Assembly (NCBI GenBank): GCA_021149145.1
Contig: GCA_021149145.1_4322.1
DNA from: a phage
Reading direction: 5' to 3' (one strand)
Length of the DNA stretch: 34,803 bases
In this document: positions 1 through 34,803 of the stretch, piece by piece
Position numbering within the stretch: the first letter of the stretch is position 1
Layout: the number at the start of each line of letters is the position of its first letter
Notes under the pieces: generated by a model
What the model was told of the DNA's origin: nothing
Databases searched by the model: none
The model's input: the letters and a program-made list of their open reading frames with translations, nothing else
Program-made: the position numbers and the translations under genes

Positions 1-184
1 CTTGCTTATCAGCCAGCAGGGTCGAAGCTGAGCTGGTAAATAGCAGGTAATCACCTTTTTTAATATCAGCAGTGCTGGACAAAGTTAAAACAGGAGTAAC
101 AGCATTGGAAATTGCAGTTACGTTAATAGTATTTCCCCTGGAGCCTTCTACGAAGACCCGAGTGCCATTACTAAGATGGGCCAT
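1..184 (-). CDS. Putative major tail protein, N-terminal fragment (continues beyond window start)
   Basis: ATG at 184 with AAGGA RBS; open to position 1 (MAHLSNGTRVFVEGSRGNTINVTAISNAVTPVLTLSS...); position directly after neck/tail-terminator genes. Function from synteny only. Confidence 0.4.
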   Translation of the reverse strand, partial: MAHLSNGTRVFVEGSRGNTINVTAISNAVTPVLTLSSTADIKKGDYLLFTSSASTLLADKQ

Positions 185-195
185 ATATTTTCCTT

Positions 196-594
196 TTAGT
201 CAAGACGAACATAGAAACGAACTGGAATAAACCAGCCAGATTTTGACTTCACTACTGGGTGAACCACGCCGCCCTCATAAATGTAGCCTGTGTCAAGCAT
301 TGTACCATCAGTCATGGATTCTGCCAATTGATTAGCAACCCTCCTTGCACTGTCGACACCATCACCTGGTGAGAAAAAGACGGATACCTGGACCATGCCA
401 ACATAGTACTTACACTTGCGACTCAGGCTGTAGGTTACGGTATCTGCCTCTGTGTAATCGTATTTCAGCCACATACCACCATTATTGGGAGGAGAGAAGG
501 CTACGTTTTCATAGGAAATTGGATACCTGACTGGAAACGTTTTAACCAAATCAGTCACAAACCTCCTTGCTGCTAAGGATAGCTCATACTGCAT
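196..594 (-). CDS. Putative tail terminator / tail-completion protein
   Basis: 132-aa ORF, tightly packed between neck-like gene and tail gene; function by position only. Confidence 0.35.
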   Translation of the reverse strand: MQYELSLAARRFVTDLVKTFPVRYPISYENVAFSPPNNGGMWLKYDYTEADTVTYSLSRKCKYYVGMVQVSVFFSPGDGVDSARRVANQLAESMTDGTMLDTGYIYEGGVVHPVVKSKSGWFIPVRFYVRLD

Positions 595-1040
595 TATCTT
601 TTACTCCTTGCTTCGGCAACTGCCTCTTCGAAGTATCTTCCTAACCTGGTATTCACAACGCCAAGGACACCTGCTGGAGCTTGTCGTGACGCTCCATACT
701 CAAGGTCAGAGGCGTAATCAAGCCTGTTAGTTATGTAGATAACCTTTGTCGCTGGTGAATTAGCCACAGCTCGAGCTTGCCTTGCCAGATACCTTTTTGT
801 ATCTCCACCTGTTTTGTCGTAATCATTCAGAGACTGAGCGGCTGGGGAGTTCGCTGTAATCTGCCAGTTAGCCTTAAACCTACCAGTATCAACAGGCGAT
901 AAATCAACGATGGCGTTAGCAGCCTTAATTACAGTGCCAGAAACAATATCAGAGAAGTTATCATCAGCTCTATCAATCCAATCAGCAATACTATTCGTAA
1001 ATGTAGCCAACCCACCAATATTTCTAGCCATAGGTAGCAA
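594..1040 (-). CDS. Putative neck / tail-completion protein (HK97 gp10-like, from memory)
   Basis: 148 aa; GRFKANW and YASDLEYGASRQAP segments resemble HK97 gp10-type neck proteins as I recall them; start abuts stop of next gene. Confidence 0.4.
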   Translation of the reverse strand: MLPMARNIGGLATFTNSIADWIDRADDNFSDIVSGTVIKAANAIVDLSPVDTGRFKANWQITANSPAAQSLNDYDKTGGDTKRYLARQARAVANSPATKVIYITNRLDYASDLEYGASRQAPAGVLGVVNTRLGRYFEEAVAEARSKR

Positions 1041-1395
1041 CCCTCCTTAGAATTGGTCTGTAAGCCACTATAGTTCCTGTTGGTTTGACTGGCCCCGGGT
1101 CGACTACAGTGTAAGTTTCATCGCCAACTATAATCCTGTAGCCCTGCAAGATTGGGACTTCAGAAGTGAAAATTCCACGCTTGTCACCAAACTGGATATA
1201 TTCGCCATCAATATCTCTGGTTTTAATCTCCCTCACCAGCCCCTTGATTAATACAGTGCCGCCAGCTACAGGAACCTCAACGCCGTCAACAATTTCGACA
1301 CCACCTTTACCAGTATTCATCGTGAATGTACCATCGCCATCACTAAAGATATTGATGCCCGTGCGCATTAATGATTCTACTTGGGAGTAATTCAT
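1024..1395 (-). CDS. Putative head-closure / head-tail joining protein
   Basis: Track ORF 1024..1407; likely start at MNYSQ (1395), adjacent to upstream stop; position in neck block. Confidence 0.4.
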   Translation of the reverse strand: MNYSQVESLMRTGINIFSDGDGTFTMNTGKGGVEIVDGVEVPVAGGTVLIKGLVREIKTRDIDGEYIQFGDKRGIFTSEVPILQGYRIIVGDETYTVVDPGPVKPTGTIVAYRPILRRVATYG

Positions 1396-1787
1396 TGGCA
1401 ACCGCACTCACGCCCAGCGGACGCAATCAAACCAAATCCGCCGCCTTTCTTGCGCAGGAGATTCCAGTAAAGTCGGCCCCACGGCGTAGCTGTCAATGAT
1501 GATTGAGTTTGCGAGGTGGATTCATAGCTGATAGAAAATTCACCGCTCAGGGAGTAACTTGCCACCTTCTTGCCATAATCATCCAGCGACTCATTCTGCT
1601 TAAGCGCGCCATCAAGAAAGGCAATGTGCAGAGTGTATAGCGACAGCGCTTTATAAGCATCATCACCAAACTTACTGGTGCAGATGTATAGCTTAGCTAA
1701 CTCAAGCCATACGTCCAGCGTTTCATCTGGAATATTCTTAAGAGCAGGAACCAGCGACTTCATAAAGGCTAATGCTTGTTCGTTCAT
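1392..1787 (-). CDS. Putative head-tail connector/adaptor (gp6-like)
   Basis: Track ORF 1392..1802; second ATG (MNEQALAFMK) has GGAGG RBS 5 nt upstream; position after capsid gene. Confidence 0.4.
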   Translation of the reverse strand: MNEQALAFMKSLVPALKNIPDETLDVWLELAKLYICTSKFGDDAYKALSLYTLHIAFLDGALKQNESLDDYGKKVASYSLSGEFSISYESTSQTQSSLTATPWGRLYWNLLRKKGGGFGLIASAGRECGCQ

Positions 1788-1828
1788 AAAACCTCCATAC
1801 AAAAACGGACGCCTAAGCGCCCATTTGG

Positions 1829-2074
1829 TTATTTATACTCCTGACCAGTCTGAGCTTCGTCAATGGTCTTCGGTTTTTTGCGCTTAGATTTTGATTTAAC
1901 CTCTGCGATAATCTCTTTGGTTGCCTTCGCGTCTCCATCAACCTGCAAGCGACCTTCTGCAATGAGGCTTTTAAGTCCAGCGTTGATTTCCTCAACCTCA
2001 ATGAATTCACCTGGCATGTAATTCACTCCACGAAAGGTAATCATGCACGCGCCAGTGTGTTCTAAACGAATCAT
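1829..2074 (-). CDS. Hypothetical protein (81 aa)
   Basis: AAGGAGAG RBS 8 nt upstream of ATG; Lys-rich C-terminus; sits between capsid terminator and connector gene. Confidence 0.5.
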   Translation of the reverse strand: MIRLEHTGACMITFRGVNYMPGEFIEVEEINAGLKSLIAEGRLQVDGDAKATKEIIAEVKSKSKRKKPKTIDEAQTGQEYK

Positions 2075-2138
2075 TTATTGCTCTCCTTTTATTAATTGAT
2101 GATTGATTATAACCCATCATATAATTTTGGTACAGGCG

Positions 2139-2161
2139 AAAAAAAGCCCTCCGTAGAGGGC
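2139..2161 (-). terminator. Rho-independent terminator after major capsid gene
   Basis: GCCCTC-CGTA-GAGGGC hairpin with A7 on plus strand (T-run on minus). Confidence 0.75.
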
Positions 2162-2167
2162 GATTTA

Positions 2168-3112
2168 TTAGGGGTAGGTAATGCCCTTCAGTACTGATAC
2201 AGTTAGCGGCCTATAGATGATCAAGCCCGTCGCTTTAGAGGTTACCGGGTACTTGAAATGCAAATCCTTCGGCTGGCCAGGTAGCACGTTCGTCACTTCC
2301 GGAATCTCAATACTCAGGTTGAGCGGATTTTTTTCAAATGCCAGTGCAGCTTTGTTATTAGCACCGTCGTAGTTATCCAGGCATTGCAGATAACGCAGAG
2401 TGATGCCGGAGTTATTGGTTGCAAACAACTGCGCGTAGCTGATAGAGGTGTTCGGCACCAGTTCTTGCATCAGGCGGCGAGCGGAAGCAGGCAGCAGGAT
2501 ATCAGTCGCGGTGTGAGCACCATTGGTAGCTGTTTCGATAGCATCGATAAGCGCTGTGATATCAGTCATAGCAGTAGCCGCGGAGCCCCAAACATCAGTA
2601 GCAACAACCTGGTTAACGTTCGGCGCATCGAATACGCTAGGAATGCCGTGCGGTGCAGAGCCAGACCATACCAGTTTATCGAGCAGGTTGTCATGAGCTT
2701 CAAAAGCCAAAGCCTGTTTACGAGCTGACAGTGACTGACCAGTTGCTGCGCCAGCTTTGATTTCGTCGGTGGAAATAAGGAACGCGTTACCAAAACGGAA
2801 AACTTTGCCTTGCTTCTCGGTCATGAACGCATCAACCAGCGGAAGGTCATCAGAGTAATCAGCGATAATCTGTGCGATTGCCGTTCCGTCAAACTCAGGG
2901 TACTCAAAATACTTTGCATGGGCCGGGATTTCGTTAGTTACTGGGAAGATATTAACTACGGAGTTTTCCGGATATTCTGCTTCGTACGCACGCGCCAGGT
3001 TGGCGGTCAACTGCTTGACGGTCCAGATACCAGCAGCATCAGCTTTATCTACACCCATTTGCTCAAGGTGAGCGGTGATTTTTGCTTGTTCTGCATCAAA
3101 TTTAATGGCCAT
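2168..3112 (-). CDS. Major capsid protein
   Basis: 314 aa; follows scaffold and decoration-like genes; followed by a rho-independent terminator, the usual arrangement for a highly expressed capsid gene. Assigned by synteny and size. Confidence 0.7.
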   Translation of the reverse strand: MAIKFDAEQAKITAHLEQMGVDKADAAGIWTVKQLTANLARAYEAEYPENSVVNIFPVTNEIPAHAKYFEYPEFDGTAIAQIIADYSDDLPLVDAFMTEKQGKVFRFGNAFLISTDEIKAGAATGQSLSARKQALAFEAHDNLLDKLVWSGSAPHGIPSVFDAPNVNQVVATDVWGSAATAMTDITALIDAIETATNGAHTATDILLPASARRLMQELVPNTSISYAQLFATNNSGITLRYLQCLDNYDGANNKAALAFEKNPLNLSIEIPEVTNVLPGQPKDLHFKYPVTSKATGLIIYRPLTVSVLKGITYP

Positions 3113-3211
3113 TCTTGTTTATTCCTTTTCGGTTAGGTATGTACGAGTCAATTATACACGAGTTTATGGCTGTTACAATAACATCATACATGAGGCTTAA
3201 ATCTGCCTGGC

Positions 3212-3233
3212 AAAATACACAAAAAAAACCTCC
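3212..3233 (-). terminator. Rho-independent terminator between decoration-like and capsid genes
   Basis: CCTCC-CGAA-GGAGG hairpin preceded on plus strand by A8. Confidence 0.7.
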
Positions 3234-3263
3234 CGAAGGAGGCTTGTTTAATTAATGATAATC

Positions 3264-3758
3264 TTACTTCTGCTTAACCTGAACTTCTACCAGAGGACCA
3301 TCAACGCCACCATCTTGAGCTGACATTGCGCCAACTGCGGTTGCTTTGGGAATGAATCCGCCAGCGAATGTCCAGCCAGTTGCCACGCCGCCAGCTGCGG
3401 CTGCAACAACTACGCCAGTTGAATTCACAAAAACGGCGTCACCGAAGCTTGGCGCTGCTTCAAGGTTAGTGCGCATCCAGATTCGGCCAGCGGTCATTAC
3501 GTTAACAGCCTCTTTCACTTTAGCGGTGCCACCTGGAGTCTCGTAATGAGAACGAACAACTACGCCACAAGCCGAGTTTGCAGTAATACCAGTTGCAACA
3601 ACGGTTTTGTGACCATCAGATAACAATTCTGGCGTAGATACTCTAACAGCTACACCAACAGGAATTTCAGTGGCACCGCCAACTACACACGCGCCATCGA
3701 TATTATACAGGGAGGTATCAGATACCATACCAGCCAGAGCTACAGAACGAATTGCCAT
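3264..3758 (-). CDS. Putative head decoration / auxiliary capsid protein
   Basis: 164 aa, Gly/Ala/Val/Thr-rich; between scaffold and capsid genes; own terminator downstream. Confidence 0.35.
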   Translation of the reverse strand: MAIRSVALAGMVSDTSLYNIDGACVVGGATEIPVGVAVRVSTPELLSDGHKTVVATGITANSACGVVVRSHYETPGGTAKVKEAVNVMTAGRIWMRTNLEAAPSFGDAVFVNSTGVVVAAAAGGVATGWTFAGGFIPKATAVGAMSAQDGGVDGPLVEVQVKQK

Positions 3759-3769
3759 TATCTATCTCC

Positions 3770-4891
3770 TTACTTTTTAATTTTTGCTAAACGAGCGCGC
3801 GGGTCTAATTTCTTAGGTGAGTCGGCAGCATCAGATTTGTCGGAAGCTGCGGTTGCCTTGCGAACTTCAGCCATTTTATCAGAATCTTTGGCAATGTCGA
3901 ACGCTGCATCGATGTATGCGTCGGACTTCTCGGAAACATCAAGGCCGGAAACTTCTTTAACGTATAATACCTTAATGCCTTTAGCATCCAGGCCATCAGT
4001 CTTAACACCAGCTTCAGTGGCTACAGTAACCAGAGCGGCAAGTGCTTCAGCGTCAGCTTTGGCAGCTTTGACTGCTTTCTCGATTTCAGCTGGCATTGCG
4101 TCTACTTTGGCTTTCAGTGCGTCACGCTCAGCTTCGATGGAATCAACCTTAGCTTTCTGTGCTTCAACAGCGGAGTTAATTTTGGAGATGTGGTCTGCAA
4201 CCTCTTTAGACACCTCAACTTCAACAGAGTCAATCTTAATCTTAACTGTCATTTTGTTTTCCTTAGTATTTAAATCAACGTTGTCAGTATACGGGTTTTC
4301 TTGCTGCCCGTCCATATTTAGCTTAGCAATTCCAGCCCTACCCCTGAAGACCATAGCTAAATGGTTTACCTTAATGTCTCTCTGGATTGCGTCGAACTCT
4401 TGCCAGTCAGGGGGTATATCCAAACCCTGCGTGTTGTCAGTCCTAAGAATGTACTTACCAGTTGCCGGGTCGCCCCAACCTGGAGTTTCATCAAGAACTG
4501 CCGAGTAACCTACAGATAATTCCTTAGCGTTACCTGAGCGAGCCTCGTCAATAGCCTCTTGAGAGTATACGACAATTGGCGCAATTACCGTACTTCCTAA
4601 AGCCTCAGCTTTACCAGTTACCGAGCCGACCACTACGTCTTTAGCGTTATCGGAGTTTACAAAGACGTGGTCAAGAGTCATTGGCTTACCCTGGTAACTG
4701 GCTAGCGACTCCTCTTTGAAGACTTCTTCTGCTGGCCTGAACTCTCGAACAGTCGAACCGTCCTCTGTGAAATAAACCTGCACACCAACCCTTGCTACTA
4801 CTGGCGTATCGACGAGAAAACCATTCTCGTCAATGGTGGCTTTGAATGTTGCTGTATCAAAGCGATTCTTATACACCCCAATTCTCCTCAC
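3770..4891 (-). CDS. Putative scaffolding protein (possible N-terminal protease-like domain)
   Basis: 373 aa; C-terminal third is Ala/Lys/Glu-rich and coiled-coil-like (KAKVDSIEAERDALKAKVDAMPAEIEKAVKAAKADAEALAAL); between minor head protein and capsid. Confidence 0.5.
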   Translation of the reverse strand: MRRIGVYKNRFDTATFKATIDENGFLVDTPVVARVGVQVYFTEDGSTVREFRPAEEVFKEESLASYQGKPMTLDHVFVNSDNAKDVVVGSVTGKAEALGSTVIAPIVVYSQEAIDEARSGNAKELSVGYSAVLDETPGWGDPATGKYILRTDNTQGLDIPPDWQEFDAIQRDIKVNHLAMVFRGRAGIAKLNMDGQQENPYTDNVDLNTKENKMTVKIKIDSVEVEVSKEVADHISKINSAVEAQKAKVDSIEAERDALKAKVDAMPAEIEKAVKAAKADAEALAALVTVATEAGVKTDGLDAKGIKVLYVKEVSGLDVSEKSDAYIDAAFDIAKDSDKMAEVRKATAASDKSDAADSPKKLDPRARLAKIKK

Positions 4892-4924
4892 TAAAATCCA
4901 TCGAATTCATCTTTCATCCTCATG

Positions 4925-5653
4925 TTATGACTCCCAATCCGGCACAGCCCAACAACGACAGCCGTATTCCTGACCAGGGAAGAGATCGTTACCGCCCAAC
5001 CTGAAGCTTAGGCCCTCTTTCTTGAAATGGGTCATTCGCTCCCTTTCATCAAGCATGCCGTGCCAAATGTAATGGGTAACACCAGCATCCTCTAGCCTCC
5101 TGCGCATGAACGTAGAGTTAATACTGGACGTGATGCCTGAGGCTATATTAGCAGTTCTCTTGCGGTAAATCTTGTACCTTTCGTTAATCTTAAGGTAGTC
5201 ACCACTCTGTATGATTGATGCAGACTGAATAAAGTCGTCCTTGATATTGTTGAGTAACTTTTCAACGGACTTATTTGATGTGTAAAGCCACTGGTTTAAA
5301 TCCGGCTGATACCAATCTTCATCTCCATTTATACCGTTAAGTCTCAAGTCCATAACTGACTGGACCGAGCCGCCACCGGTCTTGATTGCCAGCACAAGAA
5401 ACTGCGATGAATTATACCTGTATATTGACGCTCCAATTGCCGGAAGTGTAGCTACAACAGAAGCTATAAGCGCTGCTATGATTGCGTCGAGGTAATTATC
5501 TTCCTGCTCTAGCTCCTCGGCAGTGTCAATCTTAAGCCGCGTAGCTGATTCTTTCATTGCAGATATTAGCTCAGTTACCGCAACGCTAAGGTTGCGGTTT
5601 ACCTGATTCTCAATTGTCTGCGGGTACTTCCAGCGGGTCTTCACTGGTTTCAT
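4925..5653 (-). CDS. Minor head protein (Mu F / SPP1 gp7-like)
   Basis: 242 aa; directly downstream of portal; C-terminal GCRCW cysteine motif typical of Mu F-like head morphogenesis proteins. Confidence 0.6.
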   Translation of the reverse strand: MKPVKTRWKYPQTIENQVNRNLSVAVTELISAMKESATRLKIDTAEELEQEDNYLDAIIAALIASVVATLPAIGASIYRYNSSQFLVLAIKTGGGSVQSVMDLRLNGINGDEDWYQPDLNQWLYTSNKSVEKLLNNIKDDFIQSASIIQSGDYLKINERYKIYRKRTANIASGITSSINSTFMRRRLEDAGVTHYIWHGMLDERERMTHFKKEGLSFRLGGNDLFPGQEYGCRCWAVPDWES

Positions 5654-6887
5654 TGATTGTTACCTCTGTCTCAATTGAACCTTCACCAATCTTAACCTCA
5701 GGGGCTAATGCGCGCAAGGTATCTCGTGCTTCGTCTGCATCCATCACGCCGTTAGTGATAAGAGCAGTAATTGAATCAACGTTATTCTTCAGTGTTTCAG
5801 CGCGGTCTTTCTTCGATTCCTGAGCTAGAGGGTTAAACTCAACTGACCATTCTTGCTTGGTTGTGATGAACGGGATTAAGAACCCAAGAACTGGAAGTAG
5901 CTCTTCGTTACGCTTGCGGTCAACCAACTTATGGAATGTCTCTAGCGCTGTGTTTTGGCTAGATGATAACCCGCCAACGTTACGACCTTTGAGAATGACT
6001 TCATGGATACCACTCAGAGCAACAATTCTGTCGAACTTCTTATCGAGGAATCCATCAATCCCACCAATATCCGAGTTAAGAACGCTGTACTCTTCAGCTT
6101 CAGCGTCGATACCAATCGCGCGACCAACGCCAGAGTTATCATCAACCTGGGCAAGCCTCAACCTGGCCGCACCAAAACCTTCCGCGTCGTCACACAGTTC
6201 AGCAAGGCCTTTAGCCTTCCACACCGCCTGCTGCTTGCGGCGCAATAACTGAGTTGCCAGTTTCTCACACGTCTGATAATCCCTGATTGATTCAAGCAGG
6301 TCAGGAACCAGAACGCTAGCACCCCACCCGTCATTACCGCGACGCAATGAACTAGGAATCTTCTCGCCATCCATAATGTGAATTCGCGAGTAGTGCACAT
6401 CATAAAACATGGCGCCACCTTCTGGCGTGATGCGGTACGTTAATGGCTTACCGAATCGCACATTGCGAGGGTTTTCCTCCCTAGTCTGAACTCTTACCTG
6501 GCTACGCTCATAAACGCGAAGTGATTCAAGTTCCGCACCTTCACGTACCGGGCTAGTTAGCGCACGATTGTCCTTAACGATAGCCACAATTGCAGAGCCG
6601 CCAAATAACCTCGACCATGACCATGCGTCAGAGATTGACTCGTTAACCCTCAGGTAATCCCACCTGGACCAGAATTCACCTTCGTCATCAATACCATCGA
6701 TATGGAAACCTGCAGCGATTGCTGTCTCCGGTATGGTGTCGACGATGCGGCGTACAATTGAGTTTGATGCGTACAGTGAATCAGCGAAAGGAGGTGTAAG
6801 ATACGTGTTGCCAAAGTGCCCGTAAATCTCGCTACCATCACTGGGGCCACCAAGAAATTGCGTGGCGTATGAATCTGCTTTTACCAT
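5610..6887 (-). CDS. Portal protein
   Basis: 425 aa; canonical position between large terminase and Mu F-like gene. Confidence 0.7.
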   Translation of the reverse strand: MVKADSYATQFLGGPSDGSEIYGHFGNTYLTPPFADSLYASNSIVRRIVDTIPETAIAAGFHIDGIDDEGEFWSRWDYLRVNESISDAWSWSRLFGGSAIVAIVKDNRALTSPVREGAELESLRVYERSQVRVQTREENPRNVRFGKPLTYRITPEGGAMFYDVHYSRIHIMDGEKIPSSLRRGNDGWGASVLVPDLLESIRDYQTCEKLATQLLRRKQQAVWKAKGLAELCDDAEGFGAARLRLAQVDDNSGVGRAIGIDAEAEEYSVLNSDIGGIDGFLDKKFDRIVALSGIHEVILKGRNVGGLSSSQNTALETFHKLVDRKRNEELLPVLGFLIPFITTKQEWSVEFNPLAQESKKDRAETLKNNVDSITALITNGVMDADEARDTLRALAPEVKIGEGSIETEVTINETSEDPLEVPADN

Positions 6888-6902
6888 TTTATTTGCTCCA
6901 AT

Positions 6903-6923
6903 AAAAAAGCCCCATTTAGGGGC
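6903..6923 (-). terminator. Rho-independent terminator after the 117-aa moron
   Basis: GCCCC-ATTTA-GGGGC with A6 on plus strand. Confidence 0.7.
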
Positions 6924-6946
6924 TTAGTTTAGCATAGCTTTTATGG

Positions 6947-7300
6947 TTACTCGAATTTTACTTCGAACTCGATTGATGATGTTTTCACTCCATTAAGTGT
7001 TAACTGGCGAACCTCCCTTCTGACTTCATAAAATACCTCTTTAGTTACTATGTCTTTGTTGATGAAGTATTTAATCCCAGCCTTTTCAACTTTAAAATTA
7101 TCACCTTTAACGACAAAATCGGTAGGCTCTATAACTTCGAAATCATAAACACTAAGATTAATTACGCCCAAATAGCCTTTATCATCCTTAACTTTGACGT
7201 ATTCATTATTACTTCCAGGCGTTCTTGATAAGTCATAAATCTTACCAACGGTAAAATCAAAATAACCAGCTTTTTTATACCCTTTAAATACTGCTTTCAT
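6947..7300 (-). CDS. Hypothetical protein (117 aa), moron-like insert between terminase and portal
   Basis: Lys-rich, AT-rich codons unlike neighbours; own motif-type promoter (7330-7374), GAGAGGAG RBS and own terminator (6903-6923). Confidence 0.55.
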   Translation of the reverse strand: MKAVFKGYKKAGYFDFTVGKIYDLSRTPGSNNEYVKVKDDKGYLGVINLSVYDFEVIEPTDFVVKGDNFKVEKAGIKYFINKDIVTKEVFYEVRREVRQLTLNGVKTSSIEFEVKFE

Positions 7301-7329
7301 TTTTTACTCCTCTCGTTTGCGTGAAGTAA

Positions 7330-7374
7330 CTATAAGCCACCCTTGGCGGCGCGTCTTTAGCAAAACGTGCTATT
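7330..7374 (-). promoter_or_regulatory. Motif-type promoter for the moron ORF
   Basis: Minus strand AATAGCACGTTTTGCTAAA, 22-23 nt, TTATAG/TATAGT, leader ...CGCAAACGAGAGGAG; the element's TAG is the large terminase stop codon. Confidence 0.4.
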
Positions 7375-8989
7375 TGATGCCAGCGAGGCGCATCATCCTC
7401 GATTTAGGGTCTTCTGCAATGTTCAGTACCAGGTTGACAGCCATTGTCAAACAGTCTATCTGGTCATCGTGAACATGTGAATCATCTGCCGTGAATGCCG
7501 CAATCTCCGTTAGCAAGCCATTAAGCCAAGTAGCAGACTCCGGAAGGATTACGTTACCAGCTTTAATCTGCGGCAATGCACTCATTACGCGAGTCAGCTT
7601 ATCGTTATCCGGAACGTACGGCTCGATAGGCGTTCGCATAACCCTTCCGGCTGATTGAATCAGGCCAATACCAGAGGCTTTCTTCTCGATGATGATTTTA
7701 CGAAGGATGCCATCTATCTGATTGGATGCCCTAGCCATCTTCTCGAAATCCAATAACTCAGCCTCGAGCTCAGGAGCTTCAAATTTACCGCGCCGCTGGT
7801 CAAGAAGATAAATCTTCCCATCCTTATAACCCCATAGCTGCATGACGCTAAAGTCGCTGTAACTTTTGGTTGTCATCGCAGTATCAAGGACCATAAACCT
7901 GTAATCGTACTTAGCTGGCGGTCGCAGAGTGTCGCTAATGCGTTGAAGCCAGTCTACGTTAATCAGGTTGCCGCCAAGTGCTACTGGTTCTTGCTGATAC
8001 TGGCTAAGGAATGTATAGCTATCAGAATCCCACATTGCAACCAGGTCGTGAACAGACTCCTTGCCAGGGAAATAGCTATAGTACCTAACACCATCACGCT
8101 CAATATATTCGCTTGATAGAACGTCATCAATGAATTGCTGCTTAATCCAGTCAGGAAGCGTGTCGACGTAATCCTCAGTTACGAGCGCCGGTATCTTAAT
8201 CAAGTCGAAGCTAATACCCATACCGCCATTCATCATGAACCACGTACTATCGTTCACATGAAGGCGCTGTTGGATAGAGATAATCGGCGTCGCCTTTCCT
8301 TTTACGGAGCTCGCCCTACGAGAGCGTATTGTATTCTTTAGCATCATGTGATTGTTAGCGCGAAAAACAGCAGAAAGCATGTCGGCTGGTTTGTCAAAAT
8401 CATCTAACAGTACCGCACCACTATACGAATCGGTTATATATCCACCCCTCGCGCCTGTAATTTGGCCGCCAGTGGCTTTAGAGATTGACTCAAACCTGAC
8501 CTTGCCATAGTCATCCAGGACCTGTAGCTCATCATCCTTACACGTACCAAACTTACATGGGAACAACTCCTGGAACTCAACAGACTTAATTAAGTCGCGC
8601 ACACGCTTGGAGTTACGCTTAACCAGTGAGTCAGCATACGATATATTCAGGTTCCTTACCTTTCTCAACTTAACCATTGAGTAGGCTGGGAAGTGAATTG
8701 AGGCAATCTCTGTTTTTCCGCTACCAGGTGCTATGTTGATGATGGTATCTTTACGCTCACCCGCAATAATCTCATCAATGATTCTGCAAAGGTATTTATG
8801 ATGCCAGTTTGGGATGTACCGCTCTCCCTGAGTTATCTGGAACCACACTCGCAAGAATCCCTCGAAGCTATGAGTGGATATCGCCTTAACCGCCATCTTT
8901 TCTGCTGGCGTCATTTCCTCCCAAACTAAATTAGCCATAATTTCACCAATCCAACCATCACGCCAATTAAGAATCCAGTTGTGAAGCAT
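7370..8989 (-). CDS. Terminase large subunit
   Basis: 539 aa; Walker A-like NIAPGSGKTEI near N-terminus; C-terminal nuclease-like region (RFMVLDTAMTT...); follows small subunit. Confidence 0.85.
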   Translation of the reverse strand: MLHNWILNWRDGWIGEIMANLVWEEMTPAEKMAVKAISTHSFEGFLRVWFQITQGERYIPNWHHKYLCRIIDEIIAGERKDTIINIAPGSGKTEIASIHFPAYSMVKLRKVRNLNISYADSLVKRNSKRVRDLIKSVEFQELFPCKFGTCKDDELQVLDDYGKVRFESISKATGGQITGARGGYITDSYSGAVLLDDFDKPADMLSAVFRANNHMMLKNTIRSRRASSVKGKATPIISIQQRLHVNDSTWFMMNGGMGISFDLIKIPALVTEDYVDTLPDWIKQQFIDDVLSSEYIERDGVRYYSYFPGKESVHDLVAMWDSDSYTFLSQYQQEPVALGGNLINVDWLQRISDTLRPPAKYDYRFMVLDTAMTTKSYSDFSVMQLWGYKDGKIYLLDQRRGKFEAPELEAELLDFEKMARASNQIDGILRKIIIEKKASGIGLIQSAGRVMRTPIEPYVPDNDKLTRVMSALPQIKAGNVILPESATWLNGLLTEIAAFTADDSHVHDDQIDCLTMAVNLVLNIAEDPKSRMMRLAGIK

Positions 8990-9056
8990 GTAGCTGCTAT
9001 CATGTAATACGCCAATAATGCCTTAATCAATTATATCATACCAACCCGCCATGTTC

Positions 9057-9581
9057 TTACAGTTTGCTAATCACAGACTCCAGGGCTTCCTTCATCGTTT
9101 CGACGTCGTTAGCAGAAGAGTTATTGCTTATAGTGATCTCCTGCGGTTTGTCGATTCCAAGCTCCTTGGAAATCATGCCAGGGTTAACAATGCCAGATGC
9201 TGCAAGCTGGTATTTCTGCTCGCGAATCACGGAATCAATGAATGCAATCACCTCATCATAACCAGCCGACTTCCTCCATTTCTCGATGGCGCCATGGGTG
9301 ACACCGCAGTAAAGGCAGAATCCGGTTAGCGTGAAGACTCTTGGTTTGTGCACCAGGCTCTCTTTTACCACACCCTGGAAGCTGGCTGTCTCGATTGCAT
9401 TGATTGCCTGGTCCTCAGCCCATGAGAAGTATTTCACGGCGAATTCAAATAGCTGTTCGGGTGTCATGCTTCTGTTTTTGGCTAGCGTTGTAATGTCTGA
9501 GTACTTTTTATTGTACATGGCTTTAAAGTTGCCAGAGCGGACCTTTTCTTGCGCCTGACTGGTGAAGTTTTCGTCTTTCAT
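9057..9581 (-). CDS. Terminase small subunit
   Basis: 174 aa immediately upstream of large terminase; AAAGGAGG RBS; TGATATAAT extended -10 upstream. Confidence 0.65.
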   Translation of the reverse strand: MKDENFTSQAQEKVRSGNFKAMYNKKYSDITTLAKNRSMTPEQLFEFAVKYFSWAEDQAINAIETASFQGVVKESLVHKPRVFTLTGFCLYCGVTHGAIEKWRKSAGYDEVIAFIDSVIREQKYQLAASGIVNPGMISKELGIDKPQEITISNNSSANDVETMKEALESVISKL

Positions 9582-9608
9582 TTTGTTACCTCCTTTGTTT
9601 AGAGATGC

Positions 9609-9617
9609 ATTATATCA
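9609..9617 (-). promoter_or_regulatory. Extended -10 element (TGnTATAAT) upstream of terminase small subunit
   Basis: Minus-strand TGATATAAT ~25 nt upstream of the ATG, directly after a terminator hairpin. Confidence 0.4.
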
Positions 9618-9628
9618 TATAGCAAACG

Positions 9629-9651
9629 AAAAAAGCCCTCAAGAATAGGGC
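9629..9651 (-). terminator. Rho-independent terminator upstream of terminase promoter
   Basis: GCCCT-(7-nt loop)-AGGGC with A6 on plus strand. Confidence 0.55.
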
Positions 9652-9704
9652 GAAGTATCGAACAACAACGAGAGATATGAAACAAACAGAGAGTAGAACT
9701 TCTT

Positions 9705-9893
9705 TTACTTTCGCTCACGAACGTAAGCTACTAGGAATTTGTGGTAATCCGGGTCGGCACCGGACATTACCTTAACTTTCGCTACTGCTACCTCTGAGGA
9801 CTTAGCAGTAACCGACGCGATAAATTCTTGAGTGCAACTTTTGCAACTACGACCCATTAATCGGATTGAAAGCTTAACATCCCAGAGCTGCAT
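9705..9893 (-). CDS. Hypothetical protein (62 aa)
   Basis: ORF followed by terminator 9629-9651. Confidence 0.4.
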   Translation of the reverse strand: MQLWDVKLSIRLMGRSCKSCTQEFIASVTAKSSEVAVAKVKVMSGADPDYHKFLVAYVRERK

Positions 9894-10086
9894 TTTTTAT
9901 CTTCCCGCTCTGATTGCTATAGTTTTGAGTTTCTCTTTCAAGCTCGAGATAACCTTTAATATCCGCGCTAACTGAAACCCCGCCAATCACACCCTTTAAG
10001 CATTTATGTTCACGGTCAAGTGTTGCGTTGAATTTTTGGGAAGTGCCGCTTTCAATATCTTTTACGATGATTGTTACTTTTTTCAT
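9874..10086 (-). CDS. Hypothetical protein (70 aa)
   Basis: ORF starting MKKVTIIVKDIE; immediately downstream of the tRNA gene. Confidence 0.45.
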   Translation of the reverse strand: MKKVTIIVKDIESGTSQKFNATLDREHKCLKGVIGGVSVSADIKGYLELERETQNYSNQSGKIKNAALGC

Positions 10087-10117
10087 TTAATCCCCCAGGA
10101 TTATTGGTTTCTTAATT

Positions 10118-10193
10118 TGGTGTTCCGCACTGGACTCGAACCAGTAACTAAGACTTAGGAGGTCTTTGCGTTATCCTGTTACGCCAGCAGAAC
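10118..10193 (-). tRNA. tRNA-Arg (anticodon CCU)
   Basis: 76-nt cloverleaf folded by hand: acceptor GTTCTGC/GCGGAAC (one G-U), D-arm GCGT-AACAGGATA-ACGC, anticodon arm AAGAC-CUCCUAA-GTCTT, T-arm ACTGG-TTCGAGT-CCAGT, discriminator A, encoded CCA. Confidence 0.8.
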
Positions 10194-10381
10194 AAATCCT
10201 TGAGTAGCGATTGCGCTATTGAGGGATTGCTGGTTACGCTTCCAGCGTCGAGTTCCTCGACCGATTTCGCCATATACGCTGCTTAGTGAGTTATGGACTT
10301 TGTGTTGCACTCCGTGCGCCGTTGCCACTTGGTGGCCTCGTCTGTCTACAGTTGTTAATGTACCAGTCAGGGTTAGATGTG

Positions 10382-10579
10382 TCAACTTACTCTTTCGAAT
10401 TTCCCATAATTCTGGTCATACGGGTAGTCAATGCTCACCAATTCGCCATTATCGCTGTAGCAGAATGCGTGGCCAGTCTTCGATACCTTTTCGACCTGGT
10501 AATCGCATCCATCCATGAAGTCATCCGATGCCGCCTTTGTGCACTTGATAGCATCGCCTTTCTTAATAATCTTACTCAT
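10382..10579 (-). CDS. Hypothetical protein (65 aa)
   Basis: ORF; start overlaps stop of upstream gene. Confidence 0.45.
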   Translation of the reverse strand: MSKIIKKGDAIKCTKAASDDFMDGCDYQVEKVSKTGHAFCYSDNGELVSIDYPYDQNYGKFERVS

Positions 10580-10785
10580 TAAAACTCCTCAGTGATAAGC
10601 ATCTTGCCACAATATTTGCACTCGTAGAACGCACATGTTTCACCTATTGATACACTTGGTTTTGTTGACTCGTGGTATGCAGAGCTTATCGCCTTAATGT
10701 CAAAATCGTGAATGATTGATGTGAACACGTAAATGTAATGATGTTTGTGATTATTGTCGTTATCACTCATAAAGGCTATTCCCAT
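10579..10785 (-). CDS. Hypothetical protein (68 aa) with C-terminal CxxC
   Basis: ORF MGIAFMSD...; YECKYCGKM motif; 5' end lies inside a 29-bp direct repeat. Confidence 0.45.
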   Translation of the reverse strand: MGIAFMSDNDNNHKHHYIYVFTSIIHDFDIKAISSAYHESTKPSVSIGETCAFYECKYCGKMLITEEF

Positions 10786-10789
10786 TCTC
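10761..10789. repeat. 29-bp perfect direct repeat, copy 1 (TATCACTCATAAAGGCTATTCCCATTCTC)
   Basis: Identical to 10886-10914; on the minus strand it carries the ATG and first 8 codons (MGIAFMSD). Confidence 0.85.
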
Positions 10790-10793
10790 TAAC

Positions 10794-10910
10794 CTAATTC
10801 AATGTAAATATGAAGAAAATCATCCCAATTGCCGTAGCTATAGCCAATCCGATGGCGATCAGAGTTAGTACTAAATCAATGATAATATCACTCATAAAGG
10901 CTATTCCCAT
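10794..10910 (-). CDS. Possible small membrane protein (38 aa)
   Basis: Hand-translated: MGIAFMSDIIIDLVLTLIAIGLAIATAIGMIFFIFTLN; shares its first 8 codons with the downstream gene via the 29-bp repeat. Confidence 0.3.
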   Translation of the reverse strand: MGIAFMSDIIIDLVLTLIAIGLAIATAIGMIFFIFTLN

Positions 10911-10914
10911 TCTC
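10886..10914. repeat. 29-bp perfect direct repeat, copy 2
   Basis: Identical to 10761-10789; here it also encodes the C-terminus ...ENGNSLYE of the 78-aa ORF in another frame. Confidence 0.85.
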
Positions 10915-11124
10915 ATCATGACCCACACGCCCTCGACGATAGCCCGCTATCCACACAAACTTATCACGTGCGATTATCGTGGATACCGGCCCCCATATCT
11001 GAGTGATAAGCGCCGCAACAACCTTATCATCTTTCTTTTTTGCGCCCAATTTGCCGTATTCGTCATTCAGCTTGTCAGCCTGTCGCTTAACTGCGTTAAA
11101 GTATGCGTCGTCTAACCCGAACAT
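10888..11124 (-). CDS. Hypothetical protein (78 aa)
   Basis: ORF; motif-type promoter upstream (11154-11198). Confidence 0.45.
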   Translation of the reverse strand: MFGLDDAYFNAVKRQADKLNDEYGKLGAKKKDDKVVAALITQIWGPVSTIIARDKFVWIAGYRRGRVGHDENGNSLYE

Positions 11125-11153
11125 TTTCTAACCTCTCGCTGTTTGATATATAA

Positions 11154-11198
11154 ATTATATGGCATACATGCCTTTGGTGTTTAGCTATTCGTGCTGTT
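11154..11198 (-). promoter_or_regulatory. Motif-type promoter (19-bp upstream element + TATAAT)
   Basis: Minus strand ACAGCACGAATAGCTAAAC, 22 nt spacer, TATAAT, ~30 nt before the ATG at 11124. Confidence 0.45.
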
Positions 11199-11321
11199 TA
11201 TTTTATCTTCACGCTCCTTCCATAGATTCATCAGCTCGAAGTACATCATGGCAACCTCGCCAGTCTTAGCCTCATCCATCATCCGTTTAGCCCACTGGCT
11301 TGGTGTTTCGTAGTTATCCAT
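11181..11321 (-). CDS. Hypothetical small protein (46 aa)
   Basis: Hand-translated MDNYETPSQWAKRMMDEAK...KINSTNS; start overlaps upstream stop (TAATG); C-terminus encoded by the promoter element. Confidence 0.35.
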   Translation of the reverse strand: MDNYETPSQWAKRMMDEAKTGEVAMMYFELMNLWKEREDKINSTNS

Positions 11322-11482
11322 TAGTAAACAAGAGCCTCGTGGTTTGCTATGTAAATCTCCTCATCGTGCTTGTTTTTAATGAAGTACCCATTGCCATCTT
11401 CGCTAGGCTCTGCATAGAATACGTCGCCATGCTTTAAGCGCGCCATATAATCATCCTCACCAATATATACGATCTTAATCAT
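11321..11482 (-). CDS. Hypothetical small protein (53 aa)
   Basis: Hand-translated MIKIVYIGEDDYMARLKHGDVFY...; GAGGTGA RBS 6 nt upstream. Confidence 0.4.
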   Translation of the reverse strand: MIKIVYIGEDDYMARLKHGDVFYAEPSEDGNGYFIKNKHDEEIYIANHEALVY

Positions 11483-11500
11483 GCAATCACCTCACTTAAA

Positions 11501-11635
11501 TTATAGTTCGTTAGAATCGCTTTTAGCGTCATCTACGGCTGCTGAAATCATGTAAATAATTATGAAGCCCAATAACCAGAGTAACCATGGCAATGCTTCA
11601 ACCAGAACTTCATCCATCATTAACCCAGTATTCAT
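11501..11635 (-). CDS. Small membrane protein (about 44 aa)
   Basis: Track ORF 11501..11689; likely start MNTGLMMDEV with GAGGA RBS; one hydrophobic helix (ALPWLLWLLGFIIIYMISAAV). Confidence 0.4.
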   Translation of the reverse strand: MNTGLMMDEVLVEALPWLLWLLGFIIIYMISAAVDDAKSDSNEL

Positions 11636-11645
11636 TTCTCTATCC

Positions 11646-12068
11646 TCAGATTTTGTTAATTTGCTCAAACTTCTCAAACCAGAAAACAACTGGAGCCTCC
11701 ACTATGGAGATGAGGCCGAACCGCTCTGCCGTGCGAAAATTCATGCTGCTCTTACGCCCGCGAGCTACTTGAAGAGACACCTGTTCCCTGAACATTTCAA
11801 GGGAATAGCAATTTTTCATGAGGTTGCATGGAGCACATGCAGGGTAAAGGTTTTCCATTCGATCAGCTTGTGGTCGATTAAACTCACCTGTCGCCTTCAG
11901 CTTGAAAGTTCCTTTCTCCGCTGCCTTCATGCATACCTCAGATTTACGTAGCACCGGTTCAACATGGTCAGCATGCCAGCCTTTCTCAGGTAGTTCACAC
12001 CCACAATAAGCGCAGCGACCACCGAACTTGCCCTTCAACTCTTCCCTTTGAGATTTGCTTAATTTCAT
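11646..12068 (-). CDS. HNH endonuclease
   Basis: 140 aa with CAYCGC...HADHV...N...CAPCN, the classic C-x2-C / H-x-D-H / N / C-x2-C HNH arrangement. Confidence 0.8.
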   Translation of the reverse strand: MKLSKSQREELKGKFGGRCAYCGCELPEKGWHADHVEPVLRKSEVCMKAAEKGTFKLKATGEFNRPQADRMENLYPACAPCNLMKNCYSLEMFREQVSLQVARGRKSSMNFRTAERFGLISIVEAPVVFWFEKFEQINKI

Positions 12069-12078
12069 TTTATAAACC

Positions 12079-12258
12079 TTAAATTTTATTCAATTGATCA
12101 AGAATCTCGAAAGCCAGTTCTCGAGCTTGCTCTTCATTTAAGTGGATAGTATGAACCTTAGGTTCATCATGCAAACCGAAAGCCTGGGCGATGATAAATG
12201 TTGTGTAACCATCGAAGTTGTTAGCCTGGAGCTTAGGGTTACTTTGCTGGAATTTCAT
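12079..12258 (-). CDS. Hypothetical small protein (59 aa)
   Basis: Hand-translated MKFQQSNPKLQANNFDGYTTFIIAQAF...; start overlaps upstream stop (ATGA). Confidence 0.4.
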   Translation of the reverse strand: MKFQQSNPKLQANNFDGYTTFIIAQAFGLHDEPKVHTIHLNEEQARELAFEILDQLNKI

Positions 12259-12446
12259 TCTTCGACCACCTTGTACTCGCCTTCTTCAAAACTAACCATC
12301 TGTCCTATTGATACAAACTCAGTATCACGAATCGCTAGAGCTGATAAGCTACCGCACCTGTACCGACCGGTTACTTCTAATACGTCACCAACCTTAAACC
12401 CGCATTCTTCAAGTGTCAGAACGCCTTCTTCTGGTATGTAGTTCAC
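12255..12446 (-). CDS. Hypothetical small protein (63 aa, probable GTG start)
   Basis: Track ORF; first unit downstream of the motif-type promoter 12499-12543. Confidence 0.35.
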   Translation of the reverse strand: MNYIPEEGVLTLEECGFKVGDVLEVTGRYRCGSLSALAIRDTEFVSIGQMVSFEEGEYKVVEE

Positions 12447-12498
12447 GTCGATAATTTTAATTTTCGTCTCTATACTCCATCTCGTTGTTGGTGTGGTA

Positions 12499-12543
12499 AT
12501 TATGCCATCCTTGGCGTCATATCGTTAGGCAAAAAGTGCCATT
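12499..12543 (-). promoter_or_regulatory. Motif-type promoter (variant element + CATAAT)
   Basis: Minus strand AATGGCACTTTTTGCCTAA, 22 nt, CATAAT. Confidence 0.4.
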
Positions 12544-12618
12544 TCCCACTCAGTAGTAATTTAGCTTTCCGATATAAATCCATAGCCACCTCAACCTCAT
12601 CCTCACTGTACCGCGGAT

Positions 12619-12642
12619 GGTATGGTAGTAGACTACCATACC
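12619..12642. repeat. Perfect 11-bp inverted repeat with 2-bp spacer (GGTATGGTAGT-AG-ACTACCATACC)
   Basis: Read directly; lies immediately after the stop of the 173-aa gene; no T-run follows. Confidence 0.8.
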
Positions 12643-12643
12643 A

Positions 12644-13165
12644 CTATTTAGCCTCCTTAATCATTTCTTGGTATGCGTTAATCATTGATACTGCACCCTT
12701 AAGTTCATCACCTTCAAGACCAGCGACGCTTGGTGATAGTTTCAACAATCGAGCCTTGAACCTTTCAATGGTAGCCGCCTCCTTCTCTTGCTCTGCTTTG
12801 CTTCTTGAGCCGGATTTTACAGCGCCAGGAACCAGGCTAAGTGATGCGCAGTATGTCTCACTCTCGCCATCAAAGTCGGTAAAACTAAGTGAGAACCTTG
12901 AGCGCACGTCAGCCGCCTTAATCTCAGGCATTCGGCTTACGGTGTTTGAAACGTATGACGCTTTTAGTTTTGGCATGTGGTATTCACCACCAGGTAGAAC
13001 CTCCTGACCACTTAGCGATACGAACGTCTCACGACTCATGCCGAAGTATTGACGAGCAATCATGGTCACAGGGACTGTGCACACTTTGTCTTCTGACTTG
13101 AGCGCCTGACTCGCCATGTATCGAATGATTTCACCCAAACTTACTGCTTCTTTATGTTCTGACAT
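12644..13165 (-). CDS. Hypothetical protein (173 aa), first leftward gene from the AT-rich control region
   Basis: ORF with ATG at 13165; no motif recognised. Confidence 0.5.
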   Translation of the reverse strand: MSEHKEAVSLGEIIRYMASQALKSEDKVCTVPVTMIARQYFGMSRETFVSLSGQEVLPGGEYHMPKLKASYVSNTVSRMPEIKAADVRSRFSLSFTDFDGESETYCASLSLVPGAVKSGSRSKAEQEKEAATIERFKARLLKLSPSVAGLEGDELKGAVSMINAYQEMIKEAK

Positions 13166-13286
13166 ATTCGTTACTCCTGATTGGTTGCCCTTCGTTAAGA
13201 TGAAACCATGGTATCATGAATATACGCGTTATCAAGTGTTATGTTGTGTTTATATCTGCATTGGTTACGCTTTTTGACCTCTCAGC

Positions 13287-13300
13287 CCAGCTATAGCTGG
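13287..13300. repeat. 14-bp perfect palindrome CCAGCTATAGCTGG
   Basis: Read directly; the AGCTATAGCT core recurs at 33072-33081 in the paralogous control region. Confidence 0.8.
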
Positions 13301-13440
13301 TGTAATTACCCTGTGTAAGATTTTACGCGGATTCGCCGGGGGTATGCATATGTATCTATATAGATAAAATTAGTAGTTTTCATAGAAAAACTATCGACCC
13401 ATCCATACGACCAATCTACACCATATACATACATATATAC

Positions 13441-13526
13441 AATAATAATAATAATATAGTAAAAGGTTGATATATATAGATATTATTATGTAACCATTGC
13501 GTAATCTAGCGTGGTAGGCGTATATG
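13441..13526. repeat. AT-rich control element, copy A (paralog of 33236-33320)
   Basis: (AAT)5 + identical 29-mer AGTAAAAGGTTGATATATATAGATATTAT (13458-13486) + GCGTA-type repeats at ~10-bp spacing (13499, 13509, 13518). Confidence 0.75.
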
Positions 13527-13764
13527 ATTCTTCGGAAGCGCACCTCATATACACACCATAACTTCGATAACGTGTATATCCAAATTGGCTCAGCAAGAAT
13601 CAAAATCAACTTGTATGGTAGTTCATCCACCATTCATTCACCCCACATCAATCATTGCAAATCCCGCAACAATCAAAAACATCATTGCATTCGATGCAAT
13701 ATTGTTATATGTGCAATAGTAAGATTAATCATTGCAATATCTGCAACAATAAATAAATCCAACT

Positions 13765-13809
13765 AATAGCACTTTTTGCTAAAGACATTTAGGTATTGCG
13801 GAGTTATGG
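13765..13809 (+). promoter_or_regulatory. Motif-type element (weak -10) upstream of the plus-strand island
   Basis: AATAGCACTTTTTGCTAAA followed 22 nt later by TTATGG, a poor hexamer. Confidence 0.3.
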
Positions 13810-13837
13810 TTCACTCATCAACAACGAGGAGAGAGAT

Positions 13838-14023
13838 ATGAAACTTAAAGACGAAGCATTTGAGCAATTAAAGCAGGAATGTGCGCTGATTGGATTGAAC
13901 AGTGACTATACTGATATGGTTTTACGCGGACGCATCAATATCGACCTTGCTAAGCAATTCCAGTCAGATGATGAATATATGTGCTGCGATGGCCTCGGCT
14001 GCGACGAATGTTTACCATGGTAA
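13838..14023 (+). CDS. Hypothetical small protein (61 aa) with C-terminal Cys cluster
   Basis: Track ORF 13796 (TTG start); better start at ATG 13838 with AGGAGAGAGAT RBS; ends ...MCCDGLGCDECLPW. Confidence 0.5.
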   Translation: MKLKDEAFEQLKQECALIGLNSDYTDMVLRGRINIDLAKQFQSDDEYMCCDGLGCDECLPW

Positions 14024-14034
14024 GGAGCCGAATA

Positions 14035-14226
14035 ATGAAAGTTAAGTGCTTAAATAATCTTAATGATGGAACCTGGGAATTCAGTAGTTGAAAGCATTAC
14101 AGTTATGATGAAATTTATGGTTACGTAGTTGGTGATAACTTCAAGCCAGTTTACTGCTACATTGAAAATGGCCTTGTTATTGCCGCTGTTAAGCGTCGAT
14201 TGATTTTTGAAATTTTAGAGGATTAA
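14035..14226 (+). pseudogene. Small ORF interrupted by an in-frame TGA at 14089-14091
   Basis: AAGGAG RBS 7 nt upstream of ATG; 18 codons, TGA, then 44 more open codons in the same frame with no internal start codon. Confidence 0.35.
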
Positions 14227-14227
14227 C

Positions 14228-14431
14228 ATGAAACTTCTTTGCACTAACATAATTGAAGACTTTAACGACGCCTTCAATAAGGGCTCTGAATACAACGCTA
14301 CCGAGTTTAAAAATGATATGTGCCTTGTTACCGGCGAACGTCCACACAAGCATCACGACACGTTCCAGGCGCTTAAATGCCTTGATTACGTAATCATCCA
14401 CGGCATCGCAACTTTTAAGGTGATTGAATAA
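14228..14431 (+). CDS. Hypothetical protein (67 aa)
   Basis: GAGGATTAAC-ATG RBS; start directly after upstream stop. Confidence 0.5.
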   Translation: MKLLCTNIIEDFNDAFNKGSEYNATEFKNDMCLVTGERPHKHHDTFQALKCLDYVIIHGIATFKVIE

Positions 14432-14595
14432 TGCTTTTACCATCTGAGATAAACTATTTCGATCTGGAAATTATTAGTGCTTACAGCGGAAAGGGTTGGC
14501 CTTGCGGGGGCTGGTTTAACGAGGACCTGCTTGAGTCTCACGAGATTATGTTGAAGGCAATTGAGAAGGCCAGAAGAAATAGCACTAATTGCTAA
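14431..14595 (+). CDS. Hypothetical small protein (54 aa)
   Basis: Start overlaps upstream stop (TAATG); C-terminus ...RRNSTNC encoded by the promoter element. Confidence 0.4.
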   Translation: MLLPSEINYFDLEIISAYSGKGWPCGGWFNEDLLESHEIMLKAIEKARRNSTNC

Positions 14596-14622
14596 AACTC
14601 ACCGCCACGGATGGCGTATATT
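14578..14622 (+). promoter_or_regulatory. Motif-type promoter (element + TATATT)
   Basis: AATAGCACTAATTGCTAAA, 22 nt, TATATT, then conserved leader CCATCGAAACGAAAGAGAG before the ATG at 14655. Confidence 0.45.
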
Positions 14623-14654
14623 TACTCCATCGAAACGAAAGAGAGCAAGAGATC

Positions 14655-14816
14655 ATGTTCGACAACTTTTATGACGCGATGGAAGAGGCGGTTTTCAGGG
14701 CGTCGATAGATGGTAAGATTTACGGTTTAGTTCAGAAGTTTGATAAGATTGTTGTGCGTATTGTGCGCAAATCAGTACCAAACAAATTCATGTGGACAAC
14801 TAAGAGATTAAAATAA
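14655..14816 (+). CDS. Hypothetical small protein (53 aa)
   Basis: Track ORF 14589..14816; ATG at 14655 sits behind the conserved leader. Confidence 0.4.
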   Translation: MFDNFYDAMEEAVFRASIDGKIYGLVQKFDKIVVRIVRKSVPNKFMWTTKRLK

Positions 14817-15205
14817 TGACTACTACGATAACCAAAAATTTCATTAGCAACGACAACAAGCTATTTAAAGCTCGCGTTAAAAAGATTCACCAGTGGGTTA
14901 ACGGTGTCGCTGAGGAAGTTGAATTTGAGCAAATCAAAAAAGACGGCAAATGGATCAACCTGGAAGAACGTGGAAAATACATTAAAACCAAAACTCTTTA
15001 CTGCACAAAGGTTAACCATAAGTCTGGCGTTAAGAAAGACTTCAAAGAAGGTAAGCGATACCAGGTCAACATGCATAGCGGACTTTGTCAGTCAACTGGA
15101 TACATTTACGATGAAGATGGCAACGCCTGGCAGCTATATCGCAGCGAAGATGTTGGCTTTTATACGTTGTGTGAAACTTACCACTTTGAGGCTCAATACA
15201 AATGA
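14816..15205 (+). CDS. Hypothetical protein (129 aa)
   Basis: Lys-rich ORF; start overlaps upstream stop. Confidence 0.5.
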   Translation: MTTTITKNFISNDNKLFKARVKKIHQWVNGVAEEVEFEQIKKDGKWINLEERGKYIKTKTLYCTKVNHKSGVKKDFKEGKRYQVNMHSGLCQSTGYIYDEDGNAWQLYRSEDVGFYTLCETYHFEAQYK

Positions 15206-15372
15206 AATTATACATTGTAAGTGGTTGCACACACTATGATGGAAGCGAAGTGATTGCCGCTTTCGATGAAGAATTCAAAGCACAGGAGTTTAAATATAAC
15301 AAAGAAATATCTTCAGAAAATCACTTTGACTACTACAAGATAGATTGCATCTTACTAAATAGCACTAATTGA
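15202..15372 (+). CDS. Hypothetical small protein (56 aa)
   Basis: Hand-translated MKLYIVSGCTHYDGSEVIAAF...; ends ...LLNSTN via the promoter element. Confidence 0.4.
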   Translation: MKLYIVSGCTHYDGSEVIAAFDEEFKAQEFKYNKEISSENHFDYYKIDCILLNSTN

Positions 15373-15402
15373 TAATGCATTATAAGCGGCTATTGATATA
15401 AT
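15358..15402 (+). promoter_or_regulatory. Motif-type promoter (element + TATAAT) with inverted repeat bracketing the -10
   Basis: AATAGCACTAATTGATAAT, 22 nt, TATAAT; AGCGGC (15385-15390) and GCCGCT (15404-15409) flank the hexamer. Confidence 0.45.
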
Positions 15403-15431
15403 GGCCGCTCAGAACAACACGGAGAGAAGTA

Positions 15432-17015
15432 ATGTTTGATTTCAACGAAGATAAACTATCTGTTGAGCAGGTTATGGCAATCGCTGCCAATGACAACCTA
15501 CCACCGCTTCGCGTGGCTATTAATGCCAATGGCTATCGACAGTCTCAATCGTTCTGGAAAGCACCTGTCGAGATTGATACAGGTAATGATAAGTATCCAG
15601 TAATCTCACTCGGTAATGATATTGATGTTGTTGGTAAGCTATCGGCTAATATCGCTCGCTCGGTTCAGTTCCCTGAGTCGTCAGCTTACATGCACTTTCT
15701 TGGTTGTGTTTCTGCTGCAATGCTTGGGCGTTTTACTGTCGAGTATCATGGAACCCAACAGCCAACATCTTTGTACGTGGTAACAAGTCAGCCGCCTTCA
15801 ACTGGTAAATCAGCCATTAACTCGCTATCAATTGCGCCGATGATTGCTGAGACTGCGCGGTTGAATGAAGTACGTAAACGTGATCGAAAAAAGATTATGG
15901 CTAAACTGTCCGCTCTGGCTAAAGAGATGAAGCAGGAAAAATCACCTTCTGAAATGGCTTCACTTTTTGAGGAGAAGGAGGATTTAGAGGAGAAGCTCGA
16001 GAAGCTATGCGATATAGTATTCCCTGTCTCCGATACTACTCCGGAAGGTCTTGCGCGAATCAACAATCGCCAGGGTAGTTTTGCGGTAATCTCTGATGAG
16101 GCTACTAGCGTCAACTCACTGTTAGGCATGACTTACGGTGATGGCTCGAAGAAAACGAACAGCGAGCTCGTGCTGAAAGCATGGGATGCAGGTAATGTGT
16201 CAATTGCCCGTGCGAACGCAGAAAATAACATGAGCTTTGTGGCTATGGGATGCATCTCCGTAATTGCTCAGGATGAAACAATCAATGCCATTATGAATGC
16301 TGGTGCGCGTGGTATTGGTGTATCTGAGCGTTTCCTTCTGGTGCGTGAAAAATCATTTCTTGGCGACCGTGTATTTGTTGATGAAAATGGTGATTCAACC
16401 TATGAGGCTATTGATGGCGGCCTGAAAGCAGACTATTTCCGTCTTGTTCATGAGATTATGAATGAAGTTGAAGTGAAACTTACTGTAAGCGCGTCATCAA
16501 TGCGTTACCTTAACCGCGCTCGTCAAGAGATGGAGCCTCATCTTGGTGATGGTGGCAAGTATTCTCACACAATGTTGCGCGGTGCTCTTGGTAAGTTTGA
16601 TAAGCAAGCAATCCGCATCGCTTCTGTTCTGCACGTAATTCGTAACTGGTTCTCACCAGCCGGATCCAGCCCTCAAAAGTCAAGAGAGATTGAACTGGAT
16701 ACAATGCAGGAAGCGATTATGATTTTCAACGAACTAAGCAAGACTTATTTATCATCCGCTAGTGCTGCTGGTCATGCTGGTGACAATGCCGAGATGAACA
16801 AGCTGGTTGATATCCTGATTAAGCAGGGCAAGAATGGTAAAGGTGTTGTTGGTGTTCGCTCGTTGTATGAGGCTGCACGCAAGGTTAAACCTTTTGAAGG
16901 TCAGGCTGGAATTATGACTCGCATTAAGGACCACTTGATTCCTATGCTTGATGAGAAAAACTACACATGCCTGATTGGTGATAAAATTTACATTAATCCA
17001 CGATTGCTGGGGTAA
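15432..17015 (+). CDS. Hypothetical P-loop ATPase (Walker A and B), 527 aa
   Basis: GGAGAGAAG RBS; Walker A-like QPPSTGKSAIN and Walker B-like FAVISDEATS about 100 aa later; largest gene of the island. Family not assignable by eye. Confidence 0.55.
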   Translation: MFDFNEDKLSVEQVMAIAANDNLPPLRVAINANGYRQSQSFWKAPVEIDTGNDKYPVISLGNDIDVVGKLSANIARSVQFPESSAYMHFLGCVSAAMLGRFTVEYHGTQQPTSLYVVTSQPPSTGKSAINSLSIAPMIAETARLNEVRKRDRKKIMAKLSALAKEMKQEKSPSEMASLFEEKEDLEEKLEKLCDIVFPVSDTTPEGLARINNRQGSFAVISDEATSVNSLLGMTYGDGSKKTNSELVLKAWDAGNVSIARANAENNMSFVAMGCISVIAQDETINAIMNAGARGIGVSERFLLVREKSFLGDRVFVDENGDSTYEAIDGGLKADYFRLVHEIMNEVEVKLTVSASSMRYLNRARQEMEPHLGDGGKYSHTMLRGALGKFDKQAIRIASVLHVIRNWFSPAGSSPQKSREIELDTMQEAIMIFNELSKTYLSSASAAGHAGDNAEMNKLVDILIKQGKNGKGVVGVRSLYEAARKVKPFEGQAGIMTRIKDHLIPMLDEKNYTCLIGDKIYINPRLLG

Positions 17016-17018
17016 TTT

Positions 17019-17360
17019 ATGTACCTGCTCGACCTGTATAATTTCTGCGAAGGATACAAGAACTTCAACCGCCAGCACCTGGCAAGATTCATCTATAAGC
17101 ACAAGGATTGCGCAAGGATGGCCAAGGCTGCCGGGGTTGATGAAAGGTATTTTGCCTCAAGTTGCTCGAAGGAGTTTATAGCGAGAATGCTTACGGCTGG
17201 GTATCTTGATGGGGTTAATGGAGTGTACTGGTGTAAGGGTTCAATTAAGCGACCATTTCAGTTTGAATTCATGAGCCTTGAAGGTAGGTCCAGTGATTAC
17301 GTCAGTGAGATGATGAACATAGCCAACATGAGTGATGACGAATTGTTTGCACAAAAATAG
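17019..17360 (+). CDS. Hypothetical protein (113 aa)
   Basis: ORF starting 4 nt after the ATPase stop; followed by terminator. Confidence 0.45.
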   Translation: MYLLDLYNFCEGYKNFNRQHLARFIYKHKDCARMAKAAGVDERYFASSCSKEFIARMLTAGYLDGVNGVYWCKGSIKRPFQFEFMSLEGRSSDYVSEMMNIANMSDDELFAQK

Positions 17361-17380
17361 CCCCATTACGGGGCTTTTTT
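17359..17380. terminator. Bidirectional rho-independent terminator
   Basis: GCCCC-ATTAC-GGGGC hairpin with T6 downstream and A-run upstream; between convergent 113-aa gene and spanin gene. Confidence 0.7.
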
Positions 17381-17752
17381 GTTTTTCCTGAATATCATTA
17401 AGAGCAGAATGATGATGACGCAAAACATGATTCCACTCCCAATCCACGGGATTGCAGACGAATCATTGTTGGTGATTTCAATCTTCTCAGCCGTGATTGT
17501 TGATGCCTTGATTGAGTTATCAGAAGTCTTTTTACCGCTTGAACTATCAAGAGTGTCAACCTTAGAGTTCTTCACTTCAGCCTTTGCGCTGGAACTTGAA
17601 TCAACCTTATTAGTTAGCCCTACTCCAACCTTGTTATTCTCCGCACCTGCTTGAGCGCTAATCTCTGGCTTACTACCAATCAACCCGGCCAGCGCAGATG
17701 TTGCCGAGCAACCAGAAAGCAGAATTACCGCAGCAATTAATACAGCCTTCAT
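17366..17752 (-). CDS. Unimolecular spanin (lipoprotein with C-terminal transmembrane domain)
   Basis: Signal peptide with lipobox LLSGC, Ser/Lys-rich periplasmic region, C-terminal TMD IPWIGSGIMFCVIIILLLMIF; last gene of lysis cassette. Confidence 0.65.
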   Translation of the reverse strand: MKAVLIAAVILLSGCSATSALAGLIGSKPEISAQAGAENNKVGVGLTNKVDSSSSAKAEVKNSKVDTLDSSSGKKTSDNSIKASTITAEKIEITNNDSSAIPWIGSGIMFCVIIILLLMIFRKNKKAP

Positions 17753-18234
17753 TTACCCACCCCACTTAAGCATAATTTAATCTCCTCGTTGCGCCTGTTA
17801 ACGAGGCCTTTAACAACTTTTAGCTTGCCATTTACTCGAGCTTTATTCCAGGAGGCGAGAGCATTACAACCCTCTTCAATCTTGCCCTGATTAATCAGCT
17901 TAACAGCTGTTGACTTCCTCATTGCAGAACCGCCAACGTTGTAGCTAAAGCTGATTAACGCAGCCCTTGTTTCTGCAGCAATTGGATATGTAACTGCATC
18001 CTGCACATACTTGCCATGAATCTGAATGTGCTTCTCCAGTAAGTTCCTGCACTCCCTTGCACTGTACTTTTTACCCCACACTACATCAGGACCAGTGATA
18101 CCTGAACAAACCGTAGGAATGCCTGAAATGTCCATGTAAGGCCTGTATTCCACACCTTCTACTAGCTCAATAATCGGCGCTGCGATGTATATTGCCACAG
18201 CCGTCGCTGCACTAATTAACAACTTCCGCTTCAT
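17749..18234 (-). CDS. SAR endolysin (lysozyme-like)
   Basis: N-terminal signal-anchor-release-like hydrophobic segment (LLISAATAVAIYIAAPI) followed by E-x8-D-x5-T-type catalytic spacing (ELVEGVEYRPYMDISGIPTVCSGIT). Confidence 0.7.
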   Translation of the reverse strand: MKRKLLISAATAVAIYIAAPIIELVEGVEYRPYMDISGIPTVCSGITGPDVVWGKKYSARECRNLLEKHIQIHGKYVQDAVTYPIAAETRAALISFSYNVGGSAMRKSTAVKLINQGKIEEGCNALASWNKARVNGKLKVVKGLVNRRNEEIKLCLSGVGK

Positions 18235-18449
18235 TGCTTACTCCTGATATTGATAGCTGTCTTTAAATCACCCGACTCTAGAGCCTTCCTGATTGCCTGA
18301 CTGTCCTTAAACCTCCAATATGCTTCCCACAGCCAGAAAACAACAAAAGCCACAGTGCTGATTATTGCTATAGTCATTTGACCAGTTGCGGCACCAGTTA
18401 CAGCGGCCCCGCAGGTTGATGCCGTGGCGGCGTTAATTACTTCCCTCAT
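18231..18449 (-). CDS. Putative holin (pinholin-like)
   Basis: Track ORF 18231..18497; likely start MREVINAATAS with AAAGGTGA RBS; hydrophobic helices; ATGA overlap with endolysin start. Confidence 0.5.
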   Translation of the reverse strand: MREVINAATASTCGAAVTGAATGQMTIAIISTVAFVVFWLWEAYWRFKDSQAIRKALESGDLKTAINIRSKQ

Positions 18450-18525
18450 GTGATCACCTTTAAATCCTAATTTGTCAATACATAGTGCAAATATCATATA
18501 TTAGCACTTTCTGAATTGTAAGCAC

Positions 18526-18549
18526 AAAAAAAGGGAGCCAAAGGCCCCC
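18526..18549 (-). terminator. Rho-independent terminator
   Basis: Minus strand GGGGGCC-TTT-GGCTCCC followed by T7; between the 57-aa gene and the lysis cassette. Confidence 0.65.
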
Positions 18550-18576
18550 TGCTTGCAAATCTATGTTTTGTATATT

Positions 18577-18750
18577 CTATTCTGCGATAATAAATTCCAC
18601 CAAAGAGCCATCAATTGGCGCCAGGATGTGAGTCATATCGTCTCCGTAAATCTTGTAGTAACCATCTCCAAGCGACTCTCCGCTATAAGGTTGGCTCTCG
18701 GTAAAAGGCAGTGTCTTGGAGTTGTTTTTAACGCAGTATAATTTAGTCAT
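18577..18750 (-). CDS. Hypothetical small protein (57 aa)
   Basis: Hand-translated MTKLYCVKNNSKTLPFTESQPYSGESLGDGYYKIYGDDMTHILAPIDGSLVEFIIAE; GAGGG RBS; motif promoter upstream. Confidence 0.4.
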   Translation of the reverse strand: MTKLYCVKNNSKTLPFTESQPYSGESLGDGYYKIYGDDMTHILAPIDGSLVEFIIAE

Positions 18751-18781
18751 TTTCGAACCCTCTGTTGTTTTCGATGTTGTG

Positions 18782-18826
18782 ATTATGCCGCATCTCTACG
18801 GCGATTGTTTAGCAATTCGTGCTATT
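18782..18826 (-). promoter_or_regulatory. Motif-type promoter (element + CATAAT)
   Basis: Minus strand AATAGCACGAATTGCTAAA, 22 nt, CATAAT, leader ...CATCGAAAACAACAGAGGG; element overlaps the kinase stop codon. Confidence 0.45.
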
Positions 18827-19363
18827 GATCACATCAATTACTATTTCTGTGGTTCTTTTAATATCACCTTCAATAACATCAATATCAATCTCCCTGGCGC
18901 AGACACCACTAAGATACGACCTACTATCTCCTTCGAAAGTGTATCCATGTCGATGAAGTCTAATTAATGTAACTTCAACACCTTCATCAATTAGTGGCTT
19001 AATCTCACTCGCGAACCCACCATCAGAACAAATGTAGCATCCATCACCAAGTGATTGCGCGAGCCTTTTACCAAAAACATCATCGCCAAAAACTGGCTTC
19101 ATCACTGATTCGCTAATCCAAATCATAAATTCACGAACAGTCATTCCACCAAGAAATTCGTGTGGTGATTCTTTGTACCCTCGGTCATCGTAATTATTAA
19201 TAAATCCATCAAACTCATCGCTTGATAGTATTCCTTTTGCAACATTAAACATTGGTGACTTGAATGAAACCTTATCCTTGCAAATTCCAAGATTAACAAT
19301 GATATCTGCAACTGTATCTTTTCCAGCACCAGGGGGTGCATTAATGATGATTAACTTTTTCAT
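18809..19363 (-). CDS. P-loop nucleotide kinase (dNMP-kinase-like)
   Basis: Track ORF 18809..19411; probable start MKKLIIINAPPGAGKDTVADIIV, which resembles the T4 gp1 dNMP kinase N-terminus as I recall it; AT-rich codons. Confidence 0.5.
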   Translation of the reverse strand: MKKLIIINAPPGAGKDTVADIIVNLGICKDKVSFKSPMFNVAKGILSSDEFDGFINNYDDRGYKESPHEFLGGMTVREFMIWISESVMKPVFGDDVFGKRLAQSLGDGCYICSDGGFASEIKPLIDEGVEVTLIRLHRHGYTFEGDSRSYLSGVCAREIDIDVIEGDIKRTTEIVIDVINSTNC

Positions 19364-19364
19364 T

Positions 19365-19827
19365 TTATTCTCTGTGAGATTCGCAGTCTTTTGGTAATTC
19401 TTTATATTCACAAACTGACATTACAGTATATCCGCAATTCCTTAGGTGACTGATAACATTAGGATTATCCTCAAAGATTATCACACTTGCTTTGTCACCA
19501 TTACACAAATCATTTAGCCACATCTCTTTAATGATATAGTCATTTCTGTTATCCAATCTACTCCTCATATATATTCCATCATAATTAATATTATTATACT
19601 GAAGCCATTCAAGCGTCATACATTCGACTTCGTCACTTCTTGAAGTCATGATGTAAACTGGCGATAACTCAGCTAACGCATTCATCATGTATTATAGGTG
19701 AATCTCCAGAACAGGCTCTATTGTAATCACCCCAACTTGAAGTCAAGTGAAGGTCACTAGATGGTAAGAGGTAGCTTCTATGTTCATTGTTAGCAATAGT
19801 TCCATCAATATCAAACACGTAAATCAT
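19365..19827 (-). pseudogene. HAD-family phosphatase split by a 1-nt frameshift
   Basis: GAGGAG RBS then ATG at 19827; MIYVFDIDGTIAN (HAD motif I) runs 52 codons to a TGA at 19669-19671; motif II-like IMTSRS and ...VIIFEDNPNV continue in another frame (19365..19688). Confidence 0.5.
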
Positions 19828-19902
19828 TACAACTCCTCATCTCGTTATCGTTTATTCATTTTGCCTCAATCCTTTGAGGCTTTATTAACAAAAAAGTGCT
19901 AC

Positions 19903-21036
19903 TTAGAACATCTCAGGGCGACAAATAAATCGACCAACCTCACCAAAACGCTTATGGTAAACGATTACCGCTGCTTGACGCATTGAGCGCCATCCTCCAT
20001 TAGCTGAGTAGGCATCTGGCGCGCCAAGCTGACCATGAACTTCATCGATACCCAGGTTTGTTTCTGTAATTTTCTGACTATGCCAGTGGCCCGAGTGTGT
20101 ATAGACATATTTGCTGTTACCGAATAGTTTACGAAAGTCTGTAGCCATTACTGTAAGTCGAGTTTCAGCTTTTCGCATCTGGTGACCATGAGTATAACCA
20201 ATCAATGTTGAGCCGAAGCTTGTCATCAGCATTGCTGCTGGGCTTACGTCGACAGTAACTCGCTCCTCGTCTTCATAGAATGCCGCCAATGCTGCACGCA
20301 ACCAAACCATCCCAGCTTCGTCGTGATTTCCACTTATTACTTTAATATCAATGATTTGGTGCTTCTCAAGCATCCTTGAAACCGCACGACGCACTGAGCG
20401 GATTGCTACGTAAACCAATTTAGCATAGCGACTGTCGCTGTCTAAGATATGTCCTGATGCTGGTGTTTTAGCCTCTAGAGAGTCGTAATGCAGAAAATCA
20501 CCCCCCAAAACTAATGTCGCATTTCTTGATTTAGGAGCCTTATCTACAGCATAATCAAAGAAGCCATTCATTACCTTCTCTGCTGTTGCAGTGTCGTAGT
20601 TTTCACCGCACTCATGCTTATGAGCCATTGCGCCAATGTGAAGGTCGAAAACAGGATACATAGCCATAGTGTCATCGTCAAAATCAATGTCTGGGCACTC
20701 GCTGGCAATTGCCTTTGGTAAATCAGAACAGAAGGCTTCACGCGCTTGCTCAAGCAGAATCTCAAGGCGTTCATTATCAACGCTTGTCTTAACCCACCGG
20801 ATTTTCTCATTCCCTTCCGCATCAATCATGGTAGAAGTGCCTTTTACCATGTATCCATCTGGCACTAGCTTCTTGATACCTTCATTACCATGCCCAACAC
20901 CACTCTTGGCTAACTTGCTGCGACGAAGCTCAACGTTGCGAATGTTCATGCCGTACTTCTCTGCAATTGCCTTGTTAGTCAGGCCATTCTTCAATTCTTC
21001 AGTTAACTGTTCATTTGTAATCTTTGCTACTGCCAT
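19903..21036 (-). CDS. Metallophosphoesterase (calcineurin-like) with N-terminal HTH-like region
   Basis: GDFLHYD, GNHDE and HGH motifs typical of calcineurin-like phosphoesterases; N-terminal LTNKAIAEKYGMNIRNVELRR resembles an HTH. Confidence 0.65.
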   Translation of the reverse strand: MAVAKITNEQLTEELKNGLTNKAIAEKYGMNIRNVELRRSKLAKSGVGHGNEGIKKLVPDGYMVKGTSTMIDAEGNEKIRWVKTSVDNERLEILLEQAREAFCSDLPKAIASECPDIDFDDDTMAMYPVFDLHIGAMAHKHECGENYDTATAEKVMNGFFDYAVDKAPKSRNATLVLGGDFLHYDSLEAKTPASGHILDSDSRYAKLVYVAIRSVRRAVSRMLEKHQIIDIKVISGNHDEAGMVWLRAALAAFYEDEERVTVDVSPAAMLMTSFGSTLIGYTHGHQMRKAETRLTVMATDFRKLFGNSKYVYTHSGHWHSQKITETNLGIDEVHGQLGAPDAYSANGGWRSMRQAAVIVYHKRFGEVGRFICRPEMF

Positions 21037-21117
21037 TTTTAAGTCCTTAGTTCATCACGATAAAATATAAGATAGTAAAGCTAAACAGTGGCACTAATGC
21101 TACTGGGGCGGCGTACT

Positions 21118-21369
21118 TCATACAACCTCTTTCAGCCAGTAATCAATTAAATCAGCACTAATTGCTAATTTTTGGTCCAGGTCTGTCATGCACAGATTAC
21201 CGCACGCTGGAGAGTAGTAAATCTGTACCCATTTACCGTCCTTCGTCTTCGCGTTAACATCCACATAGTCAGGTGGAAACCAGTCATCAATAGGTATCGC
21301 TCTAAACTTCTTCCCACTATCACTATGCACTAAATTATAATGCTCAGGCTGAAAATCTAATCCCAACAT
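21118..21369 (-). CDS. Hypothetical protein (83 aa)
   Basis: ORF; last of a chain of six coupled small genes. Confidence 0.45.
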   Translation of the reverse strand: MLGLDFQPEHYNLVHSDSGKKFRAIPIDDWFPPDYVDVNAKTKDGKWVQIYYSPACGNLCMTDLDQKLAISADLIDYWLKEVV

Positions 21370-21371
21370 AA

Positions 21372-21614
21372 CTAAACCTTCGTTATCTTAAATTTGAATC
21401 CCTTCTCTTTCAGGAACTCATTCGTGTTTATCGTGACGCCAGGTTTAACCCTGACATACTTGCGCGGCCTTTCATCCATGTACGTAAACTTACCGTTGAA
21501 GATGACACTGATATCTTTTATATCGAAGTACTTAGATATCATCTTAATGTCGTCCTGAATGCCAGCATCTGCGCAGTGGGCCCAGACTGCGGCCCGTCCT
21601 GTTTCAACTATCAT
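21372..21614 (-). CDS. Hypothetical protein (80 aa)
   Basis: ORF; ATGA overlap with upstream stop. Confidence 0.45.
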   Translation of the reverse strand: MIVETGRAAVWAHCADAGIQDDIKMISKYFDIKDISVIFNGKFTYMDERPRKYVRVKPGVTINTNEFLKEKGFKFKITKV

Positions 21615-21736
21615 AAGCCGTATGCCATTTTCAGGTATTCTTTAGCACACATCCATGACCATTCTGATTTATTCTTAACAGCATCAATAGCGTAAACCTG
21701 TGCAATATCGAGCATCTCTTTATCTACAATTTTCAT
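21611..21736 (-). CDS. Hypothetical small protein (41 aa)
   Basis: Hand-translated MKIVDKEMLDIAQVYAIDAVKNKSEWSWMCAKEYLKMAYGL; GAGGT RBS; overlapping stop/start on both sides. Confidence 0.35.
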   Translation of the reverse strand: MKIVDKEMLDIAQVYAIDAVKNKSEWSWMCAKEYLKMAYGL

Positions 21737-21903
21737 CAGTTCAATACCTCACATTCAAAACTAAAAACAATCATATCGTCATAATCAGTTAAGTAGAAAG
21801 CTGTGCCATCAAAGCTCTTCTCAGCCTCAAGCACGGTTTTACCGCCATTGCTTTTAATCCAGTTCGATAATGCCATCGTTGGGTTTGTTATTACGATTTT
21901 CAT
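21736..21903 (-). CDS. Hypothetical small protein (55 aa)
   Basis: Hand-translated MKIVITNPTMALSNWIKSNGGKTVLEAEKSFDGTAFYLTDYDDMIVFSFECEVLN; TAATG overlap with upstream stop. Confidence 0.35.
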   Translation of the reverse strand: MKIVITNPTMALSNWIKSNGGKTVLEAEKSFDGTAFYLTDYDDMIVFSFECEVLN

Positions 21904-22124
21904 TATTCAAAATCCCCCTTGCAATCTTTCTTCATCTCTGCAATATCTGCAACCATGCGGTCGCGCCACGTCTCGATATCAGTTCGCAAGTAATCTTCTT
22001 CAAAACTGTAATCAAGGCACCGGGCCAAATCCCAAACATCACCTTTATATCCAGCCTTGTGTAATTCCTGGGCCGCCATCGCCTGAAAGAGTTCCCATTG
22101 CTTGTCAAAAGTTAAAATTGCCAT
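21903..22124 (-). CDS. Hypothetical protein (73 aa)
   Basis: ORF in the coupled small-gene chain. Confidence 0.45.
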   Translation of the reverse strand: MAILTFDKQWELFQAMAAQELHKAGYKGDVWDLARCLDYSFEEDYLRTDIETWRDRMVADIAEMKKDCKGDFE

Positions 22125-22129
22125 TACTC

Positions 22130-22324
22130 CTATACCTCATCAAATTTTTCGCCGAATTCGTTTTTAACAGTTTCCAGATCATGTTTGTAAGTTGGGCTAA
22201 CTTCGAATGCATATGTGCAGTCTTCAATGTCAACCAAAACATAACCATCTTCAGTTACTTGCATCTCGTAGATGTAGCCAGTCTTGCGTGATTCGTAGAA
22301 TTTACCAGTATAGATAGTAGCCAT
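22130..22324 (-). CDS. Hypothetical protein (64 aa)
   Basis: First gene after motif promoter 22363-22407; GAGAGAAAGAAA-ATG leader. Confidence 0.45.
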   Translation of the reverse strand: MATIYTGKFYESRKTGYIYEMQVTEDGYVLVDIEDCTYAFEVSPTYKHDLETVKNEFGEKFDEV

Positions 22325-22362
22325 TTTCTTTCTCTCTTTGTGTGTTTCGTTTCGATGAGTTG

Positions 22363-22407
22363 ATAATACACCAACTCACCAGTTCGTCTTTGGAAATTCG
22401 TGCTATT
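22363..22407 (-). promoter_or_regulatory. Motif-type promoter (element + TATTAT)
   Basis: Minus strand AATAGCACGAATTTCCAAA, 22 nt, TATTAT, leader ...CTCATCGAAACGAAACACAC; the element's TAG is the VRR-NUC stop codon. Confidence 0.45.
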
Positions 22408-22822
22408 TTCTTATCATCTCTGCGAATGCCGCAAGAAAACCCTCTCTTCCATAAGCCACCGCTGCGAAACCGCCTGATTCACTTACGCTTTTTAGGAATG
22501 ACTTTTGCTCATTGCTAACTGGGCTTGCTTGCGTTTTACCAGCCCTCTTTAACTCTATGGCGCCAAATGGATAACCGCCACGCAATGACTCAGGTATCAG
22601 AAATAAGCAGTCTGACACACCTTTGAGAAGCCCCTTGGCTTGGTCTTTTCTTGCTTGACCAATGCTCTTTTTATTTTCGTTAATCGTGTGCCAGTAAACA
22701 ATCTGCGGATAGTTGTATTTCACCCAATCAGAGCAGAAGATTTGTTCATCGTCTTCCTTTGGGCATGACTTCACCGGTCCGCCATAGAACTCGAGGTAAT
22801 CACCTTTGTCTGTGATTTTCAT
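22403..22822 (-). CDS. VRR-NUC domain nuclease
   Basis: 139 aa; ...DCLFLIPESLRGGYPFGAIELKRAGKTQASPVSNEQKSFL... matches the VRR-NUC pattern (D...E-x-K, GG, S..Q) as I recall it. Confidence 0.55.
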   Translation of the reverse strand: MKITDKGDYLEFYGGPVKSCPKEDDEQIFCSDWVKYNYPQIVYWHTINENKKSIGQARKDQAKGLLKGVSDCLFLIPESLRGGYPFGAIELKRAGKTQASPVSNEQKSFLKSVSESGGFAAVAYGREGFLAAFAEMIRK

Positions 22823-22823
22823 A

Positions 22824-24533
22824 TCAATCCTCCATCGTAAATGATTTGTTGGCGATAATATCTTGAGACTTCTGGTTTTTACGGTGTGTGATTCTCAATG
22901 GGGCACGGAATAGATGTGCATTTGTCATAATCATTCTAGCATTACGCAATCTGCCAATTCTGAATGCCTCATTCCTGTTATCGATGTGTGTTGAGCAGAA
23001 AGCCTTCCATTTAACAGAGCAAACGCGATGGTCTGATTCAGGGAAGAATGTTTCATAAGCTCGGAATCTGTCACCACTGTGAGCCATAACCTCATATGAA
23101 GCAATAATCCCTGACTGGTTCTTTGTTAACCCAATCTTGAAGTCATAAACTCGCAACCAGTCCCCCTTACGATACATTTTTCCTGATAACTTAGCATTCG
23201 GGTCTATGAGCATCTCACCACAGCATCTGCAATTCTTAGCTGCAATATCATTCTTCTCACCGCATCCTTTCTTGATGATAGCTTTGGTCTGTGGGTCCGC
23301 CATATCTTCACACAGTATAAACTGAAAGAAGTGCTCGCAACGCTTACCGTCAATTACATTATTACAACGCCGTGCGAACGGAGAGTTCTCATAAGAACAT
23401 GCCGGGCATACCCTAGGTTCATCACCTCCTTTCCTTGATGACTTAAACTTCTGGTCCTGAACTTCTTCTATAATTGGGTCAAAGTAAAGCTCTGCCATAT
23501 CGTCAAGCGTTCCGGCGAAATCGAGAACAACATGGTCTTCTTTTACCATCCCTGAATCCTTGTGTTTTTTCTTAAGAATTCGCATACCACGACCAAGCAA
23601 CTGAATGAGTAGAGTAATGCTACCAACCTTCCTCAGGATAATGCTTGTATCCCACGGGGGGCAGTTTACGCCAGTTGTGAGGCAACCAATCTGAAATATG
23701 AACTTATATTCTCCGTTGGCTGCCTTCTCAAGTATCTCTCTACGCTTCTTCTCACCAGTGGAGTTGGTAACTATCGCCCAAGTAACACCTTCTGGAAGTG
23801 CGGCTGCCGCCTCCTCGCAATGCCGTTTGCCAGCGCAAGTTACCAATGCAGCATTCCTTGTTTCCATAAACTTAGCAGCAAATCTCATTATCTTTTGTGT
23901 CATCGTTTGGTTTTCGTGAATCTTTGCAGCCATCGCATCCATTTCTTTCTTGCTGAAGTCCTTAACCCCATCACTTCCATCAGGAGTGAACTCACTAAGG
24001 TCGTAGCCCAAATCACCAACTTCACCGTAGACAGTAGGAACAACGAACCCCAAGTCAACAAGGTAGCTGGTTGGCACTTGCATTACAGTTTTGCGCCAGA
24101 ATCCACGGACATTTGGGTTACTAACTACAATGTGGTCGTTGTTACGGTACGGGCTACCAGTTAACCCAAAGATACGAAGTTCGCGACCGTACTTCTCCCT
24201 GCATCGACGCTTCATTTCGGTAATGATTAACGTGTATTGCGCGCGACCAGTGCCAAGAAGCCCGGTATTCACACCATCCTTAAAGACCATCTCACCATTC
24301 TTCGTGCTCATCTGCTCGAATGTTTCCTCATTCTCTTCAGCTTCTACGATATCCATATGGTCCACCATGTGGCAATTATGTGCCACGACCCCGTCAGCAA
24401 TGAAATTATGGTGCTCAGGCATCTCTATATCCCAAACAAGTTCCTTGCCAATTGGTGAGATGTCTTTAATTTTGCTTGATTTTGTATTCCACGCCATTTT
24501 CCATGTGCTTACTAATTCTCTTAAAAAACTCAT
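22824..24533 (-). CDS. Helicase, C-terminal part: 53-aa intein C-terminal segment (blocks F/G) fused to C-extein
   Basis: Starts with ATG right after an in-frame stop; ...ELVWDIEMPEHHNFIADGVVAHN|CHMVDHMD...; C-extein carries helicase motif VI-like QLLGRGMR and a C-terminal Cys cluster. Confidence 0.7.
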   Translation of the reverse strand: MSFLRELVSTWKMAWNTKSSKIKDISPIGKELVWDIEMPEHHNFIADGVVAHNCHMVDHMDIVEAEENEETFEQMSTKNGEMVFKDGVNTGLLGTGRAQYTLIITEMKRRCREKYGRELRIFGLTGSPYRNNDHIVVSNPNVRGFWRKTVMQVPTSYLVDLGFVVPTVYGEVGDLGYDLSEFTPDGSDGVKDFSKKEMDAMAAKIHENQTMTQKIMRFAAKFMETRNAALVTCAGKRHCEEAAAALPEGVTWAIVTNSTGEKKRREILEKAANGEYKFIFQIGCLTTGVNCPPWDTSIILRKVGSITLLIQLLGRGMRILKKKHKDSGMVKEDHVVLDFAGTLDDMAELYFDPIIEEVQDQKFKSSRKGGDEPRVCPACSYENSPFARRCNNVIDGKRCEHFFQFILCEDMADPQTKAIIKKGCGEKNDIAAKNCRCCGEMLIDPNAKLSGKMYRKGDWLRVYDFKIGLTKNQSGIIASYEVMAHSGDRFRAYETFFPESDHRVCSVKWKAFCSTHIDNRNEAFRIGRLRNARMIMTNAHLFRAPLRITHRKNQKSQDIIANKSFTMED

Positions 24534-25514
24534 CTTGTGCCGACCTCGTTGTTATTGATACTGAGTAAAGCTCTCTCTTTTTCTTGCCGCCAATATAGCT
24601 TCTAACCTTAACTCCGTCATTAGCAATAAATGCTATTAGCGCATCAACTACTGATTGAACTTCACTCCTGCTAAATGATTCGGTGTGGATTTCTACAACC
24701 CTCTTCCCTGAGCTTACAGTGCAATGACCATCATCACCAAAGTAAGCAGCCCAACCAACTGGATCAAGCTCTCTGCATATCTTTCCAATATCGTAACCAT
24801 CCTTAGAATTTCCGTACTTATCAGCATATGAATCCAGAACTTTCGTACATGATGTTGATACGCAAAACCAGTTGTCGCCAAATCCAGGGTTTTTCTTCTC
24901 CCTGTATCTAGGGTTTAGTTTTGCAAACCTTTCAACCTTGCTTAGTGCGTGCTCCTTATTTCCAATATTCCAAGATAGCCTATGCGTTCCTTTTTCTGTA
25001 TTTTTAATCAAGCAACCATCACCAGCCATTGCCGCAAGAATGTTTTGATGTAAAAAGTCATCAACCTCCATTGATGGGTTGACGGTTGAATTATGATGCC
25101 CCGTTCTGTAATCCAAATAGAAATCGAAAGGGTTCTTAAGAAGTACGCCTAACCCCTTGCTTGAATGCGGCATAACTTTTTCACCACAGCCACACTTGCA
25201 CGCAGGAGCTTTTTCGTAAATTTGTCCTGCGAGCCGTCTAGCGACAGATTCATCCCAATACGAAGTTTTCCCGCTCCTACCCAGCAGCCGTTCGAATAAA
25301 GTTTGTGTGTACTCGTGCATTTTATTTCCTCTCCGCTTTCTAATTTAATTGATGATACATGTCTTACACCATTAGTAAAAACTCTTTTTGGCTTATGATA
25401 GAAGTAATCACCAGTGCTTTCGTTTATGCATTTTATTTTATGATTGATAAGGTCTTCGCTATCAATCCTCATCATCCCTGAATCGGTGGTTATCATCGTG
25501 TCTCCAGTTAAGCA
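24375..25514 (-). mobile_element. Intein (1140 nt, 380 codons) in helicase motif II, with LAGLIDADG endonuclease encoded in a shifted frame
   Basis: Block A CLTGDTMITT directly after ...VIAIDE; block B KCTSTHKLY; blocks F/G VWDIEMPEHHNFIADGVVAHN then C; joined exteins read DE-CH. The two splicing domains share one frame; the endonuclease ORF is in another. Confidence 0.75.
24466..25320 (-). CDS. LAGLIDADG homing endonuclease (intein-internal or free-standing)
   Basis: 284-codon ORF with its own ATG, two LAGLIDADG-like motifs (ILAAMAGDGCL, AAYFGDDGHC); overlaps the flanking ORFs by 172 and 68 nt. Confidence 0.65.
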   Translation of the reverse strand: MHEYTQTLFERLLGRSGKTSYWDESVARRLAGQIYEKAPACKCGCGEKVMPHSSKGLGVLLKNPFDFYLDYRTGHHNSTVNPSMEVDDFLHQNILAAMAGDGCLIKNTEKGTHRLSWNIGNKEHALSKVERFAKLNPRYREKKNPGFGDNWFCVSTSCTKVLDSYADKYGNSKDGYDIGKICRELDPVGWAAYFGDDGHCTVSSGKRVVEIHTESFSRSEVQSVVDALIAFIANDGVKVRSYIGGKKKRELYSVSITTRSAQDEFFKRISKHMENGVEYKIKQN

Positions 25515-25958
25515 CTCATCTATCGCGATAACAGCAGGAGCATAGTCACCAAGCCCCTTAAACAAGCCGTTAGCAGCCGTTCCCTCACTAGCCACTATGG
25601 TTGGATAGTAAACTGATTTAACGTTAAGGCCAGCGCAATAGACGCTATTACGGATGCCGAAATTACGAAGTTCCTCTGCGTTCTGGCTGACAATCTCTGA
25701 CTGGCGAGATAGGACCATGTAAGGAAGGCCAAGCTGTTCCATTCGTTTCCCAATCATGGCGAGAATAATCGTCTTGCCAGCCGAAACCGATAGGTCTGCT
25801 ATGAATGGCGCTTCGTACTTGCCAATAGCCTTTCCGATTGCGTCAAATGTCACGCACTGGAATGGGTATGGTGTGATTTCTCCGAACTGATAATCATTTT
25901 GAATCTGCTTGATTTTATCTTGGTCAAAGTTTGCTACTAAGCGTTCTACTGGAAGCAT
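25149..25958 (-). CDS. Helicase, N-terminal part: N-extein (148 aa, Walker A SVSAGKT, Walker B IAIDE) fused to 121-aa intein N-terminal segment
   Basis: ORF ends at TAG after intein blocks A and B; same frame as the C-terminal helicase ORF. Confidence 0.7.
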   Translation of the reverse strand: MLPVERLVANFDQDKIKQIQNDYQFGEITPYPFQCVTFDAIGKAIGKYEAPFIADLSVSAGKTIILAMIGKRMEQLGLPYMVLSRQSEIVSQNAEELRNFGIRNSVYCAGLNVKSVYYPTIVASEGTAANGLFKGLGDYAPAVIAIDECLTGDTMITTDSGMMRIDSEDLINHKIKCINESTGDYFYHKPKRVFTNGVRHVSSIKLESGEEIKCTSTHKLYSNGCWVGAGKLRIGMNLSLDGSQDKFTKKLLRASVAVVKKLCRIQARG

Positions 25959-25999
25959 TTTAAATATCCTGATAGTTCTTTAGTTCGTTGCATTGATGT

Positions 26000-26043
26000 A
26001 TAATAACAGCCATAGAACCCATTGTTTAACAAAAAGTGCTATT
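26000..26043 (-). promoter_or_regulatory. Motif-type promoter (variant element + TATTAT) upstream of helicase
   Basis: Minus strand AATAGCACTTTTTGTTAAA, 21 nt, TATTAT, ~40 nt before the helicase ATG at 25958; divergent from the HTH gene. Confidence 0.4.
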
Positions 26044-26054
26044 GAGGTAATGAG

Positions 26055-26528
26055 ATGTGTAAAATTGACAAGCGAACTATTAACGGCAATAACGGGACCG
26101 TCCGCACGCAAGACAAGAAGCAACGCAAGCGACCTTCAGGCTACTACGTATTGAAAGATGAAGTAAAGGCTGGTCTACGCGCGCGTCTGGAAATGATTCT
26201 TGATTTCTACGGCACGAAAGCCAATATCGCCAAGCAGTTAAATGTATCTCACCAGACTGTAGAGCAATGGTTTAATCGCGGGATGATTTCGGCTCGAGGG
26301 GCTCAGAGAGCGCATAATGCGTACAAGCGAAATAAGGAAGGGTTCCGAGCTACATTCTGCCGACCAGACCTGCAATTCGACGGTAACGGAAAGCCGCTAA
26401 CACTTCGATGCAAGAAACGCCATATGCTTCGCGTAGTTACCGAGGCAGAACTAGCAATAAAACCACCCTGTCGACCGTGGCGCAAGAATAAGATTGCTAA
26501 CGAAGCAGCACGAAAAGCTAAAGGGTAA
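26055..26528 (+). CDS. Putative HTH DNA-binding protein (157 aa)
   Basis: Basic N-terminus; HTH-like segment TKANIAKQLNVSHQTVEQWFNRGMIS; first rightward gene from a divergent region. Confidence 0.45.
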   Translation: MCKIDKRTINGNNGTVRTQDKKQRKRPSGYYVLKDEVKAGLRARLEMILDFYGTKANIAKQLNVSHQTVEQWFNRGMISARGAQRAHNAYKRNKEGFRATFCRPDLQFDGNGKPLTLRCKKRHMLRVVTEAELAIKPPCRPWRKNKIANEAARKAKG

Positions 26529-26579
26529 GTGATTGGATGTGCCATAATAGGCACATCCTTTTTTATTGGAGAGAAGAAA

Positions 26580-27059
26580 ATGAACTGGCATGATTATTTT
26601 TACTATGTAGATGGCAAATTGCATTGGAAGATTAGCACTGCAAGACGTGTTAAGGTTGGCGATGAGTGCAACTCACTATCTACATCTGGCTATTACAAAG
26701 TGTCTGTTAATGGCTTTAGGACTTATGTACATAGAGTTGTGTGGGAGATGTTTAATGGATAACTTCAAAATGGCGACTACATTGATCATATAAACCATAA
26801 CAAATTAGATAACAGAATAGAAAACCTAAGAGTAACAACAAATCAAGGTAACTCAAGAAATTGCAAGCTTAGCGTTTTATCAACAACTGGTTATTGTGGA
26901 GTGGCAAAGCTAAATCACGGAAAATTTAAGGCTCACATCACGGTTGACGGCAAGCAGCTACACCTTGGTAACTTCGATACTCCAGAACGGGCGTATAAAG
27001 TAAGAATTGAAGCAGAGAGAAAATACAACTTTCACGAAAATAACGGGTTAAGCAAATGA
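26580..27059 (+). pseudogene. HNH-AP2-type homing endonuclease interrupted by an in-frame TAA (26760-26762)
   Basis: GGAGAGAAG RBS; MNWHDYFYYVDGKLHWK...HRVVWEMFNG, TAA, then same frame LQNGDYIDHINHNKLDNRIENLRVTTNQGNSRN (HNH) and an AP2-like tail; stop overlaps primase ATG (ATGA). Confidence 0.6.
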
Positions 27060-27979
27060 ATTACGATAAGAATGAAGTTATACCTAAGATGGCCGGATTG
27101 TGGAAATCATTTTATGTAAAGGAACTTGGTTGGAATGATAGACACATAAGTAAGAAGCACGGACCATGCCCATGCTGCTTTGGCACTGACAGATTCAGAT
27201 TTACCGACGAAATAGGCAGTGAAAAAGGAAATGGCGCGGCAGTTTGTTCGAAATGCGGAAGTGACTCCGGTATAGGATGGGTCATGAAGTGCACCGGATT
27301 GTCCTTCGCCGATTCAGTAAATTTGCTTGGTGACTGGCTGAACTTAACACCAATTGAGGTTATAGTTAAAGCAAACAAGCAAGCCTCGAGAACTAAGCGT
27401 TACAAAATGGGCGCTCAAGTCGACCATGAGAAAGTCCTGGAGGTTATGGAGAGAACTAAGAGAGTGGAATCGAGTCCACTCACGACATACGAGGGTATTT
27501 ATGACGCGTTTGGTTTTGATGTTGGTATAGCTAAAAATGGTTCAATGATTCACGCAATCCCTTGTTCGATGGTTTATGAAGATGGGCTTAGTGATGAGTT
27601 CTGTAACGTAATGTTTATCGATGAGGATTCAAATGTTAAGTTCCTTGCTGGTGATTACACTCGTGATTCTGTTTCCGTTATTGGTTCTAAGCAGGATGAT
27701 AGTTATACTTATGTTGTTGACAATTATATTGATGGCATGCGTGTTCACCTTGCTACTGGTGGGCGCGAAGTGTTTGTTGCTTTCTCCTGTTACAATATGG
27801 AGATGGTTATCCACCGCGACAAGTCAAGGAAGTTCAGAATTGCTTGCCGTGATTCTGATAGCGATATACTCGCCGTTGCTGACGATAGGGGTGTTGATGT
27901 TGTAGTTCCTAATGACGGTGAGTCATTTAAAACAGGCATACGAAAGAAAGTGTACAAAGCAAACGACTTGCTAAACTAG
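27056..27979 (+). CDS. DNA primase (zinc ribbon plus TOPRIM-like region)
   Basis: 307 aa; N-terminal Cys4 ribbon GPCPCCFGTDRFRF...AVCSKCG typical of primase zinc-binding domains; acidic DxD-like clusters later (CRDSDSDILAVADDRG). Confidence 0.55.
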   Translation: MNYDKNEVIPKMAGLWKSFYVKELGWNDRHISKKHGPCPCCFGTDRFRFTDEIGSEKGNGAAVCSKCGSDSGIGWVMKCTGLSFADSVNLLGDWLNLTPIEVIVKANKQASRTKRYKMGAQVDHEKVLEVMERTKRVESSPLTTYEGIYDAFGFDVGIAKNGSMIHAIPCSMVYEDGLSDEFCNVMFIDEDSNVKFLAGDYTRDSVSVIGSKQDDSYTYVVDNYIDGMRVHLATGGREVFVAFSCYNMEMVIHRDKSRKFRIACRDSDSDILAVADDRGVDVVVPNDGESFKTGIRKKVYKANDLLN

Positions 27980-28000
27980 CCTCCTTCGGGAGGTTTTTTA
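27978..28000 (+). terminator. Rho-independent terminator after primase
   Basis: CCTCC-TTCG-GGAGG hairpin followed by TTTTTTA. Confidence 0.75.
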
Positions 28001-28064
28001 TTGCCTGAAAGATGGTAGAATGAATTTTGGCAATTAGTGCTACTTTACAAATGGAGACTTTACA

Positions 28065-30518
28065 ATGGCAATTTATGACTTAGGAACAGCATCGCTAGCC
28101 TCAAATGGCGAGGTTACTGGCGTAGGTACTACATGGAAAGCACCTCTTACACTGATTCGTGTAGGTGCTACTATCATTTTCAAAACCAGCCCTCTGAAAA
28201 TTTACACCATCTCTGAAATCATCAGCGATACTCAGGTTAATGTTTATAATCCAAGTTCTGAAACTGTTCCCGCTGGTACTGGTTACGCAATTCTTGCTCA
28301 TGATGGAATTACTGTTCAGGGGTTGGCGCAGGATGTTGCGGAAACATTGCGTTACTACCAGTCAAAAGAGACTTCTATTGAAAGTCTACTGCAATTTATT
28401 GGTCAAGATACTTTTGATTGGCCTCGTCTTGAACAACTGGCAACTCAGTCAACTACCGGAGCTGCCGAGGCGCTTGCTAGTCAGATCTCTGCCGCTGAGA
28501 GTGCCTCTACAGCGGTAGGTGCTAGCAATAACGCACAAAATTCATATAACAGGACGGTTGCAGCAATAAATGCGGCTGGAAATACAGCGGCTGTTGCTTA
28601 CTTTGCTGATCACGGAATAGGTAGCACGACAACGCCATTTCTTACCTCTTTAGATTGGCAAACAATGCAATTTTGTTCCGGAGGTCGTTATCAGTGCACA
28701 CTTAGGGATATGTTAAACACCCCAAAAGAAATTAGTTCAATGTTTCCGGTTTCAACAACTCCTATTTGTATTGATGTTATTGCAACTAGGGGTGTTAATT
28801 CGGCTAGTGTATTAAGGTTATCTCCGTCTACTGGGTCAAACTCAAATTTTAGGATTGCAGATGTCACAATTTCTGGTGCGACTGGATCTAGGGTTTTTTA
28901 TGTAAGGGAAGCACTAAGCTTGCCTGGCGGTGATGCTGCAACTGGTGGAGCAAGCGCGTCAAGGGTTAGGGGGTTGCTTGATGTTTACTCAAAGGGTGAG
29001 GTGTTATCAATTTTAAATACAGATTCAAAAAAAAGCACATCAAGCTATGGCGGCTCAATATCTTCAGCAATAGAAACCGCTGGCGATGGCGGGTCGGTAG
29101 TTATAGGCCCGGGAACTTATGAGAGTAATAACTACTCCTTTGCTGGCAGGAACATATCAGGCTCTGGATATAATACCGTAATAAGTGTTAAACCTTTTGA
29201 AACCGGACTCACATCAACGCTATCGGTTCCGCACTGGAGGCAAAAGCATTTATCGGATTTGCAGTTTACAGGTACTGCAATACAAGGTAATAACGGCTTT
29301 CAATTCCCGGATGACCCTTATGCTGGAAGGGTTGTATTGGATAGGCTTTACTTCAATGACCTGGATGTTGGTATAAGGAAAAATGCTGGCAACATTGGAA
29401 ATACCTACAGAAACGTAAGTGTTAGAAATGCGAATTACGGGTATAGAGCAAAAGCTCATGACAAAATGCATATAGGATCGGACACTTTATACGGATACCA
29501 CTCAGATACAATCTCTCAATATTCAGTAATGCTAGATGCGACAAGCACAAGTAGCGCAACGAACCATGGCGCTGGAGGAATTGGTGGGTGGTGGATTAGG
29601 GATTCAATAATGGAGGACTCTGCTGGCGGCGGTATAAGGTTAAAGAATAAACCTGGAGATTGCCCAACATCACCTTGCGGATTGTCTAACGTATGGTTTG
29701 AAGCGATAGCAACTGGGGGAGCAGTTAACGTAGGTGAGGGAGCTGAACTCCCAAGGGTTTTGAAGCTCATCGATACGTCCGTTTTCTTTGCTGAGCATTC
29801 TTATATTAATAACATTGAGTTATCAAATTCAAACCTTGTAACTTATGGGTGCAGGTTTGATAACGCTGATGGGCGCCAAAGTTTCTCTCTTGATTCGAAC
29901 AGTATTATTTTTGCTAAGGATGCATACCTGAATGGATCTTCAACATCAAACGTTATAGTTGAGTCGCTGGTATCACAGACAGCCAAGATAACGGGTACAT
30001 CTGACTTATCTGTTAGAGGATATGTTACTAAAGGTCGAGTTTTTAATCCAGATTCCGGAACTGTTTTAGTCAGGAGGCCTTTTGGTACTGGTGGGAGCAA
30101 CTTTGGTGGAACAGCGTCGGCAAGTGAAGGTCCTGATACAAGGGGTATACACTCGCTATCATCTGGATACTACGAATTGCTTGGTGCGGCTCAGTACGAA
30201 TTGATAAATGGTGCCTTTAATATAACCGCTGGCAAATGGTATGTTTGGGGTATCTCTGCAAACAGAATTCAAGGTGGTGCTGATGGTGTTATCCGTATTT
30301 TTGGTAGAGCATCTTTAGGGCAGGTATTCACTGAGGGCGGTAAGTGGGTTCACACATTTGGAGTTGCTCAGGCTTCAGTCTCTGGCACTGCAAACCTGCA
30401 TATCAACCTTAATGGGCTACCTGGTATGGCATTAAGTCTTGCTGATTACTTCGTTGTAGAGTTCGATAACCAAAGAGACGCTTTAATATTTGCCAACTCA
30501 AGGATGGCGCTTCAATAA
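28065..30518 (+). CDS. Tailspike / tail fibre protein with probable beta-helix (depolymerase-like) domain
   Basis: 817 aa, GGAGA RBS; Gly/Ser/Thr/Asn-rich repetitive central region of the kind seen in right-handed beta-helix tailspikes; flanked by terminators. Confidence 0.55.
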   Translation: MAIYDLGTASLASNGEVTGVGTTWKAPLTLIRVGATIIFKTSPLKIYTISEIISDTQVNVYNPSSETVPAGTGYAILAHDGITVQGLAQDVAETLRYYQSKETSIESLLQFIGQDTFDWPRLEQLATQSTTGAAEALASQISAAESASTAVGASNNAQNSYNRTVAAINAAGNTAAVAYFADHGIGSTTTPFLTSLDWQTMQFCSGGRYQCTLRDMLNTPKEISSMFPVSTTPICIDVIATRGVNSASVLRLSPSTGSNSNFRIADVTISGATGSRVFYVREALSLPGGDAATGGASASRVRGLLDVYSKGEVLSILNTDSKKSTSSYGGSISSAIETAGDGGSVVIGPGTYESNNYSFAGRNISGSGYNTVISVKPFETGLTSTLSVPHWRQKHLSDLQFTGTAIQGNNGFQFPDDPYAGRVVLDRLYFNDLDVGIRKNAGNIGNTYRNVSVRNANYGYRAKAHDKMHIGSDTLYGYHSDTISQYSVMLDATSTSSATNHGAGGIGGWWIRDSIMEDSAGGGIRLKNKPGDCPTSPCGLSNVWFEAIATGGAVNVGEGAELPRVLKLIDTSVFFAEHSYINNIELSNSNLVTYGCRFDNADGRQSFSLDSNSIIFAKDAYLNGSSTSNVIVESLVSQTAKITGTSDLSVRGYVTKGRVFNPDSGTVLVRRPFGTGGSNFGGTASASEGPDTRGIHSLSSGYYELLGAAQYELINGAFNITAGKWYVWGISANRIQGGADGVIRIFGRASLGQVFTEGGKWVHTFGVAQASVSGTANLHINLNGLPGMALSLADYFVVEFDNQRDALIFANSRMALQ

Positions 30519-30548
30519 AAAAAGCCCCGAAAGGGGCTTTATCTTTTA
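30517..30548. terminator. Bidirectional rho-independent terminator between convergent tailspike and SSB genes
   Basis: A7-GCCCC-GAAA-GGGGC-TTTATCTTTT. Confidence 0.8.
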
Positions 30549-30977
<429 letters not shown>

Positions 30978-31017
30978 TTTATTTCTCTCTTAATGCTGTG
31001 GCCGAAGCCCCGTTAAA

Positions 31018-31668
31018 TTAGAATGTATCGATTTCTTGAGATTGTACTTCAACTTTTTCTTCTTGAGCGGGCTTTTGTGCAACCTGCTTAGGTTTTGCTG
31101 GGTTAAAGCCGCTAGCTGCATTGGCCTGAATCTCTGCCTTGCGCTCGATAATGTGAGGCTCAAGCACTAACCAGCCGGCTGAATCAAGTGACTGCTTCGC
31201 CTCTTTGTAAACATTACGGAGGTCATCAAGAGTACTGCACTTAGCCAAGTCTTTCTTGAATGAGTTGATGCTTTTAACTGCTAACTGACCATCATCATCT
31301 GCCTGGCTTAAACCTAACGCCGCTGTGATTGCGTAACGGCGAGCGTATGTAAGTGATGACCCATAACCTTGAGCATCTTGCTTACTGATTGGGACTATGG
31401 TCAGGAAACTAACCCACTCTCCAGATTCTGCATGGTAAACTGTTGTTTCAACCTTAATACGAGTGCTTACATCATCATCAATCATCGACTGAAACATCAC
31501 CAGTCCGCTATCAGCCAAGCCTGGCTCTACAGCTGCTAAAACATCATCTAAAGTAGCGTACTTGTTCTTGAGGTGCGAGTTCTGCTTTGACTTTTCAGCC
31601 TTTGCAAACTTTGATTTAGCCTCGAATAACGCCTTCAATACTTGCTTGTTTTGCTCAGAAGTTTTCAT
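31018..31668 (-). CDS. Single-strand annealing protein (Erf-like)
   Basis: Track ORF 31018..31710; likely start MKTSEQ with GGGGA RBS; GSSLTYARRYAITAALGL segment resembles the ERF family; sits beside exonuclease and SSB. Confidence 0.55.
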   Translation of the reverse strand: MKTSEQNKQVLKALFEAKSKFAKAEKSKQNSHLKNKYATLDDVLAAVEPGLADSGLVMFQSMIDDDVSTRIKVETTVYHAESGEWVSFLTIVPISKQDAQGYGSSLTYARRYAITAALGLSQADDDGQLAVKSINSFKKDLAKCSTLDDLRNVYKEAKQSLDSAGWLVLEPHIIERKAEIQANAASGFNPAKPKQVAQKPAQEEKVEVQSQEIDTF

Positions 31669-31698
31669 TCCCCATCTCTCTTTCGTTTCGATGGGGTA

Positions 31699-31743
31699 AT
31701 GATACCCCACCTGTTAATTTTGTCTTTAGCAATTAGTGCTATT
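31699..31743 (-). promoter_or_regulatory. Motif-type promoter (element + TATCAT)
   Basis: Minus strand AATAGCACTAATTGCTAAA, 22 nt, TATCAT, leader ...CCCATCGAAACGAAAGAGAG; the element's TAG is the exonuclease stop codon. Confidence 0.45.
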
Positions 31744-32710
31744 TTAGAAGTTCTTGATACTGCTTACTTACCCACTCAGGAATCATCAAATCTTGCTCTG
31801 TAATTCCATTACTGTATCCAGGCCACTCATCAAGTTCCTTGCACTGCTTGTAAACAGCCAGAGCCTCTAAATATTGTAAGCGCCCAATGCGAAGCTGCTC
31901 ATCTGTAAGTGTGTAGCACATAGGTAAGTAGGGCTCTGTTTTCTCCTGAGCCAGAAGTCGAACCACAACCTTACGCTTTTCGTTGAATGCTTTAACAAAC
32001 AAATCGCGCTGAAGTGCCATCTTACACAGGTAACCATGGTCATAAGCTGACTTACCAAATCCTCTAGGGCTTGCGTCTGCTGTTGTTTTATAGTCAGTAA
32101 TGTAAACCACTCCATTAACAACATCCACGTGGTCAAGCCGAACCTTAACGCCGCAGCCGAGAATCTCACCAAAGATTGACAGCTCTTTCTGTGCTATTGG
32201 TGAATTAATTACCGCATCGTAAGCCGGAATATTGGTCAGAACTTCTCGCATTGCGATTACCTTGTCGTAATCTTTAGCACTAACCAGCTCCTTGCCACTA
32301 ATTAACGCCTCAGCGCTCTCCTGCTGCTCAATTAACCATTTAACCGGCCAATCCTCGCCAGACTTATACATCATCTCCACAAGCTCGTTATAACCCTTCC
32401 CTGACGTGCCGGAAACGCCAACTTTTTTAAGCGCTGCCGATAAAGCTGTTTTGCTAGTAATCAATCCTTCCACTTCGTCAAAGTCAGTAGCTCGCATGTA
32501 AGTGGAATCGAACACTTCACGTTCTAGCATCATCGTATGTCCCAAAGTGCCAAACTTTAGTGCTGCACTTGAGTTGCTGCGCTGCTTAAATTTCCATTTT
32601 GCTGGAGAAGTAGCAAGAATCTCAGCCAGCGAAGAGCCAGAGATATGGTCTTTCTCTTCGTGATAGGATTCATTTGTTAGCTCGTCGTTCGTATAAACTT
32701 TAAATGTCAT
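31739..32710 (-). CDS. PD-(D/E)XK-type exonuclease (recombination)
   Basis: 323 aa; RLDHVD ... ITDYKT gives a D ... (D/E)xK arrangement; upstream of Erf-like gene. Confidence 0.55.
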   Translation of the reverse strand: MTFKVYTNDELTNESYHEEKDHISGSSLAEILATSPAKWKFKQRSNSSAALKFGTLGHTMMLEREVFDSTYMRATDFDEVEGLITSKTALSAALKKVGVSGTSGKGYNELVEMMYKSGEDWPVKWLIEQQESAEALISGKELVSAKDYDKVIAMREVLTNIPAYDAVINSPIAQKELSIFGEILGCGVKVRLDHVDVVNGVVYITDYKTTADASPRGFGKSAYDHGYLCKMALQRDLFVKAFNEKRKVVVRLLAQEKTEPYLPMCYTLTDEQLRIGRLQYLEALAVYKQCKELDEWPGYSNGITEQDLMIPEWVSKQYQELLK

Positions 32711-32713
32711 GGC

Positions 32714-32908
32714 TCAATCCTTAATTTTAACAATCTTAACAGCTTTCAAATCTTCCTCAGTGAAATATCCGGTCAGAATAGATTTTGCCTCTTTCTTGCT
32801 ATCGAATCGGTCCGCTTCAGATTTGTGAACTGTATATCCAGCGGGGCCACCAAAGTAGCAATCGCCGAACAGTGCGTTGTTTTTCTCTTTAATAATGAAG
32901 TATGGCAT
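32714..32908 (-). CDS. Hypothetical protein (64 aa), first leftward gene from the second control region
   Basis: GAGAGATAGAGAA-ATG leader; ORF. Confidence 0.45.
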   Translation of the reverse strand: MPYFIIKEKNNALFGDCYFGGPAGYTVHKSEADRFDSKKEAKSILTGYFTEEDLKAVKIVKIKD

Positions 32909-33071
32909 TTCTCTATCTCTCTATTGTTGCGTGCTTTCGATTAGTTAATGATGCCGTACGCACAACGCATAGTCCAATTGGTATCACCTATTAATTAATC
33001 AAGTATACGCGTATAATTTTGTAACTACGTGTAGACATTGGCATGAGTTACGTTTTTAGCCACTTAAGCCA

Positions 33072-33081
33072 AGCTATAGCT
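33072..33081. repeat. Palindrome AGCTATAGCT (paralog of 13287-13300)
   Basis: Read directly. Confidence 0.7.
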
Positions 33082-33235
33082 CAATGTAAATAGTGAGTAT
33101 ACCGTGTATACCGATTTTAGCGGAGGGTGCATAGGTATAGGTGCTGCGCAATACTGTATAAAATCACATGGTATAAAAATTATAAGCGGAACACTCAAGA
33201 ACAGTAGTTACATGATATACAAGATATACATATAT

Positions 33236-33320
33236 AATAATAATAATAAGAGTAAAAGGTTGATATATATAGATATTATAATGTAACTATGGCGTAAACT
33301 GGCGTAACTGGGCGTATACG
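33236..33320. repeat. AT-rich control element, copy B, with three GGCGTA repeats at exact 10-bp spacing
   Basis: (AAT)4-5 + identical 29-mer (33251-33279) + GGCGTAAACT / GGCGTAACTG / GGCGTATACG at 33291, 33301, 33311. Confidence 0.75.
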
Positions 33321-33373
33321 ATTTCCAGCGGATGCATATGGTATACATGGAGTTACATTGGTTACGCGTAAAC

Positions 33374-33417
33374 AATAGCACGAATAGCTAAAACTAATAC
33401 GCAAAACCCTGTATAGT
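33374..33417 (+). promoter_or_regulatory. Motif-type promoter (element + TATAGT)
   Basis: AATAGCACGAATAGCTAAA, 21 nt, TATAGT, leader ...AAACGAGAGAGG before the ATG at 33450. Confidence 0.45.
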
Positions 33418-33449
33418 TGGTCACACAAAAAACGAGAGAGGATTTCAAA

Positions 33450-34139
33450 ATGGTTATTTGGTCTTTATTTGATGGTTCAGGGCTGGCTGTGAAAGATTGG
33501 GCTGAGGCTTGTCACGAGTGCTACTGTTTCAACTTTGATGAGTCTGACCACGGTAGTTACGGGGATTTAAATGCAAAATTTGAACATGAGAACATCACCT
33601 ACGTTAATGCCTGGATAGATGGCAACTTCGACTTTGATGTGAAGCCTGATATCATTTTAGCGTTCCCGCCGTGTACGGATTTAGCCGTGAGCGGGTCAAG
33701 GCACTTTGAGCGAAAGCGACTGGTTAACCATAACTTCCAGATTGAAGCTGCGGAAACATGTAAAGTTGCTTTTAACTTGGCTAATAAGTACGAAGTCCCA
33801 TACATGATTGAGAATCCAATCAGCGTACTGTCATCACTCTGGAGAAAGCCTAATAAGACTTTCCACCCATATGAATACGGAGGCTATTTGCCGGAAGATG
33901 ATTTACACCCGTTTTTTAGCGACCTAATAAAGCCAAAAGACGCATATCCCAAGAAGACATGCATTTGGTATGGCAATGGGTTTAAATGGCCAGAGGCGAT
34001 TCCTGTGGACGTTAACGATGGATTCTCTGACCAATACAAGAAGCTTGGTGGGAAGAGTAAGAAGACAAAGGTAATTCGCAGTCTAACTCCTCGCGGTTTT
34101 GCAAAAGCAGTCTTCATAGCAAATAGCACGAATAGATAA
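33450..34139 (+). CDS. SAM-dependent DNA methyltransferase-like protein (about 229 aa; specificity uncertain)
   Basis: Track ORF 33417 (TTG); better ATG at 33450 with GAGAGAGG RBS; FDGSG (FxGxG-like), FPPC and ENP segments; size matches the small T1 Dam class as I recall it; ends ...ANSTNR via the promoter element. Confidence 0.5.
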   Translation: MVIWSLFDGSGLAVKDWAEACHECYCFNFDESDHGSYGDLNAKFEHENITYVNAWIDGNFDFDVKPDIILAFPPCTDLAVSGSRHFERKRLVNHNFQIEAAETCKVAFNLANKYEVPYMIENPISVLSSLWRKPNKTFHPYEYGGYLPEDDLHPFFSDLIKPKDAYPKKTCIWYGNGFKWPEAIPVDVNDGFSDQYKKLGGKSKKTKVIRSLTPRGFAKAVFIANSTNR

Positions 34140-34166
34140 AGACAAATCCCAAGGATGAGATATCAT
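34122..34166 (+). promoter_or_regulatory. Motif-type promoter (element + TATCAT)
   Basis: AATAGCACGAATAGATAAA, 22 nt, TATCAT, leader ...CCATTGAAACGAAACACAC, AAGGAA RBS, ATG at 34208. Confidence 0.45.
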
Positions 34167-34177
34167 TACTCCATTGA

Positions 34178-34437
<260 letters not shown>

Positions 34438-34438
<1 letters not shown>

Positions 34439-34803
34439 TGGCTCAGGGTATCTATATAGACCTTAATGACGGAAGGAATCCAATGACAATTACCTCAGGG
34501 ATGAGGGCGTTAAGCTTCGCTGGAAACTTTAACGTTAATAGTCGTGGCTTTAGTAAGACATTCTCAATTCAGGGAAATGAAGGTGCATCACGTTTTTTAA
34601 TTCCTAATAATGGTGCCTTCAGCTTCAGGCTTGACAGGGGTGTTGAGCTTTATTATATAAGTGGATTTTCATCAACACCTACATCTGGGACAATCTCAAT
34701 AGGTTCAGTGAATGGATATTCTAACAGGATCACGTCATTTTCAGGGACTGTTATTGAGGTCTTGGGGGCATCAAGCGGCCATGGCATATACGTTGCTGAT
34801 AGT
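34438..34803 (+). CDS. Hypothetical protein, N-terminal 122 codons (continues beyond window end)
   Basis: ATG overlaps lipoprotein stop (TAATG); open to the window end; Gly/Ser-rich. Confidence 0.45.

Follow-up and report, generated by a model that had tools for sequence, protein, structure and literature searches.

The analysed DNA, a stretch of 34,803 nucleotides referred to here as the window, belongs to a T1-like phage (Drexlerviridae, Braunvirinae) and is present as a contig in an E. coli assembly. From position 10000 to 34803 (24.8 kb compared) it is approximately 92% identical to phages ES (OR466728) and AN_ECEAS (PP944860) over 84%, and it represents a partial genome, 34.8 kb of approximately 46-48 kb, with about 11 kb of the tail region absent. 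The order of genes at the locus is metallophosphoesterase ("DNA repair exonuclease"), HAD phosphatase, dNMP-kinase-like gene, SH3/DUF7244 gene, holin, SAR endolysin and u-spanin. Two overlapping open reading frames on the minus strand occupy the position of the HAD phosphatase. ORF1 (19669..19827, minus strand), the N-terminal fragment, encodes 52 amino acids that begin with MIYVFDIDGT, read MIYVFDIDGTIANNEHRS...GDSPIIHDECVS and end in SPIIHDECVS at the stop codon, while ORF2 (19365..19688, minus strand), the C-terminal fragment, encodes 107 amino acids, MMNALAELSPVYIMTSRS...VIIFEDNPNV...ESHRE. The frame of ORF2 is +1 relative to that of ORF1 and the two share a stretch of 20 nt (19688..19669). 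A Shine-Dalgarno sequence, GAGGAG (19838..19833, minus strand), which is kept in relatives, precedes the ORF1 ATG at 19827 with a 5-nt spacer, and ORF2 starts with two ATG codons, with the nearest GGAG 15 nt upstream, approximately 30 nt before the ORF1 stop.

ORF1 consists of the authentic residues 1-46, among them motif I (D6-I-D8-G-T) and R17, followed by six out-of-frame residues (HDECVS) and a TGA stop. ORF2 corresponds to residues 51-157 of the intact protein and carries motif II (T-S-R-S), the DNR-D...IKE block and motif IV (F-E-D-N), without the catalytic aspartates. On the phrog_415 profile ORF1 aligned to positions 22-67 (E 4.8e-12) and ORF2 to positions 72-180 (E 4.1e-26), and a tblastn search with the intact orthologue returned two collinear pieces of the window, one in frame -1 covering residues 1-46 and one in frame -2 covering residues 51-157. 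ORF1 and ORF2 are consecutive parts of one HAD phosphatase gene, far beyond chance. The first-pass annotation, made from the letters of the sequence, had described a strong ribosome binding site with an ATG at 19827, a frame of 52 codons and a second frame opening 20 nt before its stop, all of which we confirmed; its reading of the locus as one HAD phosphatase gene lying in two frames is likewise borne out by the match to Pfam family PF25109, by the two halves of phrog_415 and by the collinear tblastn pieces.

The gene is broken by a deletion of 11 nt. At the junction between positions 19691 and 19690 (minus strand) the segment that reads TCCAATGATAA in near-identical relatives is missing, as seen in the alignments, in the difference list and in the codon view. 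The missing bases run from the third position of codon 46 through codons 47-49 (P, M, I) to the first position of codon 50 (N), with the net effect that P47-M48-I49-N50 are gone and the frame is shifted by +1. The window shows the same single 11-nt gap when aligned to ES, OzMSK, SU57 and PCEc3 and to the two closest contigs, DAFIFY010000039.1 and Logan DRR314303_226. A single-nucleotide indel was ruled out by these alignments; the "1-nt frameshift" proposed earlier mistook the net offset of +1 for the mutation, which is an 11-nt deletion against every relative. A clean microhomology deletion was ruled out as well, the bracketing ATAA repeats being 12 nt apart and the missing segment 11 nt long. 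Apart from the absence of TCCAATGATAA, the only difference in the HAD gene between the window and both near-identical contigs is a G-to-A change at 19373 (minus strand; coding strand), which is specific to the window and converts Gly156 (ESHGE) to Arg. Both G156 and I49, one of the deleted residues, are invariant in 23 homologues. As a single substitution at an invariant glycine, G156R fits relaxed constraint and can argue for it only weakly. Apart from G156R the fragments are undecayed, a state that fits a very young pseudogene and offers little independent evidence of relaxed selection.

The two closest relatives were retrieved through exact-protein look-ups of the neighbouring genes. Identity to the window is 99.45% over 8.2 kb for DAFIFY010000039.1 (GCA_021146325.1) and 99.3% over the shared 5 kb for DRR314303_226; the two may come from the same sample. 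Both encode an intact HAD protein of 157 amino acids, and the gene is also intact in phages ES, OzMSK and SU57. More widely, 26 of 28 homologous protein clusters are 156-158 amino acids long, and all 60 phage records sampled evenly from 1029 match the HAD gene in one unbroken frame. The comparison with orthologues that had been suggested as a check thus found relatives that are intact in a single frame and none with the split arrangement. Two short homologues were rejected as further split alleles, P0028 being merely cut by the end of its contig and P0030 being a separate pseudogene with stop codons. Outside the HAD gene, two 1-nt changes against DAFIFY010000039.1 were noted, one at window position 19895, where a T run upstream of the HAD gene differs in length (T6 versus T5), and one at 18532, in the T-tail of a terminator-like hairpin downstream of the SH3 gene. 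In the GenBank record of phage ES only a 192-nt CDS (37015..37206) is annotated where the intact 157-aa HAD ORF sits (OR466728.1 36733..37206), and many of its product names seem to have been wrongly assigned; small ORFs at a distance from the lysis and head genes are called "u-spanin", "endolysin" or "capsid maturation protease", for instance. TR2-like phages have at the same locus a HAD allele of 182 amino acids that is 41% identical to the 157-aa type; the protein is extended at its N terminus, and the kinase follows after a longer spacer. Since this diverged allele lies between well-matching flanks (exonuclease and kinase approximately 86-88% identical to the window), a cassette swap in the TR2-like phages is indicated.

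The intact orthologue scores 56.0 bits against PF25109 (HAD_PNKP; gathering threshold 27.6 bits), ORF2 scores 35.8 bits and ORF1 15.9 bits, the last below threshold. Motif I, located in ORF1, is invariant in the 23 homologues, and the residues of motifs II-IV in ORF2 (T65-S66-R67, K104 and E123-D124) are invariant in the family. The profile of the 23 homologues matches the phosphatase domain of Pnkp1 (4XRP) with an E of 6e-8 and the T4 Pnkp phosphatase weakly; in the profile alignment vFDiDGTiannehR lines up with IFDVDGTLAKMNGR, and the D-NRKD...KEE block is likewise aligned to the T4 equivalent. An AlphaFold model of P0003, an intact homologue with 98% identity (pLDDT 77, pTM 0.75), has its elements in a Rossmann-like order: strand 2-6, cap helices, helix 46-56, strand 61-68 and helix 69-81 in the first half, followed by strand 88-92, helix 100-112, strand 119-123, helix 126-134 and strand 138-141 in the second. 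Its best PDB matches in Foldseek are 4XRU/4XRP (Pnkp1) and 5UJ0/1LTQ/2IA5 (T4 Pnkp). Judged by the profile matches and the model, the intact protein is a stand-alone PNKP-type HAD 3'-phosphatase domain with a putative activity, and, as it lacks a kinase domain, the frequent database name "polynucleotide kinase" is a misnomer. By analogy with the family, the phospho-aspartyl intermediate would form on D6 and the general acid would be D8, T65, S66 and R67 together with K104 would contact the phosphate, and E123 and D124 would hold the Mg ion. The intact enzyme would probably serve to remove 3'-phosphates from nucleic-acid ends or from 3'-nucleotides. In the window D6 and D8 lie on a different polypeptide from the remaining catalytic groups and the connecting helix is truncated. 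Motif I and motifs II-IV being in different frames, no single polypeptide with the Rossmann-like core is encoded.

The genes on both sides are intact. Upstream lies the metallophosphoesterase (19903..21036, minus strand; 377 aa, HBM2295306.1), which matches phrog_704, "DNA repair exonuclease", with an E of 5e-151. The gene for the P-loop protein (18809..19363, minus strand; 184 aa, GAGKDT Walker A) follows the HAD stop, beginning 1 nt after it; it does not differ from that of the closest relative and matches phrog_139, "deoxynucleoside monophosphate kinase", with an E of 1.2e-43. Its relatives occur in 1444 phage records, T1 included, often beside the HAD gene, a pairing seen across Drexlerviridae, and its similarity to solved structures is weak and adenylate-kinase-like. 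"dNMP-kinase-like" is a reasonable label as far as sequence goes. Between the kinase and the lysis cassette with its holin there is a stand-alone SH3-like gene (DUF7244; 18577..18750, minus strand; 57 aa). Both neighbours had been recognised in the first-pass annotation, and the names given there hold, that of the kinase through phrog_139 and that of the metallophosphoesterase through phrog_704 and a weak Pfam Metallophos match. The "AT-rich cluster" into which it had placed all three genes fits the HAD gene, at a GC of 0.32-0.35, and to some extent the kinase, at 0.38-0.40; the metallophosphoesterase, with a GC of about 0.45 like the flanks, falls outside it. Along the window, GC falls to 0.32-0.35 over 19200-19800 compared with about 0.45 in flanking phage genes. 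Such a low GC over the HAD region fits an accessory cassette exchanged horizontally. A hairpin, GCCTCAAAGGATTGAGGC (19863-19880), lies in the spacer that separates the metallophosphoesterase from the HAD gene, with a sequence kept in ES, OzMSK, SU57 and PCEc3; on the plus strand it is followed by TTTATT and has a terminator-like score, though the flanking genes lie on the minus strand.

According to a paper on phage KanT1 (2026), phosphatase and kinase genes are the commonest occupants of the variable exonuclease-holin locus of Drexlerviridae, a role of the two genes in nucleotide supply is suggested, and the SH3 gene occurs together with the two "kinase" genes in only seven Drexlerviridae genomes (PMC13164509). 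By this last count, the locus of the window has the rarer combined architecture. In the retron Eco2 paper (PMC12916289) the terms Drexlerviridae and polynucleotide kinase co-occur only through the methods section, and a link between the two was not found there. Decay of the module was also seen outside the window. The OzMSK-like Logan contig ERR2241898_113442 (locus positions 445-915) contains an independent HAD pseudogene with two in-frame stops (S30* and G136*) and a further change, R67K, at the invariant motif II arginine, next to an intact kinase. The reverse is found in ENA contigs ERZ27253577 k141_46313 (locus 10476-11007) and ERZ27253582 k141_46716 (680-1211), in which the kinase is broken over three frames with an internal stop and the HAD gene beside it is intact. 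Since either gene decays independently in related contigs, the module appears dispensable, at least under some conditions, and the widespread phosphatase/dNMP-kinase pair is repeatedly gained, swapped and lost.

Taken together, the split HAD gene is most likely a young, ordinary pseudogene of a well-known phage accessory gene, made by the 11-nt deletion. The disruption is specific to this lineage, the deletion being absent from the 99.45%-identical relative and from all others. The ancestral gene would have encoded the 157-aa stand-alone PNKP-type HAD phosphatase, a conserved T1-like accessory function next to the dNMP-kinase-like gene. The deletion would then have removed P47-M48-I49-N50, the first turn of the helix leading into the motif II strand. 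Translation from the strong ribosome binding site would stop after 52 codons and give a product that keeps D6 and D8 without motifs II-IV, and the 107-codon frame would keep motifs II-IV without the aspartates and without a properly spaced ribosome binding site. Neither fragment should be active as a phosphatase, and the phage has therefore probably lost this function, a loss apparently tolerated through the dispensability of the module. The protein accessions of the contig run from HBM2295302 (lysozyme) and HBM2295304 (SH3) to HBM2295306 (metallophosphoesterase), which leaves one number, HBM2295305, between SH3 and metallophosphoesterase, presumably that of the kinase. No number in the HBM series is free for a HAD product, and exact look-ups in the protein collection found the product of neither ORF. 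This gap is consistent with an annotation pipeline that treated the HAD gene as disrupted.

The first-pass annotation had left three explanations side by side, namely a pseudogene, ribosomal frameshifting and a sequencing indel. Of these the pseudogene is favoured, frameshifting has neither signals nor conservation on its side and an indel of technical origin is improbable, as the 11-nt deletion stands alone in a contig that is clean elsewhere. It is unlikely that the deletion is an assembly or sequencing artefact or a minority variant and that the phage truly carries an intact 157-aa gene. Several observations would be compatible with such an origin: the deleted allele is seen in a single assembly, its junction has no match in viral_contigs, in metagenome_contigs or in complete E. 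coli genomes, the contig covers only 34.8 kb of a genome of approximately 46-48 kb, and exact protein look-ups found no independent assembly of the same sample on record. However, a deletion of 11 nt in non-repetitive, homopolymer-free sequence is atypical of short-read or de Bruijn assembly error, and the deleted segment is non-repetitive and has no homopolymer. The gene also bears a second damaging change specific to the lineage, G156R. Every other gene common to ES and the window is in a single frame, and over 8.2 kb the other indels against the 99.45%-identical relative are confined to two 1-nt intergenic changes. A generally error-prone contig was ruled out: when all ES ORFs of 70 amino acids or more were run against the window by tblastn, the HAD gene was the only genuine gene split; the other multi-frame matches were short overlapping or paralogous ORFs. 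The 11-nt deletion thus appears to be real in the phage DNA and not a product of assembly.

A functional split gene would require that both fragments are made, ORF2 by termination-reinitiation, and that they form a non-covalent active HAD phosphatase or that one of them has taken a new role. The geometry is compatible with reinitiation, with an overlap of 20 nt and ORF2 opening with ATG ATG, all four HAD motifs are present across the two fragments together, and both fragments are otherwise nearly unchanged. This last point carries no evidence of selection because the allele is younger than 0.5% sequence divergence. With the break, moreover, P47-N50 are lost, the invariant I49 among them, together with the start of helix 46-56, a core Rossmann element; the GGAG 15 nt from the ORF2 ATG is too far away for an efficient Shine-Dalgarno interaction, the split arrangement occurs in no relative, and G156R affects an invariant residue. 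We therefore regard a functional split gene as very unlikely. It is slightly harder still to credit that the deletion allele is alive in the sense that the 52-aa and 107-aa fragments reassemble into an active HAD phosphatase or that one acts anew, for instance as a substrate-binding decoy.

The weakest explanation is programmed +1 ribosomal frameshifting or transcriptional slippage, giving a fused phosphatase short of about four residues. A +1 shift could connect the frames only within 19672..19691 (minus strand), a zone bounded by the final stop in the ORF2 frame (TAA, 19694..19692) and by the ORF1 stop, with the codons ATA CAT GAT GAA TGC GTT AGC. None of these seven codons matches its +1 neighbour at more than one position, so that a slippery codon is lacking and no codon of the zone can re-pair in the +1 frame. 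Runs of A or T, homopolymers of at least 4 nt and X_XXY_YYZ heptamers are all missing from 19691..19672. The codon before the ORF1 stop, AGC, is not prfB-like and has no Shine-Dalgarno-like stimulator just upstream. Folding the RNA of 19620-19730 gave no stable structure, the result being no better than for shuffled sequence (z = 0.33). Despite the strong ribosome binding site and the overlapping +1 frame that speak for it, recoding is not supported and is very improbable, as slippery codon, homopolymer, heptamer and structure are all absent, the shift is not conserved in relatives, which all encode the protein in one frame, and a fused product would still be without the conserved residues 47-50, including the invariant I49.

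The young pseudogene being the preferred reading, the correct label for the locus would be a disrupted PNKP-type HAD phosphatase pseudogene, and not two hypothetical proteins or a recoding candidate. Its importance beyond annotation is small. It has a minor value as a natural knockout, and comparing the phage of the window with its 99.5%-identical intact relative could help to test the role of the module.

Among known systems, the closest is the T1-like "polynucleotide kinase/phosphatase" (PHROG 415; T1 MK213796 5005..5469, OzMSK gp059 "putative acid phosphatase", SU57_00064), which is the same gene at the same locus. The ancestral sequence of the window gene is 98-100% identical to those of ES, AN_ECEAS and DAFIFY010000039.1 and approximately 40% identical to that of T1; unlike its intact 157-aa relatives in T1-like phages, the window gene has the 11-nt deletion and G156R. 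The 3'-phosphatase of T4 Pnkp (1LTQ, 2IA5, 5UJ0) shares with the intact protein the HAD fold, DxDGT, an Arg 11 residues after the first Asp, D-x-RKD...KEE and PF25109, and it matches the intact model in Foldseek with E values of 3e-5 to 2e-4 and a TM of about 0.65-0.7, at an identity of only 16-19%. In T4 Pnkp the phosphatase is joined to a 5'-kinase on its N-terminal side in a single polypeptide; the T1-like protein is the phosphatase alone, the intact orthologues having 157 amino acids with this domain only, and the adjoining P-loop protein is separate and dNMP-kinase-like. A "split T4-like Pnkp" was accordingly rejected as a description of the HAD and P-loop pair, the P-loop protein matching the dNMP-kinase PHROG and, weakly, adenylate kinases in the PDB. 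The best match both by profile (E 6e-8) and by structure (E 2.4e-5) is the Pnkp1 phosphatase domain (4XRP, 4XRU), part of the bacterial Pnkp1/Rnl/Hen1 RNA repair complex. Pnkp1 itself combines kinase and phosphatase in 312 amino acids and acts together with an RNA ligase and Hen1; no ligase or Hen1 gene was noticed in the relatives' annotations of the HAD locus. In its history the window gene resembles the frameshift pseudogenes of other phage accessory genes and has nothing that sets it apart from them: a lineage-specific frame-breaking deletion in a non-essential gene, intact close relatives and independent decay of the module.

Follow-up and report, generated by a model that had tools for sequence, protein, structure and literature searches.

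A probable 'fractured' helicase gene in a phage: natural split intein with an overlapping, free-standing I-SceI-like LAGLIDADG homing endonuclease gene

Fractured genes were described in the GOS metagenomes, with the gp41-1, NrdJ-1 and IMPDH-1 split inteins (Dassa, London, Stoddard & Pietrokovski 2009, NAR; PMC2677866). In these genes, the 3' end of the endonuclease gene overlaps the start of the IntC ORF by 6-69 bp, and it was proposed that a free-standing endonuclease had invaded a mini-intein; the word LAGLIDADG is absent from the main text of that article (PMC2677866). Inteins with out-of-frame or antisense endonucleases were described in actinobacteriophages, where they were interpreted as captured free-standing endonucleases and where signs of continued transfer were seen (Gosselin, Arsenault & Gogarten 2025, bioRxiv 10.1101/2025.01.02.630785).

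The locus described here is a variant, with a LAGLIDADG enzyme, of the fractured-gene arrangement, which is rare and so far known mostly from ocean metagenomes. As in the fractured genes, a split intein interrupts a conserved gene for an enzyme of DNA metabolism, its halves follow each other on one strand with a free-standing endonuclease gene in between, and the origin is probably a phage. It is very probable that this is a 'fractured' helicase gene, in which a natural split intein would rebuild the helicase by trans-splicing and is accompanied by a free-standing I-SceI-like homing endonuclease.

The window, that is, the whole stretch of phage DNA that was analysed (34,803 nucleotides), carries on its minus strand the gene of a Drexlerviridae replication helicase, an SF2 DExH enzyme, broken after motif II (DE/CH) by a class-1 intein (Table 1). 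The intein DNA is read as three overlapping ORFs, namely N-extein plus IntN, LAGLIDADG endonuclease and IntC plus C-extein; the first and the last share one frame (frame 0), which holds 10 stop codons within the intein, and the endonuclease ORF uses the -1 frame with respect to the helicase. The N-extein has a weak ResIII match and belongs to PHROG 16 (DNA helicase), and the C-extein matches Pfam Helicase_C. When joined, with GLGDYAPAVIAIDECHMVDHMDIVEAEENEETFEQMSTK as the junction peptide, the exteins form a protein of 664 aa that aligns without gaps to the intein-free TR1 helicase, also of 664 aa, with 83.4% identity, so that removal of the element leaves an intact, colinear host helicase. 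The intein blocks and the DE-CH junction assigned in a preliminary description of this DNA are correct. The interruption of the DE/CH box reported there is present with all its features except the position of the ATG of the C-ORF, which does follow an in-frame stop, though not directly: six codons (QRGRHK) lie between the two.

Table 1. Predicted features of the interrupted helicase locus (positions in the window)
Feature	Coordinates	Strand	Remarks
N-ORF (N-extein + IntN)	25958..25149	-	269 aa; ...AVIAIDE / CLTGDTMITT...KCTSTHKLY; stop 121 codons into the intein
N-extein	25515..25958	-	helicase codons 1-148; Walker A-like motif SVSAGKT; ends with motif II, ...AIDE
Intein, whole element	25514..24375	-	1140 nt, 380 codons
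IntN	25149..25514	-	121 codons; Cys1, block A CLTGDTM, block B CTSTH at 25319..25305, block N4; 27-aa tail
IntN stop	25151..25149	-	TAG
Shine-Dalgarno sequence of the endonuclease	25328..25334	-	GGAGAGG; 7 nt upstream of the ATG; within IntN codons S-G-E
LAGLIDADG homing endonuclease, free-standing	24466..25320	-	284 aa, -1 frame; own ATG
Zinc-knuckle-like motif of the endonuclease	25200..25183	-	CKCGCG
LAGLIDADG motif 1	25047..25009	-	ILAAMAGDGCL
LAGLIDADG motif 2	24753..24721	-	WAAYFGDDGHC
IntN ORF/endonuclease overlap	25149..25320	-	172 nt, dual-coding
Endonuclease 3' end/IntC ORF 5' end overlap	24466..24533	-	68 nt; endonuclease ...KHMENGVEYKIKQN*; IntC ORF MSFLRELVSTWKMAWNTKSS
Shine-Dalgarno-like sequence of the IntC ORF	24544..24547	-	GAGG; 10 nt upstream of the ATG
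C-ORF (IntC + C-extein)	24533..22824	-	569 aa; first 53 codons end ...VWDIEMPEHHNFIADGVVAHN, then CHMVDHMD
IntC	24375..24533	-	53 codons; head of 20 aa, over the 3' end of the endonuclease; blocks F/G VWDIEMPEHHNFIADGVVAHN, 24437..24375
C-extein	22824..24374	-	516 codons + stop; +1 Cys of DE/CH first; Helicase_C, C-terminal zinc-ribbon-like motifs

Judged from its sequence, the element is a class-1 intein (HINT domain), with the nucleophile, the TxxH motif, blocks F/G, homology to HINT domains and a colinear host gene all present. The C-terminal junction, VWDIEMPEHHNFIADGVVAHN/C, provides blocks F/G, the terminal His-Asn pair and the Cys +1 nucleophile. Pfam Intein_splicing matches both halves, each with a score under the curated cutoff, as expected since each query is a half-domain. 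When the IntN and IntC cores were joined and compared with the PDB, the Spl DnaX mini-intein (7cfv) was matched end to end over query residues 2-128 (E=9e-16), with IntN aligned to 7cfv residues 3 to about 100; DnaB, RecA, gp41-1 and DnaE inteins were also matched. In the 7cfv alignment, the split point of IntN and IntC coincides with the canonical endonuclease-insertion/split loop. Cys1 (CLTGD) and the block-B motif (CTSTH) are present at all loci; C1, T67 and H70 of IntN and, on the IntC side, D156, H162/163, N164, F165, H173, N174 and C175 are invariant in seven lineages, and the splicing residues (Cys1, block-B Thr/His, block-F and block-G His and Asn, Cys+1) do not vary over about 18 lineages. 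In frame 0, dN/dS of IntN is 0.04-0.38, and IntC has a low dN/dS and a strong third-position signature. The reading frames strongly support a naturally split intein, whose halves lie on separate ORFs with no open frame joining them.

The endonuclease was assigned to phrog_11023 and matches Pfam LAGLIDADG_2 with 29.8 bits (cutoff 25); G100, D101, G102, G195, D196, D197 and G198, in the two LAGLIDADG motifs, are invariant in 16 sequences. The AF2 model (pLDDT 86.6) has I-WcaI (E=5e-10, TMt 0.71) and I-SceI (TMt 0.67) as its best Foldseek folds, the match to PI-SceI being weaker (TMt 0.33). All close relatives, taken as 21 cluster representatives, are free-standing proteins of 124-304 aa, none being located within a long protein. 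The modelled fold is I-SceI/I-WcaI-like and not of the intein type. Profile match, fold and relatives all mark a free-standing or intron-type enzyme, and sequence and model place it with the monomeric, two-motif LAGLIDADG homing endonucleases of the I-SceI type. The gene has a dN/dS of approximately 0.08-0.12.

Both overlaps are coding in two frames, and synonymous rates are depressed in both frames within them. Within the 172-nt overlap, constraint starts out on frame 0, between block B and N4, and is then taken over by the endonuclease frame in the CKCGCG zone: over the first 87 nt, variability peaks at the third positions of frame 0, then at those of the endonuclease, and the first 29 or so residues of the endonuclease evolve under IntN constraint. 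Overall, purifying selection acts on each of the pieces in the frame that encodes it. The endonuclease ATG is formed by the last A of the codon preceding the block-B Cys and the TG of the Cys codon itself. This preceding codon is AAA, AGA, ACA or GAA (K/R/T/E), always with the final A, M1 is the sole universally conserved Met of the endonuclease, and a Shine-Dalgarno sequence (GGAGAGG, GGGGAGG or GGTGAGG in most lineages) is located 7 nt upstream, which together show that this start is held by selection. The Shine-Dalgarno sequence of the IntC ORF is weak and variable, with a purine-rich run of similar type before the equivalent ATG in other lineages. In every lineage an ATG lies 12-19 codons upstream of the AWN motif, and it is the IntC start, as the internal Met is replaced in six lineages.

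About 25 loci, representing about 18 lineages, have the same three-ORF layout with the endonuclease in the -1 frame, and the identity of their endonucleases falls as low as 36%. Its carriers are coliphages ES and AN_ECEAS, five Pectobacterium phages and approximately 20 metagenome and IMG/VR viral contigs from different projects; among the 1087 phage records in which the helicase is conserved, seven have the element. Across the loci the element measures 1122-1155 nt, IntN has 118-125 aa, the endonuclease starts with its ATG at nt 191-194 of the intein, the IntN/endonuclease and endonuclease/IntC overlaps span 163-184 and 68-95 nt, respectively, and 6-14 frame-0 stops fall inside each intein. 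Wherever the endonuclease is present, one frame serves both the N and the C ORF, and the length of the element is divisible by three. The window and the independently sequenced phage ES align without gaps, with 94.8% identity and the same frame logic. Reproduced in phage ES and about 25 further loci, the arrangement is far beyond chance. No contiguous version of the intein was found.

The inteins of the window and ES have 99.6% identity, against 88% and 93% for the exteins, with a co-conversion tract of approximately 790 nt downstream; for loci L010 and L012 the identities are 100% for the intein and 85% for the C-extein. Such near-identical inteins (99.6-100%) in exteins that differ by 7-15% indicate recent homing; the intein has recently been transferred horizontally and is apparently still spreading. 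The extein divergence between the window and ES is largely older than the invasion. Two independent derivatives, L025 (626 nt) and L035 (605 nt), have lost the endonuclease. Their N and C ORFs are intact and keep the catalytic residues, but now differ in frame, and the DNA that separates them has stops in every frame. The split halves survive endonuclease loss; each derivative is represented by one metagenome contig, and the deletions are apparently recent.

The preliminary description had considered three origins for this layout: two indel errors, a contiguous intein with compensating frameshifts, and a natural split intein with a free-standing endonuclease. An artefact of sequencing or assembly, with two single-base indels in an ordinary in-frame intein, would suit the window alone and the divisibility of the element length by three, but it is refuted by the recurrence of the layout in ES and AN_ECEAS (ungapped), in the five Pectobacterium phages and in the metagenome and IMG/VR contigs, and by the number of frame-0 stops over the endonuclease region, 6-14 instead of one or two; we discard it. 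It is very unlikely that a contiguous 380-aa LAGLIDADG intein is produced for cis-splicing via two programmed frameshifts, -1 at the IntN/endonuclease and +1 at the endonuclease/IntC junction. The shared frame of the N and C ORFs, the multiple-of-three length and the exact -1 frame of the endonuclease would agree with it, as would a GGGAAAA heptamer in the window and three other lineages and a G AAA AAG in the window. Nevertheless, no slippery heptamer is conserved across lineages; GGGAAAA is missing in four of eight and sits before block N4, where a shift would truncate the HINT domain. In addition, the endonuclease is equipped with an invariant ATG and a Shine-Dalgarno sequence of its own and IntC with an ATG, the endonuclease fold is I-SceI/I-WcaI-like and not of the intein type, the close endonuclease relatives are never embedded in long proteins, and both deletion derivatives place the N and C ORFs in different frames separated by stops in all frames. 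A shared frame is also expected of a descendant of a contiguous intein, and it has a one-in-three chance of arising, being then frozen because the overlaps forbid any non-triplet indel. The conserved three-ORF layout, the ATG and Shine-Dalgarno signals and the deletion derivatives strongly support the remaining proposal, a naturally split intein with a free-standing endonuclease.

Two further explanations retain the three ORFs. The endonuclease ORF could lie in a group I or II intron nested in the intein DNA, with RNA splicing restoring a contiguous mini-intein ORF, and group I introns typically carry the genes of LAGLIDADG_2 and I-SceI-like enzymes; this is hardly credible, as the endonuclease ORF takes up all the room and runs at either end into conserved coding sequence of the intein, the constraint on two frames in these overlaps implies that a single mature RNA is translated in both, and Rfam gave zero matches at E<=1 in positions 22000-27000. 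Alternatively, splicing could be absent, with the helicase dispensable or dead, or its fragments forming a non-covalent complex held by the intein halves, and the element being a selfish endonuclease cassette. The window-ES extein divergence, which largely predates the invasion, is no proof of later selection, and a +1 Cys, native to many intein-free DECH helicases, is alone no sign of a need for splicing. We consider this explanation unlikely, since the invariance of the splicing residues over about 18 lineages and the low dN/dS of IntN and IntC argue for catalysis, without which they would not be maintained. Intein and exteins of the Pectobacterium phages co-diverge under purifying selection, the helicase is widely conserved in phages, and the endonuclease-deleted derivatives still keep both halves.

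With a split intein and a free-standing endonuclease, one transcript would probably give rise to three proteins: N-extein-IntN (29.7 kDa), the endonuclease (32 kDa), translated in the -1 frame from its own Shine-Dalgarno sequence and ATG inside intein block B, and IntC-C-extein (64.7 kDa), whose ATG lies within the 3' end of the endonuclease gene. IntN and IntC would associate into a complete HINT fold and trans-splice, yielding a DECH helicase of 664 aa (74.8 kDa). The endonuclease is expected to cut intein-free helicase alleles of co-infecting phages, for which the near-identical inteins in diverged exteins and the co-conversion tract give indirect support, and repair of the break would copy in the whole element together with flanking extein sequence (homing).

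We tentatively raise the possibility, to which we give less than even credence, that the family represents the long-sought stage at which the canonical partners, intein and LAGLIDADG enzyme, are unfused, and that it is a tripartite module stable in evolution and not a transient accident. Overprinting on either side would lock the endonuclease gene to the split HINT domain, with the start and Shine-Dalgarno sequence of this gene written into block B and the IntC start into its 3' end. If so, the module would be just two single-base indels from a standard 380-aa in-frame LAGLIDADG intein, and the overlaps would act as an expression control that couples translation of the endonuclease and the helicase halves, and would explain why the three parts move and persist as one unit. 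On this reading, the cultured coliphages ES and AN_ECEAS and the Ymer-like phages of Pectobacterium would make the composite-origin model of inteins tractable to test.

The element resembles canonical LAGLIDADG inteins (PI-SceI, PI-PfuI, PI-MtuI) in its equivalent of about 380 aa and in the order HINT-N, LAGLIDADG, HINT-C, but its endonuclease is unfused and in the -1 frame in all loci, and matches LAGLIDADG_2, not LAGLIDADG_3. LAGLIDADG_2 is the type of introns and free-standing enzymes, and LAGLIDADG_3 that of inteins. With the natural split inteins Npu and Ssp DnaE it shares the split at the canonical insertion loop, the Cys1/Cys+1 chemistry, an IntN of about 100-125 aa with a non-conserved tail and an IntC core of about 35 aa. 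The DnaE halves, however, are encoded far apart and without an endonuclease, whereas here they are 0.6 kb apart and both are overlapped by an endonuclease gene that looks active. Of the solved inteins, Spl DnaX (PDB 7cfv) is closest in sequence; it is contiguous and was engineered into a mini-intein, whereas the present one is split. As in the actinobacteriophage inteins, the endonuclease is located within the intein DNA but outside the frame of the intein; those inteins are contiguous, with a frame open through the endonuclease region, and the closure of this frame here by 6-14 stops makes the split a true one. Furthermore, the enzyme encoded out of frame in those inteins is EndoVII-like, and LAGLIDADG genes occur there in antisense, whereas here a LAGLIDADG enzyme is encoded on the same strand in the -1 frame.

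As in the fractured genes, the endonuclease 3' end overlaps the IntC start, here by 68-95 nt and there by 6-69 bp. The enzyme is I-SceI-like LAGLIDADG here and GIY-YIG or Vsr-like there, and the host is an SF2 DExH helicase, interrupted at motif II, instead of gp41/DnaB. A 5' UTR or hairpin is absent here, there being no UTR because the endonuclease ORF starts inside IntN block B; the endonuclease overlaps IntN by 163-184 nt, and both junctions are dual-coding. Unlike the fractured genes, the arrangement occurs in cultured, plaque-forming coliphages and in Pectobacterium phages, with direct signs of recent homing and with endonuclease-deleted derivatives.

The stretch belongs to a Drexlerviridae (Braunvirinae) phage contig; the protein database assigns this 34,803-bp contig to an E. 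coli assembly. Three overlapping ORFs are present on its minus strand exactly as the preliminary description had them: the first part of an SF2 DExH helicase followed by the N-terminal intein half (N-extein and IntN, N-ORF), a LAGLIDADG endonuclease ORF, and the C-terminal intein half followed by the rest of the helicase (IntC and C-extein, C-ORF). The frame shared by the two helicase ORFs (frame 0), the length of the intein and the out-of-frame position of the 284-codon endonuclease ORF were also found as claimed; the C-ORF start had to be corrected, its ATG lying six codons past the in-frame stop and not directly after it. Ten frame-0 stop codons fall within the intein. In Pfam, LAGLIDADG_2 was recovered above threshold for the endonuclease ORF and Helicase_C for the C-ORF, and each intein half matched Intein_splicing below threshold, which is to be expected of half a domain; PHROGs assignments were concordant.

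Features of the interrupted helicase locus and of related alleles (window coordinates; a slash marks the insertion or splice point)
Feature	Position	Strand	Description
N-ORF	25958..25149	-	269 aa; ...AVIAIDE/CLTGDTMITT...KCTSTHKLY...; stop 121 codons past Cys
LAGLIDADG ORF	25320..24466	-	284 aa; -1 frame; begins MHEYTQ
LAGLIDADG ORF as called from Met50	25173-24466	-	235 aa
C-ORF	24533..22824	-	569 aa; reads MSFLRELVSTWKMAWNTKSSKIKDISPIGKELVWDIEMPEHHNFIADGVVAHN/CHMVDH...
Intein	25514..24375	-	1140 nt
Extein junction peptide			predicted for the joined helicase: GLGDYAPAVIAIDECHMVDHMDIVEAEENEETFEQMSTK
Intein-free TR1 allele, insertion site			...gttatcgcaatagatgag/gcacacatggtggaccac...
Endonuclease residues 41-75	25200-25096	-	C-x-C-G-C-G motif and His75
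Co-conversion tract with phage ES (L001)	24374-23585	-	downstream of intein
HNH_3 gene	26580-27059	+	HNH_3 (E=1.2e-17), then AP2-like C-terminal region
In-frame TAA of HNH_3 gene	26760-26762	+	within the HNH_3 domain
Element of contig L025			626 nt; 55-aa endonuclease 5' stub; 3' remnant in third frame; 83-nt gap
Element of contig L035			605 nt; other lineage, IntN 95% identical to that of contig L013; other endpoints; 59-nt gap

Phages ES (OR466728) and AN_ECEAS (PP944860) align with the window without gaps over the whole 3135-nt region (94.8% identity), and their ORFs and frames coincide with those of the window. Querying tblastn with the endonuclease led to five Pectobacterium phages (Amona, Ymer, Koroua, Abuela and Sabo; ~42% identity over residues 1-281), whose helicases hold the identical three-ORF layout. 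Further loci came from protein-database matches, IMG/VR contigs and a metagenome DNA-pattern scan, and the family comparison comprised ~25 endonuclease-bearing loci from ~18 lineages, with endonuclease identity down to 36%. Throughout these loci the insertion point is DE/C, the element is 1122-1155 nt long with 6-14 frame-0 stops, IntN has 118-125 residues, and the endonuclease (277-293 aa) is in the -1 frame without exception, its ATG at intein nt 191-194 and its overlaps spanning 163-184 nt with the N-ORF and 68-95 nt with the C-ORF. No contiguous in-frame version of the element was found across the loci compared; in cultured phages, the close relatives of the splicing domain are all split, and contiguous mini-inteins of other genes are at most 31% identical to it. 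The length of exactly 1140 nt recurs in the Pectobacterium phages (Amona, L004 3310-4449), kept although the endonucleases are ~42% identical and several codon indels offset one another; the range across the family is narrow. IntN alone, used as query in a word-index homology search, gave no match.

When the IntN and IntC cores were joined and aligned to known inteins, they matched the Spl DnaX mini-intein (PDB 7cfv) end to end (E=9e-16), and also aligned with DnaB, RecA, gp41-1 and DnaE inteins. The split point is the canonical endonuclease-insertion/split loop, between blocks N4 and F, and Cys1, the block-B Thr and His, the block-F Asp, the HHNF motif, the terminal His-Asn and Cys+1 are all invariant. 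The block-F peptide DIEMP.HHNF is not specific to this family, since it also occurs in unrelated contiguous inteins, namely 423-nt mini-inteins of DnaB-like helicases (L030, L037, L039 and L042) and larger inteins of other genes (L029, L032-L034, L038 and L040). Comparison with intein-free alleles of related phages, suggested beforehand, showed that the joined exteins (664 aa) align without a single gap to the 664-aa TR1 helicase (83% identity). The junction is DEAH in the closest alleles that lack the intein (TR1 and P0165) and DECH in those invaded, and therefore the Cys codon travels with the element. We had considered Cys+1 as a splicing-specific adaptation, but the argument does not hold in general: DECH is the native sequence of many intein-free helicases that are less closely related, so that this cysteine does not prove a need for splicing. 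The closest solved intein is the cyanobacterial DnaX intein (Spl), and an antisense LAGLIDADG gene is described for the Synechocystis DnaX intein (bioRxiv 10.1101/2025.01.02.630785); a recurrent association between the DnaX-related HINT lineage and unfused LAGLIDADG genes may thus exist.

The AlphaFold model of the endonuclease is confident (pLDDT 86.6, pTM 0.80), and in structure it comes closest to I-WcaI and I-SceI, both intron-encoded monomers (TM 0.67-0.71), with the intein-resident PI-SceI ranking behind. Both LAGLIDADG motifs, with their acidic residues, are invariant. LAGLIDADG enzymes are the endonuclease class of almost all canonical inteins. In an exhaustive profile search of 1.84 billion representatives, the 21 close clusters (E<=1e-30) were each 124-304 aa long and only the distant LAGLIDADG relatives included long proteins. 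This places the endonuclease with the free-standing type; its N-terminal extension carries an invariant C.CGCG motif. Together with the equally invariant His75, this motif could form a CCCH zinc site, in a region where AlphaFold confidence is only moderate (57-83).

Each piece is under purifying selection in its own frame, as seen in pairwise dN/dS (0.04-0.38 for the IntN-only part in frame 0, ~0.08-0.12 for the endonuclease-only part in the -1 frame) and, for the IntC-only part, in pN of 0.06-0.22 against saturated pS; where the ORFs overlap, both frames have a lowered synonymous rate. Codon-phase entropy, computed over 12 lineages, mapped the handover of constraint. Variability lies at frame-0 third positions (0.98 vs 0.57/0.60) in the 87 nt that open the N-side overlap (block B to N4), and in the next 66 nt (IntN tail and CKCGCG zone of the endonuclease) it moves to endonuclease third positions, while the last 84 nt of the intein bear a pure frame-0 signature (1.28 vs 0.61/0.38). 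Endonuclease residues 1-29 evolve under the constraint of IntN and not their own. Depending on the lineage, the frame-0 codon just before the block-B Cys specifies K, R, T or E, and is always AAA, AGA, ACA or GAA; since it ends in A throughout, the A+TG of the endonuclease is preserved, and selection holds this start codon. Met1 is the sole Met conserved in all lineages, five loci having no other in residues 1-100, and a GGAGAGG-type Shine-Dalgarno sequence lies 7 nt 5' of the ATG. Met50, the start chosen by gene callers, was ruled out, as it is missing in several lineages. An ATG lies 12-19 codons before the IntC 'AWN' motif in all lineages, with a run of purines ahead of it; the Met within TW.MAWNTK was considered as the IntC start and rejected, being T, K, Q or R in six lineages.

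Two independent derivatives (contigs L025 and L035) have lost the endonuclease core through deletions whose sizes are not multiples of three. In both, the N-extein-IntN and IntC-C-extein ORFs are complete, with all catalytic residues kept, and now lie in different frames. They amount to a direct test made by nature and show that the split halves are independent of the endonuclease and of their frame relation, with the caveat that each is a single metagenome contig. The well-preserved, unconstrained remnants suggest that the deletions are recent.

The preliminary description had left room for indel errors; nevertheless, the independent phages ES and AN_ECEAS are ungapped with the same frames, the anatomy is constant in ~25 loci, and we conclude that the layout is not an artefact. 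Two compensating frameshifts in a contiguous intein, also offered then, and programmed frameshifting across the overlaps are not supported. A slippery heptamer is conserved nowhere, GGGAAAA being present in four of eight lineages and upstream of block N4, and the frame common to the N- and C-ORFs, from which compensating frameshifts had first been suspected, follows from the overlaps: for as long as selection acts on the endonuclease, non-triplet indels are not tolerated at any point of the element and the ancestral frame relation is frozen. An RNA intron within the intein DNA is not supported either, with zero Rfam matches at E<=1 in 22000-27000. Promoter and terminator consensus scans gave signals at chance level only, which is compatible with one transcript and uninformative on internal transcription signals. 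We judge the first of the original alternatives, a split intein with a free-standing endonuclease between its halves, to be right.

The element has been transferred horizontally. Comparing the window with ES, we count 4 differences in the 1140 positions of the intein, whereas the N- and C-exteins differ by 11.5% and 6.9%; near-identity extends over the first ~790 nt past the intein and is followed by a sharp drop in identity, and upstream the first difference is met at 26 nt. Similarly, contigs L010 and L012 have 100% identical inteins and 85% identical C-exteins. In the Pectobacterium phages, intein and exteins have co-diverged (~5%). The helicase junction peptide was found in 1087 phage records, uninterrupted in 1080, and only seven records of the phage collection hold the element. 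Sporadic distribution, intein/extein discordance and co-conversion are together what would be expected of an actively homing element. The strong asymmetry of the co-conversion tract (~790 nt downstream, ~25 nt upstream) may stem from cut-site position or repair polarity. Purifying selection on the exteins between the window and ES was dropped as evidence of function after invasion, the intein having arrived after most of the divergence. A second homing-endonuclease-like gene of the window, the HNH_3 gene, sits between a Cro-like regulator and the primase and is likely a pseudogene, since an in-frame TAA breaks its domain; its place is taken by only a 58-nt spacer in ES and AN_ECEAS and by an intact HNH endonuclease in TR1.

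Judging from these sequence comparisons, we consider it very probable that the locus encodes three polypeptides, N-extein-IntN (29.7 kDa), endonuclease (32.0 kDa) and IntC-C-extein (64.7 kDa), with predicted trans-splicing by IntN and IntC and predicted homing by the endonuclease. IntN and IntC would assemble into a HINT fold and splice in trans, yielding a 74.8-kDa DECH helicase, and the endonuclease would cleave empty alleles during co-infection, the element being copied in by repair. The layout, its conservation, the frame-specific selection and the horizontal transfer are observed; catalysis by both proteins, co-transcription and a coupling of translation through the overlaps are what we infer from them.

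Annotation of these loci is misleading. The ES entry (L001 3001-6135) labels the N-ORF 'minor tail protein' and gives 'putative single-stranded DNA binding protein' for the C-ORF, and in AN_ECEAS the endonuclease CDS is absent; in NCBI and with most metagenome gene callers, the internal Met50 is taken as the endonuclease start so that the overlap is avoided. Systematic annotation errors are thereby exposed, and intein surveys that demand one ORF miss the whole class. Since E. coli and Pectobacterium phages that form plaques carry the element, its homing, trans-splicing and fitness cost are open to genetic tests. The element also provides a new natural, DnaX-related split-intein pair (Cys1/Cys+1; IntN ~94-121 aa, IntC ~33-53 aa), which may be useful for protein ligation.

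Literature searches retrieved no description of a split-helicase-intein/LAGLIDADG family, and the paper describing the Ymer genus mentions neither inteins nor homing endonucleases. For actinophages, contiguous inteins were reported in which an EndoVII-like gene is out of frame or a LAGLIDADG gene is antisense (Gosselin et al., 2025; bioRxiv 10.1101/2025.01.02.630785); those inteins are unsplit, whereas the present one is split. The closest described system is the fractured gene, found in marine metagenome reads (Dassa et al., 2009; PMC2677866), which likewise combines a split intein with a free-standing endonuclease gene lying between its halves, has the endonuclease/IntC overlap and is of probable phage origin. 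The endonucleases there are GIY-YIG or Vsr-like, in contrast to LAGLIDADG here, a word absent from the main text of that paper. Also unlike those genes, the present element has no 5' UTR, a long N-side overlap with the start codon within block B, an SF2 helicase as host, and cultured phages that carry it. The finding is real, without overturning intein biology: it extends the fractured-gene logic to the LAGLIDADG class and, through its doubly overlapping genes, its signs of ongoing mobility and the derivatives in which the endonuclease is naturally deleted, places three stages of the homing cycle (empty, invaded and endonuclease-lost) in one system, an unusually clean, conserved and experimentally tractable link between free-standing LAGLIDADG genes and inteins that current annotation pipelines and intein surveys have missed.

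Follow-up and report, generated by a model that had tools for sequence, protein, structure and literature searches.

In the Vibrio phage ICP1, homing endonucleases composed of an HNH nuclease and an AP2 domain have been described and were found to be enriched at the boundaries of genetic exchange (Barth et al., 2023; PMC10448857). The same architecture occurs in phages, cyanobacteria and protists, as reported in earlier work cited in that study, and one of the ICP1 endonucleases (gp115-gp116) is split into two ORFs by a frameshift (PMC10448857). Intronless homing was shown experimentally for SegF, SegG and SegE of phage T4, as cited in the same paper. These are GIY-YIG nucleases for which both cleavage and marker exclusion were demonstrated by experiment. 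A third related system is I-HmuI (PDB 1u3e) of the Bacillus phage SPO1, a group I intron-encoded enzyme that nicks a single strand and whose C-terminal DNA-binding modules are of the helical/HTH type in place of AP2.

A gene of this general type was examined in a contig of 34,803 nucleotides of phage DNA (GCA_021149145.1_4322.1; hereafter, the window). Based on the evidence presented below, it is highly probable that the locus corresponds to a decaying free-standing HNH-AP2 homing endonuclease gene, flanked by the terminator of a regulator gene on one side and the primase start on the other in a T1/Rtp-like coliphage. The features of the locus are as follows.

26055..26528 (+): HTH transcriptional regulator, the upstream neighbour, orthologue of Rtp rtp52 and T1 gp23
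26535..26567 (+): intrinsic-terminator-like hairpin, GGATGTGCC-ATAATA-GGCACATCC, plus a T-run, 3' of the regulator gene (terminator scan)
26568..26579 (+): ribosome-binding region belonging to the endonuclease gene, GGAGAGAAGAAA, immediately 5' of the ATG (sequence)
26580..27059 (+): free-standing HNH(HNH_3)-AP2 homing endonuclease pseudogene, 160 codons, one internal stop
26580..26762 (+): residual 60-aa ORF, N-terminal beta-sheet region plus one helix, without catalytic residues (model of an orthologue)
26760..26762 (+): inactivating codon, TAA for GAA/GAG (Glu61), a single G>T at 26760 (DNA alignment, substitution table)
26781..27059 (+): 92-aa post-stop fragment with an ATT start at 26781, 'HNH endonuclease' of the NCBI pipeline (HBM2295317.1)
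27056..27979 (+): DNA primase gene, 307 aa, zinc ribbon at residues 33-73 (Pfam Zn_Ribbon_Prim, E=2e-09)
27056..27393 (+): primase 5' segment co-inherited with the endonuclease gene, a putative co-conversion tract (sliding identity, polymorphic-site list)

The ATG at 26580 (+ strand) begins a frame of 160 codons that ends with TGA at 27057-27059 and contains a sole internal stop, the TAA at 26760-26762, which is codon 61. The frame translates as MNWHDYFYYVDGKLHWK...HRVVWEMFNG, TAA, and then LQNGDYIDHINHNKLDNRIENLRVTTNQGN...NGLSK, TGA. The peptide strings quoted in the original prediction coincide exactly with this translation, and its description of one endonuclease-like frame with an in-frame TAA was borne out by the sequence and the reading of the ORFs, as was the overlap of the endonuclease stop with the primase start (TGA 27057-27059 and ATG 27056-27058, a 4-nt overlap, ATGA). 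If translation starts canonically at the ATG of the gene, the 60-aa ORF is the sole expected product, and an identical ORF was called in a Logan assembly. Upstream, the regulator ORF (26055..26528) gave weak Pfam HTH matches, each under its own cut-off, and is annotated as a regulator in the relatives; this gene is part of the phage backbone and lies outside the mobile cassette. The hairpin at 26535..26567 is common to genomes that lack the endonuclease (for example AN_ECEAS, with an empty site) and represents the left border of the insertion, and the region 26568..26579, with an anti-Shine-Dalgarno duplex energy of -6.4 kcal/mol, is absent from the empty-site alleles. Downstream, the primase of the window is an exact match to the NCBI protein HBM2295318.1.

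When codon 61 is read as Glu, the repaired protein matches Pfam HNH_3 (PF13392) over residues 49-93 with E=3.7e-18 and 65.3 bits (cut-off 24.8). This match is far beyond chance and the frame is not a chance open frame. Taken separately, the N-terminal 60 residues match HNH_3 profile positions 2-13 and the C-terminal 98 residues positions 21-46; because the two halves match complementary parts of one profile, the stop splits a single domain. Database searches recovered one tight cluster (68 member sequences, from 37 contigs). Numerous more distant relatives, at 35-48% identity, were also found, and for several of these both HNH_3 and AP2 domains are precomputed. In a family alignment of 22 homologous sequences, also used as a profile, H51, G60, D69, H70, R79, N82, N91 and N94 were invariant and position 61 was variable. 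The residues D69, H70, N82, N91 and N94 of the beta-beta-alpha-metal core are all encoded in the frame of the window. HNH_3 was matched by the 22 homologues and AP2 (PF00847) by 14 of them, with 4.4e-09 as the best value.

Compared with solved structures, the profile of the 22 homologues matched I-HmuI (1u3e; 2.9e-08, residues 27-132) and the plant AP2/ERF proteins WRI1 (5e-10), TEM1, ERF096 and AtERF1. The AlphaFold model was made for the intact TR1 orthologue, which is 97% identical to the window's protein (pLDDT 85), and it comprises an N-terminal sheet, a beta-beta-alpha core at residues 66-94 (strands 66-70 and 83-87, helix 88-94), a disordered linker (95-99) and a C-terminal domain at 108-148 formed by three strands (108-110, 116-122, 125-132) and a helix (135-148). 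A Foldseek search with this model gave I-HmuI as the top match (probability 1.00), followed by AP2 domains, and superposition of the model on AP2 domains gave 0.8 A for TEM1 (45 columns) and 1.6 A for AtERF1. Searched against Pfam AP2, neither the C-terminal 68 nor the N-terminal 54 residues of the window's own sequence gave a match at E<=10. Therefore, regarding the proposal of an HNH core followed by an AP2-like tail, the first part was confirmed on the sequence of the window itself, whereas the second was recovered through the homologues, the profile and the model and not by a Pfam match of its own; the assignment of the putative AP2 domain is supported indirectly, by family profiles and a structure model rather than by the single sequence of the window. 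A tblastn search with the repaired protein found no paralogues of the gene within the window. A 131-aa ENA protein (P0002), 77% identical over the C-terminal part, was set aside for its unrelated N-terminus and its location on a 758-nt contig; it joins the unrelated segment to endonuclease residues ~78-159 and probably derives from a chimeric or fragmentary metagenome contig.

The comparison with the described systems shows both likenesses and differences. I-HmuI, the best match among solved structures by profile and by fold, shares with this family the N-terminal sheet and the beta-beta-alpha-metal core, with an identity of only 19%, but differs in its intron location and in its C-terminal modules. 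The 'IPA-HNH' genes of ICP1 resemble the gene of the window in having an N-terminal HNH nuclease and a C-terminal AP2 domain, in being free-standing and in including an inactivated copy. However, the HNH domains of ICP1 are atypical and are not found by the Pfam HNH_3 profile, while the gene studied here is a canonical HNH_3 member, and inactivation occurred by a frameshift in ICP1 and by a nonsense codon in this case. With the Seg genes of T4 the locus has in common a free-standing nuclease gene between conserved genes and the co-inheritance of adjacent sequence (here, the island at 26559-27393 described below); unlike those GIY-YIG enzymes, this HNH-AP2 endonuclease is known from sequence.

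The region is 80-94% identical to that of Escherichia phages of the Drexlerviridae, Braunvirinae (Rtp/T1-like). An intact gene of 159 aa (480 nt) is present at the same junction in seven phages, annotated as 'HNH endonuclease' or 'putative homing endonuclease': phiA2-1 (GP34), TR1 (UVD31762.1), IME542 (QAU04374.1), DTL (ATW61831.1, ORF60 in the publication of the DTL genome, PMC5816109), RobRod40, AugustePiccard/Bas01 (bas01_0040) and CEB_EC3a (Ec3a_47). These orthologues share with the window gene the position between regulator and primase, the 480-nt length and the ATGA overlap, and their nucleotide identity with it is 97.9-98.5%. According to the DNA alignment, codon 61 is GAA or GAG in all seven, which are complete, and TAA in the window. 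The view that the two halves belong to one gene was thus confirmed, as the seven phage orthologues are single 159-aa ORFs with Glu at the position of the TAA, and no independent orthologues of either half were found, save for the mutated alleles and the 92-aa fragment called by the pipeline.

The TAA is located inside the HNH_3 domain, upstream of the invariant Asp69-His70, Asn82 and Asn91, and the nuclease ORF of the window is therefore interrupted at codon 61, before all the catalytic residues. Because the stop precedes these residues the 60-aa product cannot be a nuclease, and the AP2 domain is lost as well. The window copy is a pseudogene of the HNH_3 family and not a working member: it has a premature stop in comparison with its orthologues, the stop is reproduced in other assemblies, no recoding machinery was found and a second null allele (W16*) exists. 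Relative to the consensus, the window copy has five further private substitutions (K121T, Q137R, H155N and two silent changes), all of them 3' of the stop. Their placement is suggestive of drift after inactivation but does not reach significance (about p=0.09, assuming a uniform expectation). A relaxation of selection past the stop was considered on the same grounds and not retained, since five of five private changes are numbers too small and the changes in the intact lineages are also mostly non-synonymous (9/13).

The reality of the stop was evaluated by comparison with assemblies of other samples. The 480-nt gene, with the TAA included, is identical to that of the window in a contig of 45,885 nt (GCA_021146325.1; L012) and in a Logan assembly of run DRR314303 (L013), and public data from beyond the window also contain exact copies of the 60-aa ORF and of the 92-aa fragment. 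Since L012 and L013 do not differ from each other across 5982 nt and may come from a single sample, the TAA is considered as documented in at least two phage genotypes and not in three. The window differs from both at 25 positions in the surrounding 5.2 kb. The same allele was thus recovered by two assemblers in two distinguishable genotypes, therefore the TAA is inherited, and no sense codon was found at 26760 in these assemblies, in agreement with the in-frame stop originally reported. A third contig, of 45,624 nt (GCA_033193195.1; L014), is 96.8% identical to the window over the region and keeps Glu61, but its codon 16 is changed from TGG to TGA (W16*). The other copies with more than 95% identity (the seven phages and an IMG/VR contig, L016) align over the full 159 residues. 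The presence of two separate nonsense mutations in one small clade fits the ordinary decay of homing endonucleases once empty targets are gone.

With respect to mobility, the junction is empty in at least four phages (CY1, Rao1, AN_ECEAS and Rtp), in which the terminator of the regulator is followed by the primase start after 20-40 nt. The gene is present at this one locus in the seven phages, the window, L012/L013, L014 and L016, and when the relatives were checked for an intact or an absent endonuclease at the junction, both situations were found. Even one genus, Christensenvirus, includes both carriers (TR1 and IME542) and a phage without the gene (CY1). Compared with ES and AN_ECEAS, the closest relatives of the upstream backbone, homology ends at 26567, just past the T-run of the terminator, and resumes at ~27326. 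Copies with more than 95% identity were found in only 10 of the 3203 phage records that contain a family member.

Among the endonuclease-carrying phages, the mean pairwise identity is 98.8% for the endonuclease gene (range 98-100%), only 83.8% for the regulator (79-90%) and 85.8% for the primase (77-100%). A 50-nt sliding comparison of nine endonuclease-carrying genomes delimited an island of 97-100% identity from ~26559 to ~27393, with sharp bounds and ~80% identity on either side; from 27394 polymorphic sites become abruptly more frequent. The island takes in the first ~340 nt of the primase gene, including the zinc-ribbon codons. This primase segment (27056..27393) is 95-100% identical among the endonuclease carriers, and within it, at 27056-27295, the alleles of endonuclease-free phages are only 38-78% identical to the window. 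The identity island has the appearance of a signature of recent homing with co-conversion, and the primase 5' segment (27056..27393) would be the likely location of the cleavage target in endonuclease-free genomes. Taken together, the single gene, its presence or absence at one site, its conservation in comparison with the flanks and the second nonsense allele W16* substantiate the original prediction of a decaying homing endonuclease lodged beside a replication gene.

The ribosome-binding region and the first ~36 nt of the gene (26571-26615) also match the Klebsiella phages KlebP_265, SCNJ1-C and DP01 at 91-95%. In these phages the matches are found at homing-endonuclease or hypothetical genes adjoining a DNA repair helicase, which suggests that paralogous endonuclease genes at other loci may share a conserved 5' end.

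A search of complete E. coli genomes with the segment 26560-27400 gave no match; among those genomes the element is neither a prophage nor a plasmid feature. The window itself belongs to a third-party NCBI assembly of an 'Escherichia coli' isolate, and at least two further assemblies of this kind contain near-identical contigs of virulent T1/Rtp-like phages. Some of the relatives have fermentation sources, including TR1 and CY1 (fermentation broth) and DTL (industrial fermentation; PMC5816109). These observations suggest that the sequenced cultures were contaminated with phage or carried it, rather than that a prophage was present.

Other variable features were observed in the vicinity of the endonuclease locus. 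An SF2 helicase is encoded at 22824-25958 (-) in three ORFs (25149-25958, 24466-25320 and 22824-24533), and the corresponding gene is a single one of 1995 nt in Rtp, TR1 and DTL. The N-terminal part of the helicase ends in ...AIDE/CLTGDTMITT..., where the residues after the slash belong to a match to positions 17-78 of the Pfam Intein_splicing profile, and the C-terminal part starts with an intein C-half, ...ADGVVAHN/CH..., that matches profile positions 119-155. Both intein-half matches are below the cut-off of Pfam, and the junction of the two parts would restore a DECH motif. Between the helicase parts, and overlapping both, there is a 284-aa LAGLIDADG_2 ORF in another frame. The split helicase resembles a 'fractured gene' with a split intein, and trans-splicing is putative. 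In the study of Dassa et al. (2009; PMC2677866) the intervening endonucleases are of the GIY-YIG or Vsr-like type, and the word LAGLIDADG is absent from its main text. The split arrangement is also found in the cultured phages ES and AN_ECEAS (96.6% identity). A 1-nt deletion in L012 at window position 24991 would put the LAGLIDADG ORF out of frame, and neither L012 nor L013 has this ORF among those called; in L014 (753-1226) a LAGLIDADG ORF of only 157 aa was called, compared with 284 aa in the window. This second putative mobile endonuclease appears to be decaying in the relatives too. On the other side of the locus, the alignments of L012, L013 and L014 with the tail fibre gene (28065-30518) break and overlap at 28977-28993, with ~67 unaligned bases in those contigs, and a 3-nt indel is present at 29027-29029, evidencing local length variation between phages that are otherwise 99.5% identical.

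Several readings other than the simple decay of an inherited allele were weighed. The TAA might be an error of sequencing or assembly and the gene intact in the real phage, a reading that takes its plausibility from the nature of the data, since consensus assemblies are compared and a single-base difference from seven relatives is an error-like change. Nevertheless, the identical TAA is present in GCA_021146325.1 and in the assembly of DRR314303, which was made with different software, the 25 flanking differences that separate L012/L013 from the window indicate that the same consensus was not sampled twice, and position 26760 is outside any homopolymer; thus, an error as the source of the TAA is very unlikely. 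The original prediction had offered, alternatively, an ochre-suppressed gene. In a broader form, some full-length endonuclease could be made through an ochre-suppressing host or tRNA or through leakiness of the UAA-C context. The frame past the stop is wholly open, the allele is only 5 substitutions from the consensus, and termination in E. coli is comparatively weak when a C follows the stop codon, all of which speak for read-through. On the other hand, natural read-through of UAA in E. coli is very low, and no suppressor tRNA was found in the window, where the sole tRNA gene encodes tRNA-Arg (anticodon CCT; 10118-10193, - strand). TAA is also the commonest stop of the long frames of the window, ending 19 of the 42 of at least 120 codons, so it is read as a stop in this phage. 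Moreover, the relatives encode Glu at codon 61, where the stop occurs in no orthologue except the same allele, and in a sister genome a TGA at a different codon disables the gene, a point in favour of simple loss of function. The suppression alternative is accordingly not supported, and read-through in any of these forms is very improbable.

The truncation might instead be adaptive, either because the 60-aa product or a re-initiated C-terminal fragment is kept as a DNA-binding regulator or inhibitor, or because silencing of the nuclease was selected. Both genomes of the split-helicase sub-clade carry null alleles produced by different mutations, the 92-aa fragment was called as a protein by the NCBI pipeline, and DNA-binding domains of homing endonucleases are reused as repressors elsewhere (PMC10448857). 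Yet no obvious ribosome-binding site precedes the ATT at 26781, and at GTG 26901, the first canonical in-frame start after the TAA (52-aa product), a GGAG abuts the codon without spacing. Re-initiation in frame after the TAA was therefore regarded as unlikely, the more so as the nearest ATG (26770) is out of frame and opens an ORF of only 7 codons. Different fragments remain from the two null alleles (15 aa vs 60 aa), so no common product is preserved, the fragments are without independent orthologues and two events are too few to show selection; retention of a useful fragment, or selection of the silenced state, is then so improbable that we give it almost no weight. A related proposal is that the loss of the nuclease was selected or regulated and not neutral, because the enzyme was harmful on this backbone or because low UAA read-through keeps a throttled mobile endonuclease, with the stop modulating primase translation; this would be a faint prospect. 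The ATGA overlap suggests translational coupling, which the stop would break, and yet the lineage propagates. The Shine-Dalgarno match of the primase is -3.2 kcal/mol in the endonuclease carriers, -6.4 in CY1, -7.1 in AN_ECEAS and -2.9 in Rtp. The possibility that the primase depends on coupling to the endonuclease ORF was dropped because the match in Rtp, with an empty site, is equally weak (-2.9 vs -3.2).

The preferred explanation is consequently the decay of a free-standing HNH-AP2 homing endonuclease gene, for which the following mechanism can be hypothesized. During mixed infection, the intact enzyme would cut the 5' region of the primase gene in endonuclease-free phages, and repair from the endonuclease-carrying genome would copy the gene together with ~340 nt of adjoining, resistant primase sequence, that is, 'intronless homing' with co-conversion. 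In the genome of the window, a single G>T at 26760 changed Glu61 (GAA) to TAA, so that translation ends after 60 residues. With the beta-beta-alpha-metal core (Asp69-His70, Asn82, Asn91) and the AP2 domain lost, the gene is a recent pseudogene, a state that corresponds to decay in the homing cycle. The cleavage activity and its target site, homing and the lack of function of the fragments are inferred here from patterns in the sequences, and the literature search found no published test of cleavage or biased inheritance for this gene.

The locus is a feature of a known kind, as HNH-AP2 homing endonucleases are an established class and the intact orthologue was already in GenBank. The present analysis adds the recognition of the window copy as a null allele produced by the G>T at 26760; it also defines how far the co-converted island extends and reports a second null allele. 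In the databases, the W16* allele is annotated as a 103-aa protein starting at Met57 and the product of the TAA allele as a 92-aa protein with an ATT start (HBM2295317.1/HBM2054250.1); both annotations are probably artefacts that hide pseudogenes, and the 92-aa fragment is most likely not made as a protein. A suitable label for the locus is a single HNH-AP2 homing-endonuclease pseudogene, and not a 92-aa protein with an ATT start or two small ORFs, and beyond this correct annotation the finding has little importance. Still, phages with the intact gene (DTL, Bas01) and phages with an empty site (Rtp, CY1) are available in culture on E. coli, which makes homing and its inferred target in the primase gene easily testable, and all stages of the homing cycle can be recognized in one small group of phages: empty sites, a freshly spread intact gene with a sharply bounded co-conversion tract that reaches into the zinc-ribbon region of the primase, and two independent nonsense alleles.

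Follow-up and report, generated by a model that had tools for sequence, protein, structure and literature searches.

A tailspike-like lateral tail fibre in the canonical primase-SSB locus of an Rtp-like Drexlerviridae phage, with its own predicted promoter and an inverted T1-like repeat

We analyzed a 34,803-nt stretch of phage DNA (contig GCA_021149145.1_4322.1, here called the window), a partial genome which starts at the tail terminator gene. As the first-pass annotation had it, an open reading frame of 817 aa lies between the primase and SSB genes; it begins with an ATG preceded by a Shine-Dalgarno sequence, and both neighbors could be identified. The primase gene (27056-27979, Zn_Ribbon_Prim) adjoins it upstream, and the SSB gene (30549-30977, phrog_44, C-terminal DDIPF) is located downstream on the opposite strand. 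Two protein families, both labelled 'tail fiber protein', match the product (phrog_24092 over aa 1-322 and phrog_27367 over aa 325-816), and an identical protein is already present in NCBI as 'hypothetical protein'. The features of this lateral tail fibre (LTF) locus are listed below.

27978-28001, + strand: intrinsic terminator at the end of the primase gene; its stem is AGCCTCC/GGAGGTT and its loop TTCG, with a T-run behind (-10.7 kcal/mol, z -2.7)
28013-28021, + strand: extended -10 TGGTAGAAT (TGnTAnAAT), predicted start at about 28027-28029 (sequence, alignment)
28026-28045, - strand: inverted T1-like 20/21-nt repeat, AAGTAGCACTAATTGCCAAA on the - strand, core palindrome TAGCA-n5-TGCTA (motif search)
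28053-28057, + strand: Shine-Dalgarno GGAGA, 8 nt 5' of the LTF ATG (sequence, alignment of relatives)
28065-30518, + strand: LTF/tailspike gene, 817 aa (ATG start, phrog and tblastn matches)
28065-28364, + strand: N-terminal anchor, aa 1-100, small beta domain ending at AETLRYYQS (tblastn, blastn breakpoints, AF2)
28314-29021, + strand: predicted Ala-rich helical bundle (aa ~84-182), beta connection domain (~190-290) and linker helices (298-321) (AF2)
29094-30041, + strand: predicted right-handed parallel beta-helix, aa ~344-659 (AF2 model, Foldseek)
30060-30515, + strand: predicted C-terminal beta-sandwich (jelly-roll, CBM-like) and terminal helix (predicted secondary structure, local Foldseek matches to CBM4-2 and CBM22)
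30521-30540, both directions: bidirectional terminator of the LTF gene (+) and of the convergent SSB-Erf-exonuclease operon (-) (-15 and -15.5 kcal/mol)

Over this locus, the best matches of the window were the Rtp-like phages AN_ECEAS and ES (88.6% at the nucleotide level). The same gene order was observed in AN_ECEAS, Rtp, phiA2-1, Rao1, DTL, and T1, whose fibres range from 362 to 960 aa: the primase gene is followed by the LTF gene and a bidirectional terminator, toward which the SSB, Erf, and exonuclease genes converge from the other side. It has been reported that the LTF locus of Drexlerviridae lies between the recombination and the primase/helicase genes and that the gene is conserved at its 5' end only (PMC8594841, S1C Fig). 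In phage TLS, a 78-kDa structural protein was assigned to the corresponding gene (PMC11447400). Both the N-terminal anchor and the syntenic position that mark this family were found here. The 817-aa ORF encodes the LTF of a Drexlerviridae phage of the Rtp-like group and has a tailspike build.

The position had been regarded as unusual and isolated. Instead, all Drexlerviridae keep their LTF gene in this fixed locus, from T1 gp26 to Rtp gp50, and it is no peculiarity of the present genome. A distance from the structural module, which had also been proposed, holds for the head genes only, since in relatives a J-type tail gene is found just ~4-5 kb past the recombination genes. Base composition gave no signal of foreign origin (GC is 43.5-43.8% whichever part of the gene is taken, and 43.5% in the window). 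The Gly/Ser/Thr/Asn-rich character described before is real, these residues accounting for 33-41% in every segment; the repetitive part of that description was not borne out, as no sequence repeats were found within the gene, and its only regularity is structural, in the predicted rungs of the beta-helix.

A tblastn search retrieved 942 phage records, nearly all of which matched the N-terminal part only, typically over the first ~110-130 aa. Identity was 53% to T1 (over aa 1-113), 78-79% to Rtp, and 33-37% to lambdoid side tail fibres. The shared motif MA(I/L)Y...AETLRYYQS spans ~100-125 aa, with invariant columns all along aa 1-140, and the beta strands predicted by AF2 occupy aa 2-79. The anchor is of the Drexlerviridae/lambdoid Stf type and differs in kind from head-binding, gp10-like, and T7-type adapters. 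A PDB sequence search matched Depo32/DpK2 (7vyv, 7vz3, 7lzj) over aa 1-172 (E 2e-32) and returned nothing for the C-terminal two thirds of the protein.

The bundle and connector which follow share 57-86% identity with many fibres of Rtp-like phages and Veterinaerplatzvirus that carry other C-termini. In the AF2 model of aa 1-340 (mean pLDDT only 63), the beta domain is predicted well (pLDDT 80-93). The long helices of aa 84-182 are of low confidence in this monomer and would fit a bundle of three chains like that of Depo32. A Foldseek search with this model gave nothing significant (best E 0.06, an F1-ATPase barrel).

The distal part was modelled with much higher confidence (monomer, aa 320-817, pLDDT 92.7). 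Foldseek assigned this model a probability of 1.0 to the K2-2, Sf6, P22, and HK620 tailspikes, and the top structural matches were phage tailspikes, depolymerases, and pectin-lyase-fold enzymes; the central domain of the predicted fold is the right-handed parallel beta-helix of pectin-lyase-like tailspikes. The tailspike-like nature suggested by the first-pass annotation, for which structure prediction had been named as the check, is therefore upheld by a beta-helix and a beta-sandwich matching known tailspikes. A Pfam scan of the whole protein detected zero families at E<=1, including PF12708/PF13229, which many relatives bearing the same anchor do match, and PF09008; hence it is the predicted structure on which the beta-helix assignment rests.

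The tailspikes of P22, Sf6, HK620, CBA120 (TSP2), and Klebsiella K2-2 likewise have a right-handed parallel beta-helix with a beta domain C-terminal to it, although the identity of the LTF to solved tailspikes is only 9-14%. The closest architectural relative is Depo32 (gp32 of the KP36-like Klebsiella phage GH-K3), a trimeric K2 depolymerase, which has the same order of domains: anchor, helix bundle, connection domain, beta-helix, and CBM. The two beta-helices are only ~10% identical, and Depo32 has an additional C-terminal domain. Whereas Depo32 has been proven active by experiment, the LTF is known by sequence and model, and the K2 capsule specificity of Depo32 is not transferable to it.

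These similarities support a tailspike-like, polysaccharide-directed protein, and suggest that its distal part binds a polysaccharide of the host surface and most probably cleaves it, the probable target being O-antigen or capsule. The beta-helix module is a candidate depolymerase for an O-antigen or capsule of an E. coli or Citrobacter serotype. Fold similarity does not report specificity. A sub-variant of this reading, in which the ORF encodes a capsule (K-antigen) depolymerase and not an O-antigen tailspike, seems rather unlikely to us, as the sequence homologues of the module are found in phages of E. coli and Citrobacter and in P22-like prophages. Tailspikes of such phages classically target O-antigen.

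It is also known that some beta-helix fibres bind without cleaving. The LTF could accordingly be a non-catalytic adhesin that attaches to a glycan, to the LPS core, or to a protein without degrading it. We consider such an adhesin less probable still. Homologues of the module which stand behind P22-type head-binding domains are annotated as tailspikes, and Depo32 is an active enzyme. In addition, five acidic residues of the helix (D513, E517, E546, D599, and D610) are invariant among 37 homologues; since these homologues form a fairly narrow family (>=33% identity), such invariance argues only weakly for catalysis.

The boundaries of the variable part were then apparent from blastn comparisons. 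In most relatives, homology stops at 28364-28369, at the end of the anchor; a few matches reach ~28381 or ~28520, with second-level breakpoints at ~28516-28525. Homology restarts at 30511-30519, i.e., at the stop codon, next to the terminator at 30521-30540 which forms the right edge of the variable segment. Beyond codon ~100, the LTF has no sequence relationship with T1 gp26 (728 aa) and Rtp gp50 (960 aa), both of which share with it the locus, the ~100-aa anchor, the upstream terminator, the extended -10, and the inverted repeat. The GenBank note of Rtp gp50 reads 'putative tail fiber with beta-helix fold; similarity to T1 gp26 limited to N-terminal region'.

Among the relatives, this same anchor precedes C-terminal parts of no fewer than seven families (PF12708, PF13229, PF27114, PF13884, PF25670, PF18668, and SGNH). 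Conversely, homologues of the C-terminal module (33-48% identity) carry N-termini of PF09008, PF18668, or PF03906, so that the module is fronted elsewhere, at 35-48% identity, by P22-type head-binding or T7-type tail-fibre adapters; the P22-type domain PF09008 is carried by relatives at 44-48% identity. The module is also present in phages of Kagunavirus, Gamaleyavirus, and Kayfunavirus. By this pattern, all that lies between codon ~100 and the stop acts as a recombinational cassette, which members of the family exchange with one another and with phages of unrelated families. The swappable host-range cassette proposed earlier agrees with these breakpoints and varied C-termini, and a tailspike/cassette reading of Drexlerviridae LTFs has already been published (BASEL paper).

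Taken as a whole, the gene very probably provides an Rtp-like Drexlerviridae phage with a lateral tail fibre built as a tailspike; it has a fixed slot and an exchangeable cassette. The first ~100 residues would serve as the family-wide anchor which fixes a presumed trimer to the tail; the helical bundle and small connector would lead to the distal two thirds, formed by the beta-helix and the beta-sandwich. By binding or cleaving the polysaccharide, this distal part would let the phage adsorb reversibly in a first step and would open the way for the central tail tip toward the outer-membrane receptor. T1-like coliphages have a well-known LTF/tailspike repertoire of highly mosaic character, to which the gene adds one allele. 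The mapped edges of its cassette (codon ~100 at AETLRYYQS, and the stop/terminator) lend themselves as splice points when the host range of Drexlerviridae is to be engineered. What is only mildly new is that the gene appears to have its own conserved promoter, with an unexplained repeat placed like an operator.

Intrinsic terminators flank the gene on both sides, in agreement with the first-pass annotation. The hairpin of the primase terminator (27978-27995) shows compensatory changes in relatives (CCTCC/GGAGG versus CCGCC/GGCGG in T1), and the T1 annotation has bidirectional terminators at the same place downstream of the fibre gene. A recognizable promoter had been denied. However, the extended -10 between the upstream terminator and the repeat element is conserved: TGnTAnAAT stands at a fixed place, among neighboring bases that vary, in 37 of the 47 distinct sequences upstream of homologous genes, across subfamilies and including T1. 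We infer that it functions as the promoter of the LTF gene, and read-through from the primase unit may contribute to expression. The gene would then form a small transcription unit of its own, consisting of terminator, extended -10, inverted 20-nt repeat, Shine-Dalgarno sequence, ORF, and terminator.

The opposite possibility, that no functional promoter exists here, that the LTF depends for its expression on read-through or antitermination from the regulator-primase unit alone, and that the element is the relic of a decayed promoter, could draw on a generic sigma-70 scan, which detected no two-hexamer promoter on the + strand upstream of the gene, on the lack of an acceptable -35 in Rtp-like sequences, and on the lack of a -10 in the element's own orientation; it is nevertheless quite improbable, because the TGnTAnAAT motif is kept in place, T1 adds a -35 (TTGCAA-17 nt-TAAAAT), and a decayed element would not survive from Rtp-like phages to T1 as this one has, with conservation equal to that of the coding 5' end and a distance to the extended -10 of 4-5 nt in 24 of 24 cases.

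The repeat itself belongs to the T1-like '21-nt direct repeat' aaATAGCACnnnTTGnTAAAA described in the TLS paper, whose authors regarded its function as an open question (PMC11447400). The published copies and the present ones form the same sequence family and are oriented with transcription, upstream of genes (PMC11447400). We also observed a -10-like hexamer at 19-21 nt from the element for 13 of 15 copies in the window, 16 of 21 in T1, and 157 of 185 at all loci. Neither this fixed-distance hexamer nor an inverted LTF copy is part of the published description (PMC11447400), and the TLS genome lacks the latter.

The copy at the LTF gene had correctly been described as inverted, but is no orphan, as its place after the extended -10 is kept from Rtp-like phages to T1. 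It covers about -2 to +18 of the predicted promoter, an operator-like place, and points away from the gene; 24 of 47 relatives share this arrangement. In place of a -10 it has GGCAAT, so it is without a -10-like hexamer in its own orientation. The inverted orientation and the GGCAAT suggest that this copy is used differently and is no standard member of the promoter-associated family.

Two other explanations of the element were rejected. As a hairpin in the 5' leader RNA, it would be weak (-3.9 kcal/mol, z -0.2), and the left-arm variants seen in nature (TATCA, TACCA) disrupt the pairing without compensation, which leaves this unsuitable as the main explanation. As a leftward promoter antisense to the primase gene, it would need a -10-like hexamer, which is absent at 19-22 nt in both the window and T1 and also, by our reading of the alignment, in Rtp.

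A tentative hypothesis, which we regard as possible though doubtful, is that the inverted repeat over the LTF start is a genuine operator, through which one shared factor would have an effect opposite to that at the standard promoters. Such a factor would bind the repeat centred near -42 at ~14 standard promoters of the window, such as the one at 31725-31744, and near +8 at the LTF gene. A candidate would be a dimeric DNA-binding protein, e.g., the 157-aa HTH protein encoded at 26055-26528 (a homologue of T1 gp23, two genes upstream), or a host factor. It would drive the early/middle genes and keep the LTF gene, the only structural gene in the replication region, silent until late. If true, this would give the T1-like '21-nt repeat' a function. 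The question raised for the repeat could become directly testable by its two arrangements, i.e., mostly at a fixed distance from a -10 and, solely at the LTF gene, inverted past an extended -10; in T1, the inverted LTF-side copy is the only such copy among 21.

The 817-codon gene for the lateral tail fiber (LTF) occupies a canonical, cassette-like locus and represents a new allele of the lateral tail fiber/tailspike of Drexlerviridae. The feature itself is ordinary and already described, the sole novelty being a conserved arrangement of an extended -10 and an inverted repeat, which provides a testable lead on the unexplained repeat of T1-like phages (hereafter the element). Placement of the ORF between primase and SSB genes was confirmed, and folding energies showed that the intrinsic terminators proposed on both sides are real. 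The locus contains the following features:

27056-27979, primase gene upstream of LTF, with a zinc-ribbon primase domain
27978-27995 plus a T-run, intrinsic terminator between primase and LTF (-10.7 kcal/mol)
28013-28021, extended -10 of the LTF gene, TGGTAGAAT
28026-28045, inverted copy of the element
28065-30518, + strand, LTF ORF, ATG start preceded by GGAGA
30521-30540, both strands, bidirectional terminator 3' of LTF (-15.0 and -15.5 kcal/mol)
30549-30977, opposite strand, SSB gene downstream of LTF (phrog_44 match, FNDDIPF end)

Past SSB lie genes for Erf recombinase and an exonuclease of the PDDEXK type. At this locus, nucleotide identity is 88.6% with Escherichia phages AN_ECEAS and ES and 74-90% with other Rtp-like phages (Drexlerviridae, Braunvirinae). 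In an alignment of seven phages, the N-terminus MAIYD was also found in homologs of the closest relatives, and the T1 homolog begins with MALY. Genome comparison revealed a common gene order in AN_ECEAS, Rtp, phiA2-1, Rao1, DTL, and T1: helicase (opposite strand), HTH regulator, HNH endonuclease (some phages only), primase, tail fiber, bidirectional terminator, and then SSB, Erf, and exonuclease VIII on the opposite strand. As LTF placement at this locus has also been put in words for Drexlerviridae in the BASEL paper (PMC8594841), it is characteristic of the family and has been known since the genomes of T1 and Rtp; the "isolated" position emphasized in the first-pass annotation is no peculiarity. 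The SSB C-terminus carries 24 uninterrupted Gln (CAG/CAA repeat, 30567-30638, - strand coding) before the canonical FNDDIPF tip, an unusually long and pure polyglutamine linker encoded by a slippage-prone triplet repeat.

At the nucleotide level, homology to phiA2-1, Rtp, Rao1, DTL, and other relatives continues without a gap from primase across the intergenic region as far as 28364-28369 (codon ~100), is lost beyond this point, and returns at 30511-30519 (stop codon and terminator). In a second group of relatives homology reaches about 28520, and only AN_ECEAS/ES are homologous across the entire gene. Proteins sharing the first ~310 aa (57-86% identity) differ in their C-terminal domains, which include PF12708, PF13229, PF27114, PF13884, PF25670, PF18668, and SGNH-type domains; we take these families to carry the names pectate-lyase-3, beta-helix, S74 chaperone, tail-spike-N, and GDSL. 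Conversely, homologs of aa 320-817 (33-48% identity) have different N-termini, such as the P22 head-binding domain (PF09008), Tail_spike_N (PF18668), or the T7 tail-fiber N-terminus (PF03906), and this C-terminal module is also present in a Kagunavirus annotated tailspike, the Gamaleyavirus Bp4 tail fiber region, and a Kayfunavirus. These varied C-termini and adapters, together with the homology breakpoints, clearly rule out an identical gene in all relatives, the outcome that would have counted against the earlier suggestion of a swappable cassette. GC content gave no sign of a recent foreign origin of the gene.

The LTF protein, already on record as "hypothetical" under E. coli, has the following N-terminal architecture:

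aa 1-100, anchor
aa ~84-182, long Ala-rich helices
aa ~190-290, compact beta domain (pLDDT 80-93)
aa 298-321, linker helices

Using tblastn, we obtained 942 phage records, nearly all matching the N-terminal part alone, typically the first ~110-130 aa; anchor identity was 53% to T1 and 33-37% to lambdoid side tail fibers. The N-terminal model was poor overall (pLDDT 63), and a fold search with it returned nothing informative. The model of aa 320-817, built on an alignment of 37 homologs (pLDDT 92.7, pTM 0.90), has short strands arranged in a long stack, then a beta-sandwich, and last a terminal helix. Foldseek best matched it to the K2-2, Sf6, CBA120, P22, and HK620 tailspikes, and the sandwich had local matches to CBM4/CBM22. 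The predicted beta-helix and these matches support the tailspike-like function guessed previously. G+S+T+N make up 33-41% of every segment; a repeat search of the gene sequence found none, and a Pfam search of the protein gave zero matches.

A PDB sequence search matched aa 1-172 to the Klebsiella phage depolymerases Depo32/DpK2 (E 2e-32). Depo32, which comes from a KP36-like Drexlerviridae phage and is a trimeric capsule depolymerase with experimentally shown activity, has the same domain order as LTF: anchor, helix bundle, connection domain, beta-helix, and CBM (PMC10581125). Five acidic residues in the predicted beta-helix (D513, E517, E546, D599, and D610) are invariant among homologs, which is compatible with catalysis but is no proof of it. 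Judging from the family and its solved relatives, LTF would form a trimer attached to the tail by the anchor, and may bind, and probably cleave, O-antigen or capsule. Such glycan binding would be the primary, reversible adsorption that precedes the central-fiber receptor, and host range would be fixed at the glycan level.

We aligned the spacer separating primase and LTF in seven phages, followed by 47 distinct upstream regions. The conserved order is terminator hairpin (preserved through compensatory changes), extended -10, inverted element, Shine-Dalgarno, and ATG. The gene had been described as having no promoter of its own, which the alignments do not support: a predicted extended -10 (TGnTAnAAT) is conserved in 37/47 regions, and was missed in a generic two-hexamer scan because there is no -35. 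The T1 region has an extra TTGCAA 17 nt upstream of its -10. The inverted 20-nt element follows 4-5 nt past the extended -10 in 24 of the 47 regions and never occurs without it.

The element corresponds to the "21-nt direct repeat" aaATAGCACnnnTTGnTAAAA described for TLS, T1, and Rtp, whose function is listed as an open question (PMC11447400). Copies in the window include the following:

minus strand: 7356, 11180, 12525, 18808, 22389, 24619, 26025, 31725
+ strand: 13764, 14577, 15357, 33373, 34121

A -10-like hexamer lies 19-21 nt after 13/15 copies of the element (AAATAGCACnnnTTGCTAAA) in the window (8% for random positions), after 157 of 185 distinct copies across all loci compared, and after 16/21 copies in the T1 genome. 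The -35 region of these copies is poor, and with the fixed spacing the palindromic core TAGCA-n5-TGCTA falls near -42. Class II activators sit near -42, and we infer that the core may occupy a class II activator-like position; the repeats resemble activator-dependent or UP-type promoters. The LTF copy is exceptional here and in T1: it faces away from the gene, lacks its own -10, and sits directly downstream of the other-strand extended -10 (about -2 to +18), an operator-like position. That the adjacent HTH protein, with weak P22_Cro/HTH matches, binds the element is speculation. Folding did not support the element as a leader-RNA hairpin. A further conserved leader, CATCGAAACGAAAGAGAG, occurs between -10 and Shine-Dalgarno at several element-type promoters (14607-14645, 22333-22373, 31676-31714, and 34161-34189; families D3, I3-I4, and I9), and may represent a 5' UTR element that they share.

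From the tail terminator gene at its start, the window (34.8 kb) extends across the head, terminase, and replication genes; thus it is a partial phage genome with tail genes beyond its ends. The contig is a TPA assembly labeled Escherichia coli (protein LUL88_004434), yet is a fragment of a virulent T1/Rtp-like phage genome; the probable cause of this label is contamination by phage, or else a carrier state, in the culture that was sequenced. Its helicase gene (22824-25958, - strand), a homolog of Rtp gp53 (664 aa), has a 1086-nt insert past codon ~155, with weak matches to intein-splicing motifs at both junctions, a length divisible by three, and a middle open only in another frame (ORF 24466-25320). 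This insert is an intein whose homing-endonuclease core is either decayed or mis-assembled. The HNH endonuclease gene of phiA2-1/DTL, between HTH regulator and primase, has a counterpart at 26580-27059 (+ strand, ~90% nucleotide identity) broken into two short ORFs (26529-26762 and 26901-27059), which indicates a frameshifted pseudogene or sequencing error. Finally, two intergenic direct repeats, each 53-55 nt long (identity 72% and 91%; families D7 and D12), recur ~19.8 kb apart, at 13246-13512 and 33029-33305.

Follow-up and report, generated by a model that had tools for sequence, protein, structure and literature searches.

In the genome of a T1-like phage (Drexlerviridae, Braunvirinae) we identified a non-coding element of about 370 bp that, judging from its sequence, looks like a candidate replication origin of the T1 phage family. 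The element carries an array of short repeats in phase with the DNA helix. By analogy with SaPIs, these repeats are probably replication-origin iterons read by a self-loading helicase, a reading to which we assign a probability of about 0.55. The stretch of DNA analysed (34,803 nucleotides, hereafter the window) contains the element twice, as copies A and B (Table 1). Two genome papers on the T1 family state that no origin was found (PMC7718038, PMC11447400), and the T1-family papers that were consulted do not describe the element.

Table 1. Positions of the element, its parts and the candidate reader proteins in the window.
Feature	Position	Strand	Remarks
Copy A of the element	13221-13576	none	homologous to copy B
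Copy B, non-coding element of ~370 bp	33003-33372	none	divergent intergenic region
Half-element X1	33083-33140	+	internal duplicate of 33281-33346
AGTTACAT, left arm of bracketing inverted repeat	33206-33213	+	points opposite to 33281-33288
AT-rich tract, candidate DNA unwinding element	33214-33282	none	70 bp
TATCAACCTTTTA, candidate IHF site	33253-33265	-	perfect match to IHF core consensus WATCAANNNNTTR
ATGTAACT, fourth same-orientation unit	33281-33288	+	GTAAC at 33283, 11 bp before GTAA of unit 1
GCGTA(A/T) triple	33291-33320	+	units at 33292, 33302 and 33312, exactly 10 bp apart
Dyad centre, GATTTCCAGCGGATGCATATG	33320-33340	none	CCGCGG here in most relatives
Inverted arm	33341-33370	-	GTATAC 33341-33346, GTTAC 33352-33356, GTTACGCGTA 33361-33370
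21-nt T1-family repeat CAATAGCACGAATAGCTAA	33373-33417	+	outside the array; TATAGT -10-like hexamer 33412-33417
DUF3987 MCM-like helicase (predicted), 527 aa	15432-17015	+	Pfam DUF3987, E 9e-41
Cro/YdaS-like HTH protein, 157 aa, T1 gp23 homologue	26055-26528	+	alternative candidate reader
DNA primase, Zn-ribbon, T1 gp24 homologue	27056-27979	+	PHROG 510, E 3e-92; Pfam Zn_Ribbon_Prim

The array in copy B includes a triple of GCGTA(A/T) units. A first-pass annotation of this DNA had described three GGCGTA repeats at 33291, 33301 and 33311 with 10-bp periodicity, and these are indeed present on the + strand (33291-33296, 33301-33306 and 33311-33316), the third running on into GTATAC (33314-33319). 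The exact phasing of the triple is far beyond chance; GCGTA-N5-GCGTA-N5-GCGTA was obtained in one of 2000 dinucleotide-preserving shuffles of the window, and a relaxed pattern (three GCGT, 9-11 bp apart) is restricted to copies A and B, in Rtp as well as in the window. In an alignment of 21 copies from 19 phages of Braunvirinae, Nouzillyvirus and Rogunavirinae, conservation is 98% in the GCGTA columns and 65% in the 5-nt spacers, which vary freely (15 and 12 different sequences). The spacing is 10/10 in 18 of the 21 copies and 10/9 in three, and all of them keep three GCGT(A/G) units at intervals of about one helical turn, so that a loss of the repeat where the AT-rich core is kept, which the annotation had named as evidence against a functional array, was not found in this alignment. 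Invariant 5-mers, free spacers and a fixed phase are together the signature of a protein-binding array. The proposal that the repeats are iterons or cooperative regulator sites beside a meltable segment is thus supported by the conservation pattern. The phased triple stands as described, but GGCGTA is not its unit: relatives differ in the 5' G, what is conserved is GCGTA(A/T), and the array extends beyond three units. The A region of T1 retains GGCGTAATTTGGCGTAATTTTGTATAC, and it is there that T1 has its sole 10-bp-spaced GCGTA pair; in the B region of T1 the AT tract and GTTACA units are retained, but there are no GCGTA units.

The complete array comprises about seven units of 5-6 bp, each about one helical turn from the next, with four GTAAC/GCGTA/GTATAC units in one orientation (33283-33319) facing three inverted ones (33341-33370). 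The unit added on the left, ATGTAAC (33281-33287), lies in ATGTAACT, whose GTAAC is conserved in 17 of 19 copies; ATGTAACT is also the right arm of an inverted repeat that brackets the AT-rich tract, and pairs with 33206-33213 in the consensus fold. In the left arm, AGTTACAT, GTTAC is conserved in all 19 B copies. Read on the - strand, the inverted arm consists of GCGTAAC, TGTAAC and TGTATAC with a spacing of 9-10 bp (the third inverted unit being GTTACGC from 33361), and 18-19 of 19 copies keep these motifs. In the RNAalifold consensus they pair with units 1-3, covariation being almost absent, which points to conserved motifs and not to an RNA helix. A second, smaller set of short repeats, half-element X1, is found on the opposite side of the AT-rich tract and contains ATGTAA, GTATAC at 33097 and 33106, and then GATTTTAGCGGAGGGTGCATAGGTATAGG. 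Besides the seven units in 33283-33370, short repeats are present in 33021-33140 and at 33207. Five of the eight GTATAC sites of the window are inside region B, and 33001-33400 has 12 GTWAC/GTATAC sites, compared with a mean of 1.05 per 400 bp. All six copies of TGTTACA in the 48.8-kb T1 genome are in its two divergent regions.

The array has to be distinguished from the 21-nt intergenic repeat of T1-like phages (aaATAGCACnnnTTGnTAAAA), described in the TLS paper (PMC11447400), which occurs in the same genomes but is a different motif. The window has it at about 13 gene starts, in each case oriented with transcription, and one copy (33373-33391) adjoins the element on the right, where together with the TATAGT hexamer it is likely the promoter of the methyltransferase gene.

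The array directly adjoins the AT-rich tract, which holds (AAT)5 (33234-33248) and the conserved core GTAAAAGGTTGATATATATAGATATT. The sequence TTGATATATATAGATATTATAATG at 33260-33283 recurs at 13467-13490 with one mismatch, and the ATAATAATAATA columns are invariant in all 21 aligned copies. The annotation had called this segment easily melted, and 33222-33282 (87% A+T) is the second least stable 60-bp segment in 34.8 kb (z 4.85). The least stable one is 13429-13489 in copy A (z 5.0), and the third-ranked has a z of 3.3. In Rtp, too, the counterparts of A and B contain the two least stable 60-bp segments (z 5.16 and 5.03, next 3.6), and likewise in T1 (5.78 and 5.51, next 3.75). The candidate IHF site, TATCAACCTTTTA, has an A/T tract 5' of it on the same strand, and is conserved in Braunvirinae and not in Rogunavirinae. 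The IHF consensus has three matches in the window, two of them in the A and B cores, against 2.4 expected by chance, and is thus not significant alone.

The AT-rich core is conserved base for base, which is more than melting alone requires. A sigma-70 promoter was considered for it and rejected, as a promoter scan and a matrix scan gave only matches typical of AT-rich DNA. For the TTGATA in the core there is no usable -10 at 16-18 bp. A promoter annotated in AHP42 on the minus strand, GTTACA-N14-TATAAT/TATATC, has a 14-bp spacer, and the GTTACA-TATAAT distance is not conserved, being 19 bp in most relatives and 20 bp in the window. We found no conserved sigma-70 hexamer pair that could explain the invariant core.

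Copies A and B are homologous, with 66% identity over 380 columns (E 3e-31), and both lie at the starts of divergent transcription units. Copy B, which is conserved in 133 phage records, is flanked by a 64-aa gene (32714-32908, -) and a Dcm-type methyltransferase gene (33450-34139, +). Copy A, present in 17 phage records, lies between a 173-aa DUF7174 gene (12644-13165, -) and the operon with the MCM-like helicase; it heads this operon, 2 kb upstream of the helicase gene, from which copy B is 16 kb away. In Rtp, copy A is at 109-482, between rtp75 and rtp1. The window's copy A contains (AAT)5 (13441-13455), the core 24-mer (13467-13490) and the degenerate repeats GCGTAA, GCGTGG and GCGTAT, already noticed in the annotation, which we place at 13499, 13509 and 13518 (spacing 10, then 9 bp). 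They are followed by an inverted arm with ATATACA (13547), ATAAC (13558) and ATAAC (13567), and some of these units, GCGTGG and ATAAC, differ from those of copy B. An A-specific insert extends over 13577-13760, with the repeats CAATCATTGCA / GCAACAATCA at 13640-13760, which are absent from copy B. Three small open reading frames in copy B (33104-33286, 33208-33381 and 33276-33428) are broken by single-base indels in close relatives (+1 in IME542, -1 in CJ19 and T145P1), which excludes a coding function of the element. A search for plasmid relatives of the element found none, and a pattern scan of IMG/VR returned only three loci, all duplicates of GenBank phages.

As reader of the repeats we propose the product of 15432-17015, which the annotation had listed, as a 527-aa ATPase, among the candidate binders, and which is predicted to be an MCM-like DUF3987 helicase with a C-terminal winged helix. 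In its AlphaFold2 model (pLDDT 88.6, pTM 0.86) the putative winged helix consists of H451-468, E472-474, H475-482, H494-508, E512-515 and E518-521, and the top 50 Foldseek matches of the model in the PDB are all MCM subunits (best E 3e-5). DUF3987 proteins have been predicted to be replicative helicases with a C-terminal wHTH (PMC4889955), and helicase activity has been demonstrated for one of them (PMC11724360). A comparison of the winged helices of the window, Rtp and T1 helicases was compatible with the differences between their motifs, though non-decisive. The primase is proposed as the partner of the helicase. No O/Rep-type initiator gene was seen among the window proteins scanned, and the 157-aa HTH protein belongs to PHROG 2856, 'transcriptional regulator' (E 4e-81), with weak Pfam matches to P22_Cro, YdaS and CI HTH domains.

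In the mechanism that we propose, the C-terminal winged helix of the helicase would contact the units on one face of the DNA, each subunit taking one, and the helicase would assemble to the left and right of the AT tract in opposite orientations. It would then melt the (AAT)5/TATATATA tract, in which IHF bending at TATCAACCTTTTA may assist, and load itself, after which the phage primase and host polymerase III would begin bidirectional synthesis. Copies A and B could be two origins, or one origin and a cis-acting enhancer. GC skew follows gene orientation only, and gives no independent support to an origin. Points that speak against an origin are the distance of copy B from the helicase gene, the partly different units of copy A, the lack of GCGTA units in the B region of T1 and the base-for-base conservation of the AT-rich core. 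A DnaA-dependent origin of the oriC type was rejected, as clusters of DnaA boxes and of GATC are absent: there is no perfect DnaA box (TTATNCACA) in the whole window, one-mismatch boxes number 27 against 40.8 expected (none in region B, one in A), and neither intergenic region contains GATC.

The closest parallel to this arrangement is found in SaPIs, whose Rep is an MCM-like self-loading helicase with a C-terminal winged helix that reads penta- or hexanucleotide iterons, and whose origins have 6-12 iterons, divided equally between the two flanks of an AT-rich region and pointing in opposite directions (PMC9371898). The element likewise has at least six short repeats of 5-6 bp, which flank an AT tract in opposite orientations, and the phage encodes a predicted MCM-like helicase with a C-terminal winged helix as well as a primase, which in SaPIs is separate or fused. 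There are also differences: the window helicase belongs to DUF3987 and not to the SaPI Rep family, and we claim no sequence relation; the SaPI origin is immediately downstream of rep, whereas copy A precedes the helicase gene by 2 kb and copy B is 16 kb off; and the element is present in two copies per genome and is larger, at 370 bp, with further conserved blocks. The core origins of SV40 and papillomaviruses also have pentanucleotide (GAGGC) or hexanucleotide units in inverted sets beside an AT-rich tract. An initiator helicase that forms two opposed hexamers reads these units through its origin-binding domain. However, these are eukaryotic viruses with SF3 helicases and another motif geometry, and no homology is implied.

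Two homologous repeat-bearing cis sites, kilobases apart and served by the same initiator, are known from SPP1 (oriL/oriR) and P4 (ori/crr), and the 8-bp iterons of P4 are read by the C-terminal domain of its primase-helicase. The two repeat-bearing copies in the window genome resemble this arrangement, and the window primase matches the primase part of P4-type proteins (PHROG 510; T1 annotation), but the initiator families and the repeat sequences are different. Lambda ori and plasmid Rep origins share with the element repeats beside an AT-rich unwinding element and possible assistance by IHF, yet their iterons measure 17-22 bp, are spaced by about two turns and are bound by a dedicated O or Rep initiator. 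In the window only 5-6 bp are conserved per unit, at 10-bp spacing and with variable spacers, and the repeats are thus not classical iterons. The TLS paper likewise reports no lambda-type iterons in that T1-like genome (PMC11447400).

Comparative evidence comes from four phages (L023, L024, L026 and L028) whose DUF3987 helicase is only 36-42% identical to that of the window; a further locus, L027, was left out because its contig ends at the relevant region. All four have a non-coding region of about 530-565 bp of like design, near the helicase-primase genes, with lineage-specific repeats in which tandem units are 8-12 bp apart. The region is directly beside the helicase-primase genes in L026 and L028, and heads their gene block, 0.2-5.4 kb upstream, in L023 and L024. 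In L028 all 11 copies of ACCCCA in the locus are inside the region, and in L024 so are 10 of 12 copies of CGCCCA and all seven of the 7-mer CGCCCAC; the proportion is 10 of 21 for CTTACA in L023 and 6 of 14 for ACCCCA in L026. The repeats flank the least stable 60-bp segment of the locus in L024, L026 and L028 (z 4.3-4.6), while the (AAC)11/AT-rich tract that they flank in L023 does not rank with the least stable segments of its locus.

The repeat sequence co-varies with the initiator across lineages whose helicases are 36-62% identical: GCGTA/GTAAC in the window family, TGTTACA and GGCGTAA in T1, CTTACA in L023, CGCCCAC in L024, and ACCCCA in L026 and L028. This is a correlation only, and a co-evolving regulator would give the same pattern. 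Taken as a whole, the comparative evidence leans towards an initiator over a regulator. A trinucleotide run is found in the tract of several lineages, (AAT)5 in the window and Rtp, (TAA)6 in L024, (AAC)11 in L023 and (TAG)4 in L026, and could serve as a three-base-periodic element for engagement of the single strand, like the bacterial DnaA-trios. We tentatively consider, with somewhat less than even confidence, that phages with DUF3987 helicases, including the T1-like ones, start replication at origins in the style of SaPIs and SV40 with a trinucleotide-run tract, of which the window phage would have two (A and B). At such origins, lineage-specific iterons of 5-7 bp, about one turn apart, would load opposed helicase rings on either side of the melt tract.

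The main alternative, which we consider rather unlikely, is that the array is an operator. A phage regulator, such as the 157-aa HTH protein, would bind the phased units cooperatively in both copies and switch the divergent early units on or off, as OL and OR coordinate the two early operons of lambda. Both copies occupy the only two large divergent intergenic regions heading early-type gene blocks, and since divergent transcription starts at both, early promoters and operators are expected there too. The presence of two homologous control regions per genome, with about three neighbouring phased sites each, at the heads of early operons resembles OL/OR, and inverted arrays are typical of operators. 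However, the lambda operators are 17-bp palindromes with a spacing of 23-24 bp, placed over defined promoters and beside repressor genes, none of which is seen here: the units are 5-6 bp tandem repeats at 10 bp and not palindromes of 14-20 bp, no conserved and correctly spaced -35/-10 pair lies over the array, and the HTH gene adjoins neither copy, being 7 kb from the array.

Copy A does have a leftward sigma-70-like promoter at its left end (TTGATA-16-TACCAT, score 10.2, top 0.01%), which agrees with an operator, but the distance between the array and the rightward promoter is not fixed, as they abut in B and are about 190 bp apart in A. The spacer of the leftward promoter contains the ACGCGT palindrome of the element. 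Small Cro/Xre-like HTH genes are found with the helicase-primase genes in at least two of the distant phages, so that an HTH protein could be the reader and the array an operator. Against this, the partly palindromic 21-nt repeat (TAGCA-N5-TGCTA), at about 13 promoters, would probably be a better candidate site for the HTH protein, and in L026 the equivalent region is downstream of the helicase gene, between co-directional genes and beyond a terminator-like hairpin, and is not a divergent promoter. An operator would also have no need of a 70-bp tract of the genome's least stable DNA.

Much less probable is a site for a host response regulator resembling CpxR, which would tie early expression or replication of the phage to envelope stress. 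Direct repeats at 10-bp spacing are the hallmark of the OmpR/PhoB family, to which CpxR belongs, and its tandem box has the consensus GTAAA-N5-GTAAA. The sequence GTAAACTGGCGTAAC of the window matches this consensus at 9 of 10 positions, and many relatives have GTAAA-N5-GTAAC. However, the invariant bases GCGTA include a GC for which the CpxR box has no requirement, GTAAA is variable at its fifth base (A/C/T, with GTATC in Rogunavirinae), and the three to four units with an inverted set are unlike the usual two-unit box. Furthermore, the like architecture with unrelated motifs in the distant phages suggests a reader specified by the phage, which argues against a host regulator.

We give an equally low standing to a structured nucleic acid, that is, a transcript or single-stranded DNA folded into a hairpin or cruciform that would act, for example, as a priming signal, leader RNA or small RNA. 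In the consensus fold, 21 pairs do join the three units to the three inverted motifs downstream of them, and a promoter-like GTTACA-N17-TATATA upstream reads into the region. Yet the consensus energy is -7.9 kcal/mol with a covariation term of -0.11 kcal/mol, double changes occur in 2 of the 21 pairs, and the helices have 4-6 pairs separated by long, unpaired and freely varying spacers. As single-sequence DNA the fold has a z of -1.2, 23 of 200 shuffles folding at least as well, and in an Rfam scan of the window only a tRNA reaches the gathering thresholds.

Least probable of all is a pac site, in which the small terminase would bind short repeats in phase, accompanied by an IHF site, as at the pac of P1: the T1 and Rtp records begin within about 100-540 bp of their copy A, but two sites 20 kb apart are not compatible with a single packaging series, and position 1 of T1, the start of its annotated 2.8-kb terminal repeat, is about 200 bp from the GCGTA pair, in the A-specific insert (13577-13760 in the window), which fits a pac site better than the array does.

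T1 belongs to the seven classic T phages, and contamination of laboratories and fermentations by its relatives is common. With a 370-bp candidate, named units and a named candidate reader, the question of where and how T1 replication starts becomes one of simple experiments. If the SaPI-type origin is correct, a large family of virulent coliphages would use MCM-like self-loading helicases with winged-helix iteron readers, which have so far been characterised in staphylococcal islands, and the least stable DNA, when flanked by locus-restricted short repeats near a DUF3987 helicase gene, would provide a recipe for finding the origins of other phages.

The contig belongs to a T1-like siphovirus (Drexlerviridae, Braunvirinae), the closest records being those of phages ES, AN_ECEAS, IMM-001, JeanPiccard, and Rtp. 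Two of its divergent intergenic regions are homologous across approximately 370 bp (66% identity, E 3e-31), so a single non-coding element is present twice in the genome, as copy A (13221-13576) and copy B (33003-33372). Copy B is found in a 541-bp region between a 64-aa gene (minus strand), which is the head of the RecE-Erf-SSB genes, and a Dcm-type methyltransferase gene (plus strand), and copy A in a 673-bp region between a 173-aa DUF7174 gene (minus strand) and a plus-strand operon that includes the gene for a 527-aa helicase. The Rtp counterparts are located between rtp75 and rtp1 and between rtp45 and rtp46, both divergent regions are likewise present in T1, and the element is detectable in 133 phage records for copy B and 17 for copy A. 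A coding function is excluded, because single-base indels separate close relatives in copy B.

The first-pass annotation had pointed out three GGCGTA motifs in copy B, and these indeed start at 33291, 33301, and 33311, with a 10-bp period, downstream of an AT-rich neighbour formed by (AAT)5 (33234-33248) and the 24-mer TTGATATATATAGATATTATAATG (33260-33283). The 24-mer has a second copy, with one mismatch, at 13467-13490, followed in copy A by the degenerate triple that had also been noticed (GCGTAA at 13499, GCGTGG at 13509, and GCGTAT at 13518). Of 2000 shuffles of the whole window that preserved dinucleotides, one gave a GCGTA triple with 10/10 spacing, and relaxed GCGT triples are present in the window only at copies A and B. 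In an alignment of 21 copies from 19 phages (Braunvirinae, Nouzillyvirus, and Rogunavirinae), the GCGTA columns are 98% conserved, versus 65% for the two 5-nt spacers, which show 15 and 12 different sequences, and 18 copies have a unit spacing of 10/10, the other three one of 10/9. The GCGTA core of the original hexamer is thus kept, whereas its leading G varies among relatives, and the unit is GCGTA(A/T). The check named in the first-pass annotation, whether relatives that keep the AT-rich core lose the repeat, came out in favour of the repeat. Throughout the subfamilies sampled, the units are retained together with the AT-rich core, with the single exception of the T1 B region, which has the AT tract and GTTACA units in place of GCGTA. 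The T1 A region has TATAAGGCGTAATTTGGCGTAATTTTGTATACGATT at the equivalent place, after the AT-rich tract, and the motifs in phase in a Shigella-phage-like copy are TGTATA, TGTATA, CGTAAA, and CGTAGG. The T1 A region also contains GTTAATCG three times in tandem, at a spacing of 9 bp.

The array is larger than the three units first described, including a further unit and inverted units. The forward units are followed by a 21-bp centre, CCGCGG in most relatives, and then by the inverted units; another inverted pair surrounds the AT-rich tract, formed by AGTTACAT at 33206 (conserved in 19/19) and ATGTAACT at 33281. Region B holds five of the eight GTATAC occurrences of the window, and 12 GTWAC/GTATAC sites in 400 bp versus a mean of 1.05. 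The T1 genome (48.8 kb) has six TGTTACA, every one of them within its two divergent regions, 29851-30377 and 48675-48836 plus 1-538.

Coordinates of the features discussed, in the window unless another phage is named
Feature	Position	Orientation	Remarks
ATGTAACTATGGCGTAAACTGGCGTAACTGGGCGTATACG	from 33281	+	read from sequence
Unit ATGTAAC	33281	forward	11 bp before next unit
Unit GCGTAA	33292	forward	10 bp before next unit
Unit GCGTAAC	33302	forward	10 bp before next unit
Unit GCGTATAC	33312	forward	fourth of four in one orientation
Three inverted units	33341, 33352, 33361	inverted	95-100% conserved
Internal duplicate of right half	33083-33140		left of tract; ATGTAA, GTATAC, GTATAC, GATTTTAGCGGA...GGTATA
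Trinucleotide runs	33234-33248, 13441-13455
Trinucleotide runs, other phages	L024 2333-2350; L023 9391-9423; L026 11373-11384; Rtp 255-266, 28126-28140
Candidate origins, DUF3987 phages	L023 9203-9759; L024 2070-2624; L026 11076-11609; L028 68-632
Zn-ribbon primase	27056-27979		phage-encoded
Cro/YdaS-like HTH protein	26055-26528		phage-encoded
Top sigma-70-like match of either intergenic region	13208-13240	-	towards 173-aa gene; TTGATA 13235-13230, 16-bp spacer holding the element's terminal ACGCGT palindrome, TACCAT 13213-13208
21-nt T1-family repeat	13764, 14577, 15357, 21150, 33373, 34121	+
21-nt T1-family repeat	7353, 11177, 18805, 22386, 24616, 26022, 31722	-
29-nt perfect direct repeat TATCACTCATAAAGGCTATTCCCATTCTC	10761-10789, 10886-10914		125 bp apart, among small minus-strand genes
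tRNA-Arg (anticodon CCT)	10118-10193	-	reported for other T1-like phages
Terminator-like hairpins AAAAAACCTCCCGAAGGAGGCTTGTTTA and complement	3223-3250, 27972-27999		96% complementary, 24.7 kb apart
CTG/TTG run (Gln codons)	30565-30656	-	within 142-aa ORF 30549-30977, which synteny with Rtp49 places at the SSB position

Duplex stability was calculated from nearest-neighbour energies in 60-bp windows. The two least stable segments of the contig are 13429-13489 (z 5.0) and 33222-33282 (z 4.85), the third having a z of 3.3, and their counterparts are also the least stable in Rtp (z 5.16 and 5.03; next 3.6) and in T1 (z 5.78 and 5.51; next 3.75). The tract sequence ATAATAATAATA is invariant in 21/21 copies. 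On the minus strand, TATCAACCTTTTA matches the IHF core consensus perfectly in A and B alike, but this predicted site is only suggestive, because three core matches are found in the whole window against an expectation of 2.4, and Rogunavirinae have lost the site.

The 527-aa protein (15432-17015) belongs to DUF3987 (Pfam E 9e-41). The members of this family are predicted to be replicative helicases related to MCM, with a winged helix at the C terminus and in many cases a partner primase (PMC4889955), and helicase activity was measured for one of them (PMC11724360). Its AlphaFold2 model (35 homologues; pLDDT 88.6, pTM 0.86) has a helix-strand-helix-helix-strand-strand winged-helix pattern at C-terminal residues 451-521, and its top 50 Foldseek hits among PDB structures are, without exception, MCM subunits (best E 3e-5), with low whole-chain TM-scores of 0.3-0.37. 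The model and its matches agree with the published assignment and activity. The analogue that has been characterised, the SaPI Rep helicase, reads penta- or hexanucleotide iterons through its C-terminal winged helix. The SaPI origin has 6-12 of these, divided equally between the two sides of an AT-rich region and in opposite directions, and Rep performs origin binding, origin melting, and self-loading (PMC9371898). The phage element has the same design of short units around an AT-rich region, and by analogy its units may be bound in the same way.

The comparison was extended to five contigs with distant DUF3987 homologues (36-42% identity), one of which, L027, ends at the relevant place and was left out. 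The other four have a 530-565-bp non-coding region near the helicase-primase genes with the same architecture and different repeats. In L028, all 11 ACCCCA/TGGGGT of the locus flank its least stable window (z 4.3) on both sides, and in L024 10 of the 12 CGCCCA, and 7/7 CGCCCAC, surround a (TAA)6 tract, which forms the least stable window (z 4.6). In L026, six of 14 ACCCCA surround a (TAG)4/AT tract (z 4.3), in a region 3' of the helicase gene and past a terminator-like hairpin, and in L023 10 of 21 CTTACA surround an (AAC)11/AT-rich tract, which does not rank with the least stable windows of its locus. The repeats thus flank the least stable DNA of the locus in L024, L026, and L028, they are almost confined to the candidate regions (CTTACA in L023, CGCCCAC in L024, ACCCCA in L026 and L028), and tandem neighbours are 8-12 bp apart. 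A design kept with the helicase-primase genes, with a motif changing by lineage, is the behaviour expected of origin iterons. Small HTH genes are found next to the helicase-primase modules in at least two of these phages, so a co-evolving HTH reader is also conceivable. Perfect trinucleotide runs, (AAT)5, (TAA)6, (AAC)11, and (TAG)4, are present in the candidate melt tracts of unrelated lineages, and no other perfect run of four or more units lies outside genes in the window, L024, or L026.

We propose, with a probability of about 0.55, that the GCGTA/GTAAC/GTATAC units are the iterons of a phage replication origin. The array with its phase and conservation, the instability of the tract, the presence of two copies, the nature of the helicase, and the parallel architectures in other phages are shown by the analysis. 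As to the binder of the units and the consequences of binding, we infer that the winged helices of the MCM-like helicase would bind the units on one face of the helix, with opposed helicase assemblies forming around the AT tract, which would melt, IHF bending perhaps helping, and that the helicase would load itself, to be followed by the primase and then the host polymerase.

The main rival, which we consider less likely, is that the units are operators bound by a phage regulator. In favour of this explanation, both copies are located at the heads of divergent early-type operons, and a strong leftward promoter-like site (TTGATA-16-TACCAT) is present at the edge of copy A. However, the units are tandem 5-mers and not palindromic operators, no conserved hexamer pair with correct spacing was found overlapping them, the distance to the rightward promoter is unequal in A and B, and the L026 region is not at a divergent promoter. 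Moreover, the partly palindromic 21-nt repeat of the TLS paper is a better candidate site for the HTH protein. This repeat (ATAGCAC-N3-TTGCTAAA, with the palindrome TAGCA-N5-TGCTA) is followed 17-18 bp on by a TATAGT/TATATT-like hexamer, and often then by a conserved leader, CCATCGAAACGAAA; it resembles a promoter accompanied by an activator site, and its function is among the open questions of that paper (PMC11447400). The origin and operator readings are not mutually exclusive.

Among the minor alternatives, a structured RNA or single-stranded DNA would account for the nested inverted motifs, which a consensus fold pairs as GCGTA-TACGC (33363), GTAA-TTAC (33352), and GTATAC-GTATAC (33341). 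Covariation contributes practically nothing (-0.11 kcal/mol), with a double change in just 2 of 21 pairs, and the single-sequence fold of the region is not better than shuffles, so these are conserved inverted motifs rather than an RNA helix; an Rfam scan of the window returned the tRNA only. A pac site at the array is likewise a minor possibility, such a site being more likely, from its repeats, in the A-specific insert 13577-13760, which shares CATTGCA/GCAACAATCA repeats with the T1 region that includes record position 1, where the terminal repeat annotated in T1 (2.8 kb) begins. Since the T1 homologue contains this position, the insert is probably the pac region; besides several CATTGCA, it has the repeats ATCAATCATTGCAAATCCCGCAACAATCA and TTAATCATTGCAATATCTGCAACAATAA, which are separated by 77 bp. 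A host OmpR/CpxR-type box is a further minor alternative. A DnaA-type origin is not supported, as there is no perfect DnaA box anywhere in the window and no GATC in A or B. GC skew in the window tracks gene orientation only.

Elsewhere in the contig, the SNF2/DEAD-type helicase gene (22824-25958, minus strand; homologue of T1 gp22 and Rtp53, 664 aa in Rtp) is split into three ORFs (269, 284, and 569 aa) that overlap. Both outer ORFs have Intein_splicing matches, which suggests that an intein or homing endonuclease has been inserted, possibly with frameshifts.

The SU57 genome paper states that no origin was found (PMC7718038), and that of TLS, which lists open questions for the family, reports an absence of iterons (PMC11447400). 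The element is not described in the T1-family literature searched; the Rtp and T1 genome papers were outside this search, and an earlier mention is possible. If the iteron reading is right, the element would be an origin of a known kind, that of self-loading initiator helicases, and would give a classic phage family its first defined origin candidate.

Follow-up and report, generated by a model that had tools for sequence, protein, structure and literature searches.

The stretch of phage DNA analysed here (34,803 nucleotides, referred to below as the window) is an Rtp-like Drexlerviridae (Braunvirinae) genome, 84% of which aligns with phages AN_ECEAS and ES at ~92% identity. Towards its right-hand end it carries a gene for a compact methyltransferase between two copies of a short direct repeat. 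The features of this locus are as follows.

33374–33392, no strand assigned: upstream copy, AATAGCACGAATAGCTAAA, of a 19-nt direct repeat that delimits the gene cassette
33434–33441, plus strand: Shine–Dalgarno-like GAGAGAGG, with a spacing of 8 nt to the ATG, identified by inspection of the sequence
33450–34139, plus strand: coding sequence of the compact Dcm-like cytosine-C5 DNA methyltransferase, an ATG-initiated open reading frame of 229 aa
33468–33482, plus strand: motif I, F7-D-G9-S-G11, which forms the SAM-binding loop following strand 1 (residues 2–6) and is placed on FAGIGG of E. coli Dcm by profile comparison
33663–33695, plus strand: motif IV, F72-P-P-C75-T-D-L-A-V-S-G82, with the Cys75 codon at 33672–33674, aligned to GFPCQPFSLAG of E. 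coli Dcm
33810–33818, plus strand: motif VI, E121-N-P123, a variant of ENV, aligned to ENV of E. coli Dcm
33945–33971, plus strand: strand-7 segment Y166-P-K168-K169-T-C-I-W173-Y in the place expected for motif VIII, assigned by position only
33975–34046, plus strand: residues 176–199, a short variable segment in the usual place of the target-recognition domain, assigned from entropy, pLDDT and family comparison
34077–34115, plus strand: R210-S-L-T-P-R-G-F-A-K-A-V-F222, a conserved C-terminal segment with the last helix (215–226), assigned from conservation and the helix in the model
34122–34140, no strand assigned: downstream repeat copy, AATAGCACGAATAGATAAA, which extends over the final codons and the stop of the methyltransferase gene

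The first-pass annotation of this DNA had described a methyltransferase-like open reading frame of ~229 aa at 33450–34139, and the frame is real: residues 1–227 of its product lie on positions 15–220 of the 247 in the PHROG 757 `DNA methyltransferase' profile (E = 1.2e-82, 277.7 bits), a match well outside what chance would produce. A longer version starting from a TTG at 33417, offered by the ORF finder, was rejected, as its 11 extra residues are absent from every homologue. Promoter and terminator scans around the gene gave matches that were not above those in shuffled sequence, and Rfam gave no meaningful match in the same surroundings. The 540-bp AT-rich intergenic region (32909–33449) that separates the methyltransferase gene from the divergent recombination operon contains three tandem ~10-bp GGCGTAA-like units at 33291–33320 (TGGCGTAAAC, TGGCGTAACT and GGGCGTATAC), which are partly conserved in Rtp, TR2 and AN_ECEAS and could be regulator-binding sites or iterons. 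The methyltransferase gene heads a small rightward accessory unit, in which it is directly followed by a gene for a 76-aa lipoprotein homologous to Rtp45 (34208–34438; PHROG 4281) and then by one for an Rtp44-like membrane protein, which is truncated where the window ends.

An HMM search against methyltransferase families had been suggested as a check on the first reading. It matches PHROG 757 end to end, while the score against the C-5 cytosine DNA methylase family PF00145, 16.3 bits, is below the gathering cutoff of 22 bits; 18 of 80 relatives match PF00145 at E ≤ 0.01, the best of them at 1.3e-6. No match was found in NCBIfam, and PDB sequence searches using the protein alone or an 80-sequence profile found no relative. 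Homologues are nevertheless abundant: 1,886 in a large protein collection at E ≤ 1e-3, 1,143 among the 50%-identity cluster representatives (all of which were searched) and, by tblastn, matches in 1,526 of 50,697 phage records, mostly from phages of Escherichia, Klebsiella and Salmonella. Among 150 listed representatives 101 are 200–270 aa in length, the remainder being mostly shorter fragments with a few longer proteins of up to 453 aa. With a single domain of 229 aa, the window protein falls in the ~210–260 aa size class of the compact phage Dcm-like family. This family of orphan phage cytosine-C5 DNA methyltransferases is known and has been characterised experimentally, and the window protein adds a new member to it.

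Conservation was counted over 102 sequences, comprising the window protein and 101 family representatives. In motif IV Cys75 is present in 101 of these and Gly82 in all 102; in motif VI the Glu is found in 101, the Asn in 95 and the Pro in 100. The retention of the Cys and the Glu in 101/102 sequences argues that catalysis has been retained. The middle Gly of motif I, on the other hand, is not conserved across the wider family, and two canonical residues are replaced here: the Gln of GFPCQ by Thr, with the Pro74-Cys75 dipeptide kept, and the Val of ENV by Pro. The FDGSG and ENP segments that the first-pass annotation had picked out thus both have counterparts in E. coli Dcm. The same annotation had called FPPC atypical, neither an N6-adenine nor a clean C5 motif; the segment is present, but the description does not hold. 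Because the family profile places FPPCTDLAVSG on GFPCQPFSLAG, FPPC is the Pro-Cys nucleophile motif of C5 enzymes and not as an N6/C5 intermediate. An N6-adenine or N4-cytosine amino-methyltransferase was also considered and dropped, since the residue after PP is a Cys instead of the required aromatic (Tyr, Phe or Trp) and the fold matches favour C5 enzymes.

When the 102-sequence family profile was compared with a four-sequence alignment of canonical C5 enzymes, the match (probability 91.6%, E = 8e-7) covered residues 2–129 only; the canonical alignment included M.HhaI and DNMT3A, and we take this comparison as supporting evidence only. With a shallower 80-sequence alignment, hhalign matched E. 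coli Dcm or CmoX as single sequences over motif IV or motifs I–IV only, and weakly. The AlphaFold2 model built from 80 relatives (pLDDT 89.8, pTM 0.89) has the catalytic-domain fold of the C5 methyltransferases. The nearest solved folds are those of DNMT3A and DNMT3B (PDB entries 6u8p, 4u7t and others), at 10–16% sequence identity. These differ from the window protein in being eukaryotic, dependent on oligomerisation and CG-specific, and in retaining motifs IX and X.

The C-terminal half departs from the canonical enzymes, and its last 100 residues gave no confident alignment to them with the 102-sequence profile. Motif VIII (QxRxR) is absent at its expected position, which is occupied by YPKKTCIW, a segment without Arg in which Lys168 and Lys169 may act as substitutes. 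This strand-7 segment is strongly conserved (Tyr166 in 99, Lys168 in 98, Thr170 in 97 and Trp173 in 100 of the 102 sequences), and its KK-T-W residues, like the loop formed by residues 139–169, hardly vary within the family, a pattern in favour of a single, common DNA-binding mode. The segment that follows, residues 176–199, has the highest entropy in the C-terminal half (2.76 bits, compared with 1.5–1.7 in the motif blocks) and the lowest pLDDT (71–82), and is most likely the DNA-contacting part. Canonical C5 enzymes have a target-recognition domain of ~80 aa or more between motifs VIII and IX. Here the gap from the strand at 170–175 to Arg210 is ~35 residues, of which ~25 are variable, and there is no full-size domain of this kind. 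The C-terminal end of the protein, RSLTPRGFAKAVF, resembles motif IX of E. coli Dcm, RRLTPRECARLMGF (RSLTPR against RRLTPRE), a resemblance confined to a part of a forced alignment with zero confidence, and so a lead, not a test. Motif X (GNxV) is absent from the protein, the chain stopping seven residues past Phe222. Compared with E. coli Dcm and other CCWGG enzymes of the M.EcoRII type (PF00145), the window protein therefore shares motifs I–VI and, presumably, chemistry and site, but the E. coli enzyme is about twice as long (472 aa) and has a large target-recognition domain, QHRER as motif VIII and FGNSV as motif X, none of which is recognisable here.

The best match to the window protein is bas02_0026 of JeanPiccard (Bas02), an Escherichia phage of the Braunvirinae in the BASEL collection, which is 91% identical, occupies the same locus between the same neighbours and flanking 19-nt repeats, and is called a `Dcm-like C5 cytosine methyltransferase' by annotation only. 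A more distant homologue, bas06_0055 (gp55) of KarlJaspers (Bas06), is 711 bp in length and its product is 58% identical to the window protein over the full length. KarlJaspers leads to the functional literature, as phage K42, in which a gene of this family has been studied with retron Ec86, is a 95%-identical relative of it (10.1101/2023.08.16.553469; later Cell Rep 2024, 43:114857). The K42/KarlJaspers protein belongs to the same compact family (236 versus 229 aa) with the same motifs I, IV and VI, and is likewise encoded by an orphan gene in a Drexlerviridae coliphage. It differs in its genomic locus, among small early genes, in coming from the Tempevirinae rather than the Braunvirinae and in its segment 182–198, which is of the NPGW type instead of FSDQY; the variable segment reads DDKDNPGWAK in KarlJaspers and DGFSDQYKK in the window protein. 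Activity and retron triggering have been demonstrated for K42 Dcm only.

In the K42 study all four of four retron Ec86 escapers had lost or disabled the 711-bp dcm gene, and a point mutation 9 bp ahead of its start codon was present in two retron escapers (10.1101/2023.08.16.553469). Expression of K42 Dcm was toxic only alongside the retron. It raised 5mC in msDNA as measured by LC-MS, which a C82A/E128A/K175A/K176A mutant did not, Lys175 and Lys176 having been predicted to bind substrate (10.1101/2023.08.16.553469). The KarlJaspers product has Cys82, Glu128, Lys175 and Lys176 at exactly the K42 Dcm positions, and the four residues whose joint mutation inactivates K42 Dcm correspond to Cys75, Glu121, Lys168 and Lys169 of the window protein, where all are kept. 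The CCWGG site of K42 Dcm was assumed from the host Dcm, without genome-wide mapping, and the motif in msDNA was then mutated: changing either C of CCTGG in the stem-loop abolished defence against K42 (10.1101/2023.08.16.553469). In the same work control msDNA from MG1655, which has its own dcm gene, contained little 5mC despite the presence of CCTGG, and the phage enzyme therefore did something that the host Dcm did not under those conditions.

A further family member, gp52 of Pantoea phage AAS23, has 55.6% identity to the window protein and comes from a phage of another host. It was matched by HHpred at 99.7% to a Shigella C5 methyltransferase, and AAS23 DNA was found by restriction digests to be Dcm-methylated, a correlative result as the host could have methylated it (PMC8004638). 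Protection of phage DNA, which the first-pass annotation thought probable, is a conjectural role for the enzyme. In the BASEL work there was no correlation between methyltransferases of this kind and resistance to restriction, and the Braunvirinae were highly restriction-sensitive.

The methyltransferase gene is a 748-bp presence/absence cassette, as seen from its flanking repeats, from the single copy that joins the flanks in Rtp and AN_ECEAS, and from the boundaries of nucleotide matches. The two repeat copies are identical at 18 of 19 nt. The repeat, AATAGCACGAATAG, is present in two copies where the gene is present (the window and JeanPiccard, which has the same two copies around its gene) and in one copy where it is absent (Rtp and AN_ECEAS), the single copy there connecting the left and right flanks. 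In megablast comparisons the matches of gene-less phages start at 34121–34123, and the left-flank matches of TR2 and IMM-001 stop at 33371 and 33392, at or just before the upstream repeat; beyond this point both phages have other sequence, which in TR2 includes other genes. The closest whole-genome relatives of the window lack the gene, and the KarlJaspers homologue is found at a different locus.

The gene is also an orphan. Among the 20 open reading frames between 12.6 and 34.4 kb that were scanned against PHROG there were helicases, lysis genes, kinases, an exonuclease, a primase, a tail fibre, SSB, Erf, ExoVIII and a lipoprotein, and neither a restriction enzyme nor a second methyltransferase. 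When the two N6-adenine enzymes of JeanPiccard and KarlJaspers served as tblastn queries, no homologue was found anywhere in the window. Both results agree with the earlier description of the enzyme as an orphan.

We note several other features of the genome. JeanPiccard differs from the window in having a 155-aa putative N6-adenine methyltransferase beside exoVIII, whose gene and a small ORF separate the Erf-like gene from that for ExoVIII (stretch 5259–6108); in the window the Erf-like and ExoVIII genes are adjacent (31710–31739) and the N6-adenine methyltransferase is absent. The whole window contains 24 GATC sites where 146 are expected, a depletion of about six-fold, and it yielded no Dam-like methyltransferase; the sites are depleted in Rtp (ratio 0.35) and JeanPiccard (0.29) as well, but not in KarlJaspers (1.00), which encodes a Dam-like enzyme. 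The DNA helicase at 22824–25958 (minus strand), which is the single 664-aa gene rtp53 in Rtp, is interrupted by ~1,148 bp containing a free-standing double-motif LAGLIDADG homing-endonuclease ORF in another frame (24466–25320). Both parts of the helicase share one reading frame, with a stop codon between them, and Rfam found no group I intron or anything else meaningful in the insertion; an intron, a degenerate intein and a split gene all remain candidates. Two records labelled `Campylobacter phage A110b/A123' (MG065688 and MG065669) have 83% nucleotide identity to this E. coli T1-like region, which suggests that they are mislabelled or contaminant genomes.

We are fairly confident that the gene encodes an orphan, SAM-dependent cytosine-C5 DNA methyltransferase of PHROG 757 in an Rtp-like coliphage, that its most likely site is CCWGG and that it can be a liability in hosts with retron Ec86/Eco1. 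By analogy with other C5 enzymes, Cys75 would attack C6 of a flipped-out cytosine and Glu121 would activate the ring through N3/N4; the N-terminal Rossmann half, with motif I and its neighbours, would bind SAM, whose methyl group would pass to C5. The substrate of the enzyme is most likely phage DNA, with other DNA in the cell methylated incidentally, and its target CCWGG, which the host Dcm and EcoRII-type restriction also recognise. The formation of 5mC, the triggering of the retron and the EcoRII resistance of phage DNA are literature results for homologues only, and by analogy with these we infer the activity, site and biological role of the window protein. The variable segment differs between the window protein and K42 Dcm, and for this reason CCWGG is carried over as a presumed site. 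The interpretation in the first-pass annotation, which had held that neither target base nor site could be read from the sequence, is partly supported. The motifs are those of cytosine-C5 enzymes, and the frequency of CCWGG is uninformative as to the site. There are 63 CCWGG sites in the window (observed/expected 0.85) and the ratio in the gene-less Rtp is 0.78; the site is avoided in neither, and ratios so alike with and without the gene speak neither for nor against it.

Other interpretations need to be weighed against this one. It is unlikely, in our view, that the enzyme is a C5-cytosine DNA methyltransferase with a specificity other than CCWGG, which may be a shorter or different motif (compare CG for DNMT3 and GC for CmoX) or a preference for hairpin or single-stranded DNA. 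Such a specificity would suit the ~25 variable residues that replace a target-recognition domain, the divergence of segment 176–199, the most variable of the C-terminal half, from that of K42 Dcm, and the closeness in fold to DNMT3A/B, which read a dinucleotide through a short loop. The low 5mC of the MG1655 control msDNA, which has CCTGG in a host with dcm, points the same way, as does the assignment of the K42 Dcm site without genome-wide mapping. However, overexpression alone could account for the difference from the host Dcm, defence against K42 was lost when either C of the msDNA CCTGG was mutated, the digests of AAS23 DNA were reported to show Dcm methylation, and loop 139–169 and KK-T-W are near-invariant across the family. 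A broader suggestion, which we consider quite improbable, is that the compact family as a whole is not a simple copy of Dcm: the PPC of motif IV, the near-invariant C-terminal arginines, the lack of a recognisable motif X and the almost complete lack of a target-recognition domain could together reflect the use of carboxy-SAM, yielding 5-carboxymethylcytosine, or a short non-CCWGG motif or hairpin DNA as the target. The K42 preprint looked at 5mC only and did not map sites (10.1101/2023.08.16.553469).

The carboxy-SAM reading of the window protein itself, with carboxymethyl transfer (host CmoA) giving 5-carboxymethylcytosine instead of or besides 5mC, takes as its model CmoX of Synechococcus phage S-B43 (PDB entry 8yf3), a 372-aa DNA cytosine C5-carboxymethyltransferase that adjoins CmoA and an amide ligase, contains SPPC and GRMVPP (Arg350, motif X) and in its wild-type form accepts only carboxy-SAM (PMC12783734). 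We judge it very improbable. The features that mark CmoX are SPPC, an Arg at the position of Asn304 in M.HhaI and a neighbouring CmoA, whereas the window protein has FPPC and no recognisable motif X, its conserved Arg residues lie in the motif IX-like segment, and the window contains no homologue of CmoA or CmoY. Furthermore, the product of K42 Dcm seen by LC-MS in a cmoA-positive strain was 5mC, and the fold is just as close to that of DNMT3A/B, which are bona fide users of SAM. Almost no weight can be given to a non-DNA function, whether as a Dnmt2-like RNA (tRNA) cytosine-C5 methyltransferase or as an inactive remnant with another role such as DNA binding. Homology to a non-DNA methyltransferase was a prospect that the first-pass annotation had raised, but DNA C5 enzymes outscore Dnmt2 in the fold comparison, the catalytic Cys and Glu are kept in nearly the whole family, and the K42 homologue methylates the DNA part of msDNA with an effect that is lost in the catalytic mutant. 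The most consistent interpretation of the data is, in our view, a cytosine-C5 DNA methyltransferase that most likely acts at CCWGG.

Much of this is already known: the gene is annotated in close relatives, and both the activity of the family and its part in triggering a retron have been published. The result is of use for annotation and carries little weight as a discovery. A question that could merit experiment is how a 229-aa enzyme that lacks a normal target-recognition domain and motif X chooses its site and binds SAM. In hosts with retron Ec86/Eco1 the activity proposed for CCWGG would also methylate the msDNA stem-loop and lead to abortive infection; that the gene can be a liability in such hosts fits its presence or absence as a repeat-flanked cassette. 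Recombination between the repeats would offer a ready route for losing a gene that is lethal there. Hosts with retron Ec86/Eco1, BL21 among them, are predicted to be restrictive for the phage, from which escapers would arise if the 748-bp cassette were lost spontaneously.
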